DNA of 64,000 bases from a virus. Location of the stretch: positions 1 through 64,000 of the IMG/VR virus record IMGVR_UViG_3300027631_000014. One strand, written 5' to 3'. Positions within the stretch are counted from its first letter, which is position 1, and every line of letters starts with the position of its first letter. Shown here piece after piece: positions 1 to 64,000 of this stretch. The position numbers were made by a program, and so were the translations under genes. The notes under the pieces are model-generated. The model had not been told where the DNA came from, made no database searches, and saw only the letters and a list, made by a program, of their open reading frames with translations.

Positions 1-803
1 GAACTATTACTGCAGATACATTATCGGGTAAAAATTCGGAAGCGACTAATATCCTGAAAAAATACTTTAGTAAAACTGAATTAGGTCGTGAATATAAACT
101 ATATGATAGTTTACTTAAACGCACTAACTTGTCAGAAGGTAAAGCAGAAGTTATTATTAACACGGTTTTAGAAAGTGCTAAACAATTAAATCGTACTTCT
201 CTTAAAAAACAAAAATACAATTTAATTAATGAGATTAAAAAATACTATAATTTAGAAGATTTTTTTAAATCAAAACTTCCTAATTATAAAGCTCAAGCCG
301 CAGTTTACACGTTAATTGAGGCATACAGCGATAATAAAAAACAGTCTCATGAGCAAATCATCACTAATAAACTATCTTTATTAGAGCATTTAACATCAAA
401 CATAGTTAAATCTAAAGAAACTACATCTGGTATTATGGATGAATTTAATCACCATGATAAAGATACTCGTATTCTAACTTACAAAATATTATTAGAAAAA
501 TTCAATTCCAAATACTCAGATTTTAGCAATAACAAAAAATCTGTTCTTAAAGAATTTATCAATAGTGTAGATAATACAAATAAATTAAAAGAATTTTATA
601 ATTCTAAGATCAATGAAATTAAATCTGAACTTACTTCATTAAATATAAAAACTAAAAACCAAGTTACTAAAATTAAAATAAATGAAGTATCTACATTTTT
701 GGTTAAATTAGATAAAAATGATAAAGTAAATAACGATCATATAGTAAATTTGCTTCAATATTGTGATTTATTAGAAGAACTTCAGCAAGTAAATGGAAAA
801 TAA
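1..803 (+). CDS. Head-module hypothetical protein, 5'-truncated by the window edge
   Basis: Frame of the 129..803 ORF is open back to position 3; lies upstream of the protease/scaffold/capsid genes. Confidence 0.7.
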   Translation, partial: TITADTLSGKNSEATNILKKYFSKTELGREYKLYDSLLKRTNLSEGKAEVIINTVLESAKQLNRTSLKKQKYNLINEIKKYYNLEDFFKSKLPNYKAQAAVYTLIEAYSDNKKQSHEQIITNKLSLLEHLTSNIVKSKETTSGIMDEFNHHDKDTRILTYKILLEKFNSKYSDFSNNKKSVLKEFINSVDNTNKLKEFYNSKINEIKSELTSLNIKTKNQVTKIKINEVSTFLVKLDKNDKVNNDHIVNLLQYCDLLEELQQVNGK

Positions 804-1596
804 AGAGTCAACAGGATTTGAAACAATCAACCCCGAAACTGACCAGGAAACTGGAAAAGTTTCTTGGGATGTTAAATATAAAGCTGACTATGCTTTAGTA
901 TATAAAAGATTTAAAGAACTTAATAAAGCCCTTAAAGATTTTGTCACATACGAAGAGGTTAGAACCGATCCTAAATTAATGGAAGTAGGTAGATGGTTTA
1001 ACACTTTATATAATACATTTAGAACTCACATTCGAAGAGAATATCCAAAACAATTTAAACAACTTCAAACAATAGATGAAAGTCTAATTAAAGAACTTAT
1101 TCGTAAATCATTAGGGGAAGAAAGTGCTACTGGAGCGGGTGCTGGTGCAGGACATTTTGAACCAGGTACTGGTGCTAATTACGCTACACCAAACGCATTC
1201 AACCCAAATAAAAAAGCTAATGGCGCTCAAAATATATATTACTATAAATTGGGTTGGAAACCAGTTGATGCTGAAAAATTACATAAGCAAGCTAAAGGTA
1301 TTGAACATAAAGATTTGTGGAAGAAAAAATTAGAAGAAACTGAAGAGTCTTCTGAAGCCTATGTTAGTTCATTAAATTTACCTGATCCATCACTAAAACA
1401 ATTTATCGAAACTAGAGTAACTGATTTTGATAAAATAGAAGATAAATTAAATACATTGCTTCCTTTATTGAAAAAAGCAAAAACTGAAACTATGGAGTAT
1501 TATAAAACATCTCCTGATTTTCAAGTTAAATATGGTACGGATTTAGCAGTAGATTACTTAGACGACTTAATAACACTATTTAAAGACAAAAAATAA
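793..1596 (+). CDS. Hypothetical protein, probable prohead core/internal head protein
   Basis: 267 aa; several L/I-x-E sites (IDE, IKE, LGE, LEE) like T4 gp21 cleavage sites; head-module context. Confidence 0.55.
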   Translation: MENKESTGFETINPETDQETGKVSWDVKYKADYALVYKRFKELNKALKDFVTYEEVRTDPKLMEVGRWFNTLYNTFRTHIRREYPKQFKQLQTIDESLIKELIRKSLGEESATGAGAGAGHFEPGTGANYATPNAFNPNKKANGAQNIYYYKLGWKPVDAEKLHKQAKGIEHKDLWKKKLEETEESSEAYVSSLNLPDPSLKQFIETRVTDFDKIEDKLNTLLPLLKKAKTETMEYYKTSPDFQVKYGTDLAVDYLDDLITLFKDKK

Positions 1597-1597
1597 A

Positions 1598-2377
1598 ATG
1601 GCACAAACACTTCAAGAACATTATAACTCAATTAAGAGTGGTAAAGGAAATAAAACACAATTCTTAAGACAAGCGAGAGAAATGTTTCCTCAATATTTCA
1701 ATCAATATTCAGATTTCGATACTACTACAAATGTATTAAGATCTAAACAAATTATTAGTGAAACAACAACTAATGTTGTTACTAAAGGATTTGATATCTA
1801 CGATTGGAAAAAGATTTTAGCTGAAGAAGTTAAAGCTGAAGAAAAAGAAACATCTAAAGAAGTTAAAGACGCAAATAAAAATGCGTATCAACCATCAGAC
1901 ATGAAAAATGCTGATAACGTTAACTTCAATGAAATCATGAAAGGATTTTATGCTGAATTAAAAGATCCTAAAAACCATGATAAAACAAGTGAAGAAATTA
2001 AAGCTATGGTTGTTAAAAACTTAGCTAAAGATTGTTTACACTATACTAAAGATGGTATGTTTGGTGAAAAAGGTGTAGGATACGTTATTGAAGCCCCAGG
2101 TTTAGGTACTCCAAAAGAGGCTAAAGGCAAACATAAATCTTCAGGATATGGTGATATTGAAAAAGAAGTAAAAGTAAAATCAAATGTTCAAGACTCATTA
2201 GGTGATAAAGAAGCAGAAACTTCAATGCCTAAAAAAGTTAAAGAAATGTCTGTAACGCCTAAAAATTCAGCTGGTGTTAAAAAAATGAAGATGCCTGGTA
2301 ATGAAAAAACAATGAAGTTGCAAGAATCTAAATTCCGTTCTGTACTTAAATCAATGATTAAAGAAACATTAAAATAA
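1598..2377 (+). CDS. Hypothetical protein, probable internal head protein
   Basis: 259 aa, K/E-rich, L/I-x-E sites (LQE, ISE, LAE, IKE); directly upstream of the protease. Confidence 0.55.
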   Translation: MAQTLQEHYNSIKSGKGNKTQFLRQAREMFPQYFNQYSDFDTTTNVLRSKQIISETTTNVVTKGFDIYDWKKILAEEVKAEEKETSKEVKDANKNAYQPSDMKNADNVNFNEIMKGFYAELKDPKNHDKTSEEIKAMVVKNLAKDCLHYTKDGMFGEKGVGYVIEAPGLGTPKEAKGKHKSSGYGDIEKEVKVKSNVQDSLGDKEAETSMPKKVKEMSVTPKNSAGVKKMKMPGNEKTMKLQESKFRSVLKSMIKETLK

Positions 2378-2379
2378 TT

Positions 2380-2982
2380 ATGAAATCATTACTTATAGAA
2401 GTTACTCCACTTACCATATCACCACAGGCACTTAACGAGTCTCGTGATAAAGTATCTGGTAACCCATTAGTTGAAACTATATTAACTACTGTTGAAGAAA
2501 AAAATGGTAATGGAAGATATTATTCAAAAGAGTTATGGGAAAGAGAAATAAATAAGTATGCTGTATTAGTTAATGAAAGAAGAGCATTAGGAGAATTAGA
2601 CCACCCAGACTCACAAATTATTAATTTAAAAAATGTATCACATAATATTACCAAAGTGTGGTGGGATGGAAATAAAATAATGGGTATATTGGAAATACTC
2701 CCTACACCATCAGGTAATATATTAAAATCATTAATTGAATCAGGTATTAAAGTGGGCGTTTCATCTCGTGGAATGGGAAGTTTAAAACAAGTAGGTGAAG
2801 TATTAGAAGTACAAGACGATTTTGATTTATTAGGATGGGACGTAGTATCTACACCATCAAACCCAAACAGCTGGATATCTCCATTGAATGAAGGTAAAAC
2901 AACAACATTAAATCCATACAATAAAGTAGATTCTATTGTAACAGAAATACTTTGTTCAAATGGTGCTTGTCCAATATTTTAA
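2380..2982 (+). CDS. Prohead core protease (T4 gp21-like)
   Basis: Motifs NGNGRYY, ALGELDHP, VSH, TPSG, GVSSRGMGS, D-VSTPS. Confidence 0.93.
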   Translation: MKSLLIEVTPLTISPQALNESRDKVSGNPLVETILTTVEEKNGNGRYYSKELWEREINKYAVLVNERRALGELDHPDSQIINLKNVSHNITKVWWDGNKIMGILEILPTPSGNILKSLIESGIKVGVSSRGMGSLKQVGEVLEVQDDFDLLGWDVVSTPSNPNSWISPLNEGKTTTLNPYNKVDSIVTEILCSNGACPIF

Positions 2983-2994
2983 AATAAAAATAAT

Positions 2995-3165
2995 ATGAAA
3001 AAAATAATAAATGAACAATTTCTTCATATGCAAAAACTTGCAGGTTTAATTACTGAAGAAGAATATAAGGCTAAATTATGGTATAAAAAATATTCTGAAA
3101 ATATATCTAAAGCATTAGATGAATTAAAACAAACATTAAAAAGTGAAGGTTATAATGCTAAATGA
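2995..3165 (+). CDS. 56-aa protein missing from the ORF track (MKKIINEQFLHMQKLAGLITEEEY...)
   Basis: Translated by hand: ATG 2995, TGA 3163; A-rich upstream; MxxLAGL motif shared with the scaffold C-terminus. Confidence 0.65.
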   Translation: MKKIINEQFLHMQKLAGLITEEEYKAKLWYKKYSENISKALDELKQTLKSEGYNAK

Positions 3166-3400
3166 AGACAATAAATCTATTTTAGATCTAGTAAATTATA
3201 TAGATTCTAAAATTGTAATTCTTCGTAAAGACAATAAATTTTCAAAAAATATTATAGATAGTTTATCTAATTTATACAATCTTACTGTTGGAGAATGGAT
3301 GAGTAGAAATTACATATCTAATATTGAACCTAGTTCTAGTGAAGAAGAAGAAATAGTAAATAAACTTTTAGAAATAATTGATTTTTTAAATACACTTTAA
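3155..3400 (+). CDS. Hypothetical protein (MLNEDNKS...)
   Basis: ATG at 3155 overlaps the end of the 2995 ORF; may be the frameshifted C-terminal part of that gene. Confidence 0.5.
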   Translation: MLNEDNKSILDLVNYIDSKIVILRKDNKFSKNIIDSLSNLYNLTVGEWMSRNYISNIEPSSSEEEEIVNKLLEIIDFLNTL

Positions 3401-3427
3401 CCCCCCTCTAGATAGTATCTTTAGGCC

Positions 3428-3464
3428 AAAGCGTTCCCTTAAAAAAGGAGCGCTTTTACTTTCC
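3428..3464 (+). terminator. Intrinsic terminator
   Basis: AAAGCGTTCC...GGAGCGCTTTT stem followed by T-rich tail. Confidence 0.65.
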
Positions 3465-3496
3465 TTTGTGTTTTTAATATATCTGCATATATGTAT
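3465..3496 (+). promoter_or_regulatory. Promoter of the scaffold/capsid operon (TTTG-N19-TATATGTA)
   Basis: Variant of the recurring upstream motif; TTTG at 3465, TATATGTA at 3488. Confidence 0.55.
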
Positions 3497-3604
3497 AGCA
3501 AATGTGCCCAATTCTATGAGGCGCTAAATTAATAAAACTTATTACGCTTCGAAGATTCCTTCATATTAAGCGTATTTCCAAAACAAAAAAACAATTTAGG
3601 AAAA

Positions 3605-4552
3605 ATGGCAACAAACAGAGACTTGCTTAAAGAAGCAATCGCAGATGCTAAAACTGTTAAAGAAACAGCTATTGCAAACGCTAAAGCCGCTCTAGAAGAA
3701 GCATTTACTCCCTACCTTAAAGAAAAATTATCCATGAAAATTAATGAAATGGATGAAATGGATGAAGAGGAAATGGATAAAGGAATGTATGAAGAAGAGA
3801 TGGACGAAGAAGTTACACTAGATGAACTTTTAGCAGAATTAGAAGAAGGTGAAGACGAAATGGAAGAAAACCTTTTCGAAGCTGAAGAAGAAGAAGAAAA
3901 AGAAGAAGAGGAAATGTCTATTGAAGACATGGACGTGGACGAAAATGATTTGAAATCTTTTATCGAAGACGTTATCAAAGACATGGTTAGCGCAGGGGAA
4001 CTTGAGGCTGGACATGAAGGTGAAAATGAGGAAGAAGAAGAAATGGAATTAGAACCAGAAGAAGGTGAAGGTGAAGAAGACGAAGAAGTTAATCTTGATG
4101 AATTATTAAATGAAGAAGACGATATGTCTGAATCAAATGTTGATCTTGATGAGCTTTTAGCTGAATTAGAAGGTGATAAAGAATTAGAAGAATCAAATGA
4201 AGAACTTGAAGAAGCTATGGCTACAATTGCTGTGCTTAGAAAAGATCTTAATGAAGTTAACTTACTAAACGCTAAATTACTTTACACTAACAAAATCTTC
4301 CGTAACAAATCTTTAACGGAATCACAAAAAATCAAAGTTTTGACAGCTTTTGACAAAGCAACAACTAAAAAAGAAGTTGAATTAGTTTATGAAACTTTAA
4401 ATGAAGGACTAAAAGTATCTACAATTACAAAATCCCCAATTAAAGAATCATTAAGTTCAGCATCTAAAGCTTTAGGCAGTGCAAAATCAAAACCAATTAT
4501 CGAACATGATGCTTTCGCTCGTATGCGCGAATTAGCAGGATTAAAAAAGTAA
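3605..4552 (+). CDS. Prohead scaffolding protein (gp22-like)
   Basis: Very acidic coiled-coil, between protease and capsid genes; repeated (V/T)xLDELL(A/N)E. Confidence 0.85.
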   Translation: MATNRDLLKEAIADAKTVKETAIANAKAALEEAFTPYLKEKLSMKINEMDEMDEEEMDKGMYEEEMDEEVTLDELLAELEEGEDEMEENLFEAEEEEEKEEEEMSIEDMDVDENDLKSFIEDVIKDMVSAGELEAGHEGENEEEEEMELEPEEGEGEEDEEVNLDELLNEEDDMSESNVDLDELLAELEGDKELEESNEELEEAMATIAVLRKDLNEVNLLNAKLLYTNKIFRNKSLTESQKIKVLTAFDKATTKKEVELVYETLNEGLKVSTITKSPIKESLSSASKALGSAKSKPIIEHDAFARMRELAGLKK

Positions 4553-4587
4553 AATTAACAATTTAAAAAACAATTAAAAACAAAAAA

Positions 4588-6318
4588 ATGAGTGCAATTC
4601 AATCTTTATTAGAATCAGCTAACCCATGGAAATCGTTACAAAGCGATGCTGGGAAATTAGCGACCAAGTGGGCTAAAACAGGCTTACTTGAAGGCTTTGG
4701 TACAGAAGTAGACAAGAACAACATGGCTATTATCTTAGAAAACCAAGCAAAACAATTAGTAATGGAAAACAGTGCAACTGGAGCTTCTCCAAACGCTGGT
4801 ACATTTACTGTAGGACAATCTGAAAACTGGGCAGGTATCGCTTTACCAATGGTACGTAAGGTATTTGGTCAAATCGCAGCTAAAGAATTCGTTTCTGTTC
4901 AACCAATGAACTTACCATCAGGTCTAGTGTTTTTCTTAGATTTCCAATACGGAACTGACAAGAATCCATTTGCGACAGGTGATTCACTTTATGGTGCACG
5001 TAACGCTAGTGGTCGTTTTCCATTCCAATCAACTGGTACAACTGGTGGTTTATATGGTGCTGGCCGTTTCGCTTACACTACTAACCAATTTTCAGCTTCT
5101 GTTCCTTTAACAGGTTCAGCTAATGGAGGTGCATTACCAACAGTAGGAGCAGGTACAGGTTCATTTATTGCTGCTACATGGGCAGAAGTAAATTTTGACT
5201 CTGATTTATCAGCTTCAGCAGCAGGAGGTAGAATTTACAAAATCACTACTCCAACAGCTACTTTATCATCATTTGATCCGGATGCAGTTCGTGCATTTGT
5301 AGTATTAACTGGTTCATTAGCTACTGTAGCTTCTGCTTTACCAGCATTTACTACTTACAATTATACAGCAAATACAATTTCATTCTTTGTTACAGCTTCA
5401 TCTACATTAACTGCAGCAGTTGCTGGTCAGTACATGACAGTTGAATATAACAAAACAACTGCTGATAATAATCGTGGTGATTTTGAAGATACAGCTGCTC
5501 CTTCATTCTCAACTCCGAATGCAGAAAGTGCAACTTCAATTGCAATCCCTGAAATTAACATCAAAATGCAATCTCAAGCAATTACTGCTAAGACTAAAAA
5601 GTTAAAAGCAGTATGGACTCCTGAGTTTGCACAAGATTTAAATGCTTACCAGAATATCGATGCTGAAGCTGAATTAACTAACATTATGAGTGAATACATT
5701 TCAATGGAAATTGATTTGGAGATCTTAGACATGTTAATTGAAGATGCAGCTGCTGCAACTGAATACTGGACAGTATTAAACAACGGTGTTTATAATCCAT
5801 CTAACGCTAACGGATTTGATTTTCCAACTTCAACTAGCCAAACAGGATTCTACAACACTCAAGGTGCTTGGTTCTCTACTTTAGGTACTAAAATGCAAAA
5901 AGTAAGTAACAAAATTCACCAGTTAACTTTAAGAGGTGGTGCAAATTTCTTAGTATGTTCTCCAACAGTTGCTACTGTTTTAGAATCAATCCCAGGATTT
6001 GCTGCTAACTCTAACGGTGATGCTGCTAATATGGAATTTGCAATGGGTGTTCAGAAAGTTGGTGCTATCAACAATCGTTACACAGTGTACAAGAATCCAT
6101 ATATGACTGAGAACGTTATTTTAATGGGCTTTAGAGGTAAACAATTCTTGGAAACAGGTGCTGTTTTTGCTCCATATATTCCATTAATCATGACTCCATT
6201 AGTTTATGATCCGAATACATTTACTCCACGTAAAGGTTTAATGACTCGTTACGCGAAGAAAATGTTACGTCCAGAATTTTATGGAAAAATTTATGTAAGC
6301 GGCTTAACTAGCTTGTAA
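4588..6318 (+). CDS. Major capsid protein (T4 gp23 family)
   Basis: LENQ, VSVQPMNLPSGLVFFL, AKTKKLKAVWTPEFAQDL, EIDLEI, APYIPL, FTPRKGLMTRY. Confidence 0.96.
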   Translation: MSAIQSLLESANPWKSLQSDAGKLATKWAKTGLLEGFGTEVDKNNMAIILENQAKQLVMENSATGASPNAGTFTVGQSENWAGIALPMVRKVFGQIAAKEFVSVQPMNLPSGLVFFLDFQYGTDKNPFATGDSLYGARNASGRFPFQSTGTTGGLYGAGRFAYTTNQFSASVPLTGSANGGALPTVGAGTGSFIAATWAEVNFDSDLSASAAGGRIYKITTPTATLSSFDPDAVRAFVVLTGSLATVASALPAFTTYNYTANTISFFVTASSTLTAAVAGQYMTVEYNKTTADNNRGDFEDTAAPSFSTPNAESATSIAIPEINIKMQSQAITAKTKKLKAVWTPEFAQDLNAYQNIDAEAELTNIMSEYISMEIDLEILDMLIEDAAAATEYWTVLNNGVYNPSNANGFDFPTSTSQTGFYNTQGAWFSTLGTKMQKVSNKIHQLTLRGGANFLVCSPTVATVLESIPGFAANSNGDAANMEFAMGVQKVGAINNRYTVYKNPYMTENVILMGFRGKQFLETGAVFAPYIPLIMTPLVYDPNTFTPRKGLMTRYAKKMLRPEFYGKIYVSGLTSL

Positions 6319-6336
6319 TCATAAATTACAATAAAT

Positions 6337-6369
6337 AAAAAAGTCGGGCCCGTAAGCTCGGCTTTTTTT
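6337..6369 (+). terminator. Intrinsic terminator after the capsid gene
   Basis: AAGTCGGGC/GCTCGGCTT stem, T7 tail, A-run upstream. Confidence 0.85.
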
Positions 6370-6388
6370 GTTCTAAAATATTACACCC

Positions 6389-6396
6389 ATATTTAT
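6389..6396 (+). promoter_or_regulatory. Putative late-promoter core ATATTTAT (first copy; also 7093, 7411, 11925, 18106, 20695, 21673, 22922, 24738, 26380, 28868, 36461, 37711, 55921, 56429, 61250, 63476)
   Basis: Same octamer in short intergenic gaps upstream of virion, lysis and leader-bearing genes. Confidence 0.7.
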
Positions 6397-6407
6397 CAAT
6401 AAAAGCT

Positions 6408-7091
6408 ATGTCTCAAAATCCAAATGTAGAAGTTTTCACAAACAAGAAAAAACTTAAAGGTCCTATCAAATTTAAAATAGAACTCAACTCAGAACAAAAA
6501 GAAGCAAAACAAGCCATCTTAGATTGTCCAGTAGTATTATTAAAAGGAATGGCAGGTAGTGGTAAAACATTAGTTGCATGTCAAGCAGCTTTAGATTTAG
6601 TTTTTAAAAAAGAGATGGAGAAAATAATTATTACTCGTCCTACTGTATCTAAAGAAGAAATTGGTTTTCTACCAGGTGATTTAAAAGAAAAAATGGATCC
6701 ATGGTTAGCTCCAATTTATGCTAATTTATACCTTTTATATGATAAAGAAAAAATCGATAAAATGGTTTTAGAAAATCAAATTGAAGTAGTACCATTTGCA
6801 TTTATGAGGGGTAGAACGTTTCCTAATGCGTTTGTAATCGTTGATGAATGCCAAAATATAACACACTCACAAACAGAAATGATGTTAGGTCGTTTAGGTA
6901 AAGGAGGAAAAATAGTGTTTTGTGGTGATTTAGCTCAAGTAGATTTAAAAAGCAAAAAAGATTCAGGTATTGGATTTTTCCCACGCCTAGAAGAAAGAAT
7001 TAAAGGTGTTAAGATTATTAGTTTAAAGAAAAATCATCGTCATGAAATAGTAGAAGAAATTCTAAAAACATACGAAGAATTTAGAGACTAA
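6408..7091 (+). CDS. phoH: PhoH-family ATPase
   Basis: GMAGSGKT Walker A, ITRP, GFLPGDLKEK, MRGRTF, VDECQN, GDLAQVD, HRH. Confidence 0.93.
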   Translation: MSQNPNVEVFTNKKKLKGPIKFKIELNSEQKEAKQAILDCPVVLLKGMAGSGKTLVACQAALDLVFKKEMEKIIITRPTVSKEEIGFLPGDLKEKMDPWLAPIYANLYLLYDKEKIDKMVLENQIEVVPFAFMRGRTFPNAFVIVDECQNITHSQTEMMLGRLGKGGKIVFCGDLAQVDLKSKKDSGIGFFPRLEERIKGVKIISLKKNHRHEIVEEILKTYEEFRD

Positions 7092-7146
7092 AATATTTAT
7101 AATTATAAAATAACTGTTGTTAAATAAGTTCTTAAAACATACTAAT

Positions 7147-7383
7147 ATGAAATTAATGAAAAATTATTACAAACCAACTCCTACAAAATGGAGAAGAATA
7201 GGAGATTCATTATTAGCTTGCGCCGCAGTAGTTGGTGGGGGTGGATTAATGGCTTATGATCAATTAAAAGAAGTTTACTCACCACATGAATTAAAAGTAA
7301 TTATTGGTGCGGTATTGGTTGTTGGTATATTAGGAAAATTCTTAACAAATTTCTTTAAAGAAGATTCTATATCTCAAAATTAA
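7147..7383 (+). CDS. Small two-TM membrane protein, putative holin
   Basis: KPTPTKWRRIGD followed by two hydrophobic helices; late motif at 7093; ATG start at 7147 preferred. Confidence 0.5.
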   Translation: MKLMKNYYKPTPTKWRRIGDSLLACAAVVGGGGLMAYDQLKEVYSPHELKVIIGAVLVVGILGKFLTNFFKEDSISQN

Positions 7384-7432
7384 TTTACTACAATGAAGAC
7401 ATTTTTGTTAATATTTATAACAAAATACTCAA

Positions 7433-7813
7433 ATGTCAGCAGGTAGATACTCTTTTACAATAGAACAAGGTTCAACATTAAATTTAGAACTTCAATACAA
7501 AGACAGTAACGGAAATTCTGTAAATCTCTCCAGTTATGGAGGTAGAATGCAAATTCGTCCTTCTGTAGGTTCCGCTACTATTTATCTTACATTAAGTAGT
7601 TCATTAAACGCAGATGGTACTGGATTAAATTTCAGTGGTTCAAATGGTCAAACATCACCTTCTTCAGGATCAATTGGAATGTATATTTCAGCTGCTTCTT
7701 CTTCTGCATTAAATTTTGATATGGGAGTATATGATTTAGAAATATATTCTGGAAGTTTTGTAACAAGAATTTTAGAAGGTCAAATTAAATTATCTAAAGA
7801 AGTAACTCGCTAA
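7433..7813 (+). CDS. Virion structural protein (BppU N-terminal-like adaptor)
   Basis: IEQGST, GVYDLEI, TRILEG...SKEVTR pattern typical of fibre-anchoring domains. Confidence 0.55.
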   Translation: MSAGRYSFTIEQGSTLNLELQYKDSNGNSVNLSSYGGRMQIRPSVGSATIYLTLSSSLNADGTGLNFSGSNGQTSPSSGSIGMYISAASSSALNFDMGVYDLEIYSGSFVTRILEGQIKLSKEVTR

Positions 7814-10800
7814 TGTCAAATGGCTGCATAGGACCAATCAACATAATTCCTGATAACAATGAAGTAATACTACAAGATGTTAATCAGGTAATAACAGTAA
7901 TAGACAATAACTGTTGTACAACTGTAGACATTACTCAACCAACAACTGCTGTAGTTCAAATATTAACTGGACCTATGGGGCAATTCCCAACAGAAGGTTC
8001 TTTTGGATTTACAGGTTCGTTTGATATATCTGGTTCATTAACTGTAACAGGAAGTATATCTTCTAATTACATTCAATCTCCATATTTTACAGGTTCATTT
8101 TACGGAAATGGAACAGGAATATTCTCAGGATCTTTTAGTGGTTCTATTTCTTCTAACTTACAAGAAGTAACAGATAATGGAGCGACTACAACTAACGTTA
8201 TTAGTGCTTCTGGTTTAGATACAAATGCTTTAAATGTTTTAGGTAATGTTAATGTAACAGGATCTTTAATAGTAAGTGGTTCAAATACATTTAGAAATAT
8301 AGGTCCTGCTCAATTTACAGGTTCTACAGATATAACAGGAAGTTTAAGTGTTAATGGGGTAGATTATGAATTTACCTCTGCTTCATTTGATACTAGAATT
8401 TTAAACAATTCATCTAGTATATCTCTTTTGTCAGGAAGTTTCCTAAACACATCAGGTTCATTAAGTACTAGGGTAACAGATTTAGAAAGCTTTAGTTCTT
8501 CATTAGATGCTACATTTGCTACTGATGCTGAATTAAATGCTGCAACTGCTTCATTAAGTGGTTCAATTTCATATTTAAGTAGTAGCTACTTAGATTCAAG
8601 TGCATCATTTAATACTAGAATCTTAGACAACTCATCTAGTATAGCTTTATTGTCAGGAAGTTTCACAAATTTTAGTTCATCATATAGTACAGGTTCATTT
8701 ACAGGTTCATTTACTGGTTCTTTAAAAGGAATAGCTGCAAGTGCATCATATGCATCAACTGCATCATATGTACTAAATGCAGTTTCAAGTTCTTTTTCAT
8801 CAACTGCATCTTACTTAAACACACTAAACCAAGATCTAACATTTAATGGAAATTTAATATTAAATGGAACAGCATCTATAACTTATTTAGATGTTACTTA
8901 CGAATCTGCATCTGTAATTTACTCATCAGGTTCAAATCAATTAGGAGATGCTACCAATGATATACAAACCTTAATAGGAACAGTAAAAATAAGTGGAAGC
9001 TTACAAGTAACAGGAAGTACAAATATACCAAGTATAACAGGTTCATTATTAGGAACCTCAAGTTATGCTATAAATGCCGCAACAGCGTCAAATATACTTG
9101 GTGGTAAAGCAACACATATACCGTTTTTTATAACGGACACTACATTAGCTACTAGTTCAATATATCAATCAGGATCGACTAGTATAATAATTAATCAAGA
9201 TGCAAATACAACTGCAAATCCAGAAGCATTATATGTTTGGCAACCAAGTACTTCATCATTTAATGTAATAAGTGGTAAAGGAAACTTAAACAATTACTTA
9301 CAGTTAAATATACAAAATACAAATCAAGGAGTAACAGCATCTTCAGATGTAGTAGCTACAGCCAATAATGGTAATGAGTTTACTAATTACATTGATATGG
9401 GTATCAACAATGAAAACTTCTCAGGAGACATTGGTGGTCCAAACGCTGGATATTTGTATTCTACAGGTCAGCATTTACATATAGGAAATGCATCAAACTT
9501 TCCAATTCAATTTTTTGCAGGTGGGCTTGATTCTGATGCTAATAGAAAATTACAACTAAGTCCAAACAACTACCATGAAATGACTGGTTCATTGGATGTT
9601 AGTGGAAGTATAGTTGTATTAGATGGTATAACTGGTTCATTACAAGGAACAGCAAGTTATGCAAATAATGCTTTAACAGCTTCTTATGCATCTAATTCCG
9701 ATTTATTAGACGGAAAAGATAGTAGTATATTTGCAACAACTGGTTCAAATGTGTTTATTGGAAATCAAATAGTAACTGGTTCTTTATTTACAACTGGCTC
9801 AAATACATTAATAGGTTCTACTACTTTAACAGGTTCATTAAGTATATCTGGTTCGACAGTACAAGTAGGAAATAATACACTTTTAGGCAATACAATTTTA
9901 TCTGGAAGTATTGTTATATCTAGTTCATTGGCACCTGGTAACTTATCAGCATCAGTAAATATTTTTGGTGATACAGCAGTAACTGGTTTTATCAAATTCA
10001 ATCCTTACTCTACAAACATAGATACTAGCATATCAGCATCTTATGTTTTTGTTTCAGGTTCTACAAATGACTTGTATTTTTCTCAAAATGGAAATGGATA
10101 TAATAACACAACTCGTTTGCGTTGGTTAGAAGGAAATTTATATACTGGTTTATTAAATGGAGCATTAATTACAACGGCATCTGCAACTACATTTAATATT
10201 AGTAGTGGTTCTGGTGTTATAGTTAGTTTAAATGCTTCATTAAACGATAATCCATACCCAACAATTCAATATGTAAATTGGGGCAACTTAACCAACCAAC
10301 CATTAACATATAGAACATCATCAGTACAAACATTTGTTGGTATTGATTCTAATGGGCAAATAATCCAACAAACAAATCCATGGATTGATGGTCAATATAA
10401 CACATCAATTTCAGTTGGTACAGTAATACATCAAAATTTAAGTACAATAAACGCTAGTATTACTTATCCAAATGTAGCTTATGGCTACAAACAAAGAACA
10501 TATGACTTTATAAAAGCATTCGGACCATTAAAGTTGTCAGGGTGTATATTAGCTGTAAGTGGTTCATCAACAGGAAGTTTAATAGTAGGAAGTGGAACAG
10601 CATTTGCTGATGGTAGAAATTATCAAGTAGATCCAAACAACCCATCATATATAACAGATCAAGGAACAACAGTATCAAAAATATTTAGGTACTATGAGTC
10701 TGGTTCTACTTTTGTTCAAGATACAAATGGTGGATTAGGATATGGAGCAATCGATCCTCTTAACTACAATCTTAATGGAACTCTAACACCAGTACCTGGT

Positions 10801-11922
10801 ACAGGAGCTAATAGAGAATGGTCAATACAACGTGTATTCTGGTATCCAAATAGTGCTACTAAAGGTATAGTTGTATATTATGGTAATGCTACTTATTTAA
10901 GTGAAGTAGATGCAGCAGCGAATTTACAATACGAAACATTTAACGAAACACCAAATACACAACAAAATGCCATATATCTTGGAGCTATAGCAGTAAGAAA
11001 TAATGCAGATTTTACAGATAGTGATTCATATAAAATACTCCCCGCTGGTGTATTTAGAAATATAGGAGGATCTGGAGGGGGGTCAACTGTAACAGCAACA
11101 CTAGCAACATTAGGTGATGTTACATTATCAGGTTTGACAAATGGTCAACCTTTAGTATACAACACTACTTCTGGTAAATGGCAAAATTTATCAACATTAA
11201 CAGCTAGTTTAAATGGAAATGCCTCTACAGCTACAAGCGCATCATATGCTTTAACAGCATCTTATGTACAAAATGCATTAAGTAGTTCATATGCTTTAAC
11301 AGCATCCTATGTTGCTAATGCATCTTCATTTCCATACACTGGAAGTGCTATCATAACCGGTAGTTTAATTATAACTGGTTCTACAATATCAACATTAGGA
11401 TTTACTGGTTCATTAGAAGGAACTTCAAGTTGGGCTCAAAACTCAATAAGTGCATCATATGCATTAAGTAGTTCTTATTCAACAACATCCATTTCTTCAT
11501 CATATGCTACATCAGCATCTTATTTAATAGGAGGAGTTGTTAGTGCAAGTTATGCAGCAACATCATCACATGCCACTAATTTTGTAGTAGAAAGTACCTT
11601 AGCGTTAAATGGAACATTAACAGATTCTGCCACTGTAAATTCAAGTATAGTAGGTTCAAACAACTTATTTACTCAGGCAACAGGTTCACGAACATCAGCA
11701 TTTGGAAAATATACTATATTTAATGGAGCAAATGCAAGAGCAGGAGAATTTATAACAGTATGGAATGGAACAACCACAACTTACACTGATACATCAACAA
11801 CAGATATAGGAAGTACAGCAGATATTACTTTTGGCTCAATTATAGTAGGAGGTAATATTGAAATAGATGCTGTAGCAACTTCATCAGGTTGGAAAATAAA
11901 AATGTTAACTACCTTCATCTAA
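7813..11922 (+). CDS. Long fibre/virion structural protein
   Basis: 1369 aa, S/T/G-rich, TGS and ASYA repeats, LGDVTL-NGQPLVYN-KWQN fibre motif. Confidence 0.75.
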   Translation: MSNGCIGPINIIPDNNEVILQDVNQVITVIDNNCCTTVDITQPTTAVVQILTGPMGQFPTEGSFGFTGSFDISGSLTVTGSISSNYIQSPYFTGSFYGNGTGIFSGSFSGSISSNLQEVTDNGATTTNVISASGLDTNALNVLGNVNVTGSLIVSGSNTFRNIGPAQFTGSTDITGSLSVNGVDYEFTSASFDTRILNNSSSISLLSGSFLNTSGSLSTRVTDLESFSSSLDATFATDAELNAATASLSGSISYLSSSYLDSSASFNTRILDNSSSIALLSGSFTNFSSSYSTGSFTGSFTGSLKGIAASASYASTASYVLNAVSSSFSSTASYLNTLNQDLTFNGNLILNGTASITYLDVTYESASVIYSSGSNQLGDATNDIQTLIGTVKISGSLQVTGSTNIPSITGSLLGTSSYAINAATASNILGGKATHIPFFITDTTLATSSIYQSGSTSIIINQDANTTANPEALYVWQPSTSSFNVISGKGNLNNYLQLNIQNTNQGVTASSDVVATANNGNEFTNYIDMGINNENFSGDIGGPNAGYLYSTGQHLHIGNASNFPIQFFAGGLDSDANRKLQLSPNNYHEMTGSLDVSGSIVVLDGITGSLQGTASYANNALTASYASNSDLLDGKDSSIFATTGSNVFIGNQIVTGSLFTTGSNTLIGSTTLTGSLSISGSTVQVGNNTLLGNTILSGSIVISSSLAPGNLSASVNIFGDTAVTGFIKFNPYSTNIDTSISASYVFVSGSTNDLYFSQNGNGYNNTTRLRWLEGNLYTGLLNGALITTASATTFNISSGSGVIVSLNASLNDNPYPTIQYVNWGNLTNQPLTYRTSSVQTFVGIDSNGQIIQQTNPWIDGQYNTSISVGTVIHQNLSTINASITYPNVAYGYKQRTYDFIKAFGPLKLSGCILAVSGSSTGSLIVGSGTAFADGRNYQVDPNNPSYITDQGTTVSKIFRYYESGSTFVQDTNGGLGYGAIDPLNYNLNGTLTPVPGTGANREWSIQRVFWYPNSATKGIVVYYGNATYLSEVDAAANLQYETFNETPNTQQNAIYLGAIAVRNNADFTDSDSYKILPAGVFRNIGGSGGGSTVTATLATLGDVTLSGLTNGQPLVYNTTSGKWQNLSTLTASLNGNASTATSASYALTASYVQNALSSSYALTASYVANASSFPYTGSAIITGSLIITGSTISTLGFTGSLEGTSSWAQNSISASYALSSSYSTTSISSSYATSASYLIGGVVSASYAATSSHATNFVVESTLALNGTLTDSATVNSSIVGSNNLFTQATGSRTSAFGKYTIFNGANARAGEFITVWNGTTTTYTDTSTTDIGSTADITFGSIIVGGNIEIDAVATSSGWKIKMLTTFI

Positions 11923-11940
11923 GCATATTTATATTAGAAA

Positions 11941-11962
11941 TTAGTTGGATAGGGAAAACTAA
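11941..11962 (+). promoter_or_regulatory. 5'-UTR hairpin TTAGTT-GGATAGGGAA-AACTAA
   Basis: Perfect 6-bp stem, purine-rich 10-nt loop, ends 5 nt before the ATG. Confidence 0.45.
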
Positions 11963-11967
11963 AAATT

Positions 11968-14172
11968 ATGGCAAACGAATTCATAGCTCGTAACGGGCTC
12001 ATATCACAAAATAATTCAATAGTAAGTGGATCACTAACTGTTACTCAAGGTATAACAGGATCTTTATTAGCAATTAATAGTATTGATTCAGAAAATAGAG
12101 TATTAAGTGATGGACTACCAAGTGCATCACTAAATTGGAATGATAGGGTTCTAATAGATACTAATGGTTCAGGCTCTTTAGGTTGGCAATCAAGAAGATT
12201 ACTAGATGAAAATGATCTTAAATCAGTAGAATGGGGTAATAGATACTTATATAGATCTGATAATGTAGTAGTAGTAGATTGGGAAAATGGTCTATTTACC
12301 GGTTCATTAGACGGAACAGCTTCATTTGCTGTATCCGCATCATGGGCGCCGAGTGTTACAATAGATACCAGTTCATTTGCAACTACAGGTTCAAATCAAT
12401 TTAACGATAGTCAATCTATTAGTGGTTCATTAAATGTTTCTCAAAATGTAGAGATATTCGGAATTCTTAACAATGGATCAAATACCGTAGCTACAGGTCA
12501 GCATTCACACGCTGAAGGAGAAAACTCTACAGCATATGGCGCGTTTTCACACGCTGAAGGTGGAGCAGCTATTGCACATGCAGAATATTCTCATGCTGAG
12601 GGTGCCAGTGCTCAAGCATTTGGAGATGGCTCTCACGCTGAAGGTTCAGTAACAGAAGCTAGAGGAGGGTATTCTCACTCAGAAGGTGACAGTACATTAG
12701 CATCTGGCTCGTATTCTCATGCAGAAGGTTCTGGTACTCAAGCAATAGGTAACTCTTCACATGCAGAAGGTACTCAAACAGCAACCGGAGGAATAAACGG
12801 ATATTTAGCAACATCAGTAGCATCTGGGTTAGTTACTTTATCTGGATCGTATGGAGATGTATCAGGTGATTATCTAGCAGGAAATTATTTATATCTAAAC
12901 GATGCTGATTATGATGCTGCATATGGTATTAGTAGTTTTGCAATTGACTCTGCAACATTCAATGGAACTGAAACCGAAGTACTTTTAGTAGATGTAAGTG
13001 TTGGCACTACAACAGCAGTAGTAGGAAATCTAAATCTTCTATCAATTAATTGGGCTGGCGATCAAACATATAAAGGCGACTATTCACACGCAGAAGGCGT
13101 TAGTACACGAGCCTTAGGTACTTATTCACACGCTGAAGGTGAAGCGGGACAAACAGTAGGAGGTGGTTCCCATGTTGAAGGTTATAGTACAATAACAATA
13201 GGACCATATTCACACGCAGAAGGAAATGCTACAATAGCGATAGGACTGTATTCTCATGCTGAAGGTTTAAGTACTTTAGCGTCAGGTTCATATTCACACA
13301 CTGAAGGAAATTCAACTCAAACAATAGGTAACTCTTCACACGCTGAAGGTAGACTAACAACAGCTCTAGGTGAATATTCACACGCTGAAGGAAATGGTTC
13401 TCTAGCAATAGGATCCTATTCTCATGCTGAAGGTAATTCAACTCAAGCAATTGGTGATTTCTCTCATGCAGAAGGAGAAAGTACAATAGCATCAGGATCT
13501 TTCCAACACGTATCAGGCAAATTCAATACTCATGGAGATGACACTTCATTATTCATAATAGGTAATGGAGTAGATGATGCAACTAGATCAGATGTATTTA
13601 GAGTATCTGGTTCATCAGTGCAAGTAACTGGTTCATTAATTGTAAATGACGGAACATATGAATCAATTAACACTACTACAAGAGAGTTAGTAGATGATGC
13701 TGGTATTATCGCAGTTAATTGGCAAACTACTATCGCGGGATCTGAAAGAACATTATTTGATGATACAGGCCTAGAGTCGCTAAAATGGAATTCACGTAAA
13801 CTCTTTGATGAGTCTAGCAACTTGTCAATTGACTGGGGTAATGCAGGTTCTGGTGATTCTAGAAATTTAAAAGACTCGGATGGTGTTAGTACAATATTAA
13901 ATTGGGATACAACCACAGCTGCAGGTGCCTGGTTTTCCGGTTCTTTAATAGGAACGGCATCATATGCTCTAACAGCATCTTTTGCTTTAAATGGTGGTGG
14001 CTCTACAGATACTGGTTCCTTACTAACAACAGCCTCAATATCATTAAATACAATTACTTTTACAAAAGGAGATGGAAGTACATTCCCAATCACTGTAGAC
14101 ACAGGATCAGGTGGTGGAGGTGGAGGAAGCAGTGCAACATCAAACTTATTTAATTACTATAACTTTATATAA
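11968..14172 (+). CDS. Fibre/adhesin with YadA/Hep_Hag-like head repeats
   Basis: About 16 tandem 14-aa repeats (A-x-G-x-Y-S-H-A-E-G) in two blocks; LFIIGNG-DDATRSD neck motif. Confidence 0.8.
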   Translation: MANEFIARNGLISQNNSIVSGSLTVTQGITGSLLAINSIDSENRVLSDGLPSASLNWNDRVLIDTNGSGSLGWQSRRLLDENDLKSVEWGNRYLYRSDNVVVVDWENGLFTGSLDGTASFAVSASWAPSVTIDTSSFATTGSNQFNDSQSISGSLNVSQNVEIFGILNNGSNTVATGQHSHAEGENSTAYGAFSHAEGGAAIAHAEYSHAEGASAQAFGDGSHAEGSVTEARGGYSHSEGDSTLASGSYSHAEGSGTQAIGNSSHAEGTQTATGGINGYLATSVASGLVTLSGSYGDVSGDYLAGNYLYLNDADYDAAYGISSFAIDSATFNGTETEVLLVDVSVGTTTAVVGNLNLLSINWAGDQTYKGDYSHAEGVSTRALGTYSHAEGEAGQTVGGGSHVEGYSTITIGPYSHAEGNATIAIGLYSHAEGLSTLASGSYSHTEGNSTQTIGNSSHAEGRLTTALGEYSHAEGNGSLAIGSYSHAEGNSTQAIGDFSHAEGESTIASGSFQHVSGKFNTHGDDTSLFIIGNGVDDATRSDVFRVSGSSVQVTGSLIVNDGTYESINTTTRELVDDAGIIAVNWQTTIAGSERTLFDDTGLESLKWNSRKLFDESSNLSIDWGNAGSGDSRNLKDSDGVSTILNWDTTTAAGAWFSGSLIGTASYALTASFALNGGGSTDTGSLLTTASISLNTITFTKGDGSTFPITVDTGSGGGGGGSSATSNLFNYYNFI

Positions 14173-14184
14173 AAACAAAACAAT

Positions 14185-14622
14185 ATGGCAGCAAATACAA
14201 CACCAATATTTACATTAGTAGCTAACAAAGGTATTAATACCGGACTTAGATTAACAACAGCAAACACAACACGTGATTTATCAACCACTACAAATGGTGG
14301 TTTACTATTTACAGCAGGAGCAAGTGGTAGTAGAGTAGAAGCAATTGATTTTGTACACTCAGCGGCATCACAAACTCAAGCATCTATTGCGTCAGTAGGT
14401 AGAGTATTCTTATGTGATAGTGCAATTGGAGGAAGTCCAAGATTAATAAAAGAAATTGCTTTAACAGCAGTAACTCCATCAGCAATTGCAATAGGAGCAA
14501 CATTCACAGTAACATTCACAACACCTTTGTTTTTAGCAACTGGTGAACATTTATGGGCAACAATTAGTGCTACACAAACAACAGGTCAATATGACATTAA
14601 CTGTTATGGTGGAGATTATTAA
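14185..14622 (+). CDS. Virion structural protein
   Basis: 145 aa, beta-rich, inside the fibre cluster. Confidence 0.55.
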   Translation: MAANTTPIFTLVANKGINTGLRLTTANTTRDLSTTTNGGLLFTAGASGSRVEAIDFVHSAASQTQASIASVGRVFLCDSAIGGSPRLIKEIALTAVTPSAIAIGATFTVTFTTPLFLATGEHLWATISATQTTGQYDINCYGGDY

Positions 14623-14641
14623 TAAATAAAAAATAAAAATT

Positions 14642-14884
14642 ATGACTTATAAAATTTTAAGTACTCAAGCAAACGAAGAAACAATTACAACAACTGTTGA
14701 ATATAATTTTGATGATGTAATGGTAACAGTAGATATTCCACATTTTATGCCTCAAAGTGAAAGTGATATAGAAACAGGAATATTAAATAGAGCTATGAGT
14801 GAAAAAAGAAAACTTGATGCTATCGAATTAAACAAAACAATATTAACAAGTATTATAATTGGAGAAGAAAAACCTATTCAATAG
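14642..14884 (+). CDS. Hypothetical protein, possible fibre assembly factor
   Basis: 80 aa with IPHFMP motif, between fibre genes. Confidence 0.5.
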   Translation: MTYKILSTQANEETITTTVEYNFDDVMVTVDIPHFMPQSESDIETGILNRAMSEKRKLDAIELNKTILTSIIIGEEKPIQ

Positions 14885-14886
14885 TT

Positions 14887-15042
14887 ATGAAACCATTATT
14901 TTGTAATAAATGTCATAAGAGAATTGTTCCACCTAAATTTTTAATGGGGCAAAATATTAATGTACAAAATGCTATGACTTTAAATTGTGGAGATCCAAAA
15001 TGTACAGGTCATGTAAAATATTTACCAACTAAAAAAGATTAA
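14887..15042 (+). CDS. 51-aa Zn-ribbon-like protein missing from the ORF track
   Basis: MKPLFCNKCHK...LNCGDPKCTGHVKY; CxxC plus Cx4C; fills the intergenic gap exactly. Confidence 0.65.
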   Translation: MKPLFCNKCHKRIVPPKFLMGQNINVQNAMTLNCGDPKCTGHVKYLPTKKD

Positions 15043-15046
15043 GTAA

Positions 15047-18000
15047 ATGGCTATAAGAACTGTATCAAATACTGGAGGTAACTGGAATGCAACCGCTACT
15101 TGGGTTGGTGGAGTAGTTCCTAGTGCTACATTAGATACTGTTGCATTTACAGCAACATCTGGACAATTAACAATCAATGTAGCCTCAACTTGTATAGGTA
15201 TTAATTTTACTAATTATGTTAATACTATAACTTTTACCGCATTACTTACAATTAACGGCCCAGTTAACTTAGGTACAGGTGGATACACACAAGCTGGTGC
15301 ATCAGGAATACAAGCAGGTACAACAGCAACACATACAAGTGGAGGTGTAACTTGGAGTAGACTATGGACTTTTGCTGGAACCTCACAAACACACACATTA
15401 TCTGGAACTTGGACATTCACAGGTACGTTAAATTTTAGTGCTACAACGGCAATGACTTTAACTGGTAGTACAATTAATACAACTAGGTTAACTGTAACAA
15501 CTACTGCTACAACATCTGGAACAACAGCAATTGTGTTTAATGGGACAGGGACTTGGTCACACACCGCTGCTGGTATTATTCAAAACAATATTACAATTAA
15601 TACCGCTGGAACATTAACAATAGGTACCAATATTTACTATAATACAGGAACACTTACTTATACGTTAGGAACAGTAAACACAACAACTAATAGTAGTATT
15701 TTAAATATTTCTGCCTCAACTACATTATCAACAGGAATCATATCTTGGAGTAGTCTTATAGTATCAGCAGCAGCAACCATTACTTTAGGAGCTAACTTAA
15801 AAGTATCATCTGCTTTTACAATGACCACCGGTGGTTATGCAGTAACTATTACACCTGGAGCATTTGCTGTAAATTTTTCAACTGCAAATGTTACTATTGG
15901 TAATACAAACTCAGGAGCGACAACTTTTACTTATAACGGTACAATAACTTGTGTTAATTTTACAGTAGTTGCTGGGAATGCAACTAGTGGTACTTTAAAT
16001 GGTACAACATATAATATCACAGGAAATTTCACAATAAACACATTTGGTACTGGTGGTTCAGTAGCTGGAACATCTACAATAAATCTTACAGGTACAGGTA
16101 CAGTACAACAACTTAACTCGGGAGTATATGCAGTACCAGTAACTAATAATTTTACTATAAACACATCTGGTACTATAACATTTTTATCTGGTACTAGATT
16201 TTTTTATCAAACAGGAATATTCACCTATACTGCAGGTACAGTTATAACAACTAACACTACATTAGGTATATTAGGTTCTTGTACATTAAATACTGATATG
16301 GGAGCAACACAAATAAATTGGGTTAATGTTACTTCCTTTGCCACAGCAACTATAACGTTAACTAGCAACCTAAACATAACTAATTTAACAGTTAGTTCAG
16401 GCATTCTGAGTTTTACTTTAGGTGTAAATAATTTGTTAATTTCCGGAAATTTAACTATGAATAGTAATTCTAGTCTTAATACACCACAAAATTTACAAAT
16501 AGTAAATCTTACATTAGGAAGTGGAACTGCTACAGGAGCGTTTATGAACGGCCTTTTCACAATATCAGTATCAGGTAATTTAACTCAAAATACTGGTAAT
16601 CAAGCATGTGGAGGAACAACAACTATTCAATTAAATGGGACAGGAACTTGGAGTAATGCAAGTACTGGTACTTTAAATAATAATTTAATATTTAATACAT
16701 CAGGTATTATAACTTTAGGCGCAAACATTTACTATATTGCCGGGACACTCACTTACACAGCAGGTACAGTTACAACTACTGGTAATACTCTAAATATAAC
16801 TGGTGCGGCAACTTTAAATACAAATGTGTTAAATTGGAATAATATAATTATTAGTGGTGGTTCATCAACAATAACAAGTAACTTAAATATTTTAGGAAAT
16901 TTAACTATATCAACTACCTCTACAGCAGTTAATGGTTTATTTAACATTAATGTTGGAGGTAATTTAACAATTAATATTTCAATGGGTGGAACAGCAACAA
17001 TAGTGTTAAATGGTACAGGGACATGGTCACATGGAGCCGCTTTTTATCTATCAAACCCACTAATATTCAATACAAGTGGTACAATTACAATAAGTGGTAC
17101 TGTTTATTTTAGTAGTGTCGGTTCTATAATATACACAGCAGGGACAGTTATATCAAACGGTAGTACCTTACAAACAAACGCAGGAACAATATCCACAGGC
17201 ACTATGTTATGGAATAATATACTATTTGCAACTAATGGTTCTAGTGTAATGTCTATTGGTTCTAATTTATATGTAAATGGTACATTTACAATAGGAGGTA
17301 ATGGAACAGTTAGTGGAACATTTAATATCTATTGTAATAACTTTACTATAAATAATAGTACATCAGGAGGATCTGTAGTTGCAGCGACAATGTCTCAAAT
17401 TGTCTATGTTTATAATACATTAACATTTGGTTTTTCATCCAGCGGTACAGGTTCAAATGGTGCTACATTTTATGTAAATGGAAATTTAGCATTAGGTAAT
17501 GGTGGTGCAAATGGAGGGACATCACAAGTAATAATGACTGGTACTGGAACCGTAAGTGGAACAAATAATTTCGCACATCCATTAACTATTAACTCATCGG
17601 GTGTTATAACATTTTCTACTACATTTACTATAAGTAGTACCTTTACTTACACTTCAGGTATTGTTAAAGCTAATACAACAACATTAACATGTGCACCAGC
17701 TTCTGGACAAACACTTATAGGTATGAATAAAATAGCATGGAAAGCTGTAGTTTTAACATCTGGTCAAACATTTACAATGAATGAGTTTTTTAGTGGAAGT
17801 CCTAGTGTAAGAACCAATATTACTCCATCATCAACAACAAACTACATAATCACATTCCAAGACAGATTTGAAAAATTCTCTAAATTTGTAAAAGTAAATA
17901 GAGCAACAATATCAACACCAGGACAACTAACAGTAACAACGTATAAAGGAAATCAATTAAATAACGTAGGTATAAAGTTTGCTCCTAATAACATAAACAA

Positions 18001-18091
18001 TGGACTAGCTAAAAACAACCCTAGTGTTCAACCAACCCCTACATACGGATTACAACCAACTTTTCTAATGGCAGATCCTACTTTAAGTTAA
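15047..18091 (+). CDS. Beta-helical fibre/spike protein
   Basis: 1014 aa, T/G/N-rich; internal repeats LNGTGTWS, NTSGTIT, TYTAGTV. Confidence 0.7.
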   Translation: MAIRTVSNTGGNWNATATWVGGVVPSATLDTVAFTATSGQLTINVASTCIGINFTNYVNTITFTALLTINGPVNLGTGGYTQAGASGIQAGTTATHTSGGVTWSRLWTFAGTSQTHTLSGTWTFTGTLNFSATTAMTLTGSTINTTRLTVTTTATTSGTTAIVFNGTGTWSHTAAGIIQNNITINTAGTLTIGTNIYYNTGTLTYTLGTVNTTTNSSILNISASTTLSTGIISWSSLIVSAAATITLGANLKVSSAFTMTTGGYAVTITPGAFAVNFSTANVTIGNTNSGATTFTYNGTITCVNFTVVAGNATSGTLNGTTYNITGNFTINTFGTGGSVAGTSTINLTGTGTVQQLNSGVYAVPVTNNFTINTSGTITFLSGTRFFYQTGIFTYTAGTVITTNTTLGILGSCTLNTDMGATQINWVNVTSFATATITLTSNLNITNLTVSSGILSFTLGVNNLLISGNLTMNSNSSLNTPQNLQIVNLTLGSGTATGAFMNGLFTISVSGNLTQNTGNQACGGTTTIQLNGTGTWSNASTGTLNNNLIFNTSGIITLGANIYYIAGTLTYTAGTVTTTGNTLNITGAATLNTNVLNWNNIIISGGSSTITSNLNILGNLTISTTSTAVNGLFNINVGGNLTINISMGGTATIVLNGTGTWSHGAAFYLSNPLIFNTSGTITISGTVYFSSVGSIIYTAGTVISNGSTLQTNAGTISTGTMLWNNILFATNGSSVMSIGSNLYVNGTFTIGGNGTVSGTFNIYCNNFTINNSTSGGSVVAATMSQIVYVYNTLTFGFSSSGTGSNGATFYVNGNLALGNGGANGGTSQVIMTGTGTVSGTNNFAHPLTINSSGVITFSTTFTISSTFTYTSGIVKANTTTLTCAPASGQTLIGMNKIAWKAVVLTSGQTFTMNEFFSGSPSVRTNITPSSTTNYIITFQDRFEKFSKFVKVNRATISTPGQLTVTTYKGNQLNNVGIKFAPNNINNGLAKNNPSVQPTPTYGLQPTFLMADPTLS

Positions 18092-18128
18092 TATTTACTT
18101 TTACCATATTTATAATAAAATATAAATC

Positions 18129-19265
18129 ATGGCTAACATTCCTATATATCCAGGTAGCTCGTCGTTTTTTCCAGGTAACACACCCTTTGGATTTTACGAC
18201 AATGACTATCAATTCCAAGTTGATGCAGATAAAGTAACTACTTTTTGTGCTCGAAGACTAGGATACCCTATTATGGATGTTGAATTACAAGATTTAAATT
18301 TCTACACAGCATTTGAAGAATCAATTACTATTTATGGAAATGAATTATATGCATTTCAAGTAAGAGATAACTTATTAAATGTAATTGGTGCTCCTACCTC
18401 ATCAAATATGAATCACGCAATCATAACTCCATCAATGGCTGGTGTTATTAGATTATCGCAGCAATATGCCTCAGAAGCAGGAACAGGAGGAAATGTAAAT
18501 TGGTATAGTGGTTCAATTGAAATGACTAATTACCAACAAGATTACGATTTAGGAGCTTGGGCAATAGAAAACAACATAACAGGAGGAATAGAAATAAAAA
18601 GAATATTCTGGCAACCAATTCCAGCAGTTAATCAAGTATACAACTTGAATATGTTCTCAGGATTAGGAGGAGTACCTGCAGTTGGAACTTATGGATTGTT
18701 TGGATCAACCGGATTTTTAATGTATCCAACAAGTTTATTAGTACAAACAACTCAAGCAGTTGAAATGCAAAACCAAATTTCACTACCTGATTTTACATTT
18801 GAATTAATAAACAACAAACTAAGAATATTTCCTATTCCAACTCAAGATGGAGATAGAATTTGGTTTCAATATCTTAGTATAGAAGAAAGATTAAATAGTG
18901 TTATTGGAAATGCACCTGGAGCAGTAACTAATGCCTCAAATGCTAACTTTACAAATCCAAAATATACACAAATTAATTCAATTGGTAGACAATGGATATT
19001 TGAATATACATTAGCATTATGTAAAGAAATGTTAGGATATGTTCGTGGAAAATACACTCAAGTACCTATTCCTGGTAAAGAAATTACTTTAAATCAATCA
19101 GACTTAATTACAGCTGCAACAGCAGAAAAAACATTATTGATTGATAGGTTAAGAGTATATTTTGATGAAACTTCAAATCAAAAATTATTAGAAAGAAAAC
19201 AAGCAGAATCAGTAGCTCGTCAAAGTGAATTAGGACAATCACCAATGACAATTTTTATAGGATAA
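18129..19265 (+). CDS. Neck protein (T4 gp13-like)
   Basis: RRLGYP-DVEL N-terminus; W--EY--AL-KE-LG-VRGKY--VPIPG--ITLN C-terminus. Confidence 0.8.
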   Translation: MANIPIYPGSSSFFPGNTPFGFYDNDYQFQVDADKVTTFCARRLGYPIMDVELQDLNFYTAFEESITIYGNELYAFQVRDNLLNVIGAPTSSNMNHAIITPSMAGVIRLSQQYASEAGTGGNVNWYSGSIEMTNYQQDYDLGAWAIENNITGGIEIKRIFWQPIPAVNQVYNLNMFSGLGGVPAVGTYGLFGSTGFLMYPTSLLVQTTQAVEMQNQISLPDFTFELINNKLRIFPIPTQDGDRIWFQYLSIEERLNSVIGNAPGAVTNASNANFTNPKYTQINSIGRQWIFEYTLALCKEMLGYVRGKYTQVPIPGKEITLNQSDLITAATAEKTLLIDRLRVYFDETSNQKLLERKQAESVARQSELGQSPMTIFIG

Positions 19266-19266
19266 T

Positions 19267-19779
19267 ATGGCAATTTTTGGATCAAGTAGAGACGCATCAT
19301 TCCTAAGAGGAATGAGTAGAGAGGTAATGGGAAACGTTATCTCACAACAATGTGCTTTTTACAAATACAAACTATCAGAAACTGTTATAAACATGTATGG
19401 AGAATCTTCAGGAGGTAAATTTTTTGGAGGTCCTATTTTGTTTAATGCTTTAATAACTATTGGAGATAATGTGAGTCCAACAAGTGAATTAGGTGTAAAC
19501 TTTGATTGGCCTATGTCATTTTCATTTTTAAGAGATGATTTAGTAGATGCAAACGTGCATCCTGAAGTAGGAGACGTTATATTATATCAAGAAAGTTATT
19601 GGGAAGTAGATAATACAATTATAGGACAATTCTGGGGAGGTAAAGATCCTGATTATCCAATGGAACCAAATCCATTAAATCCTGGATTAGCAGAGTTTGG
19701 ATATAATGTTTCTGTGATATGTGAATGTCATTACGTGCCAGCTGATAGGTTAAATATTATTAGAACAAGATTATTATAA
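19267..19779 (+). CDS. Neck/head-closure protein (gp14-like)
   Basis: NMYGES, PEVGDVI, YWEV motifs; follows gp13-like gene. Confidence 0.65.
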   Translation: MAIFGSSRDASFLRGMSREVMGNVISQQCAFYKYKLSETVINMYGESSGGKFFGGPILFNALITIGDNVSPTSELGVNFDWPMSFSFLRDDLVDANVHPEVGDVILYQESYWEVDNTIIGQFWGGKDPDYPMEPNPLNPGLAEFGYNVSVICECHYVPADRLNIIRTRLL

Positions 19780-20690
19780 TGGCTAAAAATAGTAGAACAC
19801 CCATTCCAAAAACTCAAAGAGAACTTAGTATTGAACAACACACTGCTTATAGTTCTGAGGTAGGAAATCCTAATACGTCAAATGATCTTAATAGAGGAAA
19901 TCAAATTTCTTTTAATGGAGATTCTACTAAACCGTTTTCAATAGGAATTCAAGATATTGATGAGGCAGTTTTTTACTATTTTAAAAATGTAATTAAACCA
20001 TTTGTTTTACAAAATGGAGAAAGAATAGAAGTACCTATTATTTATGGTTCACCTGAAAAGTGGGCTTCATTTCAAAAGTCAGGATACTTTAGAGATTCTC
20101 AAGGTAGAATTATGATGCCAATCATCATGTTCAAAAGAGACAATGTAGAAAAAGTAAGATCAATTGCAAATAAATTAGATGCAAACAATCCACACAACAT
20201 ATCAATAGTTAAAAAATCATATTCGTCTAAAAATGCATATGACAATTTTAGTGTATTAAATAATGTTAGACCACAAAAAGTAAATTATGCAGTTGTAGTC
20301 CCAGATTACATTACTGTAACTTATAGTTGTGCTATCAATACTTATTACATGGATCAGCTAAATAAAATCGTTGAAGCAATTGAATACGCTTCAGATTCAT
20401 ATTGGGGTGATCCAGCACGTTTTCAGTTTAGAGCGATGATTGATTCGTTTGCTATTAAAGCAGAACTTGCAGATAAAGAGGAAAGAACAGTAAGTAGTAC
20501 TTTTAATATTAAAATGAATGGATACATAATCCCAGACGTAATACAAAAAGATATGACTGCATTAAAGAAAATTCCTGATGTAGTTAAAGTAGTAGTAAGT
20601 GAGCAAATAATGGGAGAAAATGGGGGAGGAAATAACTATACCCCAGTATATAGATCATTTGATGATTCATTTAATAATTCATTTGGATAA
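19779..20690 (+). CDS. Tail terminator/sheath stabiliser (gp15-like)
   Basis: VPIIYGSPEKW, MPII, PDY---Y, QLNKIVE. Confidence 0.75.
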   Translation: MAKNSRTPIPKTQRELSIEQHTAYSSEVGNPNTSNDLNRGNQISFNGDSTKPFSIGIQDIDEAVFYYFKNVIKPFVLQNGERIEVPIIYGSPEKWASFQKSGYFRDSQGRIMMPIIMFKRDNVEKVRSIANKLDANNPHNISIVKKSYSSKNAYDNFSVLNNVRPQKVNYAVVVPDYITVTYSCAINTYYMDQLNKIVEAIEYASDSYWGDPARFQFRAMIDSFAIKAELADKEERTVSSTFNIKMNGYIIPDVIQKDMTALKKIPDVVKVVVSEQIMGENGGGNNYTPVYRSFDDSFNNSFG

Positions 20691-20730
20691 CAATATATTT
20701 ATACTAGATAACATACTTATATAATAAAAA

Positions 20731-21654
20731 ATGTCACAACAAACAAAAAATCAACTAACTGTACTTTTAAATACTAATATTACTGATGCTTTAAATAAGC
20801 AAAATACCGCATCAAAAGTAAGACAAGTTATTCAAAGTACTATCGATAGTTTAGGAATACTATCTGGATCAAATTCATTTGTAGGTGATCAAACAATAAC
20901 TGGATCATTAATTGTAAATGGAAATATTATAGAGACACCGTTTTTAAATAATGAGACTAATAATGTTAATTTTATCAGAGCAACTCAAAATATTATCAAT
21001 CATGGAGATTTATTAATACCATTAAATTGTACTTTCATTATAGAAGAAAATGCCCAATATCTTATATTAGGTGAATTAATTAATAATGGAACTGTTATAG
21101 TTAGTGGAAGTTTAATAGCTAACCAAGGAATAACAGGACCAGGTTCGGTAGTAGGTCCTGGAGTTGTTTCAAATAATAACACAATAATAACATTTGATAA
21201 AGCAAATCAAGCTTATGGATTTCCTCAATTAAATAATACAGGATACAGTAATTTAGGATTTAAAAATAATACTGCAAATTTACTTTCAAACTATTCAACA
21301 GTAGCAACTCGCTTAGATGGTCAACAATCCGTTTATTCAATAGATACAACAGGATGGGATGCTAATACACAATATTTACATTACTACTTACCAGAAGGAC
21401 AATACGAAGGACAATCAGTAGAATTAATAGTGACAGGTAATGGGGTTAATTTAGGTATTGGAAACTCAGCCAAAATACAAATATGGATAGATAGTATCCG
21501 TAAGCCAGAATACTATGGACAATTATCAGGAGGACCAGGAGGATGGCAAGCGTTTTCAGATCCTAATGTGCTTGGTAATTGGAGAAAAGATGTTCCAAGA
21601 GCAATTTGGATGAATAATGCATGGACAATTGACAATGACTTTTACTGGGATTAA
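20731..21654 (+). CDS. Hypothetical virion protein
   Basis: 307 aa, SGSN-F-GDQ-ITGSL fibre-type motif; late motif at 20695. Confidence 0.55.
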   Translation: MSQQTKNQLTVLLNTNITDALNKQNTASKVRQVIQSTIDSLGILSGSNSFVGDQTITGSLIVNGNIIETPFLNNETNNVNFIRATQNIINHGDLLIPLNCTFIIEENAQYLILGELINNGTVIVSGSLIANQGITGPGSVVGPGVVSNNNTIITFDKANQAYGFPQLNNTGYSNLGFKNNTANLLSNYSTVATRLDGQQSVYSIDTTGWDANTQYLHYYLPEGQYEGQSVELIVTGNGVNLGIGNSAKIQIWIDSIRKPEYYGQLSGGPGGWQAFSDPNVLGNWRKDVPRAIWMNNAWTIDNDFYWD

Positions 21655-21703
21655 TTAAAACAAAAATAACTAATATTTATAATAAACAAAAACTAAAAAC
21701 AAA

Positions 21704-22630
21704 ATGCCAACTTATATTGAACTTCAACAAAACGGACCGATTCCTACTTCATCACCAGTAGGAACTGTAATTTTATCAGTAAATCAAGGTCAACTTACAC
21801 TTACAGATAATAATGGAATAAATCCATCACAATCATTATATACAACAACTGTAAGAGGACTTTATCCAAGTGCTTCTTTAACAGAGGTGTGGGGTACATA
21901 TACTGTAAATTATATTAAACAAAAAAGTGGTTACCCATCAAATGATGTATTACATGCTGTAGCAATTTGCTCTGATGATGTAGATGCATTTACAGCTACA
22001 GGAAATTTAGGACAATATCCATTATCTATGCAGTCTTTTCTAGGACCATTTATGGCAGGTGGATTAGCAGGATATCCATTTGTAGGATCAGTTGGATTTG
22101 GAGCTTATGCTTCACATATCACCGATACAGGAACGTTATTTGTATCTTGTACACCACACATAGGAGTTACTTTTACTGGATCTGCAGGATATCAATTCCG
22201 TAAAGGTCAAGCAGCTATATCTACAAACTGTGGAGCAGTTCATGGAGCAGTAGGATTAGTTACAACTGATCCAAATCCACCATCACAATCAAATGCTCCA
22301 TATGATAATGAAAATTATGAATTGTGGAAATTAGCAGATATAATTTATCCATATTCCGCTTCACTTAGTGGTTCAATTAGTGAAAATGTAATGGTGGCTA
22401 CAGACATAATAAGAGAAGCAGGATGGGATTATGTTGTAAACAATTCAAGTTCATTTTTTAGTTCACTTGCAGGTAGAACAATGTATGCAATGAGTGGTAT
22501 CTTTATTAATACAGATTATCAATTTCAAGCATATACTGATGTAACATATTTTGCATCATATAATTCATTAACAGACACTTGGACAGATCTTACACAAGAT
22601 TATAAAGATGGTTTATTTGCTCAAGGATAA
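21704..22630 (+). CDS. LCIB/LCIC-type beta-carbonic anhydrase domain protein
   Basis: ICSDD, PFMAGGLAGYPFVG, AYASH, PHIGV, RKGQ, STNCGA: Cys/His/Cys Zn ligands in the order of the LCIB_C family. Confidence 0.75.
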   Translation: MPTYIELQQNGPIPTSSPVGTVILSVNQGQLTLTDNNGINPSQSLYTTTVRGLYPSASLTEVWGTYTVNYIKQKSGYPSNDVLHAVAICSDDVDAFTATGNLGQYPLSMQSFLGPFMAGGLAGYPFVGSVGFGAYASHITDTGTLFVSCTPHIGVTFTGSAGYQFRKGQAAISTNCGAVHGAVGLVTTDPNPPSQSNAPYDNENYELWKLADIIYPYSASLSGSISENVMVATDIIREAGWDYVVNNSSSFFSSLAGRTMYAMSGIFINTDYQFQAYTDVTYFASYNSLTDTWTDLTQDYKDGLFAQG

Positions 22631-22652
22631 TTAAAAAACAAAAATAAAATTT

Positions 22653-22901
22653 ATGACAACAAAAGTTTTGACACAAGAAGAATTACAATTATTAAAATCA
22701 ATTCAAGAAAAACGCCTTCAATTAACTGAACAATTTGGTATTATTGAATTAAGATTTCAAGAACTTGAATTACAAAAAGAATTTCTTAAAGAAGAATTAA
22801 AAAAGTTACGAAAAGAAGAAACTAACATCGGCGAAACTTTACAACAAAAATATGGTGATGGAACAATCAACCTTGAAAAAGGAGAATTTATAGGCGTCTA
22901 A
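22653..22901 (+). CDS. Small coiled-coil protein
   Basis: 82 aa heptad pattern ending KYGDGTINLEKGEF. Confidence 0.7.
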   Translation: MTTKVLTQEELQLLKSIQEKRLQLTEQFGIIELRFQELELQKEFLKEELKKLRKEETNIGETLQQKYGDGTINLEKGEFIGV

Positions 22902-22953
22902 TATTTTTAATGTGTTTTGCTATATTTATAATAAAATTAAATAAACAAACACA

Positions 22954-24684
22954 ATGGCAGAAACTTTAATATCACCCGGCGTCTTAGCAAGAGAGAACGA
23001 TTCATCTTTTGTATCTAAAAGACCGGTTACAGTAGGAGCAGCAATTATAGGACCAACAGTAAAAGGCCCAGTAGAAGTTCCAACAGTAGTAACTACGTAC
23101 AATGAGTATGTTAATAAATTTGGTACCACTTTTGTAAGTGGAAGCACAAATGATAGCCAAACATATACATTTCTTACTTCAATTGCTGCATACAATTACT
23201 TTATTAATGGAGGTCAATCCTTATTAGTGGCAAGAGTAGTATCTGGATCTTATACAGCGGCTACTAGTTCAGCTGCAACAAATTACTTTACTTCATCTTC
23301 TTTTACATTACAAACGCTTTCTGAAGGTGCTTTAATGAATAGTAGTTGTACCGAAGTTAGTGGTGCATTATTAGCAAGTGGATCTAAAGACAACGTAAGA
23401 TGGCAAATTGTAAATTCAAATACTTCATCAGGAACATTTGATTTATTAATTAGAAGAGGTGATGACAATTTATTACAACCTGTTATTTTAGAAACATGGA
23501 CTGGATTAAATTTAGATCCTAATTCAAATAACTACATTTCTCGTGTAATTGGAGATACAGTTGAAAATTATGTAGCAGGAAACAATTATGATATTAATCA
23601 AATTGAATATTCTGGTTCATATGCTAATAGATCAAATTATGTAACTGTAAAACAAGTAATTTATACAACTCCAAATTTCTTAGATAATAATGGAGTAGCA
23701 AAATCACAGTTTACAGGTTCTATTCCTACGAATGCAAGTGGTGCTTTTGGTGGTGCAGTTGGTATTATTAAAGGTGGAGCTAATTTTTATGATAAAATTG
23801 ACGAATCTACAAATTCACAAGGATTAGTAGCAGATAATTATGACAACATGATTAATTTGTTAGCTAATACTGATGACTATAAATTTAATGTATTATTAAC
23901 ACCTGGTTTATATGATCAAGGAAATTTCGCAGGTAAAGTAAGTACTATTATTGCAAATACTCAAAATAGAGGAGACAATATTTATGTATTAGACCCAGTA
24001 GGATATAGTGTTAGTACTATATCAAGTGTAGTATCTGCAGCCGCAACAAGAAATACTTCATATGCAGCAGAATATTGGCCTTGGTGTCAAGTTGTTGAAC
24101 CTAGTACAGGTGATAACGTATGGGTTCCAGCTTCAACAGTAATAGCAGGTGTTTACGCTTACAACGATACAGTAGCAGAACCTTGGTTCGCACCAGCAGG
24201 TATTAATCGTGGTGGTTTATCTACAGTGATTAGAGCTAAATTAAAATTATCTCAAACTCAACGTGATACTTTATACACAGGAAAATTAAATCCAATCGCT
24301 ACATTCCCTGGAACAGGTGTTGTAGTATATGGTCAGAAAACATTACAAACAGCAGCATCAGCTCTTGATCGTGTAAATGTTAGAAGATTATTAATTGCTT
24401 TAAAATCATATATTTCTCAAGTAGCAAATAATTTAGTATTTGAACAAAATACAATTGCTACAAGAAATCAATTCTTATCACAAGTGAACCCATATTTAAC
24501 AAGTGTTCAACAAAGACAAGGATTATATGCATTTAAAGTAGTAATGGATGATACAAACAATACTCCAGATGTAATTGATCGTAATGAATTAAGAGGTCAA
24601 ATTTACTTACAGCCTACTAAAACAGCTGAATTTATTTACTTAGATTTCAACGTTACACCAACTGGAGCTAGCTTCCCAGCATAA
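22954..24684 (+). CDS. Tail sheath protein (gp18-like)
   Basis: SPGV--REND, GPTVKGP, YWPW, PWFAPAG-NRG, NPI, GQKT, RVNVRRL, FEQN. Confidence 0.95.
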   Translation: MAETLISPGVLARENDSSFVSKRPVTVGAAIIGPTVKGPVEVPTVVTTYNEYVNKFGTTFVSGSTNDSQTYTFLTSIAAYNYFINGGQSLLVARVVSGSYTAATSSAATNYFTSSSFTLQTLSEGALMNSSCTEVSGALLASGSKDNVRWQIVNSNTSSGTFDLLIRRGDDNLLQPVILETWTGLNLDPNSNNYISRVIGDTVENYVAGNNYDINQIEYSGSYANRSNYVTVKQVIYTTPNFLDNNGVAKSQFTGSIPTNASGAFGGAVGIIKGGANFYDKIDESTNSQGLVADNYDNMINLLANTDDYKFNVLLTPGLYDQGNFAGKVSTIIANTQNRGDNIYVLDPVGYSVSTISSVVSAAATRNTSYAAEYWPWCQVVEPSTGDNVWVPASTVIAGVYAYNDTVAEPWFAPAGINRGGLSTVIRAKLKLSQTQRDTLYTGKLNPIATFPGTGVVVYGQKTLQTAASALDRVNVRRLLIALKSYISQVANNLVFEQNTIATRNQFLSQVNPYLTSVQQRQGLYAFKVVMDDTNNTPDVIDRNELRGQIYLQPTKTAEFIYLDFNVTPTGASFPA

Positions 24685-24694
24685 TAAAAAATAA

Positions 24695-24727
24695 ATATCT
24701 TCCCTCTGAAAAATGAGGGGAGATTTT
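24695..24727 (+). terminator. Hairpin/terminator between sheath and tube
   Basis: ATCTTCCCTC/GAGGGGAGAT stem then TTTT. Confidence 0.6.
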
Positions 24728-24767
24728 AAAAACACACATATTTATAATAAAATAAAACAAAAATAAA

Positions 24768-25256
24768 ATGGCAATATTAGACCCAAACGAAATATTTTTC
24801 ACAGCATTTGAACCGAAAGTAAAAAATCGATTCATTATGTATGTTGATGGTATTCCTTCATACACAATTAAGAAAATTGGTGCTGTAGGAGTAACAATGG
24901 ACGAAATTAAATTAAATCACATTAATGTTTACCGTAAAATTAAAGGTAAAGCACAGTGGGATGATATCGAAATGACTTTATTTGATCCTATCACACCATC
25001 AGGTGCTCAAGCTGTAATGGAATGGGTACGTTTACATCATGAATCAGTTACTGGTCGTGATGGTTACTCAGATTTTTATAAGAAAGATGTAACTATTAAC
25101 GTATTAGGCCCTGTAGGTGATATCGTATCAGAATGGATTATTAAAGGTGCGTTTATTAAATCTGCTAAATTTGGTGATTACAGTTGGGATGATGAAAATG
25201 CAGCTCAAGAATTATCAGTAAATTTAGGAATGGATTATTGTATCTTGAATTTCTAA
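24768..25256 (+). CDS. Tail tube protein (gp19-like)
   Basis: EPK--NRF, GK--W, W---H---TG, YKKD, W-IKGAF; follows the sheath. Confidence 0.9.
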   Translation: MAILDPNEIFFTAFEPKVKNRFIMYVDGIPSYTIKKIGAVGVTMDEIKLNHINVYRKIKGKAQWDDIEMTLFDPITPSGAQAVMEWVRLHHESVTGRDGYSDFYKKDVTINVLGPVGDIVSEWIIKGAFIKSAKFGDYSWDDENAAQELSVNLGMDYCILNF

Positions 25257-25277
25257 AATTAATAAAAAACAATTTAA

Positions 25278-25312
25278 AAGAACTCACCTTAAACTTGGTG
25301 AGTTCCTTTTTT
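25278..25312 (+). terminator. Intrinsic terminator overlapping a TTGG-N19-TATATGTA promoter
   Basis: GAACTCACC/GGTGAGTTC stem and T tail; TTGG 25295, TATATGTA 25318. Confidence 0.8.
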
Positions 25313-25355
25313 GTTCGTATATGTATATCAAAACAAGTTACATTAAATAAAAGCT

Positions 25356-26075
25356 ATGGAAAAAAACATCCCAACAGAAATTATCGATTTACCTTCAAAA
25401 GGCTTATTGTACTCACCAGAAAATCCATTATCAAGTGGTCAAATTGAAATGTGTTACATGACCGCAAAACATGAAGATATTTTAACTAATCAATCCTATA
25501 TATCAAAAGGAACAGTATTAGATAAATTATTACAAGCATTGATAGTATCTAAAATTAATTATAACGATTTAGTTACGGGTGATAAAAATGCTATTATGGT
25601 AGCTGCTCGTATTTTAGGTTATGGTAAAGATTATACATTTAATTATGATGGTAACGAATATACAGTTGACTTAACAACAATTGATAATAAACCATTTGAA
25701 CATGCTAATAAAGGTGTTAATGAATTCAATTATACTTTACCGTCTACTAACACAAACATCACTTATAAAATCTTAACTCATGGAGATGAACAAAAGGTAC
25801 AAGCCGAATTAGACGGCCTTAAAAAAATTAATGCTAATTCGTCTCCAGAACTTTCCACACGTTTAAAATACCTTATTACATCAGTAAATGAAGATCGAGA
25901 AACAAAAACAATTCGAGAATTCGTTGACAATCATTTGCTAGCTCGAGATTCGAGAGAATTAAGAAAGCACGTTAAAGAAAACCAACCAGATGTTGATTTA
26001 ACTTTTTTTCCCACCAGTGATTCAAATAGAGTCGATATACCAGTTGGGATTAAGTTTTTTTGGCCTGACTTCTAG
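25356..26075 (+). CDS. Tail assembly chaperone / baseplate hub assembly protein (gp26-like)
   Basis: LPSKG-Y, MTAK-EDIL, second LPS repeat, FFWP end; between tube and tape measure. Confidence 0.75.
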   Translation: MEKNIPTEIIDLPSKGLLYSPENPLSSGQIEMCYMTAKHEDILTNQSYISKGTVLDKLLQALIVSKINYNDLVTGDKNAIMVAARILGYGKDYTFNYDGNEYTVDLTTIDNKPFEHANKGVNEFNYTLPSTNTNITYKILTHGDEQKVQAELDGLKKINANSSPELSTRLKYLITSVNEDRETKTIREFVDNHLLARDSRELRKHVKENQPDVDLTFFPTSDSNRVDIPVGIKFFWPDF

Positions 26076-26376
26076 TACTGCAGCAATCTCTCGCGCTAAT
26101 TTATTTACTCAAATTCATGAAATTTGTTTTCATGGTAAGGGTGGATATGATTGGAATACAATCTATGAAATGCCTCGTTGGCTTCGTTTATTTACTTTTA
26201 ATAAGATTAAAGAATTTTATGATAAAGAAAATGAAGCAACAGAAAATGCTTCCTCAAAAGGTGGTGGAAATAAATCTACACTAATAGATCCTTCAGGTAA
26301 TGTAAATCGTGAAAATTGGAAAGGTGTACCTCAAAAGGTTACACCTGGAGCAAAATCTAAAACTTCCTACAAATAG
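26055..26376 (+). CDS. Frameshift extension of the tail chaperone (gpGT-like)
   Basis: +1 frame overlaps the T7 run at 26055-26061; no good ATG; IYEMPRWLR motif. Confidence 0.65.
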
Positions 26377-26408
26377 TTAATATTTATAGTAAATAAATAC
26401 CTTACAGA

Positions 26409-28862
26409 ATGGCTACCCCTCAGGATGAAATAAATGCTTTAAAAGCAAAAATTGAACAACAGCTTAAATCTAATGCACTTTCTGCTCAGCAAGTAGCAAA
26501 CCAAACAGCATCATATAATGCTATATCAGGATCAGTTAATGAATTAGAAAGATATAGAACTCTTTTTAAAGATATTAGTGTTATTATTGATGATGTTGCC
26601 GATAGTTTAGATTTTATGACTAAATCATTTATGGCAGATGTAGCTCATTTAACTAAGGGTAAATCTCTTTTAAATGATCATAAATCAGCTATGAGTAAAT
26701 TAGCTAATATAGCTAAAGAAACATTAGATGTAAGATTAGGAGAACAAGCTATTGATGAAAAGAGATTTAAAAAACTTCAAGAACAAGCTAGAAAACAAAT
26801 AGATATTTTAAAATCTGTTAGAGATCAATATATAACAGAAGGAAAAAATACAAGTGAAATACAAGCTCAAATTGATACTACTGAAAATTTATATAAAGGT
26901 TTTTCAAAAGTAGAAGAAATTAATAAAAAACTCAATAAACAATTAGGAGCTGCTCCAAAATTAGTAGCAGGTATAGATAAAGCATTTCAAAAACTGGGCC
27001 TCCCAGATTTGGGCTTTAGTACAGCTTTAGATGAAACAAAACAATTAGGTCAAGAGGCTGCGGCACAAGGAGATGAGGCTTTTAAGAAATTTTCCCCAAT
27101 GAAAACCCTTACCGGAAAAATATGGGATAATTTTAAAGGAATGTTTACTACTGCCAATATTTTACAAGCAAGTATTGGACTTTTTATTGAAGCTCTTATT
27201 ACTGGAGATAAAGCCACTGGTGATTTAGCTAAAACATTTAATATAACATATGATTCTGCGACTAACATAAGAGAAGAACTTATAGAAATAGGCAACATCT
27301 CAGGTAATGTAGCTTTAAATGCTAGAGCATTACAAGAATCAATGGTTGCTATAGGTGTAGCTTTAGGTTCAAATGCTAAATTAAATAAAGAAGATTTAAT
27401 AACATTTACTGAATTAAGAGAAATGGCCGGGTACACTAATGAAGAATTAGTAGGTATTCAAAAACTAACATTAGCAACCGGAGGTAATTTAAAAGATAAT
27501 GTAAAACAGTTTTTAGGAACAGTATCTGCTTTAAATGCTCAAAATAAATTAACTGTAAATGAAAAACAATTATTAAAAGAAGTATCAAACACGTCAGCAG
27601 CTATTAAATTGTCAGTTGGTGGAACAACTAAAGGCCTAGCAGAAGCGGCATTTCAAGCAAAACAATTTGGTATTAATTTACAACAAGCTGATCAAATAGC
27701 TGAAAAATTATTAGACTTTGAATCTTCAATTACAAATGAATTATCAGCAGAATTAATTACTGGTAAAAATTTAAATTTAGAAAAAGCAAGATTATTAGCA
27801 TTAAATAATGATATAGCAGGTGCATCTGCAGAAATATTAAAACAAGTAGGAGGTACAGCTGAATTTACTAAAATGAATCGTATTCAACAAGAAGCTTTAG
27901 CAAAAGCAGTTAATATGAGTAGAGAAGATTTAGCAGCTTCATTAGTTGAAAGAGAAGCATTAAGTAAATTAGGAGTAAAAGACGCAGCAGCAGCAAAAGT
28001 AAAATTTGACTTATTAGTTAAAGAAAAAGGATATGCAGCTGCAGTAGCAGAATTGGGTGATGATCAATATGCTAATCAATTAAAACAACAATCTATTCAA
28101 GAAAGATTTAATCAATCAGTTGAAAAATTAAAAGAAATATTTATTTCAATAGCAGAACCTGTACTTAAAATTGTTTCCCCATTAGTAGATTTAGTAACAA
28201 ATGTATTACCATTAATAAATTTTATTTTAACCCCAGCATTAGCTACTATTACGTATATAGGAGACAGCATTTCAGGATGGCTTACAATGTTTGATGGAGG
28301 TTTAAATAAATTAACTACAATGCAAAAAATTGTAGGATTTATTGGGACTGCTATTATAGCATGGAAAGCAGGAATGGTAGCATATAATGCGTATCAAGCA
28401 GTAGCAGCAGCTTTAACTGCATCTACTGCCGCAGGAGCTATGTCTACAGCTGCTGCTTTAACTTTGGGTTTAGGTTTAGCTACTATAATAGGAGGTATAA
28501 TTATAGGGGTAGGAGCTATAAAATCCGCATCCAAAGACGCAGCAAGTGGAGCTGCCCAAGTACGTGATGGTGAAATTAATTCTAATGGAGGATTAGTAGT
28601 ATCTAAATTTGAAAAGGGACAACTACAACCTGTAGCTCAAGGTATTAAAGAAGATAATGTTATATTTACTACAAATAAAGTTAAACAAAATAATTCTACT
28701 TCACAAAATTCACAACAAGACTTATCTCCACTTTTAGAAGAAATGAGAGCATTACGACAAGAGCAATCTAGATCAAACAGTAAGCCAATAATAGTAGATA
28801 GCTACACAGACAGTACTAAAACTGGAACGGCTACTGCAATGAGAAAAGTAAAAATTCAATAA
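26409..28862 (+). CDS. Tape measure protein
   Basis: 817 aa, helical A/K/L-rich, hydrophobic C-terminal segments; follows the chaperone. Confidence 0.8.
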   Translation: MATPQDEINALKAKIEQQLKSNALSAQQVANQTASYNAISGSVNELERYRTLFKDISVIIDDVADSLDFMTKSFMADVAHLTKGKSLLNDHKSAMSKLANIAKETLDVRLGEQAIDEKRFKKLQEQARKQIDILKSVRDQYITEGKNTSEIQAQIDTTENLYKGFSKVEEINKKLNKQLGAAPKLVAGIDKAFQKLGLPDLGFSTALDETKQLGQEAAAQGDEAFKKFSPMKTLTGKIWDNFKGMFTTANILQASIGLFIEALITGDKATGDLAKTFNITYDSATNIREELIEIGNISGNVALNARALQESMVAIGVALGSNAKLNKEDLITFTELREMAGYTNEELVGIQKLTLATGGNLKDNVKQFLGTVSALNAQNKLTVNEKQLLKEVSNTSAAIKLSVGGTTKGLAEAAFQAKQFGINLQQADQIAEKLLDFESSITNELSAELITGKNLNLEKARLLALNNDIAGASAEILKQVGGTAEFTKMNRIQQEALAKAVNMSREDLAASLVEREALSKLGVKDAAAAKVKFDLLVKEKGYAAAVAELGDDQYANQLKQQSIQERFNQSVEKLKEIFISIAEPVLKIVSPLVDLVTNVLPLINFILTPALATITYIGDSISGWLTMFDGGLNKLTTMQKIVGFIGTAIIAWKAGMVAYNAYQAVAAALTASTAAGAMSTAAALTLGLGLATIIGGIIIGVGAIKSASKDAASGAAQVRDGEINSNGGLVVSKFEKGQLQPVAQGIKEDNVIFTTNKVKQNNSTSQNSQQDLSPLLEEMRALRQEQSRSNSKPIIVDSYTDSTKTGTATAMRKVKIQ

Positions 28863-28896
28863 TTATAATATTTATAAATAAATAAAAACATAACAC

Positions 28897-29169
28897 ATGG
28901 GACTTTTAGATAAATTAACAACAGCAGGCTCACCATATTCATATGGTAGTGGTACAACTCCAACCGTAAATCCAGGAGCAACACAACAATCAAAACTACA
29001 TACTGATGGTAACCAACCAGGATATTCAATTAATGGATCTGGTTTTTCAACAGTAAATGCTGCATTTCAAGCGTATAACGATGGTGTAAACAATATTTTA
29101 CCTCAACCGTCACAACTAGACTTAAGTGGAGTTACACCAGTACAATACACCGATAACCTACCAGGGTAA
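28897..29169 (+). CDS. Small virion protein
   Basis: 90 aa, late motif at 28868, stop overlaps the next start. Confidence 0.6.
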   Translation: MGLLDKLTTAGSPYSYGSGTTPTVNPGATQQSKLHTDGNQPGYSINGSGFSTVNAAFQAYNDGVNNILPQPSQLDLSGVTPVQYTDNLPG

Positions 29170-31019
29170 TGGCTCTTATAAATCTTCAAACTGATCTTAA
29201 ATCTCTTAAGTTTGGTCATGATAGAATTGGTGGGGGTTCTTCAAATCAACCCTACATCACCTCTCCTATCCCTGACAAAATAGGAGAGTATGGCTTTTTA
29301 AACACCGACTTTATATTAAGGGGTGGAAGTAAAGCTATAACTAACTCTCTTACAGATGTTGCGAGATTAGGAAAGTATTTTACTGATGTAAGAAATCCAA
29401 GTGGACTTTTATTTGTTGCCAAACAAAATTTACTTTCTAGAACAGCAGTTCGTACTCAAGCTAGTGGTAAATTATTAAATGAAGGAGTATATACTCCCTT
29501 AAGTACATTAATTGAAGCAGGAGGTGTAGCATTTGGTTTACATGTTAACAAGCAAGGTTTAAATCCATTTGGTGGAATTGGAGGAATAAATACATATTCT
29601 GATTTAATTAATCCTAATTTAGGATTTGTAACTTCTATTAAAAATGTAAATGTAAATAGATTAGTTAGTTTTTATAATTTAAACATAAAACAACTTAATT
29701 TAGACCCAATTTTATACCAGTATGGTGGTGGACCTGGATCTGTACTTGGAATAGGTAAAACAATTATAAGAAAAGCTACTAATACTAATGAAGGATTACA
29801 AATATCCTTCCCACAGGCCTCAGATAATCAAGTAAAAATATCTAATTCAAAAATAAATTCAAATTTAACTAGACATGTTAGAGTTAGTGAAAAATATGAA
29901 TTTTATATAGATAGTTCATTCGACCCCCTTTTAGATAATGGTTTCTCAGATGATGGTAAATTAATCAGAATATTTGGTCCTTTAGATAATAATCAAACTT
30001 TCTCTACTAACCCAGATTTATTCAAATCAGATGATGTTCTTACTTATAATCAAGAACAATTAGTTAATATCCCTACAGATCCTAATAGTGCAGTAAGTGG
30101 AAGTTCATTTTATGTAGGTGACGGATCAAAAGGAGCTACAACCACTCCAGGTGACTTTAGAGTTTTATTAAGAAAGAACTTAACTGATAATCAAAAAATT
30201 GAACAAAGAAAAATAGGAAATTTAGTAGAGGCTCCTGATTATACTACTAAAAATATTGAAACAAGAGTAAATTTAGGAGACCCAGGAAATAGAAACGGAA
30301 AAAATTTAACATCATATACTCTAGGTTCAGCAGGACAAAATGGGGCGGCATCCCCAGACTCATATGATAAAATAACTGTACAACCAATATATTCATCATC
30401 CAAACCAGATTTTACTGGTAAAGATACAAACGATTTAGTAAAATTTGCAATTACTGTTGTAGATAATGACGATCAATCAAAAAACACCAACATTCATTTT
30501 AGAGCATTTTTGAATACAATATCAGATCAATATTCCGCTGATTGGAATCCAACAAAATATTTAGGAAGAGGTGAAAACTTCTATACTTACGGTGGATTTG
30601 ACAGAAAAGTTTCATTATCTTGGACTGTAGCTGCTCAATCCAAAAAAGAACTTATTCCAATGTATAAAAAATTAAATTACTTAGCATCAGTTTGTGCTCC
30701 AGATTATAGTGAACAGGGATATATGAGAGGAAATTTAGTTAAATTAACTATTGGAGGATATTTTTATGAACAGTATGGTATTATAACTGGATTAAGTTAT
30801 GAAATGAATGATGATAGTGCTACTTGGGAAATAGGAATTAATGATAGTTTTGATAACTTTAATAGTGACCCGTCAGTAAAAGAACTACCACATTTAATTA
30901 AGGTATCTTCATTTAACTTTATTCCAATTCATGATTTTGTACCAAGAAAAGTTCGAGCTTTAACAAATACAACTGAAAGATTTATAGCGTTAGAAGCAAA
31001 TGGACAAAATAATTACTAA
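29169..31019 (+). CDS. Baseplate/tail-tube initiator-like protein
   Basis: C-terminal FRAF, W----Y-GRGE-FY-Y-GFDR, LTIG pattern of tube-initiator folds. Confidence 0.6.
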   Translation: MALINLQTDLKSLKFGHDRIGGGSSNQPYITSPIPDKIGEYGFLNTDFILRGGSKAITNSLTDVARLGKYFTDVRNPSGLLFVAKQNLLSRTAVRTQASGKLLNEGVYTPLSTLIEAGGVAFGLHVNKQGLNPFGGIGGINTYSDLINPNLGFVTSIKNVNVNRLVSFYNLNIKQLNLDPILYQYGGGPGSVLGIGKTIIRKATNTNEGLQISFPQASDNQVKISNSKINSNLTRHVRVSEKYEFYIDSSFDPLLDNGFSDDGKLIRIFGPLDNNQTFSTNPDLFKSDDVLTYNQEQLVNIPTDPNSAVSGSSFYVGDGSKGATTTPGDFRVLLRKNLTDNQKIEQRKIGNLVEAPDYTTKNIETRVNLGDPGNRNGKNLTSYTLGSAGQNGAASPDSYDKITVQPIYSSSKPDFTGKDTNDLVKFAITVVDNDDQSKNTNIHFRAFLNTISDQYSADWNPTKYLGRGENFYTYGGFDRKVSLSWTVAAQSKKELIPMYKKLNYLASVCAPDYSEQGYMRGNLVKLTIGGYFYEQYGIITGLSYEMNDDSATWEIGINDSFDNFNSDPSVKELPHLIKVSSFNFIPIHDFVPRKVRALTNTTERFIALEANGQNNY

Positions 31020-31345
31020 TGAACAGATATCAGCCCGTAACAATTATTAAATCGGATAATAAACCGATATATCAAACTACTCGATACCCAGAAGTACCGT
31101 TGTCTGATGAGGATACTTACGTTTATACGTCGCAAGGAGATAGATTTGATGTATTAGCAAATCAATATTATGGTGATCAATCGTTATGGTGGATTATATC
31201 TATTGCTAATACAGCTATAGCAGGAACATCTTTGCCATCAGATTTAACTCAAGATTCATTAGTTATACCTGAAGGAATACAAATACGAATACCAGCAAAT
31301 TATGTTGAGGTATTAAATAGTTTTAAACAATTAAATAGTTTTTAA
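31019..31345 (+). CDS. LysM-like baseplate protein (gp53/tail X-like)
   Basis: GDRFD-LA-QYYGD-SLWWII--AN...G-QIRIP. Confidence 0.85.
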   Translation: MNRYQPVTIIKSDNKPIYQTTRYPEVPLSDEDTYVYTSQGDRFDVLANQYYGDQSLWWIISIANTAIAGTSLPSDLTQDSLVIPEGIQIRIPANYVEVLNSFKQLNSF

Positions 31346-31348
31346 AAA

Positions 31349-34300
31349 ATGAATATATTAGGTGAAGGATTCCCAGACGCTATTATAGATCAAGTACACC
31401 AACGCCAAAAAAGATATGGGGCTGGATATACTGGTACTCAAAGATCAGCTGAAGAATTAGTATACTTAAATGCTAATACATCTTGGTGTAAATTAGTATC
31501 CTCAGTAGACATTGAAGATATAAAAAATATTGTAAATCAATCTTTATCTGGTCTTCCTAATATGGTTGGTAGTAGTTTAGCCGAAAAATTTGTTTTGTTT
31601 AATGGAGTAAATGATGATGGTTCTGGTGATAATCAAAGATCAGGAGTGGCTAGCTCAAATACTATTTTAGGTTACAACAATGCTTATGGTATTGGAGGAA
31701 ATGATTTTGGTATTCGTCCTATGATGGGTATCCAATCAGCTAATATCAAACACGAAAACAGAGGTTCAATAAGAAGAGCAACAGTAAAAATAAAAGCATT
31801 TAACAAAGTTCAATTTGATATTATAGATGTTTTATATTTAAGATTAGGATTTAGTATATTATTAGAATGGGGACATTCAATGTATTATGACAATAAAGGT
31901 GTATTACAAACCAATCCACAAAATAGTCTATCATCTGAATTTTTAACAGGGAAAGGACAAGGTATTTTTACCCCAACCCCAGGATCAAATAACCTAAAAT
32001 CAGGAACAACAACATATTTACCTTTAACTTATGAAGATTTTCTTAAAAAAATAGCAAGTCAAAAAATAAAATCTAACGGTAACTATGATGCTATGTTTGC
32101 TAAAGTTACTAATTACCATTGGTCATTTTTACCTGATGGAAGTTACGATATAACTTTAGATTTAGTTAGTATTGGAGACGTAGTTGAATCTTTTAAAATA
32201 AATGCATTAGTAGATGGTTTAATACTTAATACAACCACTACTGGATTATTAGATCCAAATGCACGTGATGATGAAGTTATAGATTATTATGCTAGTAAAA
32301 ATAGTATTGGTACATTTTTCTCTAACACTCTACTTAATGGAACTAGAACACAAATAGGAGGTAATGGTTTATCAATTCCTTCCGCCATAACAATTACATC
32401 AAATGAAATTAGTACTGGAAAAATAGATGCATTAGTCATAACTTATAATTCATCTATTAATTTTAAATTATATGTAAGACTAGGAACGTTACTTCAATTT
32501 TTCCAACAAAAATTAATGTATCAAATTATAGTTGGTTCTATTTCTTCTCCGATGTTAAAATTTGATTATGATGAACAAAGTAATATAATGTATGTTAATG
32601 ATATACAAGTTAGTGTTGACCCAAATGTTTGTGTAATTAATAGAACAATAAATATAAGTGGAACTGATTATTCTTTTGCACCCGATGCTGAACCATTTGA
32701 AGGAACATTATTAGGTCCAAGTTATGGACAAATAATGAATATATATGTTAATATGAAGTGGATATTACTTAAAATGGATGAATTAAAGGATGCTAGTAGT
32801 AATAAAGTAGTTCTTATTGATTTATTAAATAATATATTATCTGCAATAAATAGCTCATTAGGAGGAGTAAATGCTCTAGAAGCAACTATAGATGACACTA
32901 CTAATACTGTTATAATTAGGGATATGAATCCTCTTCCTAATACTAAATCTGTAATTGAGAAATTAAATGGGATAGGAAAATCAATTCCTGACAAATATGC
33001 ATATTTTGATTTATATGGATATAGTAAAGATGAACACCCTGTAAACCCATCAATATATAAAGATCCTACAGATCCTAGAAAAAATTTAGGTCATGCTTCA
33101 TTTATAAAAGATTTTAATTTTACAACAGAAATATCTCCTGAATTATCAACTATGTTAACTATAGGTGCAACTGCTAATAGTAAAGTAGTAGGAGAAAATT
33201 CAACTGCATTTTCAAAATTCAATATTGGTTTAAAAGATAGATTTAAAGAAGAAATAGGATACTTACCTCCATCTATTGGAGGGTTCAACATTGTTACAGC
33301 AATAACTTATATCGACCCAGCAACTATAGCAAAGTTTAGTGCTGGACAACAACAACAATCTTTAATTGATGATTTAGCATTAAAATATGTTCAAAGTAAA
33401 AAAGTATTTGATGATTATTTAATAAATCTATCTAAGAGAATATATAATGGAGATGCTGAGACTTATAAAGATGCAATGACTAGCTATCTTAATTATTTAA
33501 ATCAATTAAAACAAGCTATAGCTGTTAAATTAGCTATTCAACGTAACAAACCATTAAGTAGTATATTACCATCATTTGCACCAGGAACAGGATTCATACC
33601 ATTTAATATGTCTTTAACAATGGATGGATTGTCAGGAATGAAAATATATAGTAAATTTTTTGTCGATACAAGATATTTACCTACTAACTATCCAGACAAT
33701 GCTGAGTTTTTAATAAAAAATATTGAACATAAAATAGAAAACAATAAATGGTTTACTACTATAGAATCAATTGTTATATCTAAAGGAGATATAGATCCAA
33801 AACAACTTACCCAAGTAGTAAATATTGGAGGGTCAGGTGGAGGATCAGGTGGTGGATATGGAAATGGACAAATAACATACCCTTTAACACTTCAATTTAC
33901 AACCCCACCCCCATCAACTTTATTGTTCTCTAAATTTATATTTCCTGTAACAGGAACAATCACTAGTAAGGTTGGAGTAAGAGCTGTTCAAAATGGAGTA
34001 CCAGGTAGTGATCAACATAGAGCAATAGATATAGCTGCCCCAAAAGGAACACCAGTATACAGTTCTACAGATGGAGTTGTATCCATAATAGGAGCTGGTG
34101 GGTATGGTCCAAATTGTGTTATTATAGAAATATTCCCACCACACGCTTTACCACCTGTTGCTCAAAAATGGTATATTATTTATGGTCATATGGATACTTC
34201 AACAGTAACTGTGGGAACTAGAGTAGTGGCAGGTCAACAAATAGGAACAGTAGGAGATAAAGGTAGTCCTGGAGCGGAACATTTACATATCCAGATTAGA

Positions 34301-34402
34301 AATATTCTTAACGGAATGGATTCTACAGGGTTATCAATTGATATCAATCAATTTTTTCCACCAAAAGGAGGAAAAATAACAGCAAAACAACCATTTTTAT
34401 AA
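31349..34402 (+). CDS. Baseplate hub protein with C-terminal M23 metallopeptidase
   Basis: LLEWGH, IPF--SL-MDGLSG, IEHKI---KW-T hub motifs; Gly linker; HRAID, YGH, HLH M23 motifs. Confidence 0.85.
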   Translation: MNILGEGFPDAIIDQVHQRQKRYGAGYTGTQRSAEELVYLNANTSWCKLVSSVDIEDIKNIVNQSLSGLPNMVGSSLAEKFVLFNGVNDDGSGDNQRSGVASSNTILGYNNAYGIGGNDFGIRPMMGIQSANIKHENRGSIRRATVKIKAFNKVQFDIIDVLYLRLGFSILLEWGHSMYYDNKGVLQTNPQNSLSSEFLTGKGQGIFTPTPGSNNLKSGTTTYLPLTYEDFLKKIASQKIKSNGNYDAMFAKVTNYHWSFLPDGSYDITLDLVSIGDVVESFKINALVDGLILNTTTTGLLDPNARDDEVIDYYASKNSIGTFFSNTLLNGTRTQIGGNGLSIPSAITITSNEISTGKIDALVITYNSSINFKLYVRLGTLLQFFQQKLMYQIIVGSISSPMLKFDYDEQSNIMYVNDIQVSVDPNVCVINRTINISGTDYSFAPDAEPFEGTLLGPSYGQIMNIYVNMKWILLKMDELKDASSNKVVLIDLLNNILSAINSSLGGVNALEATIDDTTNTVIIRDMNPLPNTKSVIEKLNGIGKSIPDKYAYFDLYGYSKDEHPVNPSIYKDPTDPRKNLGHASFIKDFNFTTEISPELSTMLTIGATANSKVVGENSTAFSKFNIGLKDRFKEEIGYLPPSIGGFNIVTAITYIDPATIAKFSAGQQQQSLIDDLALKYVQSKKVFDDYLINLSKRIYNGDAETYKDAMTSYLNYLNQLKQAIAVKLAIQRNKPLSSILPSFAPGTGFIPFNMSLTMDGLSGMKIYSKFFVDTRYLPTNYPDNAEFLIKNIEHKIENNKWFTTIESIVISKGDIDPKQLTQVVNIGGSGGGSGGGYGNGQITYPLTLQFTTPPPSTLLFSKFIFPVTGTITSKVGVRAVQNGVPGSDQHRAIDIAAPKGTPVYSSTDGVVSIIGAGGYGPNCVIIEIFPPHALPPVAQKWYIIYGHMDTSTVTVGTRVVAGQQIGTVGDKGSPGAEHLHIQIRNILNGMDSTGLSIDINQFFPPKGGKITAKQPFL

Positions 34403-34409
34403 TTAAATT

Positions 34410-35012
34410 ATGTATTATCCTTTATCTCAAATAACCCCCAACCTAAACACTAATGGTGGAGAATTTGTTTATGTAAGTACCAAACAAAATTATAGAGGAG
34501 ATTATTTTAAAACTTCTAAAGGAGAATACTTTACAGGTAAAACACCTCAAGATGGACCAAATGAATTATTAATATTAGCACCATTAGAAGGAATACAAAT
34601 TACCTCTCAAAACGATAATGTTTCTTTTGTTAATATGGATGATTTTGAAGTTAATAATTATGTTATTGTTTCTAAACAATCCACAATAGCACCTTCATCC
34701 CCAACCTACTCTCCAAATATCCCTACTCAACAAGATTATCAAATAGGAGAATATAGAAGATATTTTTGTAAAAAAACAAACGAACTTATATATTTAGAAA
34801 TAAATAAAGATACGTATGATAAATTAGTAGGACAAGATTCTACAATACTATATCAACTATATCAACCATTTAATTTGTCTTGGCAATTAACAGGAGACAT
34901 AGAGCAAGTATATAGAATAAATAAAAATATAACTGAATTAGCAATCAAAAATCAAAAACTACTAATGCTTTCAGAATACTTAAAAATGGATTTTACTAAA
35001 TATTATCAATAA
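34410..35012 (+). CDS. Baseplate-associated hypothetical protein
   Basis: PTQQDY--G---RYF motif; last gene of the tail module. Confidence 0.6.
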   Translation: MYYPLSQITPNLNTNGGEFVYVSTKQNYRGDYFKTSKGEYFTGKTPQDGPNELLILAPLEGIQITSQNDNVSFVNMDDFEVNNYVIVSKQSTIAPSSPTYSPNIPTQQDYQIGEYRRYFCKKTNELIYLEINKDTYDKLVGQDSTILYQLYQPFNLSWQLTGDIEQVYRINKNITELAIKNQKLLMLSEYLKMDFTKYYQ

Positions 35013-35018
35013 AGACAT

Positions 35019-35091
35019 ACGGATTAGGACCGTTATAGCTGCGGCTATGAAAGCACCCGACGACTCGCTATCTAGGGTGCTTTTACTTTCC
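35019..35091 (+). other. GC-rich three-hairpin element ending in a terminator
   Basis: ACGG/CCGT, ATAGC/GCTAT and AAAGCACCC/GGGTGCTTT stems. Confidence 0.55.
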
Positions 35092-35097
35092 TTAAAT

Positions 35098-35128
35098 TAG
35101 GCTACTAAAAATATATTTAGTATATTTA
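35098..35128 (+). promoter_or_regulatory. Bipartite promoter T(T/A)GG-N19-TATATTTA (also 37779, 42251, 46803, 47639, 51874, 57142; variants 25295, 50346, 60243, 61226)
   Basis: Spacer counted as exactly 19 nt in seven copies; resembles the Bacteroidota -33 TTG / -7 TAnnTTTG consensus. Confidence 0.8.
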
Positions 35129-35144
35129 ATCAAAAATAAAGGTT

Positions 35145-36434
35145 ATGTTTTATATTGTCGAAACCGACGAACAATTAAATGAATTATTTGACAAAGACTA
35201 TGATAAAGTTTTTGTTGAACCTATTTATTATAATGACAACATACATCCATCACTAAATCATATATCTTTACTGTATATAAAGCCATTAAACAACGATAAA
35301 GGCTATATGGTGTGTATTCATCATACTGAGGCATTAGAGCTGAATAAAACGCCTATAAACCGTTTATTGGCGTCATTTACTGAAGTATATGTACGTGATA
35401 GAAAGTCATTTATATATCGTTTTCCATTAAAAAATATTATAGATATTTCATTTGGTGCTCCTGAATATGCTGAATTAACAACCCAAACACATGATTTTTT
35501 CTATCAAAAACATGGTGATGTTGAAGATATAAATACCATTATCCCATTGGTTAAACATTATGAAAGGTGTGAATTGGTATTTAATAAGGTAAAAGAGTAT
35601 TGTGTTAAATTTGACAATACAAAGTTTCATAATAAATTAACAAGTGTATTTTTTGCAATTGAAAGAAACGGAATTAAAATAAATAAAGATGTATTTAATG
35701 AATTTTTTAAACCAAACACTGAGTTATACTCTATTCAAGATAGTAAAGTATATACCCAATATAACTTATATACTACAACCGGAAGGCCTTCCAATAGCTT
35801 TAACGGCATCAATTTTGCAGCATTGAAAAAAGAGGATGGATGTAGAGAAGCATTTATACCAGAAAATGATTGCTTTATTGAAATAGATATAAGTGCTTAC
35901 CACCCAACATTAGCAGCACATTTAGTAAAATATGATTTTGGAGATGAAACACCATATCAATACTTTGCTAAAGAAGCTGAAATTGAAGTAGATGAAGCAA
36001 AAATACTAATGTTTAGACAGTTATATGGAGGAATATATAAAGAATATCAACATATAGAATACTTTCAACTAATTCAAAAACATACAGATAAGTTATGGAA
36101 GGACTTTAAAACGAATGGTTTTATCGAATGCCCAATTTCAGGACATAAATTTAAAAACAACATAAAAGATATCAATCCTCAAAAACTATTTAACTATACA
36201 TTACAAAATTTAGAAACATCAACAAATGTACTGATATTGTGGGATATCATGATGTTATTAAAAGGTAAAAAAACAAAAATAGTATTATACATATACGATG
36301 CTCTTCTATTTGATATAGATAAAGATGAAGAAAAAGAATTAATGAATAAAATATTAAACATATACTATAAATATAATTTACGAGTTACTAGTAAAAAAGG
36401 AATAAATTATAAAGATATTAAAATTATCAAGTAA
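35145..36434 (+). CDS. Divergent, short family-A DNA polymerase-like protein
   Basis: TTGRPS, R-AFIP, motif A DISAYHP, motif B AK---F--LYG, N--LQ, motif C YD-LLFD. Confidence 0.8.
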   Translation: MFYIVETDEQLNELFDKDYDKVFVEPIYYNDNIHPSLNHISLLYIKPLNNDKGYMVCIHHTEALELNKTPINRLLASFTEVYVRDRKSFIYRFPLKNIIDISFGAPEYAELTTQTHDFFYQKHGDVEDINTIIPLVKHYERCELVFNKVKEYCVKFDNTKFHNKLTSVFFAIERNGIKINKDVFNEFFKPNTELYSIQDSKVYTQYNLYTTTGRPSNSFNGINFAALKKEDGCREAFIPENDCFIEIDISAYHPTLAAHLVKYDFGDETPYQYFAKEAEIEVDEAKILMFRQLYGGIYKEYQHIEYFQLIQKHTDKLWKDFKTNGFIECPISGHKFKNNIKDINPQKLFNYTLQNLETSTNVLILWDIMMLLKGKKTKIVLYIYDALLFDIDKDEEKELMNKILNIYYKYNLRVTSKKGINYKDIKIIK

Positions 36435-36482
36435 TAAGGTGTCATATTTTTTATTTTATAATATTTATAATAAAATATAGGT

Positions 36483-37250
36483 ATGAAAACATGTATAAAA
36501 TGTAATAAAGAATTAGATGAATCTAATTTTTATACAAAAGGTGGAAAAAATAAAGATAAAGGATATCAAAGTAAATGTAAAATTTGTTTTAATAGTAATA
36601 CAAAAGAATATTATACACAAAATAAAATACAATTATCTGAAAAGCAAAAAAACAACTATAATATAGATAAAGAAAAATATTTAAAAAGAATAAAACAATA
36701 TAGTAAAAGTGAATTAGGTAAAAAAACAATACAAAAATATTATCAAATCCACAGAACAGAATTAAATAAAAAAGTTAAAAATAATAATAAGAATAGATAT
36801 AAAACTGATTTAGAATATAATAAGTATATTAAAAATAAAGCTAAAGAATGGGAACAAAGCAATAAAATTAAGAAAAATGAAAGACAAAAAAATAGATATA
36901 AAACTGATACTATTTTTAGATTAAAATTATTGTTAAGAAACAGATTAAATCAAGCATTATGTGGTAATATGAAATTAACTACTACCCTAAAGCTTTTAGG
37001 TTGTACAATTGAAGAATTTAAATTATATTTAGAACAACAATTTAAACCTGAAATGACTTGGGAAAATCACGGAGAAATATGGGAAATAGATCATATTAAA
37101 CCATGCGCTTCTTTTAACTTAATAGATTCTAAACAACAACAAGAGTGTTTTAACTATAAAAATACTCAACCTCTATTTAAAACAACCGAGATAGCCGTAA
37201 GTTTTGGATATATTAACGAGATAGGAAATAGAGATAAATCAATAAACTAA
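36483..37250 (+). CDS. HNH endonuclease (free-standing homing type)
   Basis: N-terminal CxxC...CxxC, K-rich repeats, WEIDHIKPC-F...NY-N-QPL...N--K. Confidence 0.85.
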   Translation: MKTCIKCNKELDESNFYTKGGKNKDKGYQSKCKICFNSNTKEYYTQNKIQLSEKQKNNYNIDKEKYLKRIKQYSKSELGKKTIQKYYQIHRTELNKKVKNNNKNRYKTDLEYNKYIKNKAKEWEQSNKIKKNERQKNRYKTDTIFRLKLLLRNRLNQALCGNMKLTTTLKLLGCTIEEFKLYLEQQFKPEMTWENHGEIWEIDHIKPCASFNLIDSKQQQECFNYKNTQPLFKTTEIAVSFGYINEIGNRDKSIN

Positions 37251-37256
37251 CTTAAA

Positions 37257-37709
37257 ATGAATTTAAATCTCGTTTCAACAGATGTCTTCAATATGTATGA
37301 TTATATTACTGATGGTGACTTTATGAACAACAGGCTATATGCTACATTTACACAGCATGACTCTTTAGATGAATTAATTTTTAGTTTATCAACTACATAT
37401 ACAATAATGTATAAAAAAATGTTTGTGCTTTTTGTTAAGAGTACAAATGAATATGTAGTTACATACAATGTAGAGCAAGGCAACGTCAGTATAATTCCAG
37501 CTAATACAATATTAGTACATCGTAAAAAAGAATCAAATACTTTATATACAATCAACGCACTTAACGATTTAATTAAGAAATTAAATGGTGGTGTAGTTGA
37601 TCCATCTTATCGAATAGATTGGCAACATTATAAAAATTGTGTTCTTTTAACTCAACAAGGAGAAATCAAACAACTTAATACAAAGATATTTAAAATAGTA
37701 GATCTTTAA
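37257..37709 (+). CDS. Hypothetical protein
   Basis: 150 aa, HRKKESNTLYTINALN motif. Confidence 0.7.
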   Translation: MNLNLVSTDVFNMYDYITDGDFMNNRLYATFTQHDSLDELIFSLSTTYTIMYKKMFVLFVKSTNEYVVTYNVEQGNVSIIPANTILVHRKKESNTLYTINALNDLIKKLNGGVVDPSYRIDWQHYKNCVLLTQQGEIKQLNTKIFKIVDL

Positions 37710-37837
37710 CATATTTATAACATATAACTAGTACAACACTACAAATAAAAAGGCATTCGAGAGCTTTAATAGCTAAATTTGGCCTACGAAAAAACAAGTA
37801 GTATATTTAAATAGTAACCAATAAAATAAAATAGAAG

Positions 37838-38704
37838 ATGGATTTAAAATCAATCAAAAACAAACTGAGTGCCTTACAGACATCCGGGCAGAAAAAAGAA
37901 AAAGTAGATTATTCAAAATATCTATGGAAACCAAAACAAGAAGGTAAGTATCAAATTAGAATTGTACCATCTAAATTAAACAAAAACAATCCATTTAGGG
38001 AGATATTTGTTCATTATGGTATGACTAAATTCCCAACATACGCCTTAACCAATTGGGGTGAAAAGGATCCAATTGTAGAATTCGTAAAACAATTACGTAC
38101 AACCAGTGATAAAGAAAACTGGAAATTATCTAAAAAATTAGAACCAAAAATGCGTATTTTTGCTCCTGTAATCGTTAGAGGTGAGGAAGACAAAGGTGTT
38201 CGTTTATGGGAATTTGGTAAAGAAATTTACATGCAATTATTAGGTATCGCTGATGATGAAGATTATGGTGACTACACTGATATGAATGAAGGTCGTGATT
38301 TTACTGTTGAAGCAGTAATGGGTGATGTTGGTGGTCGTCAAGGCTTAAAGTCATCAATTCGTATTAAACCAAAAACATCTCCATTAAGTACTAGCAAAAA
38401 TGATATTGAGTTATGGTTAGAAGAACAACCAGATATTCTTGAGATTCAAAATACCTACAAGATGACTTTTGATAAAATGAAAGAAATGCTTCAAAACTTT
38501 TTAAACCCAGAAGATGCTTCTGATGAAATAGATGAAGTTGAAGAAGAAACAACTGTTACTGCTGCTGGAGAAGATTTACCGTGGAAAGATGATAAAGAAA
38601 TTGAAAAATCTAAACCAACTAAAAACTATGAGTTAAAAGCACCAGCTGGTAAAGTATCAAAAGCAGACAAATTCGACTCTTTATTTGAAGAAGACGAAGA
38701 CTAA
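37838..38704 (+). CDS. Single-stranded DNA-binding protein (gp32-like)
   Basis: IRIVP, PF----HY, DPI-E, G-DF, acidic C-terminal tail. Confidence 0.8.
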   Translation: MDLKSIKNKLSALQTSGQKKEKVDYSKYLWKPKQEGKYQIRIVPSKLNKNNPFREIFVHYGMTKFPTYALTNWGEKDPIVEFVKQLRTTSDKENWKLSKKLEPKMRIFAPVIVRGEEDKGVRLWEFGKEIYMQLLGIADDEDYGDYTDMNEGRDFTVEAVMGDVGGRQGLKSSIRIKPKTSPLSTSKNDIELWLEEQPDILEIQNTYKMTFDKMKEMLQNFLNPEDASDEIDEVEEETTVTAAGEDLPWKDDKEIEKSKPTKNYELKAPAGKVSKADKFDSLFEEDED

Positions 38705-38722
38705 AATTTAAAATAATTTAAA

Positions 38723-39811
38723 ATGGCTAAAACAAACGACAAAGATTCGTTAATGGAAGCAGTCTCTAAAGAACTTAAATCTAAATTTGATTTAAATAAA
38801 TTTAAAGAGAAGAAATCATTAGGCGGAAATGTAAAGTTCAAAGATCAAGCATGGATTCCCTTCTCAACAGCAATGCAAGAAGCACTATCTATTCCTGGAA
38901 TAGCAATGGGTCATATAAATATAGTACGTGGAGGTAGCAATACTGGAAAAACTACTACATCTATAGAGGCAGCTGTATCAGCACAAAAAATGGGTGTATT
39001 GCCTGTTCTTATTATTACTGAAATGAAACACAGCTGGGAACACTGGCAAAAGATGGGTTTCGAAATGAATGAAATAAAAGACAAAGATGGTGCTGTAATT
39101 GATTATGATGGATTCTTTATTTATAAAGATAGAGGTAAATTAAATTCAATTGAGGATGTAGCTGATTTTATTATTGACATTTTAGATGAACAAGCAAAAG
39201 GGAACTTACCATATGACTTATTGTTTTTATGGGACTCAGTAGGATCAATTGCTTGCAGAATGAGTATTGAACAAGGTAAAAACAACCCAATGTGGAATGC
39301 AGGAGCAATTGCAACTCAATTTGGTAATTTTATCAATCAACGAATCATTTTATCTAGAAAAGAAGAAAGTAAATATACAAATACATTCTTAATCATTAAT
39401 AAAACCGGAGTAGCTCCAGCTGAAAATATCTTCTCACAACCGAGAATGACTAATAAAGGTGGAAATACATTCTATTATGATGCTTCATTATGTTTGACTT
39501 TTGGTAATGTTACTAATAGTGGAACATCAAAGATCAAAGCTCAAAAAGAAGGTAAAGATGTAGAGTTTGCTTTAAGAACAAAAGTAGCATGTGATAAAAA
39601 TCACGTAAACGGAATCACTACTAAAAACACAGTTATCAGTACAGTACATGGTTTCATACCTGACGATCCTAAAGAGATCACTAAATATAAAAAAGAGCAT
39701 TCACATGAATGGGCTGATATATTAGGAGAGGGAAATTACAAAACTGTAGAAGATAATAGTGAGTGGAATGAAAAAGTAGATGTCACGGACATTGTAGAAT
39801 CTGAAGACTAA
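38723..39811 (+). CDS. RecA/UvsX-like recombinase
   Basis: GGSNTGKT Walker A, WDSVG Walker B, KGG, KNH. Confidence 0.85.
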   Translation: MAKTNDKDSLMEAVSKELKSKFDLNKFKEKKSLGGNVKFKDQAWIPFSTAMQEALSIPGIAMGHINIVRGGSNTGKTTTSIEAAVSAQKMGVLPVLIITEMKHSWEHWQKMGFEMNEIKDKDGAVIDYDGFFIYKDRGKLNSIEDVADFIIDILDEQAKGNLPYDLLFLWDSVGSIACRMSIEQGKNNPMWNAGAIATQFGNFINQRIILSRKEESKYTNTFLIINKTGVAPAENIFSQPRMTNKGGNTFYYDASLCLTFGNVTNSGTSKIKAQKEGKDVEFALRTKVACDKNHVNGITTKNTVISTVHGFIPDDPKEITKYKKEHSHEWADILGEGNYKTVEDNSEWNEKVDVTDIVESED

Positions 39812-39815
39812 AATT

Positions 39816-40865
39816 ATGAACAATAAAGATTTACTTAAACTTCTTGATGGAATCAAAGAAGATATAGTACCAATCCCCGAAGAAACTGGAGAAAGAACTC
39901 TAATAGTAGATGGTTTAAATCTATTCTTAAGAAACTTTGCAGTATTAAATTATATAAATGCGGAAGGTACACATATAGGAGGTTTAGGTGGATTTTTACG
40001 TTCATTAGGGTCTTTAGTTAAACAATTAAAACCTACATCAATTTATATTGTATTTGATGGAGTGGGTTCTTCTATAAACAGGAAGAATTTACTCCCTGAA
40101 TACAAGTCAGGAAGAAATGTTAATAGAGTTAACAAAACTTCTTTTGATAGTGTTGAAAAAGAAAACGAATCTAAAACAGACCAAATTATACACTTAATTC
40201 ATTATTTACAATGTTTACCAGTTAAAATTTTATCACAAGATGGAGTAGAAGCTGATGATATCATTGCGTTTTTAAGTAAAGAGCTTACTCAAGATAAGAA
40301 AAATAAAGTATATTTAGTATCTGCGGACAACGATTTTCTTCAATTAGTAGATGAAAATATATTAATGTATAGATCTGTAGAAAAAGAATTTGTAACGTCA
40401 AAAGATGTAAAAACAAAGTATGGAGTTCATCCTCACAACTTTCTTATCTATAAAACATTAATGGGAGATAAATCAGACAAAGTAGGTGGTGTTAAAGGAT
40501 TAGGACCAAGTAAATTAGGAAAGTATTTCCCAGAAATAATGGGTTCAGAAGAATTAACTATGGACCACATTTATGATATTTGTGCTTTAAAATTTAAAGA
40601 ACATGTTATATACTGTAGAGCATTAGAAGATTTTGACAATTTAAGAAAAGCTTATAAGATTATGAATTTAAGTAATCCTATGTTGGATGAGCAAGAAAAA
40701 GAATATATATTTAATCAAATAAAGGAATCCCCATACGAATTAAACATTGAAACGTTTTTAAGATTCTATCATGAAGATGGATTAGGAAATGTTTTGAAAA
40801 ATGTAGATTACTGGATACGAGATAATTGGGCATTAATTGACAAATATAATAAAACAAAAAAATAA
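39816..40865 (+). CDS. 5'-3' exonuclease / RNase H (PolI N-domain-like)
   Basis: VDG-N, VFDG, R----YK--R, EADD, SADND--QL, GDKSD---GV-G-G. Confidence 0.9.
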   Translation: MNNKDLLKLLDGIKEDIVPIPEETGERTLIVDGLNLFLRNFAVLNYINAEGTHIGGLGGFLRSLGSLVKQLKPTSIYIVFDGVGSSINRKNLLPEYKSGRNVNRVNKTSFDSVEKENESKTDQIIHLIHYLQCLPVKILSQDGVEADDIIAFLSKELTQDKKNKVYLVSADNDFLQLVDENILMYRSVEKEFVTSKDVKTKYGVHPHNFLIYKTLMGDKSDKVGGVKGLGPSKLGKYFPEIMGSEELTMDHIYDICALKFKEHVIYCRALEDFDNLRKAYKIMNLSNPMLDEQEKEYIFNQIKESPYELNIETFLRFYHEDGLGNVLKNVDYWIRDNWALIDKYNKTKK

Positions 40866-40868
40866 GTT

Positions 40869-42245
40869 ATGACATTGAACTCTCTAGAGAATTACGGAAT
40901 TGGATTCCAAACCAAAGTAATATCAGCTTTATTAACTGATAAACCATTTATACAAAATGTTAATGACATTATAACTGAAGAGTACTTTTCAAATACAGCA
41001 CACAAATGGATTATTGATCAAGTAATAAAATACTACACCAAGTACCACACAAATCCAACAATGGATGTTCTTAAGGTAGAAATGAAAAGAGTTGATAATG
41101 AAGTATTACAACTCTCTATTAAAGAACAACTAAAAGAAGCATATAGATCATCAGATGAATCTGATTTGACGTATGTTAAAGAAGAATTTACAAATTTTTG
41201 TAAAAACCAACAACTAAAAAAAGCGCTTTTAAATTCGGTTGACTTACTTAAAGCAGGTGATTATGACTCCATTAGATCATTAGTTGATAGCGCTTTACGC
41301 TCAGGTCAAGACAAAAATATTGGACATGAATATAACAAAGATGTTGAATCTCGATATATAGAAGATGATAGAAAACCTATCCCAACACCTTGGAACTTAT
41401 TTAATGAATTAATGCAAGGAGGTTTAGGTCAAGGAGATTTTGGATTAATATTTGGTAACCCAGGTGGAGGCAAATCATGGTCATTAATTGCTATGGGGGG
41501 ATATGCTGTACAATTAGGTTATAATGTTATTCACTATACATTAGAATTAGGTGAAGGATATATAGGAAAACGATACGATGCGTTTTTCACTGGAATTCCT
41601 GTTGATAAATTAAAAACTGAAAAATCACGAGTGGAAGAAGTAATTGCTGAATTACCAGGAAACTTAATTGTAAAAGAATTTTATATGGGTAAAGCCACTA
41701 TTTCTACTATAGAATCGCATATTAAAAAATGTATTGACTTAGATTTCAAACCAGATTTAATTATTATTGATTACGTTGACTTACTTTCATCAAAGAAAAA
41801 GAATCGTGAACGTAAAGATGAAATTGATGATATTTATGTAGGCACAAAAGGCCTAGCACGAGAATTAAAATTACCAATTTGGAGCGTATCTCAAGTAAAT
41901 AGAGCGGGTGCTAAAGATAATATTATTGAAGGTGATAAAGCCGCAGGATCTTATGATAAGATTATGATTGCAGATATAGCAATATCTTTATCAAGACAAA
42001 AGAAAGATAAAGTAAGTGGAACAGGTCGTTTCCATATTATGAAAAATAGATATGGGATGGATGGTATGTCATATAATGCAAAAGTAGATACATCAAACGG
42101 ACATATCGAAATTTTAAATGAGATGAGTGAAGATGAAGAAGATGCGCAAATGAAATCATCCCCAAAACCAAACAGTATGGGATTAGATAACTTAGATAGA
42201 GAATATTTACAACAACAATTTTTTAATTTAAACAAAAACAATTAA
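40869..42245 (+). CDS. Replicative helicase (DnaB/gp41-like)
   Basis: GNPGGGKS, TLEL, IIIDY-DL, SQVNR, KNRYG. Confidence 0.92.
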   Translation: MTLNSLENYGIGFQTKVISALLTDKPFIQNVNDIITEEYFSNTAHKWIIDQVIKYYTKYHTNPTMDVLKVEMKRVDNEVLQLSIKEQLKEAYRSSDESDLTYVKEEFTNFCKNQQLKKALLNSVDLLKAGDYDSIRSLVDSALRSGQDKNIGHEYNKDVESRYIEDDRKPIPTPWNLFNELMQGGLGQGDFGLIFGNPGGGKSWSLIAMGGYAVQLGYNVIHYTLELGEGYIGKRYDAFFTGIPVDKLKTEKSRVEEVIAELPGNLIVKEFYMGKATISTIESHIKKCIDLDFKPDLIIIDYVDLLSSKKKNRERKDEIDDIYVGTKGLARELKLPIWSVSQVNRAGAKDNIIEGDKAAGSYDKIMIADIAISLSRQKKDKVSGTGRFHIMKNRYGMDGMSYNAKVDTSNGHIEILNEMSEDEEDAQMKSSPKPNSMGLDNLDREYLQQQFFNLNKNN

Positions 42246-42294
42246 TAAGTTTGGAAATTCAAAAAACCATACTTATATTTATAAAAAAGAATTT

Positions 42295-43248
42295 ATGTCA
42301 TTAACAGAACCTAGGCATTTTTACAAGCCTTTTGAATACCAACAAGCTTTTGATTTTTTTAAAGACCAACATCGCAGTCACTGGCTAGCAGATGAAGTAC
42401 CATTAGCATCCGATTTAAATGATTGGAAACTTAAATTAAACGAATCAGAAAAGAATTTAATAGGTAATATATTAAAGTCATTCGCTCAAACAGAGGTTCA
42501 TGTAAATGATTACTGGTCAACTAAAGTATCACTTTGGTTTCCAAAACCTGAAGTACAAGCAATGGCTCGTGTATTTGCTGATTTTGAAAGTATACATGCT
42601 GAAGCATATGCTCGTTTAAATGAAGAATTAGGTTTAGATGATTTTCAAGCATTTATGGAAGATGAAACATCAAAAAGCAAAATTGATCGTTTAATTGAAG
42701 TACCAGGTGAAACATTAGAAGAAAAAGCAATTTCATTAGCTATATTCTCAGCATTTACTGAAGGAGTAAATTTATTCTCTTCATTCGCTATATTAATGTC
42801 TTTTCAGTTAAGAAATTTAATGAAAGGAACAGGACAAATTGTAGAATGGAGTGTTAGAGATGAATCGTTACATTCAAAAGCTGGATGTTGGTTGTTTACA
42901 ACTCTATTACAAGAATATCCTGAATTAAATACACCTAAATTAAGAAACCACATTACTGAAGCATGTGACTTGTCAGTTCAGTTAGAATATGACTTTATTG
43001 ATAAAGCATTTGAAATGGGTGACATTGAAGGTCTAAATAAAGATCAATTGAAAGCATTCATTAAAGCAAGAGCAAATGAAAAAATGATTGAATTAGGTTA
43101 TTCAAATCTTTATAACGATATTGACCCAAATTTATTAAAACAAATGGAATGGTTTGGTCATTTAACAAGTGGTAAAACACACCAAGATTTCTTTGCAGGT
43201 AGAGTTACAAATTACGCTAAGTCAGTAGGTGACTGGTCAGATCTATAA
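42295..43248 (+). CDS. nrdB: Ribonucleotide reductase class I beta subunit
   Basis: W---E---D--DW, ESIH-AY, EG---FSSF, RDESLH, DFF--RV--Y. Confidence 0.95.
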   Translation: MSLTEPRHFYKPFEYQQAFDFFKDQHRSHWLADEVPLASDLNDWKLKLNESEKNLIGNILKSFAQTEVHVNDYWSTKVSLWFPKPEVQAMARVFADFESIHAEAYARLNEELGLDDFQAFMEDETSKSKIDRLIEVPGETLEEKAISLAIFSAFTEGVNLFSSFAILMSFQLRNLMKGTGQIVEWSVRDESLHSKAGCWLFTTLLQEYPELNTPKLRNHITEACDLSVQLEYDFIDKAFEMGDIEGLNKDQLKAFIKARANEKMIELGYSNLYNDIDPNLLKQMEWFGHLTSGKTHQDFFAGRVTNYAKSVGDWSDL

Positions 43249-43258
43249 AAATAAAATT

Positions 43259-43714
43259 ATGATAAAATTAACAAATTTATTAAAGGAAATAATAGATATA
43301 TATTCTCCTGAGGAACTAAATTCTAAAGAAATAGAATATGAAATTACTCAAGAGTCTAAAACTCGTTTTTCTGTTAATATAAAATATAAAGATCAATACT
43401 ATAAGTTAAAAATACTACCTTTATTTAACCCAAAACGTCCATCTATAAATTTTGGTGATACTGATGAAAATTATGAAAATTTAAATTTAGAACAATTGTT
43501 AAATTCTCCATATTCTTCTAGGATATTAGCAGCTATTTTTGGATTAATTAGATATTGGGTAGATAAATATAATGTTCAAGAATTTGAATATGGTGCTGAT
43601 GGTAATACTCGAACTAAATTATATGATTATTATTTAAAAAAACACTTTCCTGATTTTAAAAACATTCAAGAAAAATATGGTGATACAATTTTACAAACAT
43701 GGAAGAAAATATAA
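43259..43714 (+). CDS. Leader-bearing hypothetical protein (MIKLTNLLKE...)
   Basis: ATG 43259 preferred; similar to 55933 (R--LY...K-FP). Confidence 0.7.
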   Translation: MIKLTNLLKEIIDIYSPEELNSKEIEYEITQESKTRFSVNIKYKDQYYKLKILPLFNPKRPSINFGDTDENYENLNLEQLLNSPYSSRILAAIFGLIRYWVDKYNVQEFEYGADGNTRTKLYDYYLKKHFPDFKNIQEKYGDTILQTWKKI

Positions 43715-43836
43715 TATACAAAATTGAAATTCTTCAACTTATTGAATTTAAATACAATATTAAAATAAAAGACGAAGAAGTAGAAAATATAATTACTTTT
43801 GAGAACTTAATTGAATTAATAAAAACAAAAATATGA
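43699..43836 (+). CDS. 45-aa acyl-carrier-protein-like peptide lacking the DSL serine
   Basis: MEENIIYKIEILQLIEFKYNIKIKDEEVENIITFENLIELIKTKI; ATGA overlap with nrdA; missing from the ORF track. Confidence 0.6.
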   Translation: MEENIIYKIEILQLIEFKYNIKIKDEEVENIITFENLIELIKTKI

Positions 43837-45557
43837 GCATACACGTAGACACAAGTACATGGATTAAAGGAAAAGATTACCCATTATGGTTTGATCAAAT
43901 TGGAGTAGATATGGTATCTAAAGGTTACTTATTACCAGACGAAAATGTATTTGATGCATATAAAAGAATTAGTAAAGCAGCTGCTCGAAGATTAAAACGT
44001 AAAGATTTACAACCGTTTTTCTATGACGCAATAGTTAAAAATTGGTTATGTCCTGCATCTCCTGTTCTATCAAACATGGGAACAGAAAGAGGAATGCCTA
44101 TTTCATGTTTTGGAATTGATGTAGGTGATTCAATTGAAGGAATTGCTGATGCAAACTCTGAATTAATGAGATTATCGTCTCAAGGTGGTGGAGTAGGAAT
44201 TGGTTTATCAAGAATCAGAGGAAGAGGAAAAAACATTAAAGATAATGGCGTATCAGAAGGCGTAGTGCCTTGGGCCAAAATTTATGATTCAACTATCTTA
44301 GCTACTAATCAAGGTTCAGTACGTAGAGGAGCAGCATCAGTAAATTTAGATATTAATCACCCAGATATTGAAGAATTTTTAATGATTCGTCGTCCTAAAG
44401 GAGATGTTAATCGTCAATGTTTAAATTTAAATCAATGTGTTGTTATTGATGATGAATGGATGAATAAATTAGAGAATAAAGATCCTAAAGCACAAAAGTT
44501 ATGGGGTGAAATTCTAAAAACACGTTTAGAAACAGGTCAACCATACATTATGTTTAAAGACAATATTAACAATGCTAACCCTGAAGCGTATAAGAAAAAT
44601 AATTTGCAAGTTACAATGACTAACATTTGTACTGAGATTGCTTTATACACAGACGAATTACATTCATTTATTTGTTGTTTATCTTCATTGAATTTAGCTA
44701 GATGGGATGAATGGAAAGATTACAAATTCGAAAATGGAATGACTTTACCTGAACTATCAACTTGGTTTTTAGAAGGTGTATTACAAGAATTTATTGACAG
44801 AGCTAAAAATATTAAGTTTTTCGAAAATACAGTTCGTTCAGCTACTAAAGGTAGAGCAATTGGATTAGGTGTTTTAGGATGGCATACGTTTTTACAAGCA
44901 AAAGGTATTCCATTTGTAGGTATTCAAGCAAATGCTCATACAAGAATGATCTTTGATTTTATGGAACAAGAAACAAAGAAAGCATCTAGAGACCAAGCCG
45001 AATTATATGGTGAACCAGAATGGTGTAAGGGTACAGGATTAAGACACACACATCATTTAGCACCTGCTCCAACAGTATCAAATGCTCATATTTCAGGAGG
45101 TGTTTCTCCATCAATTGAACCTATTCCAGCTAATGTTTATAACTTAAAAACAGCAAAAGGTGTTTTTATTAAACGAAACAAAATATTAGAAGAATTATTA
45201 AAAAGCAAAGGATACAATATTGATAGTATTTGGGATCAAATTTTAAAAGATCAAGGATCAATTTTAGGTTTACCTGACTATGTTTTAACTGATGAAGAAA
45301 AAGAAACATTCTTAACATTTAAAGAAATTAATCAATTAGAAATCGTTCGTCAAAATGCTATTCGTCAAAAATATGTTGATCAAGCAATATCATTAAATTT
45401 ATGTTTCTCGCCTGATGATTCTCCAAAATGGATATCTCAAGTACATAAAGAAGCTCATAAATTAGGTATTAAAACATTATATTACTTAAGAACAGAAAGT
45501 GTATTAAGAGGAGACAATTTACAAAGATTATCAGAATGTGTTTCATGTGAAGCATAA
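43833..45557 (+). CDS. nrdA: Ribonucleotide reductase class I alpha subunit without ATP cone
   Basis: SPVL-N, ISCF, GGGVG, RRGA, TNICTE, APT, TLYY, C-terminal CxxC. Confidence 0.95.
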   Translation: MSIHVDTSTWIKGKDYPLWFDQIGVDMVSKGYLLPDENVFDAYKRISKAAARRLKRKDLQPFFYDAIVKNWLCPASPVLSNMGTERGMPISCFGIDVGDSIEGIADANSELMRLSSQGGGVGIGLSRIRGRGKNIKDNGVSEGVVPWAKIYDSTILATNQGSVRRGAASVNLDINHPDIEEFLMIRRPKGDVNRQCLNLNQCVVIDDEWMNKLENKDPKAQKLWGEILKTRLETGQPYIMFKDNINNANPEAYKKNNLQVTMTNICTEIALYTDELHSFICCLSSLNLARWDEWKDYKFENGMTLPELSTWFLEGVLQEFIDRAKNIKFFENTVRSATKGRAIGLGVLGWHTFLQAKGIPFVGIQANAHTRMIFDFMEQETKKASRDQAELYGEPEWCKGTGLRHTHHLAPAPTVSNAHISGGVSPSIEPIPANVYNLKTAKGVFIKRNKILEELLKSKGYNIDSIWDQILKDQGSILGLPDYVLTDEEKETFLTFKEINQLEIVRQNAIRQKYVDQAISLNLCFSPDDSPKWISQVHKEAHKLGIKTLYYLRTESVLRGDNLQRLSECVSCEA

Positions 45558-45569
45558 TAAAATAAAAAT

Positions 45570-45833
45570 ATGGCATTAAAACCTCAATCGATCAGAAAAG
45601 GAACAACTATTTCACTAAACGGAAAAGTAGTAGAAAAACCAGAAATTATAGAGTTAAGTACTCAATGGAGTGAAGCTCAAATTAATTTCTTTAAAAAAAT
45701 GCTCCAACAAGGAGGTGAATTAAGGATTAATGGTATGTTTATAAAAATAGTTACACAAGACAAAGTAGTAAATTCAGCAGGAGACAAAGATTCAGGAGTC
45801 ATAGTAGTACCAGGACTAGATCAAAGATTTTAA
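45570..45833 (+). CDS. Hypothetical protein
   Basis: 87-aa ORF with A-rich upstream. Confidence 0.6.
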   Translation: MALKPQSIRKGTTISLNGKVVEKPEIIELSTQWSEAQINFFKKMLQQGGELRINGMFIKIVTQDKVVNSAGDKDSGVIVVPGLDQRF

Positions 45834-45836
45834 ATT

Positions 45837-46805
45837 ATGAAAAAATATTTTTTACCAATACTAATAGCACTATCTGCACTATCAATTAGTGCAGCAGCTG
45901 CTTATTACAGCGTTACAGGTTTAGCAAAATTATTTGCTGGAGTAGAAACAGCAGTTATATGGATGGCTTCATCTCTTGAAGTAGCAAAATTAGTAGTAGC
46001 ATCTTTACTTTATCAATATTGGAAAGAACTAAACAAAGCATTAAGAGTATATCTTATAATTGCTTTAATTACATTAATGATTATTACATCAGCAGGTATT
46101 TATGGATACTTAAGTAGTGGGTATCAAGACACAGCTAATAAAACAGGTGTTGTAGATAAGGAAATTGCTTTAGTTGACAACAGAATTAAAACACAAGAAT
46201 TAAGTAAAGAATTTACGTTACAACAACTAAAAAATACTCAACAAAGTATTGCTCAATTAAGAGGAGCATTAGGTAACAACACTCAAACCCATAAAGACAA
46301 ACAAGGGAATATCTTAACTACTTCATCATCAGCAAATAGAAAATCATATGAAAAACAACTTGAATTTGCTTTAGGTGAAGAAAAAACTTTAACTAATAAA
46401 GTAAATATTTTAGATTCTACATTACTAGTACTTTCAGAAGAAAAATTGGCTAAAGAATCAAATGCTGAGTTAGCAGGTGAGTTAGGTCCATTAAAGTATA
46501 TAGCTAAATTAACTGGAACAGCGATGGATAAAATTATCAATTGGTTTTTAATGATCATTATATTTGTATTTGATCCGTTGGCTATAAGTTTAGTAATCGC
46601 TGCTAACTTTGCTTTTAATCAAATAAAAAATCCTAATAAATTAGCTATATATAATGAGAAACCAGTTGAAGTAAAACCAATTGTAACACAACATAAAGTT
46701 GACGATACAATTGTTCCAACACCTCCTATCGAATCGTGGTATAGGTATATTCCTCCTGTTTTTAGAAAAAAGAAAAAAGATGACGATGAAATAATCACTT
46801 ACTAG
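45837..46805 (+). CDS. Membrane protein with central coiled coil
   Basis: Three N-terminal TMs, coiled coil, GPLKY and FDPLA near a C-terminal TM. Confidence 0.7.
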   Translation: MKKYFLPILIALSALSISAAAAYYSVTGLAKLFAGVETAVIWMASSLEVAKLVVASLLYQYWKELNKALRVYLIIALITLMIITSAGIYGYLSSGYQDTANKTGVVDKEIALVDNRIKTQELSKEFTLQQLKNTQQSIAQLRGALGNNTQTHKDKQGNILTTSSSANRKSYEKQLEFALGEEKTLTNKVNILDSTLLVLSEEKLAKESNAELAGELGPLKYIAKLTGTAMDKIINWFLMIIIFVFDPLAISLVIAANFAFNQIKNPNKLAIYNEKPVEVKPIVTQHKVDDTIVPTPPIESWYRYIPPVFRKKKKDDDEIITY

Positions 46806-46845
46806 GATTACTAAGTCTTAAAACGTATATTTAAATAAAAAAGTT

Positions 46846-47637
46846 ATGATTAAAGTATCACATGAAGTACCTCTATGTTTGTTAGAGGAAAGTTTAAAAT
46901 TTAACAATTACGATTATTGCTTACCCCATTTAATGGACGAAAATGAAGAATATAAACAATTCTTTATTAGATCAAAAGCAAAAGGCCGTCATATAATGAT
47001 GGACAACAGTTTACATGAATTAGGAGTTCCATACTCTGAAGATAGATTGTTTTACTGGTTAGATTGGTTAAAACCACAAGAATTCTTTGTAGCAGATTAT
47101 TGGGAAGACAAAACTCAATCAATTGTATCAGCTAAAAAATGGATTAATTGGCAGAAAAACTATCCTAAAGTAACATTTATAGCAGTAGTACAAGGAAAAT
47201 CGTATGCTGAAGTATTGGAATGTTATCAAACATATAAAGATTTAGGATATAAGAAAATAGCATTTAGTTATGGGGCGTCTTACTATAACGATATTTGTCC
47301 TCACCCAAACAAAAATCTAGGAAAAGCATTAGGACGAATTCAAGTAATATCTCAATTATTTAAAGATAAAATAATAAGTAAATCAGATTCAATTCATTTA
47401 TTAGGATGCTCAGTACCTCAAGAATTTGGGTGGTATAATGATATGCCTTTTATCAAATCAATAGATACATCAAATCCAGTTATGGCTGCTTTAGATTATG
47501 CATGCTACTCAGCTCATGGTTTGTATTTTAAACCTAAAGCAAATATGAATGATTTCTTCAATATTGATAAAAGTAAAATAAATGAAGGATATCTAATGAA
47601 CAACATTTCTGATTTTAGAAAAATAAACAATTTATAA
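46846..47637 (+). CDS. TGT/DpdA-like transglycosylase fold
   Basis: MDNS, AVVQG, IHLLG, SIDTS resemble TGT barrel motifs (DSG, QG, H-LG, D-S); adjacent to queC. Confidence 0.6.
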   Translation: MIKVSHEVPLCLLEESLKFNNYDYCLPHLMDENEEYKQFFIRSKAKGRHIMMDNSLHELGVPYSEDRLFYWLDWLKPQEFFVADYWEDKTQSIVSAKKWINWQKNYPKVTFIAVVQGKSYAEVLECYQTYKDLGYKKIAFSYGASYYNDICPHPNKNLGKALGRIQVISQLFKDKIISKSDSIHLLGCSVPQEFGWYNDMPFIKSIDTSNPVMAALDYACYSAHGLYFKPKANMNDFFNIDKSKINEGYLMNNISDFRKINNL

Positions 47638-47690
47638 TTTGGAATACATAAAAACAATTAATATATTTAATAAAAACAAAAAACAAAGTT

Positions 47691-47933
47691 ATGAAAAAAG
47701 AAACAAAATTTTTATCATTGTATGACTATTTAGGTCATGCCGCTGGAAGTAAACTAGGAGCTGAAGTAGCAACAGCCGCCAAAACAACACTTCAACCGAT
47801 TCAAACAAGAGATGTAGAGAATCCCAAATTCAAAGGAAAAGTATTACTTTATACTCTTGAATTTTTAGATGGATATTTTAACAAATCTGCAACTTATAGT
47901 AGTACTTCACAAGACGACGAATTACCATTTTAA
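47691..47933 (+). CDS. Hypothetical protein
   Basis: 80 aa, SLYDYLG--AG--LG, ends DDELPF. Confidence 0.65.
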   Translation: MKKETKFLSLYDYLGHAAGSKLGAEVATAAKTTLQPIQTRDVENPKFKGKVLLYTLEFLDGYFNKSATYSSTSQDDELPF

Positions 47934-47943
47934 TAAATAAAAT

Positions 47944-48810
47944 ATGAAAAAATACGCAGTATTAAGCCTCTCAGGAGGAATGGATAGCAGCACTTTACTA
48001 CTCCATTTACTATCAAATGGTTATGAAGTAACAGCTTTATCATTTGATTATGGACAAAAACATAAAGTAGAGCTTGAATGTGCTTCTGATTTAGTAGATT
48101 ATGTAAATGGAGCCTCACAAAAATATATTGATGGAGATAATGGAGAAGGAGTATATCATAACTTCTTCCCAGTTACCCATCAAATTATTAAATTAGATGG
48201 TTTAGCTCAATTACTAAATTCTACATTAGTAGAAGGAGGAGCAGAAGTACCTGAAGGGCATTACGCTCAAGAGAATATGAAGGATACAGTAGTACCTAAT
48301 CGTAATAAAATATTTAGTTCTATTATTCAAGCAGTTGCTTTATCAATTGCTGATAAAAATGAAGCTAATTGTGTTATGGCTTTAGGAATCCACTCAGGTG
48401 ATCACTCAATCTATCCTGACTGTACAGAAAACTTTAGACAAGCAGATTTAAATGCTTTTAAAGTAGGAAATTGGAACTCAGAAAGAGTAGATTTCTATGC
48501 TCCGTATATGGAAACAGATAAAGCAGGTATTTTGAAAGATGGAGAAACATGTTGTGAAACATTAGGACTAGATTTTAATGAAGTATATAAACGTACTAAT
48601 ACATCTTACAAACCACTTACAATTAAAGATAAATGGTATAGTGACTACAAATCAGCAAGTTCAGTAGAACGTATAGAAGCATTTTTAAATGTAGGTCGTA
48701 AAGATCCTGTTGACTATGCTGAAGTGATTCCAAACGGAGAAATTATCCCACGCACTTGGGAGGAAGTATTAGTGCATGTAAAACCAATATTAACAAACCA
48801 TAAAAAATAA
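47944..48810 (+). CDS. queC: 7-cyano-7-deazaguanine synthase
   Basis: SGGMDS PP-loop, FDYGQKH--E, VPNRN, YPDC. Confidence 0.92.
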   Translation: MKKYAVLSLSGGMDSSTLLLHLLSNGYEVTALSFDYGQKHKVELECASDLVDYVNGASQKYIDGDNGEGVYHNFFPVTHQIIKLDGLAQLLNSTLVEGGAEVPEGHYAQENMKDTVVPNRNKIFSSIIQAVALSIADKNEANCVMALGIHSGDHSIYPDCTENFRQADLNAFKVGNWNSERVDFYAPYMETDKAGILKDGETCCETLGLDFNEVYKRTNTSYKPLTIKDKWYSDYKSASSVERIEAFLNVGRKDPVDYAEVIPNGEIIPRTWEEVLVHVKPILTNHKK

Positions 48811-48811
48811 A

Positions 48812-49063
48812 ATGAAACAATTAATTTTTTTCTCGGCTCAATGGTGTGCAGCTTGCCAAACAATGAAGCCAACAGTAGAACAAGTAAGTAAACAAACCGG
48901 AGTATCAGTTAATAAAATAGATACTGACTATGATGTATCCTATACTTCTGAATATAATGTAAAAAGTGTTCCTACTTTAATATTATTAGAAAATGGAAAA
49001 GAAACAAAGCGCATTGTAGGTACCCAATCAGAAAGCAAAATTAGAGAACTTATAAACGGATAA
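48812..49063 (+). CDS. Thioredoxin
   Basis: FSAQWCAAC--MKP, V-SVPT. Confidence 0.88.
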   Translation: MKQLIFFSAQWCAACQTMKPTVEQVSKQTGVSVNKIDTDYDVSYTSEYNVKSVPTLILLENGKETKRIVGTQSESKIRELING

Positions 49064-49066
49064 AAC

Positions 49067-49549
49067 ATGAGATATATTTCAACTAAATTATTTGACAATT
49101 ACTCAGTAGCAATTAGACAGTGGAAAGCTCAACACTCCCACTGTCAATTGTTACATGGATATGCTTTAAAATTTAAAGTATGGTTTGCATCTAACGAACC
49201 AGATGTAGATAAACAACTTGATGATATGAATTGGATTGTTGATTACGGTGGATTTAAAGATGCTCCTAAAGGTAATGGTTTAAAATCATGGATGGACCAT
49301 ATGTGGGACCACACATTACTAATTCAAAAAGACGATCCGTTTGTAGATGTTTTTGAACAAATGGGACAAATGGGCTTAGCTAAAGTACATTTACTAGATA
49401 AAATGGGAGCCGAAAGTAATGCTAAATTAGTTTACGACCATTTTAATTCAGTATTAGCAAAAACAGATGCTGGTAGATGTAAAGTGATTAAAGTAGAGTG
49501 TTTTGAAAACGATAAAAATTCATCAATTTATGAAGAACATGGACTATAA
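49067..49549 (+). CDS. queD: 6-carboxytetrahydropterin synthase
   Basis: HC--LHGY, LD---W-VDYG, DH, GAE, E---N. Confidence 0.85.
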   Translation: MRYISTKLFDNYSVAIRQWKAQHSHCQLLHGYALKFKVWFASNEPDVDKQLDDMNWIVDYGGFKDAPKGNGLKSWMDHMWDHTLLIQKDDPFVDVFEQMGQMGLAKVHLLDKMGAESNAKLVYDHFNSVLAKTDAGRCKVIKVECFENDKNSSIYEEHGL

Positions 49550-50303
49550 TAAAGTACAACCAATAATTGAAGCATATGTTTGCGTTCAAACAGAAGGATC
49601 AAGAGCAGGACGTCCTCATTTCTTAGTAAGAACAACAGGATGTACTCATAGATGTTATTTTGGTGAAGGCGGTTGGTGCGACAGCTGGTATACTTCAATT
49701 CACCCTGAAAAAGGTACTTGGACATTAAATGCTATTAAAGAACTATTTGAAGCCAATCCTCAAATTAATCATTTAATGATATCAGGTGGTTCTCCTACAA
49801 TGCATCCTGAGTTAGTTGATGAATTAATCAATATAGCTAAGAATATGAGAGGAATGTATGTTACAATAGAGACTGAAGGTTCTCATTTTATTGAAACTAA
49901 CTACAAAATAGATTTAGTATCTTTATCTCCTAAATTTTTAAATTCACAACCTAAACTAGGAACTAAAACACCAGCAGGTAAAGATGTAGATCAGAAAATG
50001 ATTGATCAACATGAAAAATTTAGAAATAAATATGATGTTATTAAGAAAATGCTTGACTATCATTTAGACTATCACTTTAAACCAGTTGTAGACAGAAACG
50101 AACCATTTATTTGGGAACAAATAGAAGCATTTATTAATTTACATAACATTCCAAATGACAAAGTTTGGGTTATGCCAGCAGGAGATACGTTTAATAAGTT
50201 ACAACCAAATTATGCTTATGTAATGGAGGAATGTATTAAACGAGGATATAATTTTACAGGTAGAGCTCATATTGTAGCTTATAACGATTTAAGAGGAGTA
50301 TAA
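49539..50303 (+). CDS. queE: 7-carboxy-7-deazaguanine synthase (radical SAM)
   Basis: Q-EG---G-P--VR--GC---C-x7-CDS, SGG-P, TIET-G, SLSPK; ATG 49539 preferred. Confidence 0.9.
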   Translation: MDYNKVQPIIEAYVCVQTEGSRAGRPHFLVRTTGCTHRCYFGEGGWCDSWYTSIHPEKGTWTLNAIKELFEANPQINHLMISGGSPTMHPELVDELINIAKNMRGMYVTIETEGSHFIETNYKIDLVSLSPKFLNSQPKLGTKTPAGKDVDQKMIDQHEKFRNKYDVIKKMLDYHLDYHFKPVVDRNEPFIWEQIEAFINLHNIPNDKVWVMPAGDTFNKLQPNYAYVMEECIKRGYNFTGRAHIVAYNDLRGV

Positions 50304-50304
50304 T

Positions 50305-50445
50305 ATGCATGAACTATTACACATAATAGGACTTTGCCCAGATAGTTGGGCTTCCCCAAATCTTATTAATATATTTATCTCAAATTATCAAAGTATAATA
50401 AATTTAATAAATAAAGGTTATGAAACAATTAAAAACATTCTTTAA
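50305..50445 (+). CDS. 46-aa ORF (MHELLHIIGLCPDS...)
   Basis: Translated by hand; fills the gap after queE. Confidence 0.4.
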   Translation: MHELLHIIGLCPDSWASPNLINIFISNYQSIINLINKGYETIKNIL

Positions 50446-50824
50446 GTACAAATACTTAAGACGCAAAATACGTTTAAAAAAGTATCTTGATCCACGTGGT
50501 TTAGATGCCAATGAAAAATTAATTAAAAGCGTACTAATAAAAGTAGTATCTAATCAAGAAAACAATGTACTAAATAATTTAGATGCAGTTTATATTCAAA
50601 CTAAAAACAAAGAATATACTATTGTATTATCCAAAAATAGTATTAAAATATCTAACCATCAACTATTTATTGAATCTAAAATTGATGAATATTTTAGAAT
50701 GGAATTAATGGATGTAGTATATTACTACTTAGATAAATTTAAAACAAAAATGGATAGAGAAATATTTCATAACGAAGCAGAAGGACTAAATTTTATGTTA
50801 AATCAATTAAATCAAATAAATTAA
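50420..50824 (+). CDS. Hypothetical protein
   Basis: 134-aa ORF. Confidence 0.65.
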   Translation: MKQLKTFFKYKYLRRKIRLKKYLDPRGLDANEKLIKSVLIKVVSNQENNVLNNLDAVYIQTKNKEYTIVLSKNSIKISNHQLFIESKIDEYFRMELMDVVYYYLDKFKTKMDREIFHNEAEGLNFMLNQLNQIN

Positions 50825-50826
50825 AA

Positions 50827-51459
50827 ATGGAATTACTAAAAAAATCAAATGGGAACATTTCCCGCACCCCAGAACAAATAGAACAAATGATTGATGAAGC
50901 ATCTATTCATTATGGTAATTTTTTAAAAGCAGTAGGTTTTGACTTCACAGCAGATAAACAAACAGAAAACACACCTCGTCGAGTAGCTAAAGCATGGTTA
51001 AAAGATTTAATCATAGGATCAGTATCAAATGAACCAAATATTACTACATTTCCTAACGACGAAAATTATACAGGTTTAGTAATTCAAAGTGGTATTCCTA
51101 TCACTAGTATGTGTGCCCACCACAATTTAGCATTTACAGGATTTGCTACAGTAGCTTATATACCTGGAGAAAAAGTAATAGGATTAAGTAAATTAAATCG
51201 TATTGTAGAATGGTTCTCAAGACGTCCTCAAATGCAAGAATCACTTACTCAACAAGTACATGACTATATTTCAGACAAAATGGAATGTGAATCAGTAGCT
51301 GTAAGTGTAGCTTGTAAACATACATGTTGTTCACATAGAGGTATTAAACATCCATCTACAATGACTACAAATAAATTTAGTGGTGTATTTATGGAACCAA
51401 GTAATATGATTAGAGATGAATTTTTACATGCAATATCTACCAATGGAGCAAAATTCTAA
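50827..51459 (+). CDS. folE: GTP cyclohydrolase I
   Basis: TP-RVAK, SMCAHH, AYIP, GLSKL-R, RRPQ-QE-LT, H-C---RG. Confidence 0.93.
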   Translation: MELLKKSNGNISRTPEQIEQMIDEASIHYGNFLKAVGFDFTADKQTENTPRRVAKAWLKDLIIGSVSNEPNITTFPNDENYTGLVIQSGIPITSMCAHHNLAFTGFATVAYIPGEKVIGLSKLNRIVEWFSRRPQMQESLTQQVHDYISDKMECESVAVSVACKHTCCSHRGIKHPSTMTTNKFSGVFMEPSNMIRDEFLHAISTNGAKF

Positions 51460-51610
51460 ACACCCCGACCCTAAACTACATAAACAAATTAGTTTTCTTA
51501 AATCCGGAATTCGAATAGCAGGATATTTTATCTTGCCGTTCAATTTAGGAATAGGAGCAGCAGTATTAGTACTATCAGAAGTAATAGGAATAATTGAAGA
51601 AATGGTATAA
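51443..51610 (+). CDS. Small membrane protein
   Basis: ISFLKSGIRI...EVIGIIEE; hydrophobic. Confidence 0.6.
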   Translation: MEQNSKHPDPKLHKQISFLKSGIRIAGYFILPFNLGIGAAVLVLSEVIGIIEEMV

Positions 51611-51876
51611 TGAAAGAAAAAATAAAAGAAGCATTAACACTAGGCGTAATACAAATTATTTTATATTCAATTTTATGTATAAATTTTAGAGCAGTAGCTC
51701 AAGCACATTATCATGAAGCTGCATTAACTGATTTTTTAGTTGCCTCAATGAATTTTTTTGTAATTAGAAAAATAGCTCAATCTACAGATACTTTACATCA
51801 GTGGATTGGTTATGTAACTGGATCAGTGATAGGATCATATGTAGGAATTTTTTTGTCAGTATTATTAAATAGTTAG
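51610..51876 (+). CDS. Small three-TM membrane protein
   Basis: Hydrophobic helices, GSVIGSYVG. Confidence 0.65.
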   Translation: MKEKIKEALTLGVIQIILYSILCINFRAVAQAHYHEAALTDFLVASMNFFVIRKIAQSTDTLHQWIGYVTGSVIGSYVGIFLSVLLNS

Positions 51877-51916
51877 GATTACAAGATTTTTAAACGTATA
51901 TTTAATTAAAAGAAAA

Positions 51917-52228
51917 ATGAAAAAACTACTAATACTTAGTTCAGCACTACTAATAGGTTGTGCGACTATTAAGAAAATAGACACTACAGGATTTCGTTCT
52001 GAACAAAATACTATTTTTTATGAACAAGATACAGTTGCAACTTTAAGTGCAATTGAATATTCCATAGACAATGGTAAGTACGTCAAAGAAATGACTTTTA
52101 AATTGTTGAATATGAAACATGCAGATAAAGTTCAAAATCTACTTTATTTTATTCACAAAAGACATAAAGACTGGGAAATTGAACTTGACTATCCTATCAC
52201 TAACTTTAAAATAAACAAAGGTGAATAA
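51917..52228 (+). CDS. Putative lipoprotein
   Basis: MKK + hydrophobic stretch + LIGC lipobox. Confidence 0.65.
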   Translation: MKKLLILSSALLIGCATIKKIDTTGFRSEQNTIFYEQDTVATLSAIEYSIDNGKYVKEMTFKLLNMKHADKVQNLLYFIHKRHKDWEIELDYPITNFKINKGE

Positions 52229-52562
52229 ATTATTTGCTGGTATTGTGTTTGGAATTATAGCACAAATTATAGTTTTCTTTCAACTACAAGGTCAATTAAA
52301 ATATGATTGGTTTAAGAATAACTATTGGTTAGTTGTCTTAATGGGTATACCCTCTTCTATGTTTTTTATGTATTCTGTGAAGAATTTAGTATTGGCATAC
52401 AACGGAGAAATGTGGCCTTCAAGACTAATTGGATTTTCATTAGGTGCGATTGTGTTTACTTATTTTAGTTGGTCTTTATTTGGAGAGCCATTTACCACTA
52501 AAACTATCATATGTTTAGTATTAGCTCTCTCTATATTAATGGTTCAATTGTTTATGAAATGA
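52221..52562 (+). CDS. Four-TM SMR/DMT-like membrane protein
   Basis: Four hydrophobic segments; LF-EP---K-IICL-L. Confidence 0.55.
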   Translation: MNKLFAGIVFGIIAQIIVFFQLQGQLKYDWFKNNYWLVVLMGIPSSMFFMYSVKNLVLAYNGEMWPSRLIGFSLGAIVFTYFSWSLFGEPFTTKTIICLVLALSILMVQLFMK

Positions 52563-53080
52563 TGAAAGAAGACGAAGATAATTTATGGTGTAACTACAGT
52601 GGAATGCCATCACCTATGTCATATATGAGGTGTGATAAATGTGATGAAGTTACATACGAATGTAAATGTAAAGAAAAAACAAATATGAATAAAGAACAAC
52701 AAGAGCTATTGGATGAGGCTTATAAGAATTATAAAAGAATCACGCATGAAACTAATGAAAAGAATCATTATGGTGAGTATTCCAAATGGGGTGATAACCC
52801 ACTAATCTCAGGGGTTCAGCATTTAACAAAAGATTCATTTATTCAAATGATAAAAATTAATTCTGAGTTCTCTGAAAAGTGGGGATTGAAAATTGATGAA
52901 CGAGAGTTGAGTTTGGAAGAGAGAATGGACTTAATCGATAAAATGCACCTTCGTTCCTATTCTGGTTGGCAAAATTGGAGTGTCGAAGAAATGGAGGATC
53001 GAATGAATAACGATTGGAATATCCCAACCCGACTAATTACAGTAACATATAATAATAAAACAATAGAAAGCTATGAGTAA
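52559..53080 (+). CDS. Free-standing protein homologous to the thyA inserts (core from ATG 52685; Cys-rich 42-aa in-frame leader)
   Basis: YKNY, FI--IK---EF--KWG, RELSLEER and IPTR all match segments of the downstream thyA. Confidence 0.75.
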   Translation: MMKEDEDNLWCNYSGMPSPMSYMRCDKCDEVTYECKCKEKTNMNKEQQELLDEAYKNYKRITHETNEKNHYGEYSKWGDNPLISGVQHLTKDSFIQMIKINSEFSEKWGLKIDERELSLEERMDLIDKMHLRSYSGWQNWSVEEMEDRMNNDWNIPTRLITVTYNNKTIESYE

Positions 53081-53474
53081 AACAATACCTGTAAAATACA
53101 ATGACGAAATTGTTGGATATACAACAGACGAAGGAAAGACAATTCAATTTAATGATAGCGATGCATCAAAAAGGGTGAACGAAATGCTTAGTCAAAAACA
53201 AACGGTATGGGTTTCATCAAGAGCGATTGGTGAAATTAAAAGTGACAACACGGTTGAAGAAAAAGAAAAGATATCATACGATATATCACACTTTGAAAAC
53301 ACAACGATAAAACAATTGAAAGTTATGAATAAAGAACAAGCAAAAGACGCACTAATTGAAGTGCTAATGAATCAAGTAATGGACTTATCAATGATGTCTA
53401 AAATTGAATTAGGTGATGATGTAATCGCTGAAATTAAACGACTAAAAGAAATTATTAATGATCAGACTCATTAA
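53073..53474 (+). CDS. Hypothetical protein, probably a fusion of two cassettes (second ATG 53325, MNKEQ...)
   Basis: Internal copy of the 53055-53081 junction at 53307-53333. Confidence 0.6.
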   Translation: MSKTIPVKYNDEIVGYTTDEGKTIQFNDSDASKRVNEMLSQKQTVWVSSRAIGEIKSDNTVEEKEKISYDISHFENTTIKQLKVMNKEQAKDALIEVLMNQVMDLSMMSKIELGDDVIAEIKRLKEIINDQTH

Positions 53475-53658
53475 AACACAAGAAGAACTTGAAGCATATC
53501 AAAAAGAGGTTCGTAACAGACAGTACGAAACAAATCCTGTGACAGCTGAGTTTGGTGATGGATTTGATAATCTAGAACCTTACAATTTTGATATTGAATA
53601 CATAAAAATAACAAGAGTTGATAATCACGAAATTATAGAACGAGTAAAATATGAATAA
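53458..53658 (+). CDS. Hypothetical protein
   Basis: 66 aa; stop overlaps the next start (ATGAATAA). Confidence 0.6.
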   Translation: MIRLIKTQEELEAYQKEVRNRQYETNPVTAEFGDGFDNLEPYNFDIEYIKITRVDNHEIIERVKYE

Positions 53659-53806
53659 CCTAGATAAACTGACAGTAGATAAAGTGGATAAATTTCTTAA
53701 AGAATTGTCTGAGGCGAATGTCGGTATAAGAAGAAAGTTATTAGCCATGAAAAAATTTTTAGAGAAAGAAACTATATTATTAAATAACAATGAACAAACT
53801 AAATAA
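53651..53806 (+). CDS. 51-aa protein starting MNNLDK, missing from the ORF track
   Basis: Translated by hand; start copies the thyA 5' end. Confidence 0.6.
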   Translation: MNNLDKLTVDKVDKFLKELSEANVGIRRKLLAMKKFLEKETILLNNNEQTK

Positions 53807-54044
53807 AACATACACAGACCCATTTCTAGGAGAAATAGAACTTTTAAAAGTTGGTGAAACATCTATGAACCTTATGGGTGAATCGGTAGTTCATACAATA
53901 TACACAGACAAATTTAATGGACATTACTATATTGATACTTGGACTACAACAGGGGGTGACCCAATTCCAATGAAGATAATACCTAAACGAGTAATAGATA
54001 AAATAATTCAAATAGAAAACGAAAAATTACCAAATGGAAAATAA
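53790..54044 (+). CDS. Hypothetical protein starting MNKLNKTYTD
   Basis: First 31 nt match the thyA start at 27/31. Confidence 0.65.
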   Translation: MNKLNKTYTDPFLGEIELLKVGETSMNLMGESVVHTIYTDKFNGHYYIDTWTTTGGDPIPMKIIPKRVIDKIIQIENEKLPNGK

Positions 54045-54477
54045 ACTAGATAAAGAACTAATAACACTAACAAAAAGTGATGTAATGTTTCTTATAGCAA
54101 GTGCTATGGGTTATGGATGGAATGAAGCATCTTCACATAGAAGTATTGAAGAATGTAATAAACGAAAAGAATTAGAACAAGAAAGATTACTTGAATGGAC
54201 TATACATTTATCTAATGGATTTCTTAAAGAACATACTCATCACAACCCATATGAAATGTATGATGTGAGTAAGGTTGAAAAATTAAAAGAAAAGTATAAC
54301 TTTGAATTGATTGATGATGTAACTCATAGGATTAATGATAAACCTTATTTTGTAGAAAGTTACAATTCTGGTTTAATGCAATTTTTAGAGTCGTACAAAG
54401 ATAAAAAAATGTACATTTATAGTAAATCATTACCACTCAAGCCTTGGGCCACCACTATTAGAGCAATTGTAATTTAA
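54034..54477 (+). CDS. Hypothetical protein starting MENKLDK
   Basis: 147 aa; AATAAACTAGATAAA identical to the thyA 5' end. Confidence 0.65.
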   Translation: MENKLDKELITLTKSDVMFLIASAMGYGWNEASSHRSIEECNKRKELEQERLLEWTIHLSNGFLKEHTHHNPYEMYDVSKVEKLKEKYNFELIDDVTHRINDKPYFVESYNSGLMQFLESYKDKKMYIYSKSLPLKPWATTIRAIVI

Positions 54478-54478
54478 A

Positions 54479-55918
54479 ATGAATAAACTAGATAAACAAT
54501 ACACAGACCTACTCCAAGACATCTTAGATAATGGAGTAACAAAAAGTGACCGTACAGGCACAGGAACGCTATCAGTATTCGGAAGACAGATTCGTCATAA
54601 AATGAGTGATGGGTTTCCTTTACTCACAACTAAAAAGATGGCTTGGAAATCAGTGGTAACTGAATTGTTATGGTTTTTAAGAGGAGATACCAACATCAAA
54701 TACCTTGTAGATAATGGTTGTCATATTTGGGACGGTGATGTGTATAAGAATTACAGAAGTAAAGCCTCTATGAGTAACGATAAAGATTGTTTAGTTAGAC
54801 AAGAAGAAGGTTCGTTGCTTAAAGAAATGAGACTTTTTACACAAGAAGAATTCATCAACAAAATAAAAACAGATGATGAGTTTGCTAATAAGTGGGGTGA
54901 TTTAGGTCCCGTGTATGGGAAGCAATGGAGGAGTTGGGGTGAAAGATATTCATCTTGGGAAAAATTTGAAGGTGGGATTGTTCCTGATGGTGTAGAAATA
55001 AAAAGTTTTGTACACAAAGGATTAATGACAAGAAAAAAAATAAAAGGTATAGACCAAATCGCAAACCTTATCAACGACCTTAAAACAAACCCAGACTCAA
55101 GACGATTAATGGTTTCAGCTTGGAATGTTGGAGAATTGGATTCAATGGTTCTTCCACCATGTCATTATGGATTTCAAGTTTATACAAGAGAGTTGAGTTA
55201 TGAAGAAAGATGTGATGTGTTTCAATTTACTACTGATTTCAACAAGGAAACCAGAGAACACCTTAAAGAATTCAATAATGATATTATGAATGACTATAAC
55301 ACCCCAACACGAGCAATCTCTCTAATGTGGAATCAACGTTCAGTAGATACATTCTTAGGTTTACCATTCAATATAGCATCTTATGGTTTACTATTAGAAA
55401 TCATCGCTAAAGCAGTTAATATGGTTCCTGATGAGCTAATTGGAAATTTAGGTGATGTACACCTTTACAGTAACCATGTTGAACAAGCAAAGGAACAGAT
55501 TGGTAGAGAGCTGAGTTTAGAAGAAGTTAAAAAAATCTATATTGATTGGAGCTTGTTAAAAAGTTCTGGAGGTTATGCTGGTGATATTAAAGCAGATATT
55601 TGTGAATTCACTAATCAGATATTTATTGATGGGTGGAAAAATAATAAAGACCCTTTCACAGGTAAACCTTTAATTGAACTTGAATGTTTTTTATTAAACT
55701 CCATTCACACAAGGCAACCATTCCCATTACCAACATTAAACATCAATGCAGAGTTCTGGCCAACAGAAAATGGTTCATGTGGAGAAGGACCATTAGATGC
55801 TATAGCAATATTTAACGGATTTAAAGATGATAATTTTTGTAAATGTTTATTAGAGGAAGATATACAATTAAGTAATTATGTATCTCATCCAAGCATTAAA
55901 GCACCTTTATCAAATTAG
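54479..55918 (+). CDS. thyA: Thymidylate synthase with multiple in-frame inserts (479 aa)
   Basis: DRTGTGT, FPLLTTKK, ELLWF, GPVYGKQWR, DSRR, LPPCH, QRSVD--LGLPFN, GD-HLY-NH. Confidence 0.96.
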   Translation: MNKLDKQYTDLLQDILDNGVTKSDRTGTGTLSVFGRQIRHKMSDGFPLLTTKKMAWKSVVTELLWFLRGDTNIKYLVDNGCHIWDGDVYKNYRSKASMSNDKDCLVRQEEGSLLKEMRLFTQEEFINKIKTDDEFANKWGDLGPVYGKQWRSWGERYSSWEKFEGGIVPDGVEIKSFVHKGLMTRKKIKGIDQIANLINDLKTNPDSRRLMVSAWNVGELDSMVLPPCHYGFQVYTRELSYEERCDVFQFTTDFNKETREHLKEFNNDIMNDYNTPTRAISLMWNQRSVDTFLGLPFNIASYGLLLEIIAKAVNMVPDELIGNLGDVHLYSNHVEQAKEQIGRELSLEEVKKIYIDWSLLKSSGGYAGDIKADICEFTNQIFIDGWKNNKDPFTGKPLIELECFLLNSIHTRQPFPLPTLNINAEFWPTENGSCGEGPLDAIAIFNGFKDDNFCKCLLEEDIQLSNYVSHPSIKAPLSN

Positions 55919-56424
55919 CGATATTTATTAGTATGATACGATTAATTGATTTATTAAGAGAAGTCGGTGAAGGAACATCCCAAACGTATAAGTGGGAAGA
56001 GTTATCATCTGATAGATGGTTTACAATTGTCAGTTTTACAACTGATTCTGAAACTGAGTATCAAGTTGAGCTAGAGTATTTTAAGAGTAGTTTCCCATTT
56101 GCAACTGGGTTACCTGGAATTGCACTAGAATTTGTAGCTAAACTTAAAGGAGAGGATGAGTTTTCAAACACTGTCGTAACAAATAAAGGAGAGGTGTATA
56201 AGGTAATGGCTACTATAGTTAATATAGTTCAGCAATACTTAAAAGACAATAAGATTATTACATATACACCAGAGAAGAAGGCGGGAGAAGAGTTTGGTAA
56301 GAAGAGAGATAGTTTGTATAAAGCATTTATTACTAAAAAGTTTCCTAATGTGGAGTTTAAACAAGTGGGAGAGGTGATAATAGCAATCTTACCCAATCAT
56401 TAATAAAGCACCTTTATCGAATTA
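55897..56424 (+). repeat. 21-bp direct repeat (55897-55917 and 56404-56424) flanking gene 55933
   Basis: TAAAGCACCTTTATC(A/G)AATTA, 20/21 identical, each followed by ATATTTATTA. Confidence 0.9.
55933..56403 (+). CDS. Leader-bearing hypothetical protein (MIRLIDLLRE...)
   Basis: 156 aa, own late motif at 55921; similar to 43259. Confidence 0.75.
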   Translation: MIRLIDLLREVGEGTSQTYKWEELSSDRWFTIVSFTTDSETEYQVELEYFKSSFPFATGLPGIALEFVAKLKGEDEFSNTVVTNKGEVYKVMATIVNIVQQYLKDNKIITYTPEKKAGEEFGKKRDSLYKAFITKKFPNVEFKQVGEVIIAILPNH

Positions 56425-56450
56425 AGTTATATTTATTATAAAACATAACC

Positions 56451-57110
56451 ATGAAACTAACACAAACATCATTCCCAGCAACACAGTATTTTACTGAGGA
56501 ACACCCAAAAACACAAATATATTTACATCACACCGCTGGAAACCCAGATCCATTTGGAACATTTGGTTGGTGGACAAACAATCCTGAAAGAGTTGCAACA
56601 TGCGTAAGTGTTGGAGGAAAGCCAAAAGTAAACTCTAAATGGGAAGATGGCGAAATAGTACAAGGATTCTCAAGTAAACAATGGGCTTACCATTTAGGAC
56701 TAAAGCAAGACGTATTCAGCTACAATGGAGTACCTTACAAGTCACTAGACAAAATATCAATTGGTATTGAAATATGTAATTGGGGTCAACTATCTTACAC
56801 AAATGGTAAATACTATAATTACGTTGGAGGTGTTGTTAAAGCTGATGAAGTATGTGAACTTGAAACTCCATTTAAAAAATATAAATTCTTTCATAACTAC
56901 ACAGATGCTCAAATTGAGGCAGTTAGAGAGTTGTTAGTGTTATGGAATTTAAAATACAACATTCCTTTAAAATACAATGAAGATGTTTGGGATATAAGTA
57001 AACGTGCTTTAAAAGGCGAACCGGGTGTTTACACCCACAACAGTGTTCGTAAAGACAAAGTAGATATCTATCCTCATCCTAAAATGATTGCAATGTGGAA
57101 ATCTTTATAG
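56451..57110 (+). CDS. N-acetylmuramoyl-L-alanine amidase (endolysin)
   Basis: LHHTAG, WAYH-G, SIGIE, YTDAQ, THNSV--K-D-YP. Confidence 0.88.
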   Translation: MKLTQTSFPATQYFTEEHPKTQIYLHHTAGNPDPFGTFGWWTNNPERVATCVSVGGKPKVNSKWEDGEIVQGFSSKQWAYHLGLKQDVFSYNGVPYKSLDKISIGIEICNWGQLSYTNGKYYNYVGGVVKADEVCELETPFKKYKFFHNYTDAQIEAVRELLVLWNLKYNIPLKYNEDVWDISKRALKGEPGVYTHNSVRKDKVDIYPHPKMIAMWKSL

Positions 57111-57134
57111 TAAATTAAATTAACAAATATTTTA

Positions 57135-57162
57135 AAGAGGCTTGGTTTACCAAGCCTTTTTT
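57135..57162 (+). terminator. Intrinsic terminator overlapping the promoter at 57142
   Basis: AGGCTTGGT/ACCAAGCCT inverted repeat and T tail. Confidence 0.85.
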
Positions 57163-57188
57163 CTTATATTTAAATAAAAAATAAAGTT

Positions 57189-57665
57189 ATGGAAAAAAAA
57201 CAAATACCATTTATCTCCGAAGTAGAGACATTTAATGAAGTAATGGGTAAAGGTTGGCAGAACAGAACTACTCCAACTATTGATCCTAAAGATGCACAAT
57301 TTGTAATTGACTTCATAACTGAAGAACTTGATGAATTAAAGCAAGCAGTAGAAGAAAACGACATAGTAGGAGTATTAGATGCTATATTAGATATTACTTA
57401 TGTAGGATTAGGAAATGGTGCTTTGGTGTTTGGTTTAAAAGATAAAATCGAACCAGGTTATGCTGAAGTACAAGCATCTAATTTATCTAAGGTTTGTAAA
57501 ACAGAAGAAGAAGCAAATCAAACAGTTATTAAACGTTCTAAAGAACAAGATGAACCATGTCACTTTGAAAAAATAGGAGACTATTGGATTGTGTATAGAA
57601 CTAGGGATATGAAGGTAATGAAATCAATAAATTATTTTAAACCAGATTTAAAGAAATTCTTTTAA
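57189..57665 (+). CDS. MazG-like/all-alpha NTP pyrophosphohydrolase
   Basis: EELDEL, DA-LD--YV--G, EV--SN-SK, KV-KS--Y--PDL. Confidence 0.85.
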   Translation: MEKKQIPFISEVETFNEVMGKGWQNRTTPTIDPKDAQFVIDFITEELDELKQAVEENDIVGVLDAILDITYVGLGNGALVFGLKDKIEPGYAEVQASNLSKVCKTEEEANQTVIKRSKEQDEPCHFEKIGDYWIVYRTRDMKVMKSINYFKPDLKKFF

Positions 57666-57668
57666 TAA

Positions 57669-60257
57669 ATGTATCAATCAATTTACTACGATTTTAGTAC
57701 TTATACTTATCACTTAAGAGATGATAAATTAGGATGGTCTGAATTTCAGTACCAACCTACTTATTGGAGACGAGTTGATGAATGGCAAGAAAATGCTCAA
57801 CCTGTATTAACAGGAGGATGGGCTGTTCCTACTAAAAAATATAGTAAAGAAGATACTAACTTGTTAGAAAAAGATATTAGTAAAGAGTTACTTGTATTGA
57901 GGGAACTATATTACAAACTTGATGATGTAGTACCTTCATTCCATAACATTGTCCATTTAGATATTGAGATTGAAATGGGAGGAGCATTAACACCAGAATA
58001 TGTTAAAGCTGCTCCTATGCCCATTACTTCTATTGCTTTAATAGATATGACTACAAAAACAAAAATATGTTTTATTGTAGACAAAAGCAAAGAAATAGAA
58101 GAATATAATCAAGAAGGTAAACATATCATTCCTTGCCATTCAGAAAAAGAACTAATTAAAAAATTCTTAGATAAATGGGAAGAACTAGATCCAACTATTG
58201 TAATAGGATGGAATAGTGCTTACTTTGATATACCTTATGTTTACCATAGGTTTAAACAAGTAGTAGGTGGAGAACAAGTATTACGTTTATCTCCAATTAA
58301 GAAAATCAATGTAAGAGATTTTGCTGGTGAAACACAAATCACTATAGGAGGAATCAATCACTTAGATTACATGTTACTTCATAAAAAGTATATTATGAAG
58401 GAAGAGCCATCATATAAATTAAATGATATTGGTTTAAAATATGTTAAATTAGGTAAAATTGAATATGAAGGTAACTTAAATACGTTGTTTAAAAACGATT
58501 TAAATGCGTTTATAGAATATAATTTACGTGACGTAGAAATTATAGAGAAATTAGAGGAAAAGCTTAAATTTATTGAATTAACGATAATGATTTCCCACAT
58601 CTGTAATATACCTTATGAAAGTATTTACTACAACACTGTAATGAATGAGGGTGCTATTTTAAAGCATCTTAAACGTGAAGGTATTGTTTCACCAAATAAA
58701 CCAACTACTCACAATCCGATGCTAAAATCGAATACTGAGTCTTATGCTGGTGGGTATTTACTTGAACCCATACCCGGTTTGTATTTTGATGTTATTGATT
58801 TGGACTTTACCTCACTATATCCTTCCATTATTAAGTCACTTAATTTAGGTATTGAAACATTAGTAGGTCGAATTAGAGTAGAAGACAATCCAACTTATGA
58901 ACAAAACCACTCATTAGAAAAACTTAAATTAAGAGATCCTGATGAGAAAATTGTTGTTGAAAGATTAAATAAAGAAACCTACACTCTTAAATCAGCACAA
59001 ATCAAAATAGGAGACTTAATTAAATTAATTGAAAAAAATGATTACACAATAGCAGCATCAGGTGCTATGTTTAGGACTGATGAAAAAAGTGTTGTATCAA
59101 CTATTTTAGCAGGTTGGTTTGATAAACGAGAGCATTATAGAGGTTTAAAGAAAAAAGCAGGTGGAGAAGAGGATTGGGCAAATTATAAATTATATGACTT
59201 GTTCCAACACGCCTTTAAAATCTTACAAAATGCAATGTATGGTACATTTGCTATTCACGGATGGAGATATACTGATGGTCAATTAATTTGTAGTGCTGCT
59301 ATTACTAATTCAGGACAAAGACTAACTTGTGAATCAATTGACTTTGTTAACAATAAAATAAACACTGAATTAAAAGCAGAAAAACAACATATTTGCATTT
59401 CAGATACAGATTCACTTTATATAGTATTAGGTGACTTACTTAAACATAGATACCCAAATTTCAAACCTGAAGAGAAAAACGATAAAATATTATTACTAGC
59501 CCAGGAAATTCAAAACGAAGCAAATGCTGACTTAAATCGTATTTGTAAAAGTTTATTTAACATTGAACCAAACACCCACTACTTTCAATTAAAACAAGAG
59601 GTAATATGTGCTGGAGTATTAACTACAGGTAAACGAAGATATGCAATGTATGTTACTAATAAAGAAGGTGTTGCAGTAGAAGAACTAGACATGAAAGGAC
59701 TTGAATTAATGAAGTCTAATATGAATAAATTATTTAAAAAATTTGGAGAGGATTTTATTAAGAATATATTGTTTGGTAAACCTAAACCTGAAATAGATAA
59801 TGATATAATTACATTTTATAAAACATTAAAAACACTAGATCCTAGATCATTAGGTAAACCTACAGGGGTAAAACAAATTCATAACTACCATATACCTGCT
59901 AGATCAGGAGATATGTTTAGTTCATTTAGATTAAAAGCACCTGCAAATACAAAAGCAGCAGTACGTTACAATGACTTACTTAGATTTAAAAAACTAGATA
60001 AAAAGTATGAATCAATTATAGAGGGTGATAAATTGTTTATTATTAACTTAAAGAAAAATCCTTACAACTTAGAAACAATTGGTTTACCAAACGCCCAAGT
60101 ACCTCCTGTAATAGAAGAATTTGTTAAAACATATATTGATGTTGAGGAAATATTTGACTCGTTGTTAGCAAATAAGTTAAAGTCACTTTATGGAGATTTA
60201 AAATGGGATTTTCCAGCACTTAACCCAAATGTTAAAAAATTCTTTGCTTTCAACTAA
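57669..60257 (+). CDS. Family-B DNA polymerase with 3'-5' exonuclease
   Basis: DIE, GWN---FD, YN--D; DFTSLYPSI, K---N--YG, SDTDS, K-RY, KG. Confidence 0.96.
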   Translation: MYQSIYYDFSTYTYHLRDDKLGWSEFQYQPTYWRRVDEWQENAQPVLTGGWAVPTKKYSKEDTNLLEKDISKELLVLRELYYKLDDVVPSFHNIVHLDIEIEMGGALTPEYVKAAPMPITSIALIDMTTKTKICFIVDKSKEIEEYNQEGKHIIPCHSEKELIKKFLDKWEELDPTIVIGWNSAYFDIPYVYHRFKQVVGGEQVLRLSPIKKINVRDFAGETQITIGGINHLDYMLLHKKYIMKEEPSYKLNDIGLKYVKLGKIEYEGNLNTLFKNDLNAFIEYNLRDVEIIEKLEEKLKFIELTIMISHICNIPYESIYYNTVMNEGAILKHLKREGIVSPNKPTTHNPMLKSNTESYAGGYLLEPIPGLYFDVIDLDFTSLYPSIIKSLNLGIETLVGRIRVEDNPTYEQNHSLEKLKLRDPDEKIVVERLNKETYTLKSAQIKIGDLIKLIEKNDYTIAASGAMFRTDEKSVVSTILAGWFDKREHYRGLKKKAGGEEDWANYKLYDLFQHAFKILQNAMYGTFAIHGWRYTDGQLICSAAITNSGQRLTCESIDFVNNKINTELKAEKQHICISDTDSLYIVLGDLLKHRYPNFKPEEKNDKILLLAQEIQNEANADLNRICKSLFNIEPNTHYFQLKQEVICAGVLTTGKRRYAMYVTNKEGVAVEELDMKGLELMKSNMNKLFKKFGEDFIKNILFGKPKPEIDNDIITFYKTLKTLDPRSLGKPTGVKQIHNYHIPARSGDMFSSFRLKAPANTKAAVRYNDLLRFKKLDKKYESIIEGDKLFIINLKKNPYNLETIGLPNAQVPPVIEEFVKTYIDVEEIFDSLLANKLKSLYGDLKWDFPALNPNVKKFFAFN

Positions 60258-60277
60258 AAATTACTTATATTTAAATT

Positions 60278-61018
60278 ATGATATCAAAAATAGAATTACA
60301 AAATACAATTAGTAAATACTACCTAAACGGATTAGTAGAAGCAGTTAAATGGGAAATTAAAGATAAAAAACTAAGTGTAAAGTATACTTCACCAACCAAA
60401 GAAATGATTGGTGAAGTTACTCACACTAACTTTACTTTAGAAAACTCAACCATAGGTATTTCAAATACATCCCAACTACTAAAACTAATAGGAATTACAG
60501 GAGGAGATGTAATGTTAAATTACATTAAAAACAATAAAGTATTTACCAAACTAATCATTTCAGACAATCAATTTACAGCTAACTATACATTAGCAGATAT
60601 ATTAACTATCCCTAAAACAGGTGACTATGCTGGACCAGATGTTTACAACTTAGAAACATCACTTGATAAAGAGATGATATTGGCTTTAATTAAAGCAAAA
60701 TCTGCTTTAGATGATAGTAAAACAGTAATGTTAAAACCTACCACTGACATGGAAGGTGAGTTTTTATTAGAGTTAATATTTGGTGGTGATATAGAATATT
60801 CAAATAAAGTATCTTATTACTTACCTAACTTTGTTAAAAACAATGTACCGTATGACTTTACATTAGGGTTTAGTTCTGACTTACTTAAAGAAATATTAGT
60901 AGCAAATAAAGATGCTGAAAAAGCTAAAATGTCAATTAATTTAGAAGGTTTAATGAAATTGGAATTTGAAACAACAAACGTTAAATCAGTGTATTACATA
61001 GTCCAAAAAGAAATATAA
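60278..61018 (+). CDS. Sliding-clamp-like protein (gp45-like)
   Basis: 246 aa, two-domain alpha/beta pattern, GLM-L-F...S-YY C-terminus; follows the polymerase. Confidence 0.6.
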   Translation: MISKIELQNTISKYYLNGLVEAVKWEIKDKKLSVKYTSPTKEMIGEVTHTNFTLENSTIGISNTSQLLKLIGITGGDVMLNYIKNNKVFTKLIISDNQFTANYTLADILTIPKTGDYAGPDVYNLETSLDKEMILALIKAKSALDDSKTVMLKPTTDMEGEFLLELIFGGDIEYSNKVSYYLPNFVKNNVPYDFTLGFSSDLLKEILVANKDAEKAKMSINLEGLMKLEFETTNVKSVYYIVQKEI

Positions 61019-61248
61019 TGTTCACAATATCAAAACAAATAGTAGACTGGAATGGAGATCTATATTCAGTTAAAAGAGTCCTTAAAGAAACATCTATTAA
61101 GGAAGAATTCACACAAGAATACAAAGAATATTTAGGTGCTGATGTAGTTCTAAAGAAAAACGGAATGTATTACTTTGTTGAAAAAATTGACGAAGCTCAA
61201 ATAGTTGAGGAAGAAAAACTAGAGCTTGATGAAACAACTGAAGTTTAA
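61018..61248 (+). CDS. Hypothetical protein
   Basis: 76-aa ORF, start overlaps the previous stop. Confidence 0.6.
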   Translation: MFTISKQIVDWNGDLYSVKRVLKETSIKEEFTQEYKEYLGADVVLKKNGMYYFVEKIDEAQIVEEEKLELDETTEV

Positions 61249-61290
61249 TATATTTATACCAGTAAAACAAGTTATAAAAAAATAAAATCT

Positions 61291-61584
61291 ATGTCAAAAT
61301 TACAAGCTGTATTCAACAGCATTATCGTTAGACCTCAAGAAGAGGAAGAAACAACTTATGGTTCAATCGTTGTTCCAGATTTAGGAAAAGAAAAAGGATT
61401 ACGTGGTACTATTGTATCTGTAGGACCTGGTTACTATTGTGCAACAGGAGAATTTGTACCTACAACTCTTAAAGAAGGACAGCAAGTCATTTTACCAGCA
61501 GTAGGTCCATCAAAAGTAGAACTAGATGGTCAAGAATATTGGTCATGTGGTGAAAATGTAGTATTAGCAATTATTAACGATTAA
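61291..61584 (+). CDS. groES: Co-chaperonin
   Basis: E--T-G-IV-PD--KEK---G--V-VGPG, V---G-EY, LAI. Confidence 0.92.
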   Translation: MSKLQAVFNSIIVRPQEEEETTYGSIVVPDLGKEKGLRGTIVSVGPGYYCATGEFVPTTLKEGQQVILPAVGPSKVELDGQEYWSCGENVVLAIIND

Positions 61585-61593
61585 AATCAAGTT

Positions 61594-63219
61594 ATGAATA
61601 AAAAAGTAGAATTCGGGCCTGACGCTCGTAAAAGAATTGTAAACGGTATTAATAAAGTAGCAGATGCAGTGACATCCACTTTAGGACCTAATGGTAGAAA
61701 CGTTATATACACTGAATTTGGCGAAGTAAGGTCAACAAAAGATGGTGTTACTGTCGCAAAACAGATTTCAAATCTAGAAGATCCATTAGAAGAATTAGGT
61801 GTACAGATGATTAAACAAGCATCTATCAAAACAGCAAACAATGCAGGTGATGGTACAACTACATCTACTTTACTTGCTCAATCTATTATTAATGAGGGTT
61901 TATCTTATTTAGATAAAGGAGCAAATGCAGTAGAAATTAAACGTGGTATTGATCAAGCAGTAAAAGAAGTAGTAAATTGTATTCGTAAAGAGATATCACA
62001 AGATATTAACCACGAATCTCAATTAGAACAAGTAGCTACAATTTCAGCAAACAACGACCCAGAAATTGGAAAGTTAATTGCAGCAGCGATGGATAAAGTA
62101 GGTCGTGAAGGAGTAGTTCATATTGAAGAATCTAAAACAGGAGAAACATATCTTGAAACAGTAGAAGGTATGCAATTTGATAGAGGATATAAGTCACATT
62201 ACTTTGTTACAAACAATGCTGATATGACTTGTACTTTAGAAGAACCATTCATTTTAATTGCAGACAAGAAATTTAATCAAGTAAAAGATTTATTACCAAT
62301 TTTAGAAGGCGTTTCAGGAACAGGAAAATCGTTATTGATTATTGCTGAAGATATTGACGGAGAAGCTTTATCGACTTTAATTGTAAATAAAATGAGAGGA
62401 ACATTAAAAGTAGCAGCTGTAAAAGCTCCTGACTTTGGTGATCGTAGAAAATTATTACTAGAGGATATGGCTACTATGACTGGTGGTCAGGTATTTAGTT
62501 CAGATAAAGGAATGAAGTTAGATAAATTTTCTTGGGATTGGTTTGGTAAAGCTCGTTTAGTTACTATTTCTAAAGACCAAACAACTATTGTTGATGGCAA
62601 AGGAGAAACAGAAAAAATCGAAGCACGAATTGAAGAACTTCAACAGCAAATTGACAAATCAATTGTACCATTCGAAAAAGAAAAGTTACAAGAACGCTTA
62701 GCAAAATTTATTGGTGGTGTAGCTATTATTCACGTAGGTGGAAATAGTGAACTAGAAATGAAAGAAACTAAAGATCGTGTTGACGATGCTTTACATGCTA
62801 CAAAAGCAGCAATTGAAGAAGGTATTGTACCAGGTGGTGGATCTGTTTTATTATATGCTCGTGAAGCAATTATTAAAACAAGAACTGAACTAGATTCAGA
62901 CATCTACATTGGTAAACAAATAGTTTATAAAGCATGTGCTGCTCCATTTATGAAGATTTTAACAAATGCAGGTTACTCAGAAGGTGAATGTTATGGTTTA
63001 ATCAATCAAATGGGAGATAACAACTGGAAAGGATACAATTTAAAATCTGAAACATTCGTAGATATGAAAGAGGCGGGCATCATCGACCCAGCTAAAGTAA
63101 CTAGAAATGCTATTGAAAATGCAGCATCAATTGCTGGTACAGTATTGTTAACTGAAGCAGCAATTATTGAAGTAAATAACGATAAAAAAGAAGAAGGTGG
63201 AATGCCTGGAATGTACTAA
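61594..63219 (+). CDS. groEL: Chaperonin
   Basis: TLGPNGRNV, TKDGVTVA, AGDGTTT, EGMQFDRGY, KAPDFGDRRK, GIVPGGG, GIIDP-KV. Confidence 0.98.
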   Translation: MNKKVEFGPDARKRIVNGINKVADAVTSTLGPNGRNVIYTEFGEVRSTKDGVTVAKQISNLEDPLEELGVQMIKQASIKTANNAGDGTTTSTLLAQSIINEGLSYLDKGANAVEIKRGIDQAVKEVVNCIRKEISQDINHESQLEQVATISANNDPEIGKLIAAAMDKVGREGVVHIEESKTGETYLETVEGMQFDRGYKSHYFVTNNADMTCTLEEPFILIADKKFNQVKDLLPILEGVSGTGKSLLIIAEDIDGEALSTLIVNKMRGTLKVAAVKAPDFGDRRKLLLEDMATMTGGQVFSSDKGMKLDKFSWDWFGKARLVTISKDQTTIVDGKGETEKIEARIEELQQQIDKSIVPFEKEKLQERLAKFIGGVAIIHVGGNSELEMKETKDRVDDALHATKAAIEEGIVPGGGSVLLYAREAIIKTRTELDSDIYIGKQIVYKACAAPFMKILTNAGYSEGECYGLINQMGDNNWKGYNLKSETFVDMKEAGIIDPAKVTRNAIENAASIAGTVLLTEAAIIEVNNDKKEEGGMPGMY

Positions 63220-63476
63220 TGGAACAAGTAGAAAAAAATATATTAATAGCAAAGCGTGTCCCTCCTGGGGACCGTTTTGTGTTAATAGATGATAAAACAA
63301 ATACAGTTCATTCATCATTAACTGAAACACTAGAAGCATATTTTCAACAAACACAAACTAAATGTGAATTTAGATTAGCACCTTTGAAAGGAGAAATATA
63401 CATGATTACTACTGAAGAAGTAGCACCCGCACCTCCACCTCCAGTAAAAAAATTCAATATATATGGAGATTATTAA
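63219..63476 (+). CDS. Hypothetical protein
   Basis: 85 aa, RVPPGD motif. Confidence 0.65.
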   Translation: MEQVEKNILIAKRVPPGDRFVLIDDKTNTVHSSLTETLEAYFQQTQTKCEFRLAPLKGEIYMITTEEVAPAPPPPVKKFNIYGDY

Positions 63477-63493
63477 TATTTATAATAAAAACC

Positions 63494-63658
63494 ATGAAAA
63501 AATCACAATTACGTCAAATTATTAAGGAAGAGATATCTAAAGTATTAAGTGAAATAACATATATTGGATCTGATGGAGAACTAAAAGGAGATTTTACTTT
63601 AAATCAACTCCAATTAACTCCAGAAGTAAAAAATTATATAGAGTCTAAAATAAAATAA
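63494..63658 (+). CDS. 54-aa leader-bearing protein (MKKSQLRQIIKEEISKVLSE...)
   Basis: Translated by hand; late motif at 63476. Confidence 0.65.
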   Translation: MKKSQLRQIIKEEISKVLSEITYIGSDGELKGDFTLNQLQLTPEVKNYIESKIK

Positions 63659-63665
63659 ATAAGTT

Positions 63666-64000
63666 ATGAAACTAGAATTAGAAAAAATTTATAAAGAATA
63701 TTGTGAGGGTGATGTAGAAAGAGAAGAAGATAAATTTATAAATATGATGAAAACATTTATAGAATTTAGACTAGAAGTAAGTGGAGGAAATAAATGTGGT
63801 TGTATGGTAAGTATGACAACTGTAACTAATTTTTTGAATGAAATATTTTTATTTGATAATATGATGGATGATTGGGGGGGATGTTATAGAGGAGATTTTT
63901 GTTGGGAAAAATTTGAATGTTTAGAAAAACTAGTGAATAAAAGTGATTTAGAAAAAGAAATCAAAAATAAAATACTAGAAGGTTATAGGAAAGAATATGG
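63666..64000 (+). CDS. Hypothetical protein, 3'-truncated by the window edge
   Basis: Open frame from ATG 63666 (MKLELEKIYKEYC...) to the window end. Confidence 0.55.
   Translation, partial: MKLELEKIYKEYCEGDVEREEDKFINMMKTFIEFRLEVSGGNKCGCMVSMTTVTNFLNEIFLFDNMMDDWGGCYRGDFCWEKFECLEKLVNKSDLEKEIKNKILEGYRKEY

Follow-up and report, generated by a model that had tools for sequence, protein, structure and literature searches.

Variation of proteins by recombination of cassettes is known for surface antigens and phage tail fibres, for which the selective agent is obvious, while Rickettsia palindromic elements represent in-frame selfish insertions in protein genes. For T4-type phages, Arbiol et al. 2010 are said to have described mobile regulatory cassettes (PeSL) and hyperplastic regions, in which conserved junction sequences flank small variable genes and reportedly appear to mediate gene shuffling.

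Free-standing homing endonucleases split genes, as in Aeh1 nrdA/mobE and T4 gene 39/60/mobA (PMC2988022). In T-even phages, both endonuclease-split genes (PMC2988022) and endonuclease-driven segmental amplification (PMC13096335) are established. The small domain of thymidylate synthase (TS) differs in length and structure between organisms (PMC6479881; PDB 3uwl, 1lca). A full-text literature search yielded no description of the cassette pool analysed here and, as far as found, cassette variation by recombination in a metabolic enzyme has not previously been reported. In the window, the 64,000-nucleotide stretch of DNA from an aquatic phage that was analysed, the same cassette design occurs in an intracellular nucleotide-synthesis enzyme (ThyA), with hundreds of mini-genes, one of them in the window, holding only its variable parts.

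thyA and the mini-gene upstream of it

The following features of both genes were distinguished, in which V1, V2 and V3 denote variable sites:

52559-53080, + strand: mini-ThyA gene, probable full coding sequence, 173 aa (42-aa Cys-rich leader and 131-aa body)
52685-53080, + strand: mini-ThyA body (P0001), the ORF of the preliminary description, 131 aa, without catalytic core
52712-52885, + strand: mini-gene V1 module, matching ThyA 87-140 (BLASTP E 5e-6)
52712-52732, + strand: V1 5' border, DEAYKNY
52733-52828, + strand: V1 core
52829-52885, + strand: V1 3' border, KDSFIQMIKINSEFSEKWG
52886-53077, + strand: mini-gene strand and V2 module, matching ThyA 230-292 (BLASTP E 6e-8)
52886-52924, + strand: strand/V2 5' border, LKIDE-RELSLEER
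52925-53017, + strand: V2 core
53018-53077, + strand: V2 3' part, NIPTR-LITVTYNNKTIESYE
53044-53081, + strand: gene junction, the stop after ..TIESYE overlapping the next start (repeats D5, D13, D18)
54479-55918, + strand: thyA, 479 aa, PF00303 (2.4e-90, 302.7 bits), catalytic residues intact
54734-54898, + strand: ThyA V1 module, residues 86-140, aligning with 3uwl and 4dq1
about 54755-54838, + strand: ThyA V1 variable core
54947-55045, + strand: additional variable ThyA insert (residues 157-189), without mini-gene counterpart
55187-55312, + strand: ThyA V2 cassette, residues 237-278, RELSYEER-core-TPTR, inserted in the hairpin that joins the two central strands
55505-55714, + strand: ThyA V3, another cassette of the V2 type, residues 343-412, RELSLEE-core-SIHTR, flanked by EQIGR and QPFPLP
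55739-55855, + strand: ThyA C-terminal insert, clade-specific, with near-invariant Cys residues C434, C454 and C456

TS chains in the PDB matched the window ThyA (down to 8.6e-68), and its Cys228 in PPCH, Asn298 in LPFN, R25 and R208-R209 in DSRR were invariant in 97 relatives. These results, together with the PF00303 match, confirmed the earlier reading of a 479-residue ThyA with intact PCH and LPFN Asn. ThyA residues 86-156 aligned with residues 86-155 of 3uwl and 90-162 of 4dq1, which placed Module 1, as the V1 module was originally called, on the small domain of TS from Enterococcus, Staphylococcus and Lactobacillus casei (PDB). Like the L. casei-type small domain, Module 1 is inserted between helix C and the LGPVYG loop. 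Judged from these alignments, V1 is the known L. casei-type small domain and not, as the preliminary description had held, an insert new to the literature.

PDB TS alignments showed no counterpart for the insert at residues 157-189, whose length varies among relatives (e.g., about 110 aa in P0230). The V3 site, proposed earlier as a third copy of module 2, matched weakly inside the window (E 0.13; z 4.3, with the score reached in 2/1000 shuffles); its identification was established by the consensus R-ELSLEER-core-NIPxR-TRE, which was present at this site in 87/104 long ThyAs. The C-terminal insert, matched by 118/122 long ThyAs, is by its sequence conserved and not a cassette. An AF2 model of ThyA, made with a custom alignment, was poor (pLDDT 59.6) and only its secondary structure was used.

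Residues 11-67 of the 131-aa mini-protein matched ThyA 87-140, and residues 66-130 matched ThyA 230-292, at the E values listed above. Against 1000 shuffles, the two blocks reached z scores of 10.3 and 12.4, and the observed score was attained in 0/1000, in agreement with the two-block match already noticed in the small ORF. At the DNA level, 52883-52924 and 55169-55210 were 76% identical over 42 nt (repeat D4), 52714-37 and 54736-59 were 79% identical, and the 15-mer GAGAGTTGAGTTTGG occurred at 52902, 55188 and 55506. The V2 block match extended into the core beta strands GFQVY and AISLMWNQRSVDTF, thus indicating that the ORF is an internally deleted mini-ThyA. Of the former description as a concatenate of inserts without a catalytic core, the missing catalytic core therefore stands, while the bare concatenate does not.

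Missing from the mini-gene are ThyA residues 1-85 and 141-229, the catalytic Cys included, and everything beyond the second strand, so that its product cannot be an enzyme. The mini-protein is a ThyA-derived fragment, consisting of the small domain, V1, plus the central beta hairpin, which carries a helical insert (V2). Its AF2 model (pLDDT 82, pTM 0.70) contained strands at 68-74, 116-122 and 125-130 and helices at 77-86 and 100-110, with a disordered V1 core. For this model, neither Foldseek against the PDB (best E 0.16) nor VIA-align wide (best Z 3.9) returned a meaningful match. No family was found in Pfam at E<=1, no match in PHROGs and no usable match in the ESM Atlas. A predicted complex of ThyA and the mini-protein scored 0.00 in a run without controls, a value that speaks neither for nor against an interaction.

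The ORF 52685-53080 corresponds to the body of the mini-gene and probably lacks its start. At 52559, an ATG forms the overlap ATGA with the stop of ORF 52221-52562, and the leader, LWCNYSGMPSPMSYMRCDKCDEV.YECKCKEK, was conserved without a change of frame in L025 and 10 relatives; on this sequence evidence, translation probably starts at ATG 52559. Downstream, a second copy of the gene junction was present out of frame at 53296-53333, continuing into ATGAATAAAGAACAA. In L003 and L012, the ..ESYE*/MNK.. junction links every member of the array, unrelated small genes included.

Cassette cores in the mini-gene family and in ThyA

Relatives of the mini-gene numbered more than 1175 at 90% clustering, and clustering at 50% left 573 representatives; at E<=1e-10 there were 416 clusters, of stable length and without stop codons. 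About a quarter of the family members carried extra N-terminal domains. Two or more copies were present in 30/53 loci, with up to about eight in one locus, and in 25/25 loci with both genes the mini-genes lay upstream of thyA, at gaps of 120-2120 nt. One 216.7-kb contig (83% complete) contained three mini-genes and no detectable thyA, and in another contig thyA was 37 kb away from the mini-genes; mini-genes therefore need no neighbouring thyA. Among 50,697 deposited phage records, tblastn with the mini-protein gave no match, and the long ThyAs of cultured immuto phages carried V1, V2 and V3, which indicated that ThyA cassettes can be maintained in a genome that has no reservoir of its own.

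The same design, with conserved borders around unrelated cores, was seen across 122 long ThyAs and the mini-genes, which bore out for relatives what had been proposed from the window. V1 occurs once in ThyA and once in the mini-gene, and the V2 type (RELSxEER-core-NIPTR) occupies two sites in ThyA and one in the mini-gene. About 90 core types were sampled, mutually without detectable similarity, and the cores of mini-gene paralogues formed mosaics. As anticipated in the preliminary description, cores common to the free gene and thyA were found. At E<1e-3, a mini-gene core was matched by 36/105 V1 cores and 30/99 V2 cores of ThyA. Similarly, 15/87 V3 cores matched a mini-gene core and 32/87 a ThyA V2 core. 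Shuffled cores gave 1 and 0 hits in these comparisons, the 1 hit standing against the 15/87 V3 matches. About a third of ThyA cores recurred in mini-genes of other contigs, at roughly 60-100% identity, and clusters holding cores from both kinds of gene numbered 17 for V1 and 13 for V2.

Cores of the window took part in this pattern. The ThyA V1 core was 67-71% identical to the V1 cores of mini-genes L042_5001 and L030_5001 (74% identity over 155 nt of DNA), P0131 and P0198 contained the ThyA V2 core (93% identity), and the V1 core type of the mini-gene was found in 49 other mini-genes. One core type can sit at either V2-type site of ThyA: in P0237, where the V3 site was empty, the V3 core of the window (78% identity) lay at V2. 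In 16/18 loci, cores of the mini-gene differed from those of the ThyA of the same locus. In L009, L010 and L040, the V2 core of the mini-gene was also that of the thyA on the same contig, and a 117-nt tract was shared by these two genes with 100% identity.

Shared cores and these identical tracts within contigs supported exchange by recombination, as had been suggested earlier. V1 was duplicated in tandem in P0132, and P0121 was a mini-gene/thyA chimera joined in V1, which could be an assembly chimera. Metagenome contigs broke and rejoined at the cassette borders, with V2 exactly replaced between joints at 5519x and 5530x; they show many border-sharing variants, within-lineage switching being beyond their reach. 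Comparison of sequences supports movement of cores within the set of mini-genes, between this set and thyA, and between both V2-type sites of ThyA. It likewise supports, as a route, homologous recombination in the borders, which appear to have diverged less at synonymous sites than has the thyA core. Framework dS was 0.5-0.6 versus 1.29 for the thyA N-terminus, a comparison made with only 8 thyA sequences and differing pair sets, and the codon-identity profile along thyA covered 5 full-length sequences only. Exchange probably takes place largely between co-infecting genomes.

Selection, homing endonucleases and possible roles of the mini-proteins

The mini-gene framework showed a dN/dS of 0.30, with 1061/1061 pairs below 1. 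For cores, pN/pS was 0.17 in a sample chosen at an amino-acid identity of >=55%, which biases this ratio downward. Codons of the invariant residues F52 and Y122 were at random expectation. Purifying selection on frameworks and cores indicated that mini-genes encode real proteins, and a role as silent donors alone therefore does not fit. Since purifying selection also acts inside one core type, the variation is best described as shuffling of discrete functional alleles rather than as hypermutation. No reverse transcriptase (RVT_1), as expected for a diversity-generating retroelement, was found in the window's 76.8-kb contig (47% complete), and the cores, mutually without detectable similarity, are not point-mutated copies. 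The cassette borders lacked terminal inverted repeats, and a MITE-like element was therefore rejected.

Endonuclease genes were present inside V1 of thyA in L012, L013, L052, L053 and L055, whereas that of L007 lay at residue 221; in L012, L013 and L007, an HNH-type or GIY-YIG-type endonuclease gene splits thyA into two ORFs. In L007, a displaced V1 3' border copy forms the start of the C-terminal ThyA fragment, and P0226 contains the 5' half of a split-allele V1 without the endonuclease gene. In six loci with an interrupted thyA, no group I intron was found at the Rfam gathering score, and the peptides flanking the interruptions in relatives were too short for split inteins. In the window, thyA is one uninterrupted ORF rather than a split gene. 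Neither a GIY-YIG gene nor an L012-type endonuclease was found in the 76.8-kb contig (47% complete), so that the case for endonuclease drive is drawn from relatives only.

On balance, we favour, by a modest measure, a recombining cassette pool of ThyA and mini-genes that is driven by endonucleases and in which the mini-proteins act as reservoir and stand-ins. Double-strand breaks by homing endonucleases, located inside V1 in relatives, may drive much of the exchange as well as the expansion of arrays. The mini-genes would then constitute an allele reservoir for thyA, and their products would present the variable lobe of ThyA without the enzyme, possibly as soluble stand-ins (decoys or competitors) for a putative binder of that lobe. 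A job of the mini-proteins that is independent of ThyA (e.g., anti-defence or regulatory), in which the ThyA scaffold is reused and core sharing is a side effect of the borders, is a minority possibility. It would fit the purifying selection on both framework and cores, the extra N-terminal domains, the occurrence of mini-genes far from thyA or without a detectable thyA, and arrays of diverse paralogues, which are typical of phage counter-defence regions. However, about 85% of ThyAs in the clade keep two or three cassettes, which argues that cores are also selected in the enzyme; moreover, mini-genes lay upstream of thyA wherever both occurred, and Pfam and PHROGs gave no match to a defence or anti-defence family. 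It is rather unlikely that ThyA itself undergoes an intracellular, antigenic-like variation, in which a host sensor or inhibitor, or a factor from a rival phage, would recognise the lobe, about a hundred or more lobe alleles would exist, and the mini-genes would serve as archive and as enzyme-free decoys.

Endonuclease genes in and beside thyA of relatives, the displaced border copy in L007, the half V1 of P0226, the duplicated gene ends and junctions in the window, and unrelated small genes with the same MNKE.. start and ..ESYE stop are all consistent with mini-genes being by-products of endonuclease and recombination traffic, i.e., partial copies from break repair that are selfish or nearly neutral and helped by conserved junctions. 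The dN/dS and pN/pS ratios, the invariance of F52 and Y122 with codons at random expectation, the 416 clusters of stable length without stop codons and the compact, confidently predicted fold argue against such an origin, which is accordingly judged quite improbable. Even less probable is putative binding of the mini-protein to ThyA via interface strands, as a poison or regulatory subunit that might be specific for ThyA alleles of competing phages. The two retained strands are central strands of the ThyA sheet, and in TS the central sheet forms the dimer interface; in addition, cores of mini-genes mostly differed from those of their own ThyA and matched ThyAs of other contigs. With about 90 core types, such a difference is, however, expected by chance, and L009, L010 and L040 share a V2 core between both genes. 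A decaying thyA pseudogene fragment or a chance similarity, as the absence of a catalytic core and of a Pfam match might suggest, was refuted by the shuffle scores (z 10-12), by purifying selection and by a family of hundreds of intact relatives.

Implications and comparison with known systems

Adaptive variation would mean that the surface of phage ThyA is read by something in the infected cell, and would point to a host-phage or phage-phage interaction not known so far. Should homing endonucleases drive the exchange, the locus would be a clear natural example of protein diversity and new genes being generated by selfish nucleases out of parts of an essential gene. The analysis also names a large family of aquatic-virome 'hypothetical proteins', and the tolerance of three ThyA loops for arbitrary inserts of 20-70 residues may be useful for enzyme engineering.

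As in the split genes of T4-like phages, an endonuclease gene lies inside thyA in L012, L013 and L007, leaving two ORFs, and the insertion point is a surface loop (V1). In contrast, thyA is whole in the window, whose contig yielded no endonuclease gene, and split genes explain neither the mini-gene arrays nor the core pool. PeSL cassettes share with this locus the conserved gene junctions, here the stop of ..ESYE overlapping the MNK.. start; unlike in PeSL, the junction is coding sequence and exchange also occurs within the reading frame, at cassette borders. Short in-frame segments tolerated in surface loops, with one kind of element at several sites, recall Rickettsia palindromic elements, but here terminal inverted repeats are absent from the cassette borders, and purifying selection acts on the diverse cores. 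The TS small domains of L. casei and Enterococcus faecalis differ from the present case, in which alleles vary inside a single phage clade, fixed borders enclosing about 90 core types, and in which the small domain also exists outside the enzyme.

Neisseria pilE/pilS and Borrelia vlsE/vls likewise have partial copies of variable stretches between conserved borders, arrayed near a full-length gene (as a single copy in the window), and mosaic alleles that arise via homologous exchange in the borders. Segment transfer of this type is represented here by the 117-nt tracts within contigs and by the cores shared across contigs. In contrast to these systems, the full-length gene encodes an intracellular viral metabolic enzyme rather than a surface antigen, and the partial copies, instead of being silent donors, have start codons, stop/start overlaps and selection at the protein level.

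Relation of the mini-gene to ThyA

The window is contained in a 76.8-kb viral contig, the closest named relatives of which are the Flavobacterium phages vB_FspM_immuto. The analysis centred on two of its genes:

52685-53080: mini-gene as first delimited, 131 aa, matching ThyA in two blocks
54479-55918: thyA, 479-aa product, PF00303 match 2.4e-90

Residues 11-67 of the mini-protein matched ThyA residues 87-140 (E 5e-6) and residues 66-130 matched ThyA 230-292 (E 6e-8). Both matches were significant against 1000 shuffles (z 10.3 and 12.4, respectively), in line with the resemblance proposed in the preliminary description. Since the second block extends into both central beta strands of ThyA, the ORF corresponds to ThyA without residues 1-85, residues 141-229 and the C-terminal part, with an inner junction at ..KWG / ..HYG. 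The mini-gene is thus built from pieces of ThyA, as had been claimed, but not from inserts alone.

The reading frame of the mini-gene is open upstream of 52685, and an ATG at 52559 overlaps the stop codon of the preceding gene (ATGA). Use of this start adds a Cys-rich leader of 42 residues, which is kept in frame in ten relatives, and the product is therefore probably 173 aa long. The leader (52559-52684), which may be a small zinc ribbon, has the pattern C..CxxC..CxC and is confined to about one in ten members of the family. An AF2 model of the mini-protein predicted a confident, compact fold (pLDDT 82), in which border helices pack on a three-stranded sheet and the V1 core is disordered.

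In ThyA of the window, both the catalytic PPCH motif and the asparagine of LPFN are retained, as stated previously. Alignment with solved thymidylate synthases placed extra sequence at residues 87-140, 157-189, 240-280 and 346-459. The first of these, previously interpreted as a new insert (module 1), instead corresponds in the alignment to the small domain known from the Enterococcus, Staphylococcus and L. casei enzymes, a domain that is highly variable among organisms (PMC6479881). Residues 421-459 (55739-55855) form a conserved C-terminal insert that is common to ThyAs of the clade and absent from solved structures; its near-invariant cysteines (C434, C454 and C456) possibly constitute a metal site. 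Just upstream, at 49503-51459, lie QueE-like and FolE-like genes of the 7-deazaguanine pathway, as in the immuto phages.

Gene ends are duplicated around thyA. Three upstream genes start with copies of its 5' end (MNxLDK..; 53648-53669, 53781-53829 and 54040-54057, compared with 54470-54518), with 78-94% identity over 18-49 nt. Its last codons (..KAPLSN stop, 55897-55917) recur 507 nt downstream at 56404-56424 with 95% identity, and the two copies flank a gene for a 156-aa protein (55933-56403).

Mini-gene family, arrays and cassette design

Relatives of the mini-gene numbered more than 1175 among 90%-identity clusters. With a profile built from 104 relatives, 573 cluster representatives (50% identity) were retrieved, of which 416 had E<=1e-10. 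Members are 88 to 221 aa long; the family has no Pfam or PHROG name, and no relative was found in 50,697 records of deposited phage genomes. For comparison, 53 viral contigs carrying a relative (designated L0xx) were fetched. At least two copies were present in the fetched stretch of 30 of these contigs, the largest array (L003) holding about eight, one of which is an end fragment. In all 25 loci that hold both genes, the copies lie upstream of thyA on the same strand, with a gap of 120-2120 nt.

Array members are connected through a constant junction, with ..TIESYE-stop overlapping the MNK.. start that follows; unrelated small genes within arrays share it. The window has another copy of this gene junction at 53296-53333, out of frame. 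The ORF at 53073-53474 appears as two cassettes joined in frame; its second half has an internal MNKEQAKD.. start, immediately preceded by a remnant of the ..NDKTIESYE stop junction that is out of frame, and the counterpart gene in L003 (3842-4210) begins exactly at that point. Further variants are mini-genes with a conserved 60-aa N-terminal domain of unassigned kind (MNKETKFKVGDKAHKPKGYKF..; L028 3402, L032 4180 and L048 4824) and mini-genes in which two copies of the V1 3' border enclose an additional segment (..KCKTEDALSLKW..TEFSxxWG; L038 5620, L040 5001 and L052 4336).

All mini-gene members share one layout: MNKEQQELLDEAYxNY, a V1 core of 15-80 aa, EEFINKCKTDTEFSEKWGLKIEERELSxEER, a V2 core of 15-50 aa after RELSxEER, and NIPTKLITITYNDKTIESYE. 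The proposed combination of conserved borders and unrelated cores was borne out in relatives: core types of mini-genes had no detectable mutual similarity, and the same design was found at V1 and V2 in 122 long ThyAs (380-546 aa) of the clade. Cores combine freely in mini-genes, one V2 core occurring with several V1 cores and vice versa. A third ThyA site, V3, lies between EQIGR and TRE-PFPLP and has V2-type borders (R-ELSLEER-core-NIPxR); its cassette is occupied in 87 of 104 long ThyAs and empty in 15. The third copy of module 2 reported for the window is weak by itself (E 0.13), but in relatives the site is a regular second V2-type site.

Shared cores and selection

ThyA and mini-gene cores were compared after removal of the borders (E<1e-3), and matches usually came from another contig. 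The predicted sharing of cores was observed for 36 of 105 ThyA V1 cores (about 60-100% identity among the hits listed) and 30 of 99 ThyA V2 cores. V3 cores matched V2 cores of mini-genes (15 of 87) and of ThyA (32 of 87), whereas shuffled V3 controls gave one and zero matches, respectively. The approximately 240 cores of each kind clustered into about 90 types, of which 17 (V1) and 13 (V2) contained both mini-genes and thyA. The V1 core of window ThyA has counterparts in L042 and L030 mini-genes (67-71% identical as protein and, over 155 nt, 74% identical as DNA). The 56-aa V3 core of window ThyA is found at the V2 site of the related protein P0237, whose V3 site is empty.

The clearest footprint of exchange was a 117-nt tract, 100% identical between mini-gene and thyA of the same contig, in L009, L010 and L040 from three metagenomes. 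It comprises one V2 cassette with both borders, and similarity is absent outside it. Contigs of four metagenomes break at cassette borders and rejoin across replaced cores. V1 is tandemly duplicated in the related protein P0132, and P0121 looks like a mini-gene x thyA crossover within V1.

In 47 mini-genes (68 framework codons), dN/dS was 0.30 and below 1 in 1061 of 1061 pairs, with a median dS of 0.5-0.6. At the N-terminus of thyA in eight of the loci, dS was 1.29 and dN/dS 0.10, a rough comparison because it involves few thyA sequences and different pairs. Codon use at the invariant F52 and Y122 equalled random expectation, and many other framework codons were much more alike than codon usage predicts. 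The low dN/dS, together with a dS below that of the thyA N-terminus, indicated that the framework is under protein-level constraint and that its DNA is also held similar, a pattern expected for a site of frequent exchange. Within one core type, pN/pS was 0.17 for V1 and V2 alike, a value biased downward by the choice of pairs by amino-acid identity, and synonymous differences reached 0.7. The cores therefore represent functional peptides, existing as discrete alleles rather than as hypermutating stretches.

Based on these comparisons of sequences, we conclude that the mini-gene family is derived from ThyA and translated, and that mini-genes and three loops of ThyA exchange two kinds of cassette from a common pool.

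Homing endonucleases, proposed mechanism and known systems

In L012, L013, L052, L053 and L055, thyA is interrupted within V1. In L012, a 335-aa ORF with a PHROG match to homing endonucleases (1.6e-16) separates the ThyA-N and ThyA-C ORFs; L013 carries another endonuclease type at the same place, with GIY-YIG-like motifs and 'HNH endonuclease' as best PHROG match. In L007 (1997-4248), a GIY-YIG ORF splits thyA beside the catalytic loop, and the ThyA C-fragment opens with a V1 3' border sequence (LSKEEFLQKLKTDKEF..), a displaced copy that is joined to ..MVLPPCH. Such a fragment could be an intermediate toward a mini-gene. Rfam searches of the six loci with an interrupted thyA identified no intron, and no such endonuclease gene was found in the window's own contig (47% complete). 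Similarly split genes that still function have been described in T4-like phages (PMC2988022), and segmental amplification of adjacent genes has been demonstrated to result from a homing endonuclease of T-even phages (PMC13096335). In view of these precedents and the split thyA relatives, endonuclease breaks probably drive both the exchange and the growth of arrays.

In the mechanism we propose, homologous recombination in the cassette borders would exchange cores, and endonuclease-made breaks would stimulate this recombination. Mini-proteins would have a double role, as a reservoir of alleles and as enzyme-free copies of the variable lobe of ThyA. Some mini-genes lie far from thyA or in contigs where no thyA was found, and cultured phages have long ThyAs while mini-genes were not found in them; mini-genes and long ThyAs may therefore also work independently of each other.

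Module 1 as such and endonuclease-split genes are already known. Full-text literature searches turned up no account of either the cassette pool or the mini-gene family. The closest known systems are segmental gene conversion in pilE/pilS and vlsE/vls, which have partial copies, conserved borders and arrays in common with the phage system. In contrast to these systems, the phage mini-gene copies are translated and under selection, and the phage system, carried by a virus, targets an intracellular enzyme.

Follow-up and report, generated by a model that had tools for sequence, protein, structure and literature searches.

Our analysis indicates that the 5' end of the thymidylate synthase gene thyA is copied at the heads of ORFs lying upstream of it in the window (the whole stretch of 64,000 nt that was analysed), and that copies of this repeat, here called R, appear to mark points of gene swap, insertion or loss. 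The explanation that we consider probable is that R is a coding linker of a hyperplastic island, acting as a recombination junction, as an unstructured start free of a Shine-Dalgarno sequence and as the end of the upstream ORF. The island is the stretch of small accessory ORFs between a conserved anchor ORF and thyA, which is its right-hand anchor. The phage is an uncultured aquatic myovirus of about 160 kb, and its host probably belongs to the Bacteroidota.

Copies of the thyA start in the window

The ORF at 54479-55918 matched PF00303 with E=2.4e-90 (302.7 bits against a curated cut-off of 24.3), and its first codons are the source copy from which R is derived. An earlier note on this DNA had reported thyA-like heads at the starts 53651, 53790, 54034 and 54479, and the sequence bears this out (Table 1). 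R consists of ATG and thyA codons 2-6, in some copies running on to codon 11 (consensus ATGAAYAAMCTAGATAAA[CAATACACAGAC]), with copies of 15-31 nt and thyA-derived prefixes of 6 to 11 codons. The start at 53651 (ATGAATAACCTAGATAAAC) is identical to thyA at 18/19 nt and that at 53790 at 27/31 nt; the start at 54034 is ATG and GAA followed by AATAAACTAGATAAA, which is identical to thyA codons 2-6 at 15/15 nt. All four copies use the Leu codon CTA, which makes up 10.8% of Leu codons genome-wide, and a codon this rare in 4/4 copies points to copying at the DNA level, beyond the peptide level. Four window copies and three copies of the relative L086 share no similarity 5' of the ATG.

Beyond the shared codons the bodies of ORFs A, B and C are unrelated to ThyA, as had been claimed (local alignment z of -1.1 to 0.1 against shuffles), which rules out decayed copies of thyA. 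Pfam and PHROG searches with these three ORFs and the left-anchor ORF gave no match. The motif N[NK]L[DN]K begins only 4 of the ~91 genes of the 76.8-kb record, all consecutive, and a thyA-like start was found in 0/~87 of the remaining genes; MNxLDK-type starts are thus not common genome-wide. An 18-mer of R with at most 3 mismatches occurred 8 times against 0.72 expected from shuffles, an excess over the chance background that the earlier note had left to be estimated.

Table 1. Position and nature of the island features, thyA, its downstream gene and the recombinase gene
Feature	Position	Strand	Description
UvsX-like recombinase	38723..39811	+	PHROG 97, E=6e-19
Free-standing ORF	52685..53080	+	homologous to ThyA insertion segments, residues ~87-135 and ~200-285
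Junction repeat R'	53044..53081	+	..ACAATAGAAAGCTATGAGTAAA; second copy 53296-53333 (repeat search)
Left-anchor small ORF	53325..53474	+	MNKEQAKDALIEV...MSKIELGDDVIAEIKRLKEII; fused in frame to preceding cassette
Island ORF without R	53458..53658	+	66 aa, MIRLIKTQEEL; stop TAA inside R of cassette A
Cassette ORF A	53651..53806	+	51 aa, MNNLDKLTVDKV...; R at 53651-53668
Cassette ORF B	53790..54044	+	84 aa, MNKLNKTYTDPFLGEIEL...; R at 53790-53820
Cassette ORF C	54034..54477	+	147 aa, MENKLDKELITLTKSDV...; R at 54034-54054
thyA	54479..55918	+	479 aa thymidylate synthase, several insertions; R at 54479-54509
Gene with weak DUF6934 match	55933-56403	+	Pfam; within repeat-flanked 55897..56440

Recurrence and breakpoints among relatives

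The start MNxLDKQY is conserved in thyA of more than 50 non-redundant viral loci, the majority without an upstream copy. The thyA of the cultured relative Flavobacterium phage immuto starts with MSTNNLDKQY and has no R cassettes upstream; the existence of this phage makes the mechanism testable. A match, defined as at least 15/21 nt to the thyA start of the same locus, was found for the ORF at position -1 in 8/50 non-redundant loci and for 4/851 of the other ORFs (Fisher p=2e-8). In a census that counted only ORFs near a thyA, unique R-starting ORFs other than thyA numbered 22 at 0-750 nt upstream of thyA, 6 at 750-1500 nt and 5 at 1500-3000 nt, with none in the 1.5 kb past the thyA start and 2 farther away. 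They fall into at least 17 families with unrelated bodies, nearly all of them located in the 1.5 kb ahead of thyA and beginning with MN[NK][LI][DN]K, and this rules out a single ancient ORF family next to thyA. In a scan of all viral contigs with the 18-mer, the matches listed included thyA starts and unrelated genes that are probably chance hits. Number and order vary among relatives, as had been anticipated: loci carry 0-6 copies in changing order, L105 having six in 1.05 kb and L110, L199 and L086 three each. Solo copies form a 7-codon ORF 30 nt before thyA in L001 and a 7-codon mini-ORF whose stop overlaps the next start in L105, and we read both as scars. R copies showed no significant excess of similarity to their own thyA over that of other phages (permutation p=0.14); concerted evolution between them is thus not indicated.

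The window was compared with the relatives L069/L087, L086/L148, L081/L093, L105, L084 and L091/L092. Identity blocks end at 53648-53668, 53786-53790, 54040-54057 and 54474-54482, and all breakpoints against close relatives lie on copies of R. Contigs from four additional metagenomes break or fork at 53658, 53789, 54046/54054 and 54479; being contigs, they give the positions of breakpoints and not their frequencies, for the parts that they cover. In part, breakpoints are to be expected at gene starts, because selection retains viable recombinants.

The cassettes differ in their fate among these relatives. The final codons and stop of ORF A fall within the next R copy. Its block (53648-53790) has a 95% identical copy at a non-syntenic place in L105, and its slot in the close relative L069 holds another R cassette (MNNLDKHLLPKD) and one extra ORF. 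ORF B is 96-97% identical in L069 and L086, with synonymous to non-synonymous codon differences of 5:1 and 6:2, respectively, and L086 also carries a paralogue that keeps the body DPFLGEIEL behind a changed prefix, MNNLDKIIKHK. ORF C differs from its L081 counterpart at 8:1, and from these ratios cassettes B and C appear to be under purifying selection. In L069 ORF C is missing, both indel junctions lie within R and one repeat copy is kept. ORF C, overlapping the stop of ORF B, occupies the upstream context CCAAATGGAAAAT that thyA itself has in L069; the cassette therefore took over the initiation site of thyA and left the thyA start intact downstream. We infer the direction of such single events from the comparison of contigs. 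The suggestion that new ORFs enter at the thyA start fits this cassette, in which the thyA start is regenerated, but entry at the thyA-proximal position only is unsupported. Swaps also occur at internal R copies and at the junction repeat R'.

Prefixes are exchanged as well. ORF C is a chimera that joins the modules C1 and C2. On its own, C1 follows MNKEE in L084, MNSIDKQYTDL in L062 and MNKLNKE in L105; next to thyA its prefix is MENKLDKE, MNKLDKE, MNKLNKE or MNSIDKQYTDL, and in an array unlinked to thyA it is MNKEE. Members of the GLFDMMD family acquire MINNLDK solely in the position immediately before thyA, and the TYSIPxYENG family has MNKLDN or MNNLDN near thyA and MSKED three genes away. 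Homologues outside the thyA context thus lack the shared N-terminus, a point that the earlier note had proposed to check. C2 is also found fused to the left-anchor family in P0006-P0010.

The left-anchor ORF is conserved in 224 viral stretches; it directly adjoins thyA in many loci, and in others 1-8 small ORFs lie between the two. In the window it forms one ORF (53073-53474) with the preceding cassette because of a TAG to TTG change in the junction repeat. R' closes the frames of the upstream ORF with stops that overlap the following ATG, and stands ahead of many consecutive ORFs in L084, L086 and L081; it is unrelated to R in sequence, yet it is also a cassette swap junction. The free-standing ORF before it aligns with the window thyA at z=10, and members of its family reach 84% identity to thyA inserts of other phages. 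Cassettes without R share islands with R-bearing ones, so R is not required for residence. The 3' end of thyA follows the same logic as its 5' end: a direct repeat of ~37 nt, made of the last 6 codons of thyA, the stop and a spacer of ~12 nt, flanks the downstream gene (55897-55933 and 56404-56440, repeat search).

Exchange, translation and alternative explanations

R would be a homology patch where general phage recombination swaps, inserts and deletes cassettes, both within a genome and between co-infecting relatives. Exchange at such a patch leaves one R at the head of each cassette and one kept by thyA. This R-mediated exchange, read from contigs, seems to us the likelier course. The UvsX-like recombinase that had been noticed at 38723 proved to match PHROG 97, and with an SSB gene at 37838 and an exonuclease gene at 39816 (PHROG matches) it provides candidate machinery for short-homology exchange. 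R is short for efficient homologous exchange; patches of <50 bp are cited as sufficient in T4, in a paper that gives no efficiency at ~20 nt (PMC2839356).

The copies might instead be passive scars, target duplications left by the insertion of DNA into the first codons of thyA and without any later role, arising for example by template switching or by microhomology-mediated repair at a homing-endonuclease hot spot. Endonucleases are indeed found here: L082 has a GIY-YIG/I-TevI-like ORF beside thyA, an endonuclease-type ORF splits thyA in L081, and L086 has a GIY-YIG gene together with thyX in place of thyA. Direct repeats of the target end also flank the gene downstream of thyA, and ORFs built of internal thyA fragments pile up upstream. 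One-off scars would give less than is seen, since cassettes recur elsewhere with R kept among new neighbours (A in L105, B in L086) and one body occurs with prefixes of differing length and with a differing linker. We regard scars of this kind as unlikely, though they are the strongest of the alternatives.

Translation probably shapes R as well. A Shine-Dalgarno-like 4-mer precedes only 5/94 genes, and the regions 5' of gene starts are 55-67% A. Folding energies of the four R start regions are 0 to -1.2 kcal/mol, and this lack of structure rules out a structured RNA operator. R holds 2+2 stop codons in its two other frames, a number reached by 2/94 gene starts, so that the preceding ORF ends at the next start; three of the four window ORFs that precede R copies terminate inside R. 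Between 52400 and 56600 we found 14 sigma70-like promoters against 20.4 expected, with a consensus that is not of the Bacteroidota type, and terminator-like sites numbered 2, each on the minus strand, where 1.3 were expected. A RegA-type repressor (PF01818) gave no match, and the control genomes were likewise without one. R may thus give an incoming ORF body a proven initiation region, A-rich and free of structure, in a genome where Shine-Dalgarno sequences are hardly used. That R begins exactly at the ATG, with no similarity upstream, points to selection for translation at least as much as for recombination. R could even be a translation module only, an efficient element for SD-independent initiation and stop-restart that coincides with breakpoints only because these fall at gene boundaries, and the solo R of L105, a leader ORF that overlaps the next ATG, would suit such a role. 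This would not account for the confinement of R-bearing ORFs to the stretch immediately before thyA, nor for the absence of R from the ~87 other genes of the genome, and we give it slightly less weight than the scars.

The earlier note had called the locus an integron-like array. The cassette array adjoining thyA is real, and it has the integron trait of co-oriented promoterless cassettes variable in number and order. The integrase and attC-type structure that the name implies were not found: in keeping with the note's own remark that no integrase is nearby, tyrosine (PF00589) and serine (PF00239) recombinases gave no match in the 76.8-kb record, which is ~47% complete, and R has no attC-like inverted repeat or hairpin, the four junctions folding no better than shuffles. 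A true integron analogue, with R recognised by a dedicated recombinase or nuclease whose gene would lie in the half of the genome that the record lacks, would explain the sharp and conserved boundaries of R, the CTAG within it and the arrays of up to six copies, and the incomplete record leaves room for such an enzyme. Against it, the record also lacks a GIY-YIG gene, prefix length varies from 6 to 11 codons and the unrelated R' does the same job; we consider a site-specific system improbable. The locus is integron-like only by analogy; among known systems, the modular shuffling through linkers in hyperplastic regions of phages is a better fit.

A protein-level role for MNxLDK as a common N-terminal leader is more doubtful still. 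The model would be the internal proteins of T-even phages, which are unrelated except for the leader that directs their packaging, and the two loci are alike in variability. MNxLDK is, however, the N-terminus of a metabolic enzyme, longer copies reach into the first helix of ThyA (QYTDL), tag length varies, identity extends to synonymous sites and solo copies encode 7-codon ORFs only. Packaging into the capsid by this leader is unlikely because the leader is the N-terminus of ThyA and variable in length. Chance resemblance from AT-rich codon bias can be dismissed. MNK, MNN and MKK starts are common in these phages and the 18-mer also heads unrelated genes among the matches listed in the all-viral-contig scan, but the enrichment over shuffles, the restriction to four consecutive genes and the excess at a specific position across 50 independent loci (p=2e-8) establish that the shared starts are not due to chance.

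Significance and comparison with known systems

How lytic phages gain, express and lose ORFans is still poorly understood. To our knowledge the linker systems described so far are few (PeSLs and T-even internal-protein loci), all from coliphage-type T4 relatives. What differs here is the coding start of a core gene as a linker, in widespread uncultured phages of freshwater and the sea. Its signature is searchable, namely unrelated proteins with the N-terminus of ThyA in common, and the locus supplies cases of chimeric small proteins (C1 with C2 in ORF C, the fusion of the anchor with C2, the free-standing ORFs of thyA inserts). A linker of this kind would tie cassette mobility to translation initiation in hosts without Shine-Dalgarno use. 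More tentatively, the first 6-11 codons of a core gene may have been recruited as a coding linker that works without a recombinase and combines attachment, SD-independent start and two-frame terminator, as a platform general in aquatic Bacteroidota myophages. If so, any ORF body beside thyA would be expressed as a ThyA-prefixed protein, able to move on, and the region would be a platform for gene capture and the birth of chimeric genes, seen also at the thyA 3' end and at R'.

Most similar among known systems are the T-even internal-protein (IP) loci, with their shared leader, and the shuffling of PeSLs in T4-type phages. The IP leader targets its protein for packaging into the capsid and is cleaved off by the prohead protease. 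As at the R islands, the small ORFs of IP loci are polymorphic in number, order and identity between related phages, and unrelated ORFs share an N-terminal leader, of about 10 residues in the IP case. Unlike R, which is the start of the neighbouring thyA, the IP leader is a signal dedicated to capsid targeting; IP loci have conserved promoter-containing blocks upstream of their ORFs, whereas similarity between R copies starts at the ATG with no promoter-like block. Repoila et al. (1994, EMBO J 13:4181) reportedly proposed that a sequence conserved at the start mediates shuffling of the IP locus. The IP loci are cited in PMC2839356 and PMC12373910.

Short direct repeats offer a further parallel. 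Deletion and duplication between them occur in lytic phages such as T4 and T7, and modular evolution through linkers was modelled by Botstein. The gain or loss of ORF C, which keeps one repeat, and the repeats of the thyA 3' end around the downstream gene resemble such deletions. Unlike these, one and the same R serves numerous unrelated cassettes across many phages, and its coincidence with the start codon suggests co-option and not an incidental repeat. The linker model is also discussed in PMC2839356.

With integrons R islands share one-way promoterless cassettes at a fixed site, variable in number and order and expressed from signals at the insertion point. They differ in having no IntI, no folded attI or attC sites and no Pc promoter, and R, unlike integron repeats, sits at the 5' end of each ORF and enters the protein.

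PeSLs (Arbiol et al. 2010, PMC2839356; PMC4122927) resemble R in that ORFans of a hyperplastic region are flanked by repeated linkers, which bound indels and replacements between close relatives. Their authors invoked general phage recombination with no integrase and themselves drew the integron analogy. A PeSL is an intergenic element of ~100 bp with a sigma70-like early promoter and a stem-loop terminator, whereas R is coding, far shorter and has neither. Mini-circles of one linker and an ORFan were shown for PeSLs; for R cassettes, known here from contigs, any circular intermediates would be putative. R cassettes are also tightly coupled, their stops overlapping the next starts, unlike those joined by PeSLs.

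Copies of the thyA start in the window and in related loci

As the earlier note had claimed, each of the three ORFs that precede thyA opens with a copy of the thyA 5' end (Table). This repeat, R, copies the first 6–11 codons of thyA. In the window, eight occurrences of the 18-mer of R (three mismatches or fewer) compare with 0.72 expected, which is not chance, and N[NK]L[DN]K is found at none of the other gene starts in the whole record. The R copies are alike at the DNA level, because all four in the window use the rare Leu codon CTA, which accounts for 10.8% of the Leu codons of the genome. In their bodies, ORFs A, B and C do not resemble ThyA (z about 0), and none of them has a family in Pfam or PHROG. 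Differing codons relative to close relatives were synonymous or non-synonymous in the proportions 5:1, 6:2 (B) and 8:1 (C). Since these differences are mostly synonymous, B and C are real genes.

Table. Features at the thyA locus of the window
Feature	Position	Description
Insert-like ORF (MNKEQQELLDEAYKNY...TIESYE)	52685-53080, inside ORF 52511-53080	homologous to ThyA about residues 87-135 and 200-285
ORF A	53651-53806	51 aa; R copy 18/19 nt identical to thyA 5' end
ORF B	53790-54044	84 aa; R copy 27/31 nt identical to thyA 5' end
ORF C	54034-54477	147 aa; R copy 15/15 nt identical to thyA 5' end
thyA	54479-55918	PF00303, E=2.4e-90; 479 aa, several insertions
Gene with weak DUF6934 match	55933-56403	within 55897-56440; bracketed by ~37-nt direct repeat

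ORF B contains a second ATACACAGAC stretch at 53893-53915 (TIYTDKF, compare the N-terminal KTYTDPF), and part of its extended likeness to thyA is thus repeated internally. ORF C is a chimera of two modules. Its C-terminal module (NPYE...YKDKKxYIYSKSLP..TIRAIVI) is elsewhere joined to the family of the left anchor, a conserved small ORF, and not to the other module, C1 (proteins P0006-P0010).

R recurs in relatives. The first sample comprised 52 non-redundant viral loci with a related thyA (50–76% amino acid identity), for which MNKLDKQY was among the search patterns. With a criterion of at least 15/21 nt against the locus's own thyA start and the window excluded, the ORF directly upstream of thyA matched in 8 of 50 loci, compared with 4 of 851 other ORFs (Fisher p=2e-8). 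A second sample, 59 non-redundant loci, was anchored on the left conserved small ORF (MNKEEAKD...MSKIELGDDVIAEIKRL). In many of these thyA directly follows the anchor; in the remainder one to eight small ORFs lie between, of which zero to three start with MN[NK]LDK in varying order. Six R copies are present within 1.05 kb in locus L105, and three each in L110, L199 and L086. The variable number and order of such ORFs that the earlier note suggested looking for upstream of thyA is therefore seen among relatives. Among unique R-starting ORFs near a thyA, 22 lie within 750 nt upstream, 6 at 750–1500 nt and 5 at 1500–3000 nt, with none in the first 1.5 kb past the thyA start and two farther on. 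By their bodies they fall into 17 unrelated families. The sharing of the thyA start seen in the earlier note is genuine, holds up statistically and recurs.

Breakpoints, scars and exchanged prefixes

Locus L069 belongs to the same phage lineage as the window (flanks, B and the thyA core 96–100% identical). The two share B, differ in what occupies the A slot and show exact presence/absence of C. The L069 thyA starts in the context CCAAATGGAAAATAACATAGATAAACAATAC and ORF C of the window in CCAAATGGAAAATAAACTAGATAAAGAAC; C therefore occupies the initiation context that thyA has in L069. Downstream of C, the window thyA restarts with ATGAATAAACTAGATAAACAATAC. The proposal that a new ORF enters at the thyA start and thyA is regenerated downstream thus holds for C. 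Identity blocks with six relatives end at 53648-53668, 53786-53790, 54040-54057 and 54474-54482, every end on an R copy, and in contigs of four other marine/freshwater metagenomes, breaks or branch points lie at 53658, 53789, 54046/54054 and 54479. Scars are also found: a solo R forms a 7-codon ORF (MNNLDKQ*) 30 nt before thyA in L001, and in L105 a mutated solo R encodes MNNLYKQ*, its TGA stop overlapping the ATG from which the following ORF starts. One cassette of L105 is inactivated by TGG->TAG.

The same bodies carry different prefixes. C1 (LITLTKSDVMFLIASAMGYGWNE...) adjoins thyA behind MENKLDKE (window), MNKLDKE (L081), MNKLNKE (L105) and MNSIDKQYTDL (L062), and has the prefix MNKEE in an L084 array unlinked to thyA. 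The GLFDMMD family starts with MAG/MSG in four loci and with MINNLDK-MGG in L028, directly before thyA. The TYSIPxYENG family has MNKLDN/MNNLDN near thyA and MSKED three genes upstream in L199. These three families bear out the idea that homologues elsewhere lack R. A paralogue of B in L086 shares the body DPFLGEIEL and has a differently extended prefix.

Other junction repeats and ORFs related to thyA

Long unbroken series of ORFs in L084, L086 and L081 are preceded by another junction repeat, R' (CAATAGAAAGTTATGAATAAAGAA), whose stops for upstream frames overlap the following ATG. Of two R' copies in the window, the one at 53296-53336 has TTG in place of the TAG of other copies; this change lets the upstream cassette (MSKTIPVKYND...) continue into the anchor, normally an ORF of its own, and yields a 133-aa ORF (53073-53474). 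The direct repeat around the DUF6934-like gene consists of the last six codons of thyA, its stop and some spacer. The protein of this gene has a weak, unexplained local likeness to ThyA residues ~225–332 (z about 5).

In L086 (2479-5000), thyA is replaced by a GIY-YIG/NUMOD3 endonuclease and thyX (Thy1). Left of the endonuclease are three consecutive MNNLDK/MNKLDK cassettes, and on the right side a 70-aa ORF ends in 30 residues that match the ThyA C-terminus, a remnant. It looks as if thyA had been exchanged for a non-orthologous gene within its own linkers. Free-standing ORFs homologous to thyA insertion segments lie upstream of thyA in 22 of 24 cases, with up to 84% identity to thyA inserts of other phages. 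The one in the window is homologous to two separate ThyA insertion segments, the catalytic core being absent, and its paralogues are stacked in L086, L084 and L081. Within the window thyA, 54770-54840 and 54960-55070 are fully replaced relative to the L069 thyA, which is elsewhere ~97–100% identical, so that thyA too is a mosaic in its insertion loops. In relatives the thyA locus is a homing-endonuclease hot spot. In L081 (3422-5410) thyA is split, intron-like, by an inserted NUMOD1-domain ORF, and in L082 (4329-5051) thyA is closely followed by an I-TevI-like GIY-YIG endonuclease.

Possible role of R and comparison with known systems

The record (76.8 kb, 30.6% G+C, ~47% complete by CheckV) has ~91 genes, all on the same strand. 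PHROG matches include SSB, an exonuclease and a UvsX-like recombinase, and a tail sheath, major head protein, DNA polymerase and DnaB-like helicase are also encoded. Judged by thyA DNA, the closest cultured relatives are Immutovirus (160-kb Flavobacterium myophages). In the whole record, a Shine-Dalgarno-like 4-mer precedes just 5 of 94 genes, regions upstream of starts contain 55–67% A, and at 58 of 93 junctions the adjacent genes overlap or lie at most 15 nt apart. The few 4-mers and A-rich upstream regions fit a Bacteroidota-type, Shine-Dalgarno-independent host.

We infer that R is most likely a short thyA-derived linker that marks where cassettes begin and end and gives them their start. 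Such a dual role agrees with its properties: R is A-rich and unstructured in folding of start regions, each of its other two frames holds two stop codons (a feature of only 2 of 94 gene starts of the genome), and 3 of the 4 upstream ORFs in the window end within it. R would provide a DNA identity patch common to all cassettes and thyA in many co-circulating phages, and in an exchange by a UvsX-type system this patch could form one arm and the long thyA homology the second. In each family, the founding R-cassette would have to have arisen by illegitimate joining within the first codons of thyA, and the breaks could come from the homing endonucleases frequent at the locus in relatives.

The integron-like array proposed in the earlier note stands as architecture but not as mechanism, as no integron recombinase was found in the 76.8-kb record at ~47% completeness and no attC-type structure at R. 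The literature searched yielded no description of thyA-start sharing. Two known systems are closest. At the internal-protein loci of T-even phages (Repoila 1994), unrelated ORFs reportedly share a common leader of ~10 residues and vary in number and order. The other is PeSL shuffling in T4-type phages, in which ORFan indels are bounded by a linker of promoter and stem-loop, without an integrase, and which has been explicitly compared with integrons (PMC2839356). R differs in three respects: it is a coding linker, its source is the metabolic gene next to it, and it is without promoter or stem-loop elements. The R arrays are classed as a variant of linker-mediated modular shuffling.
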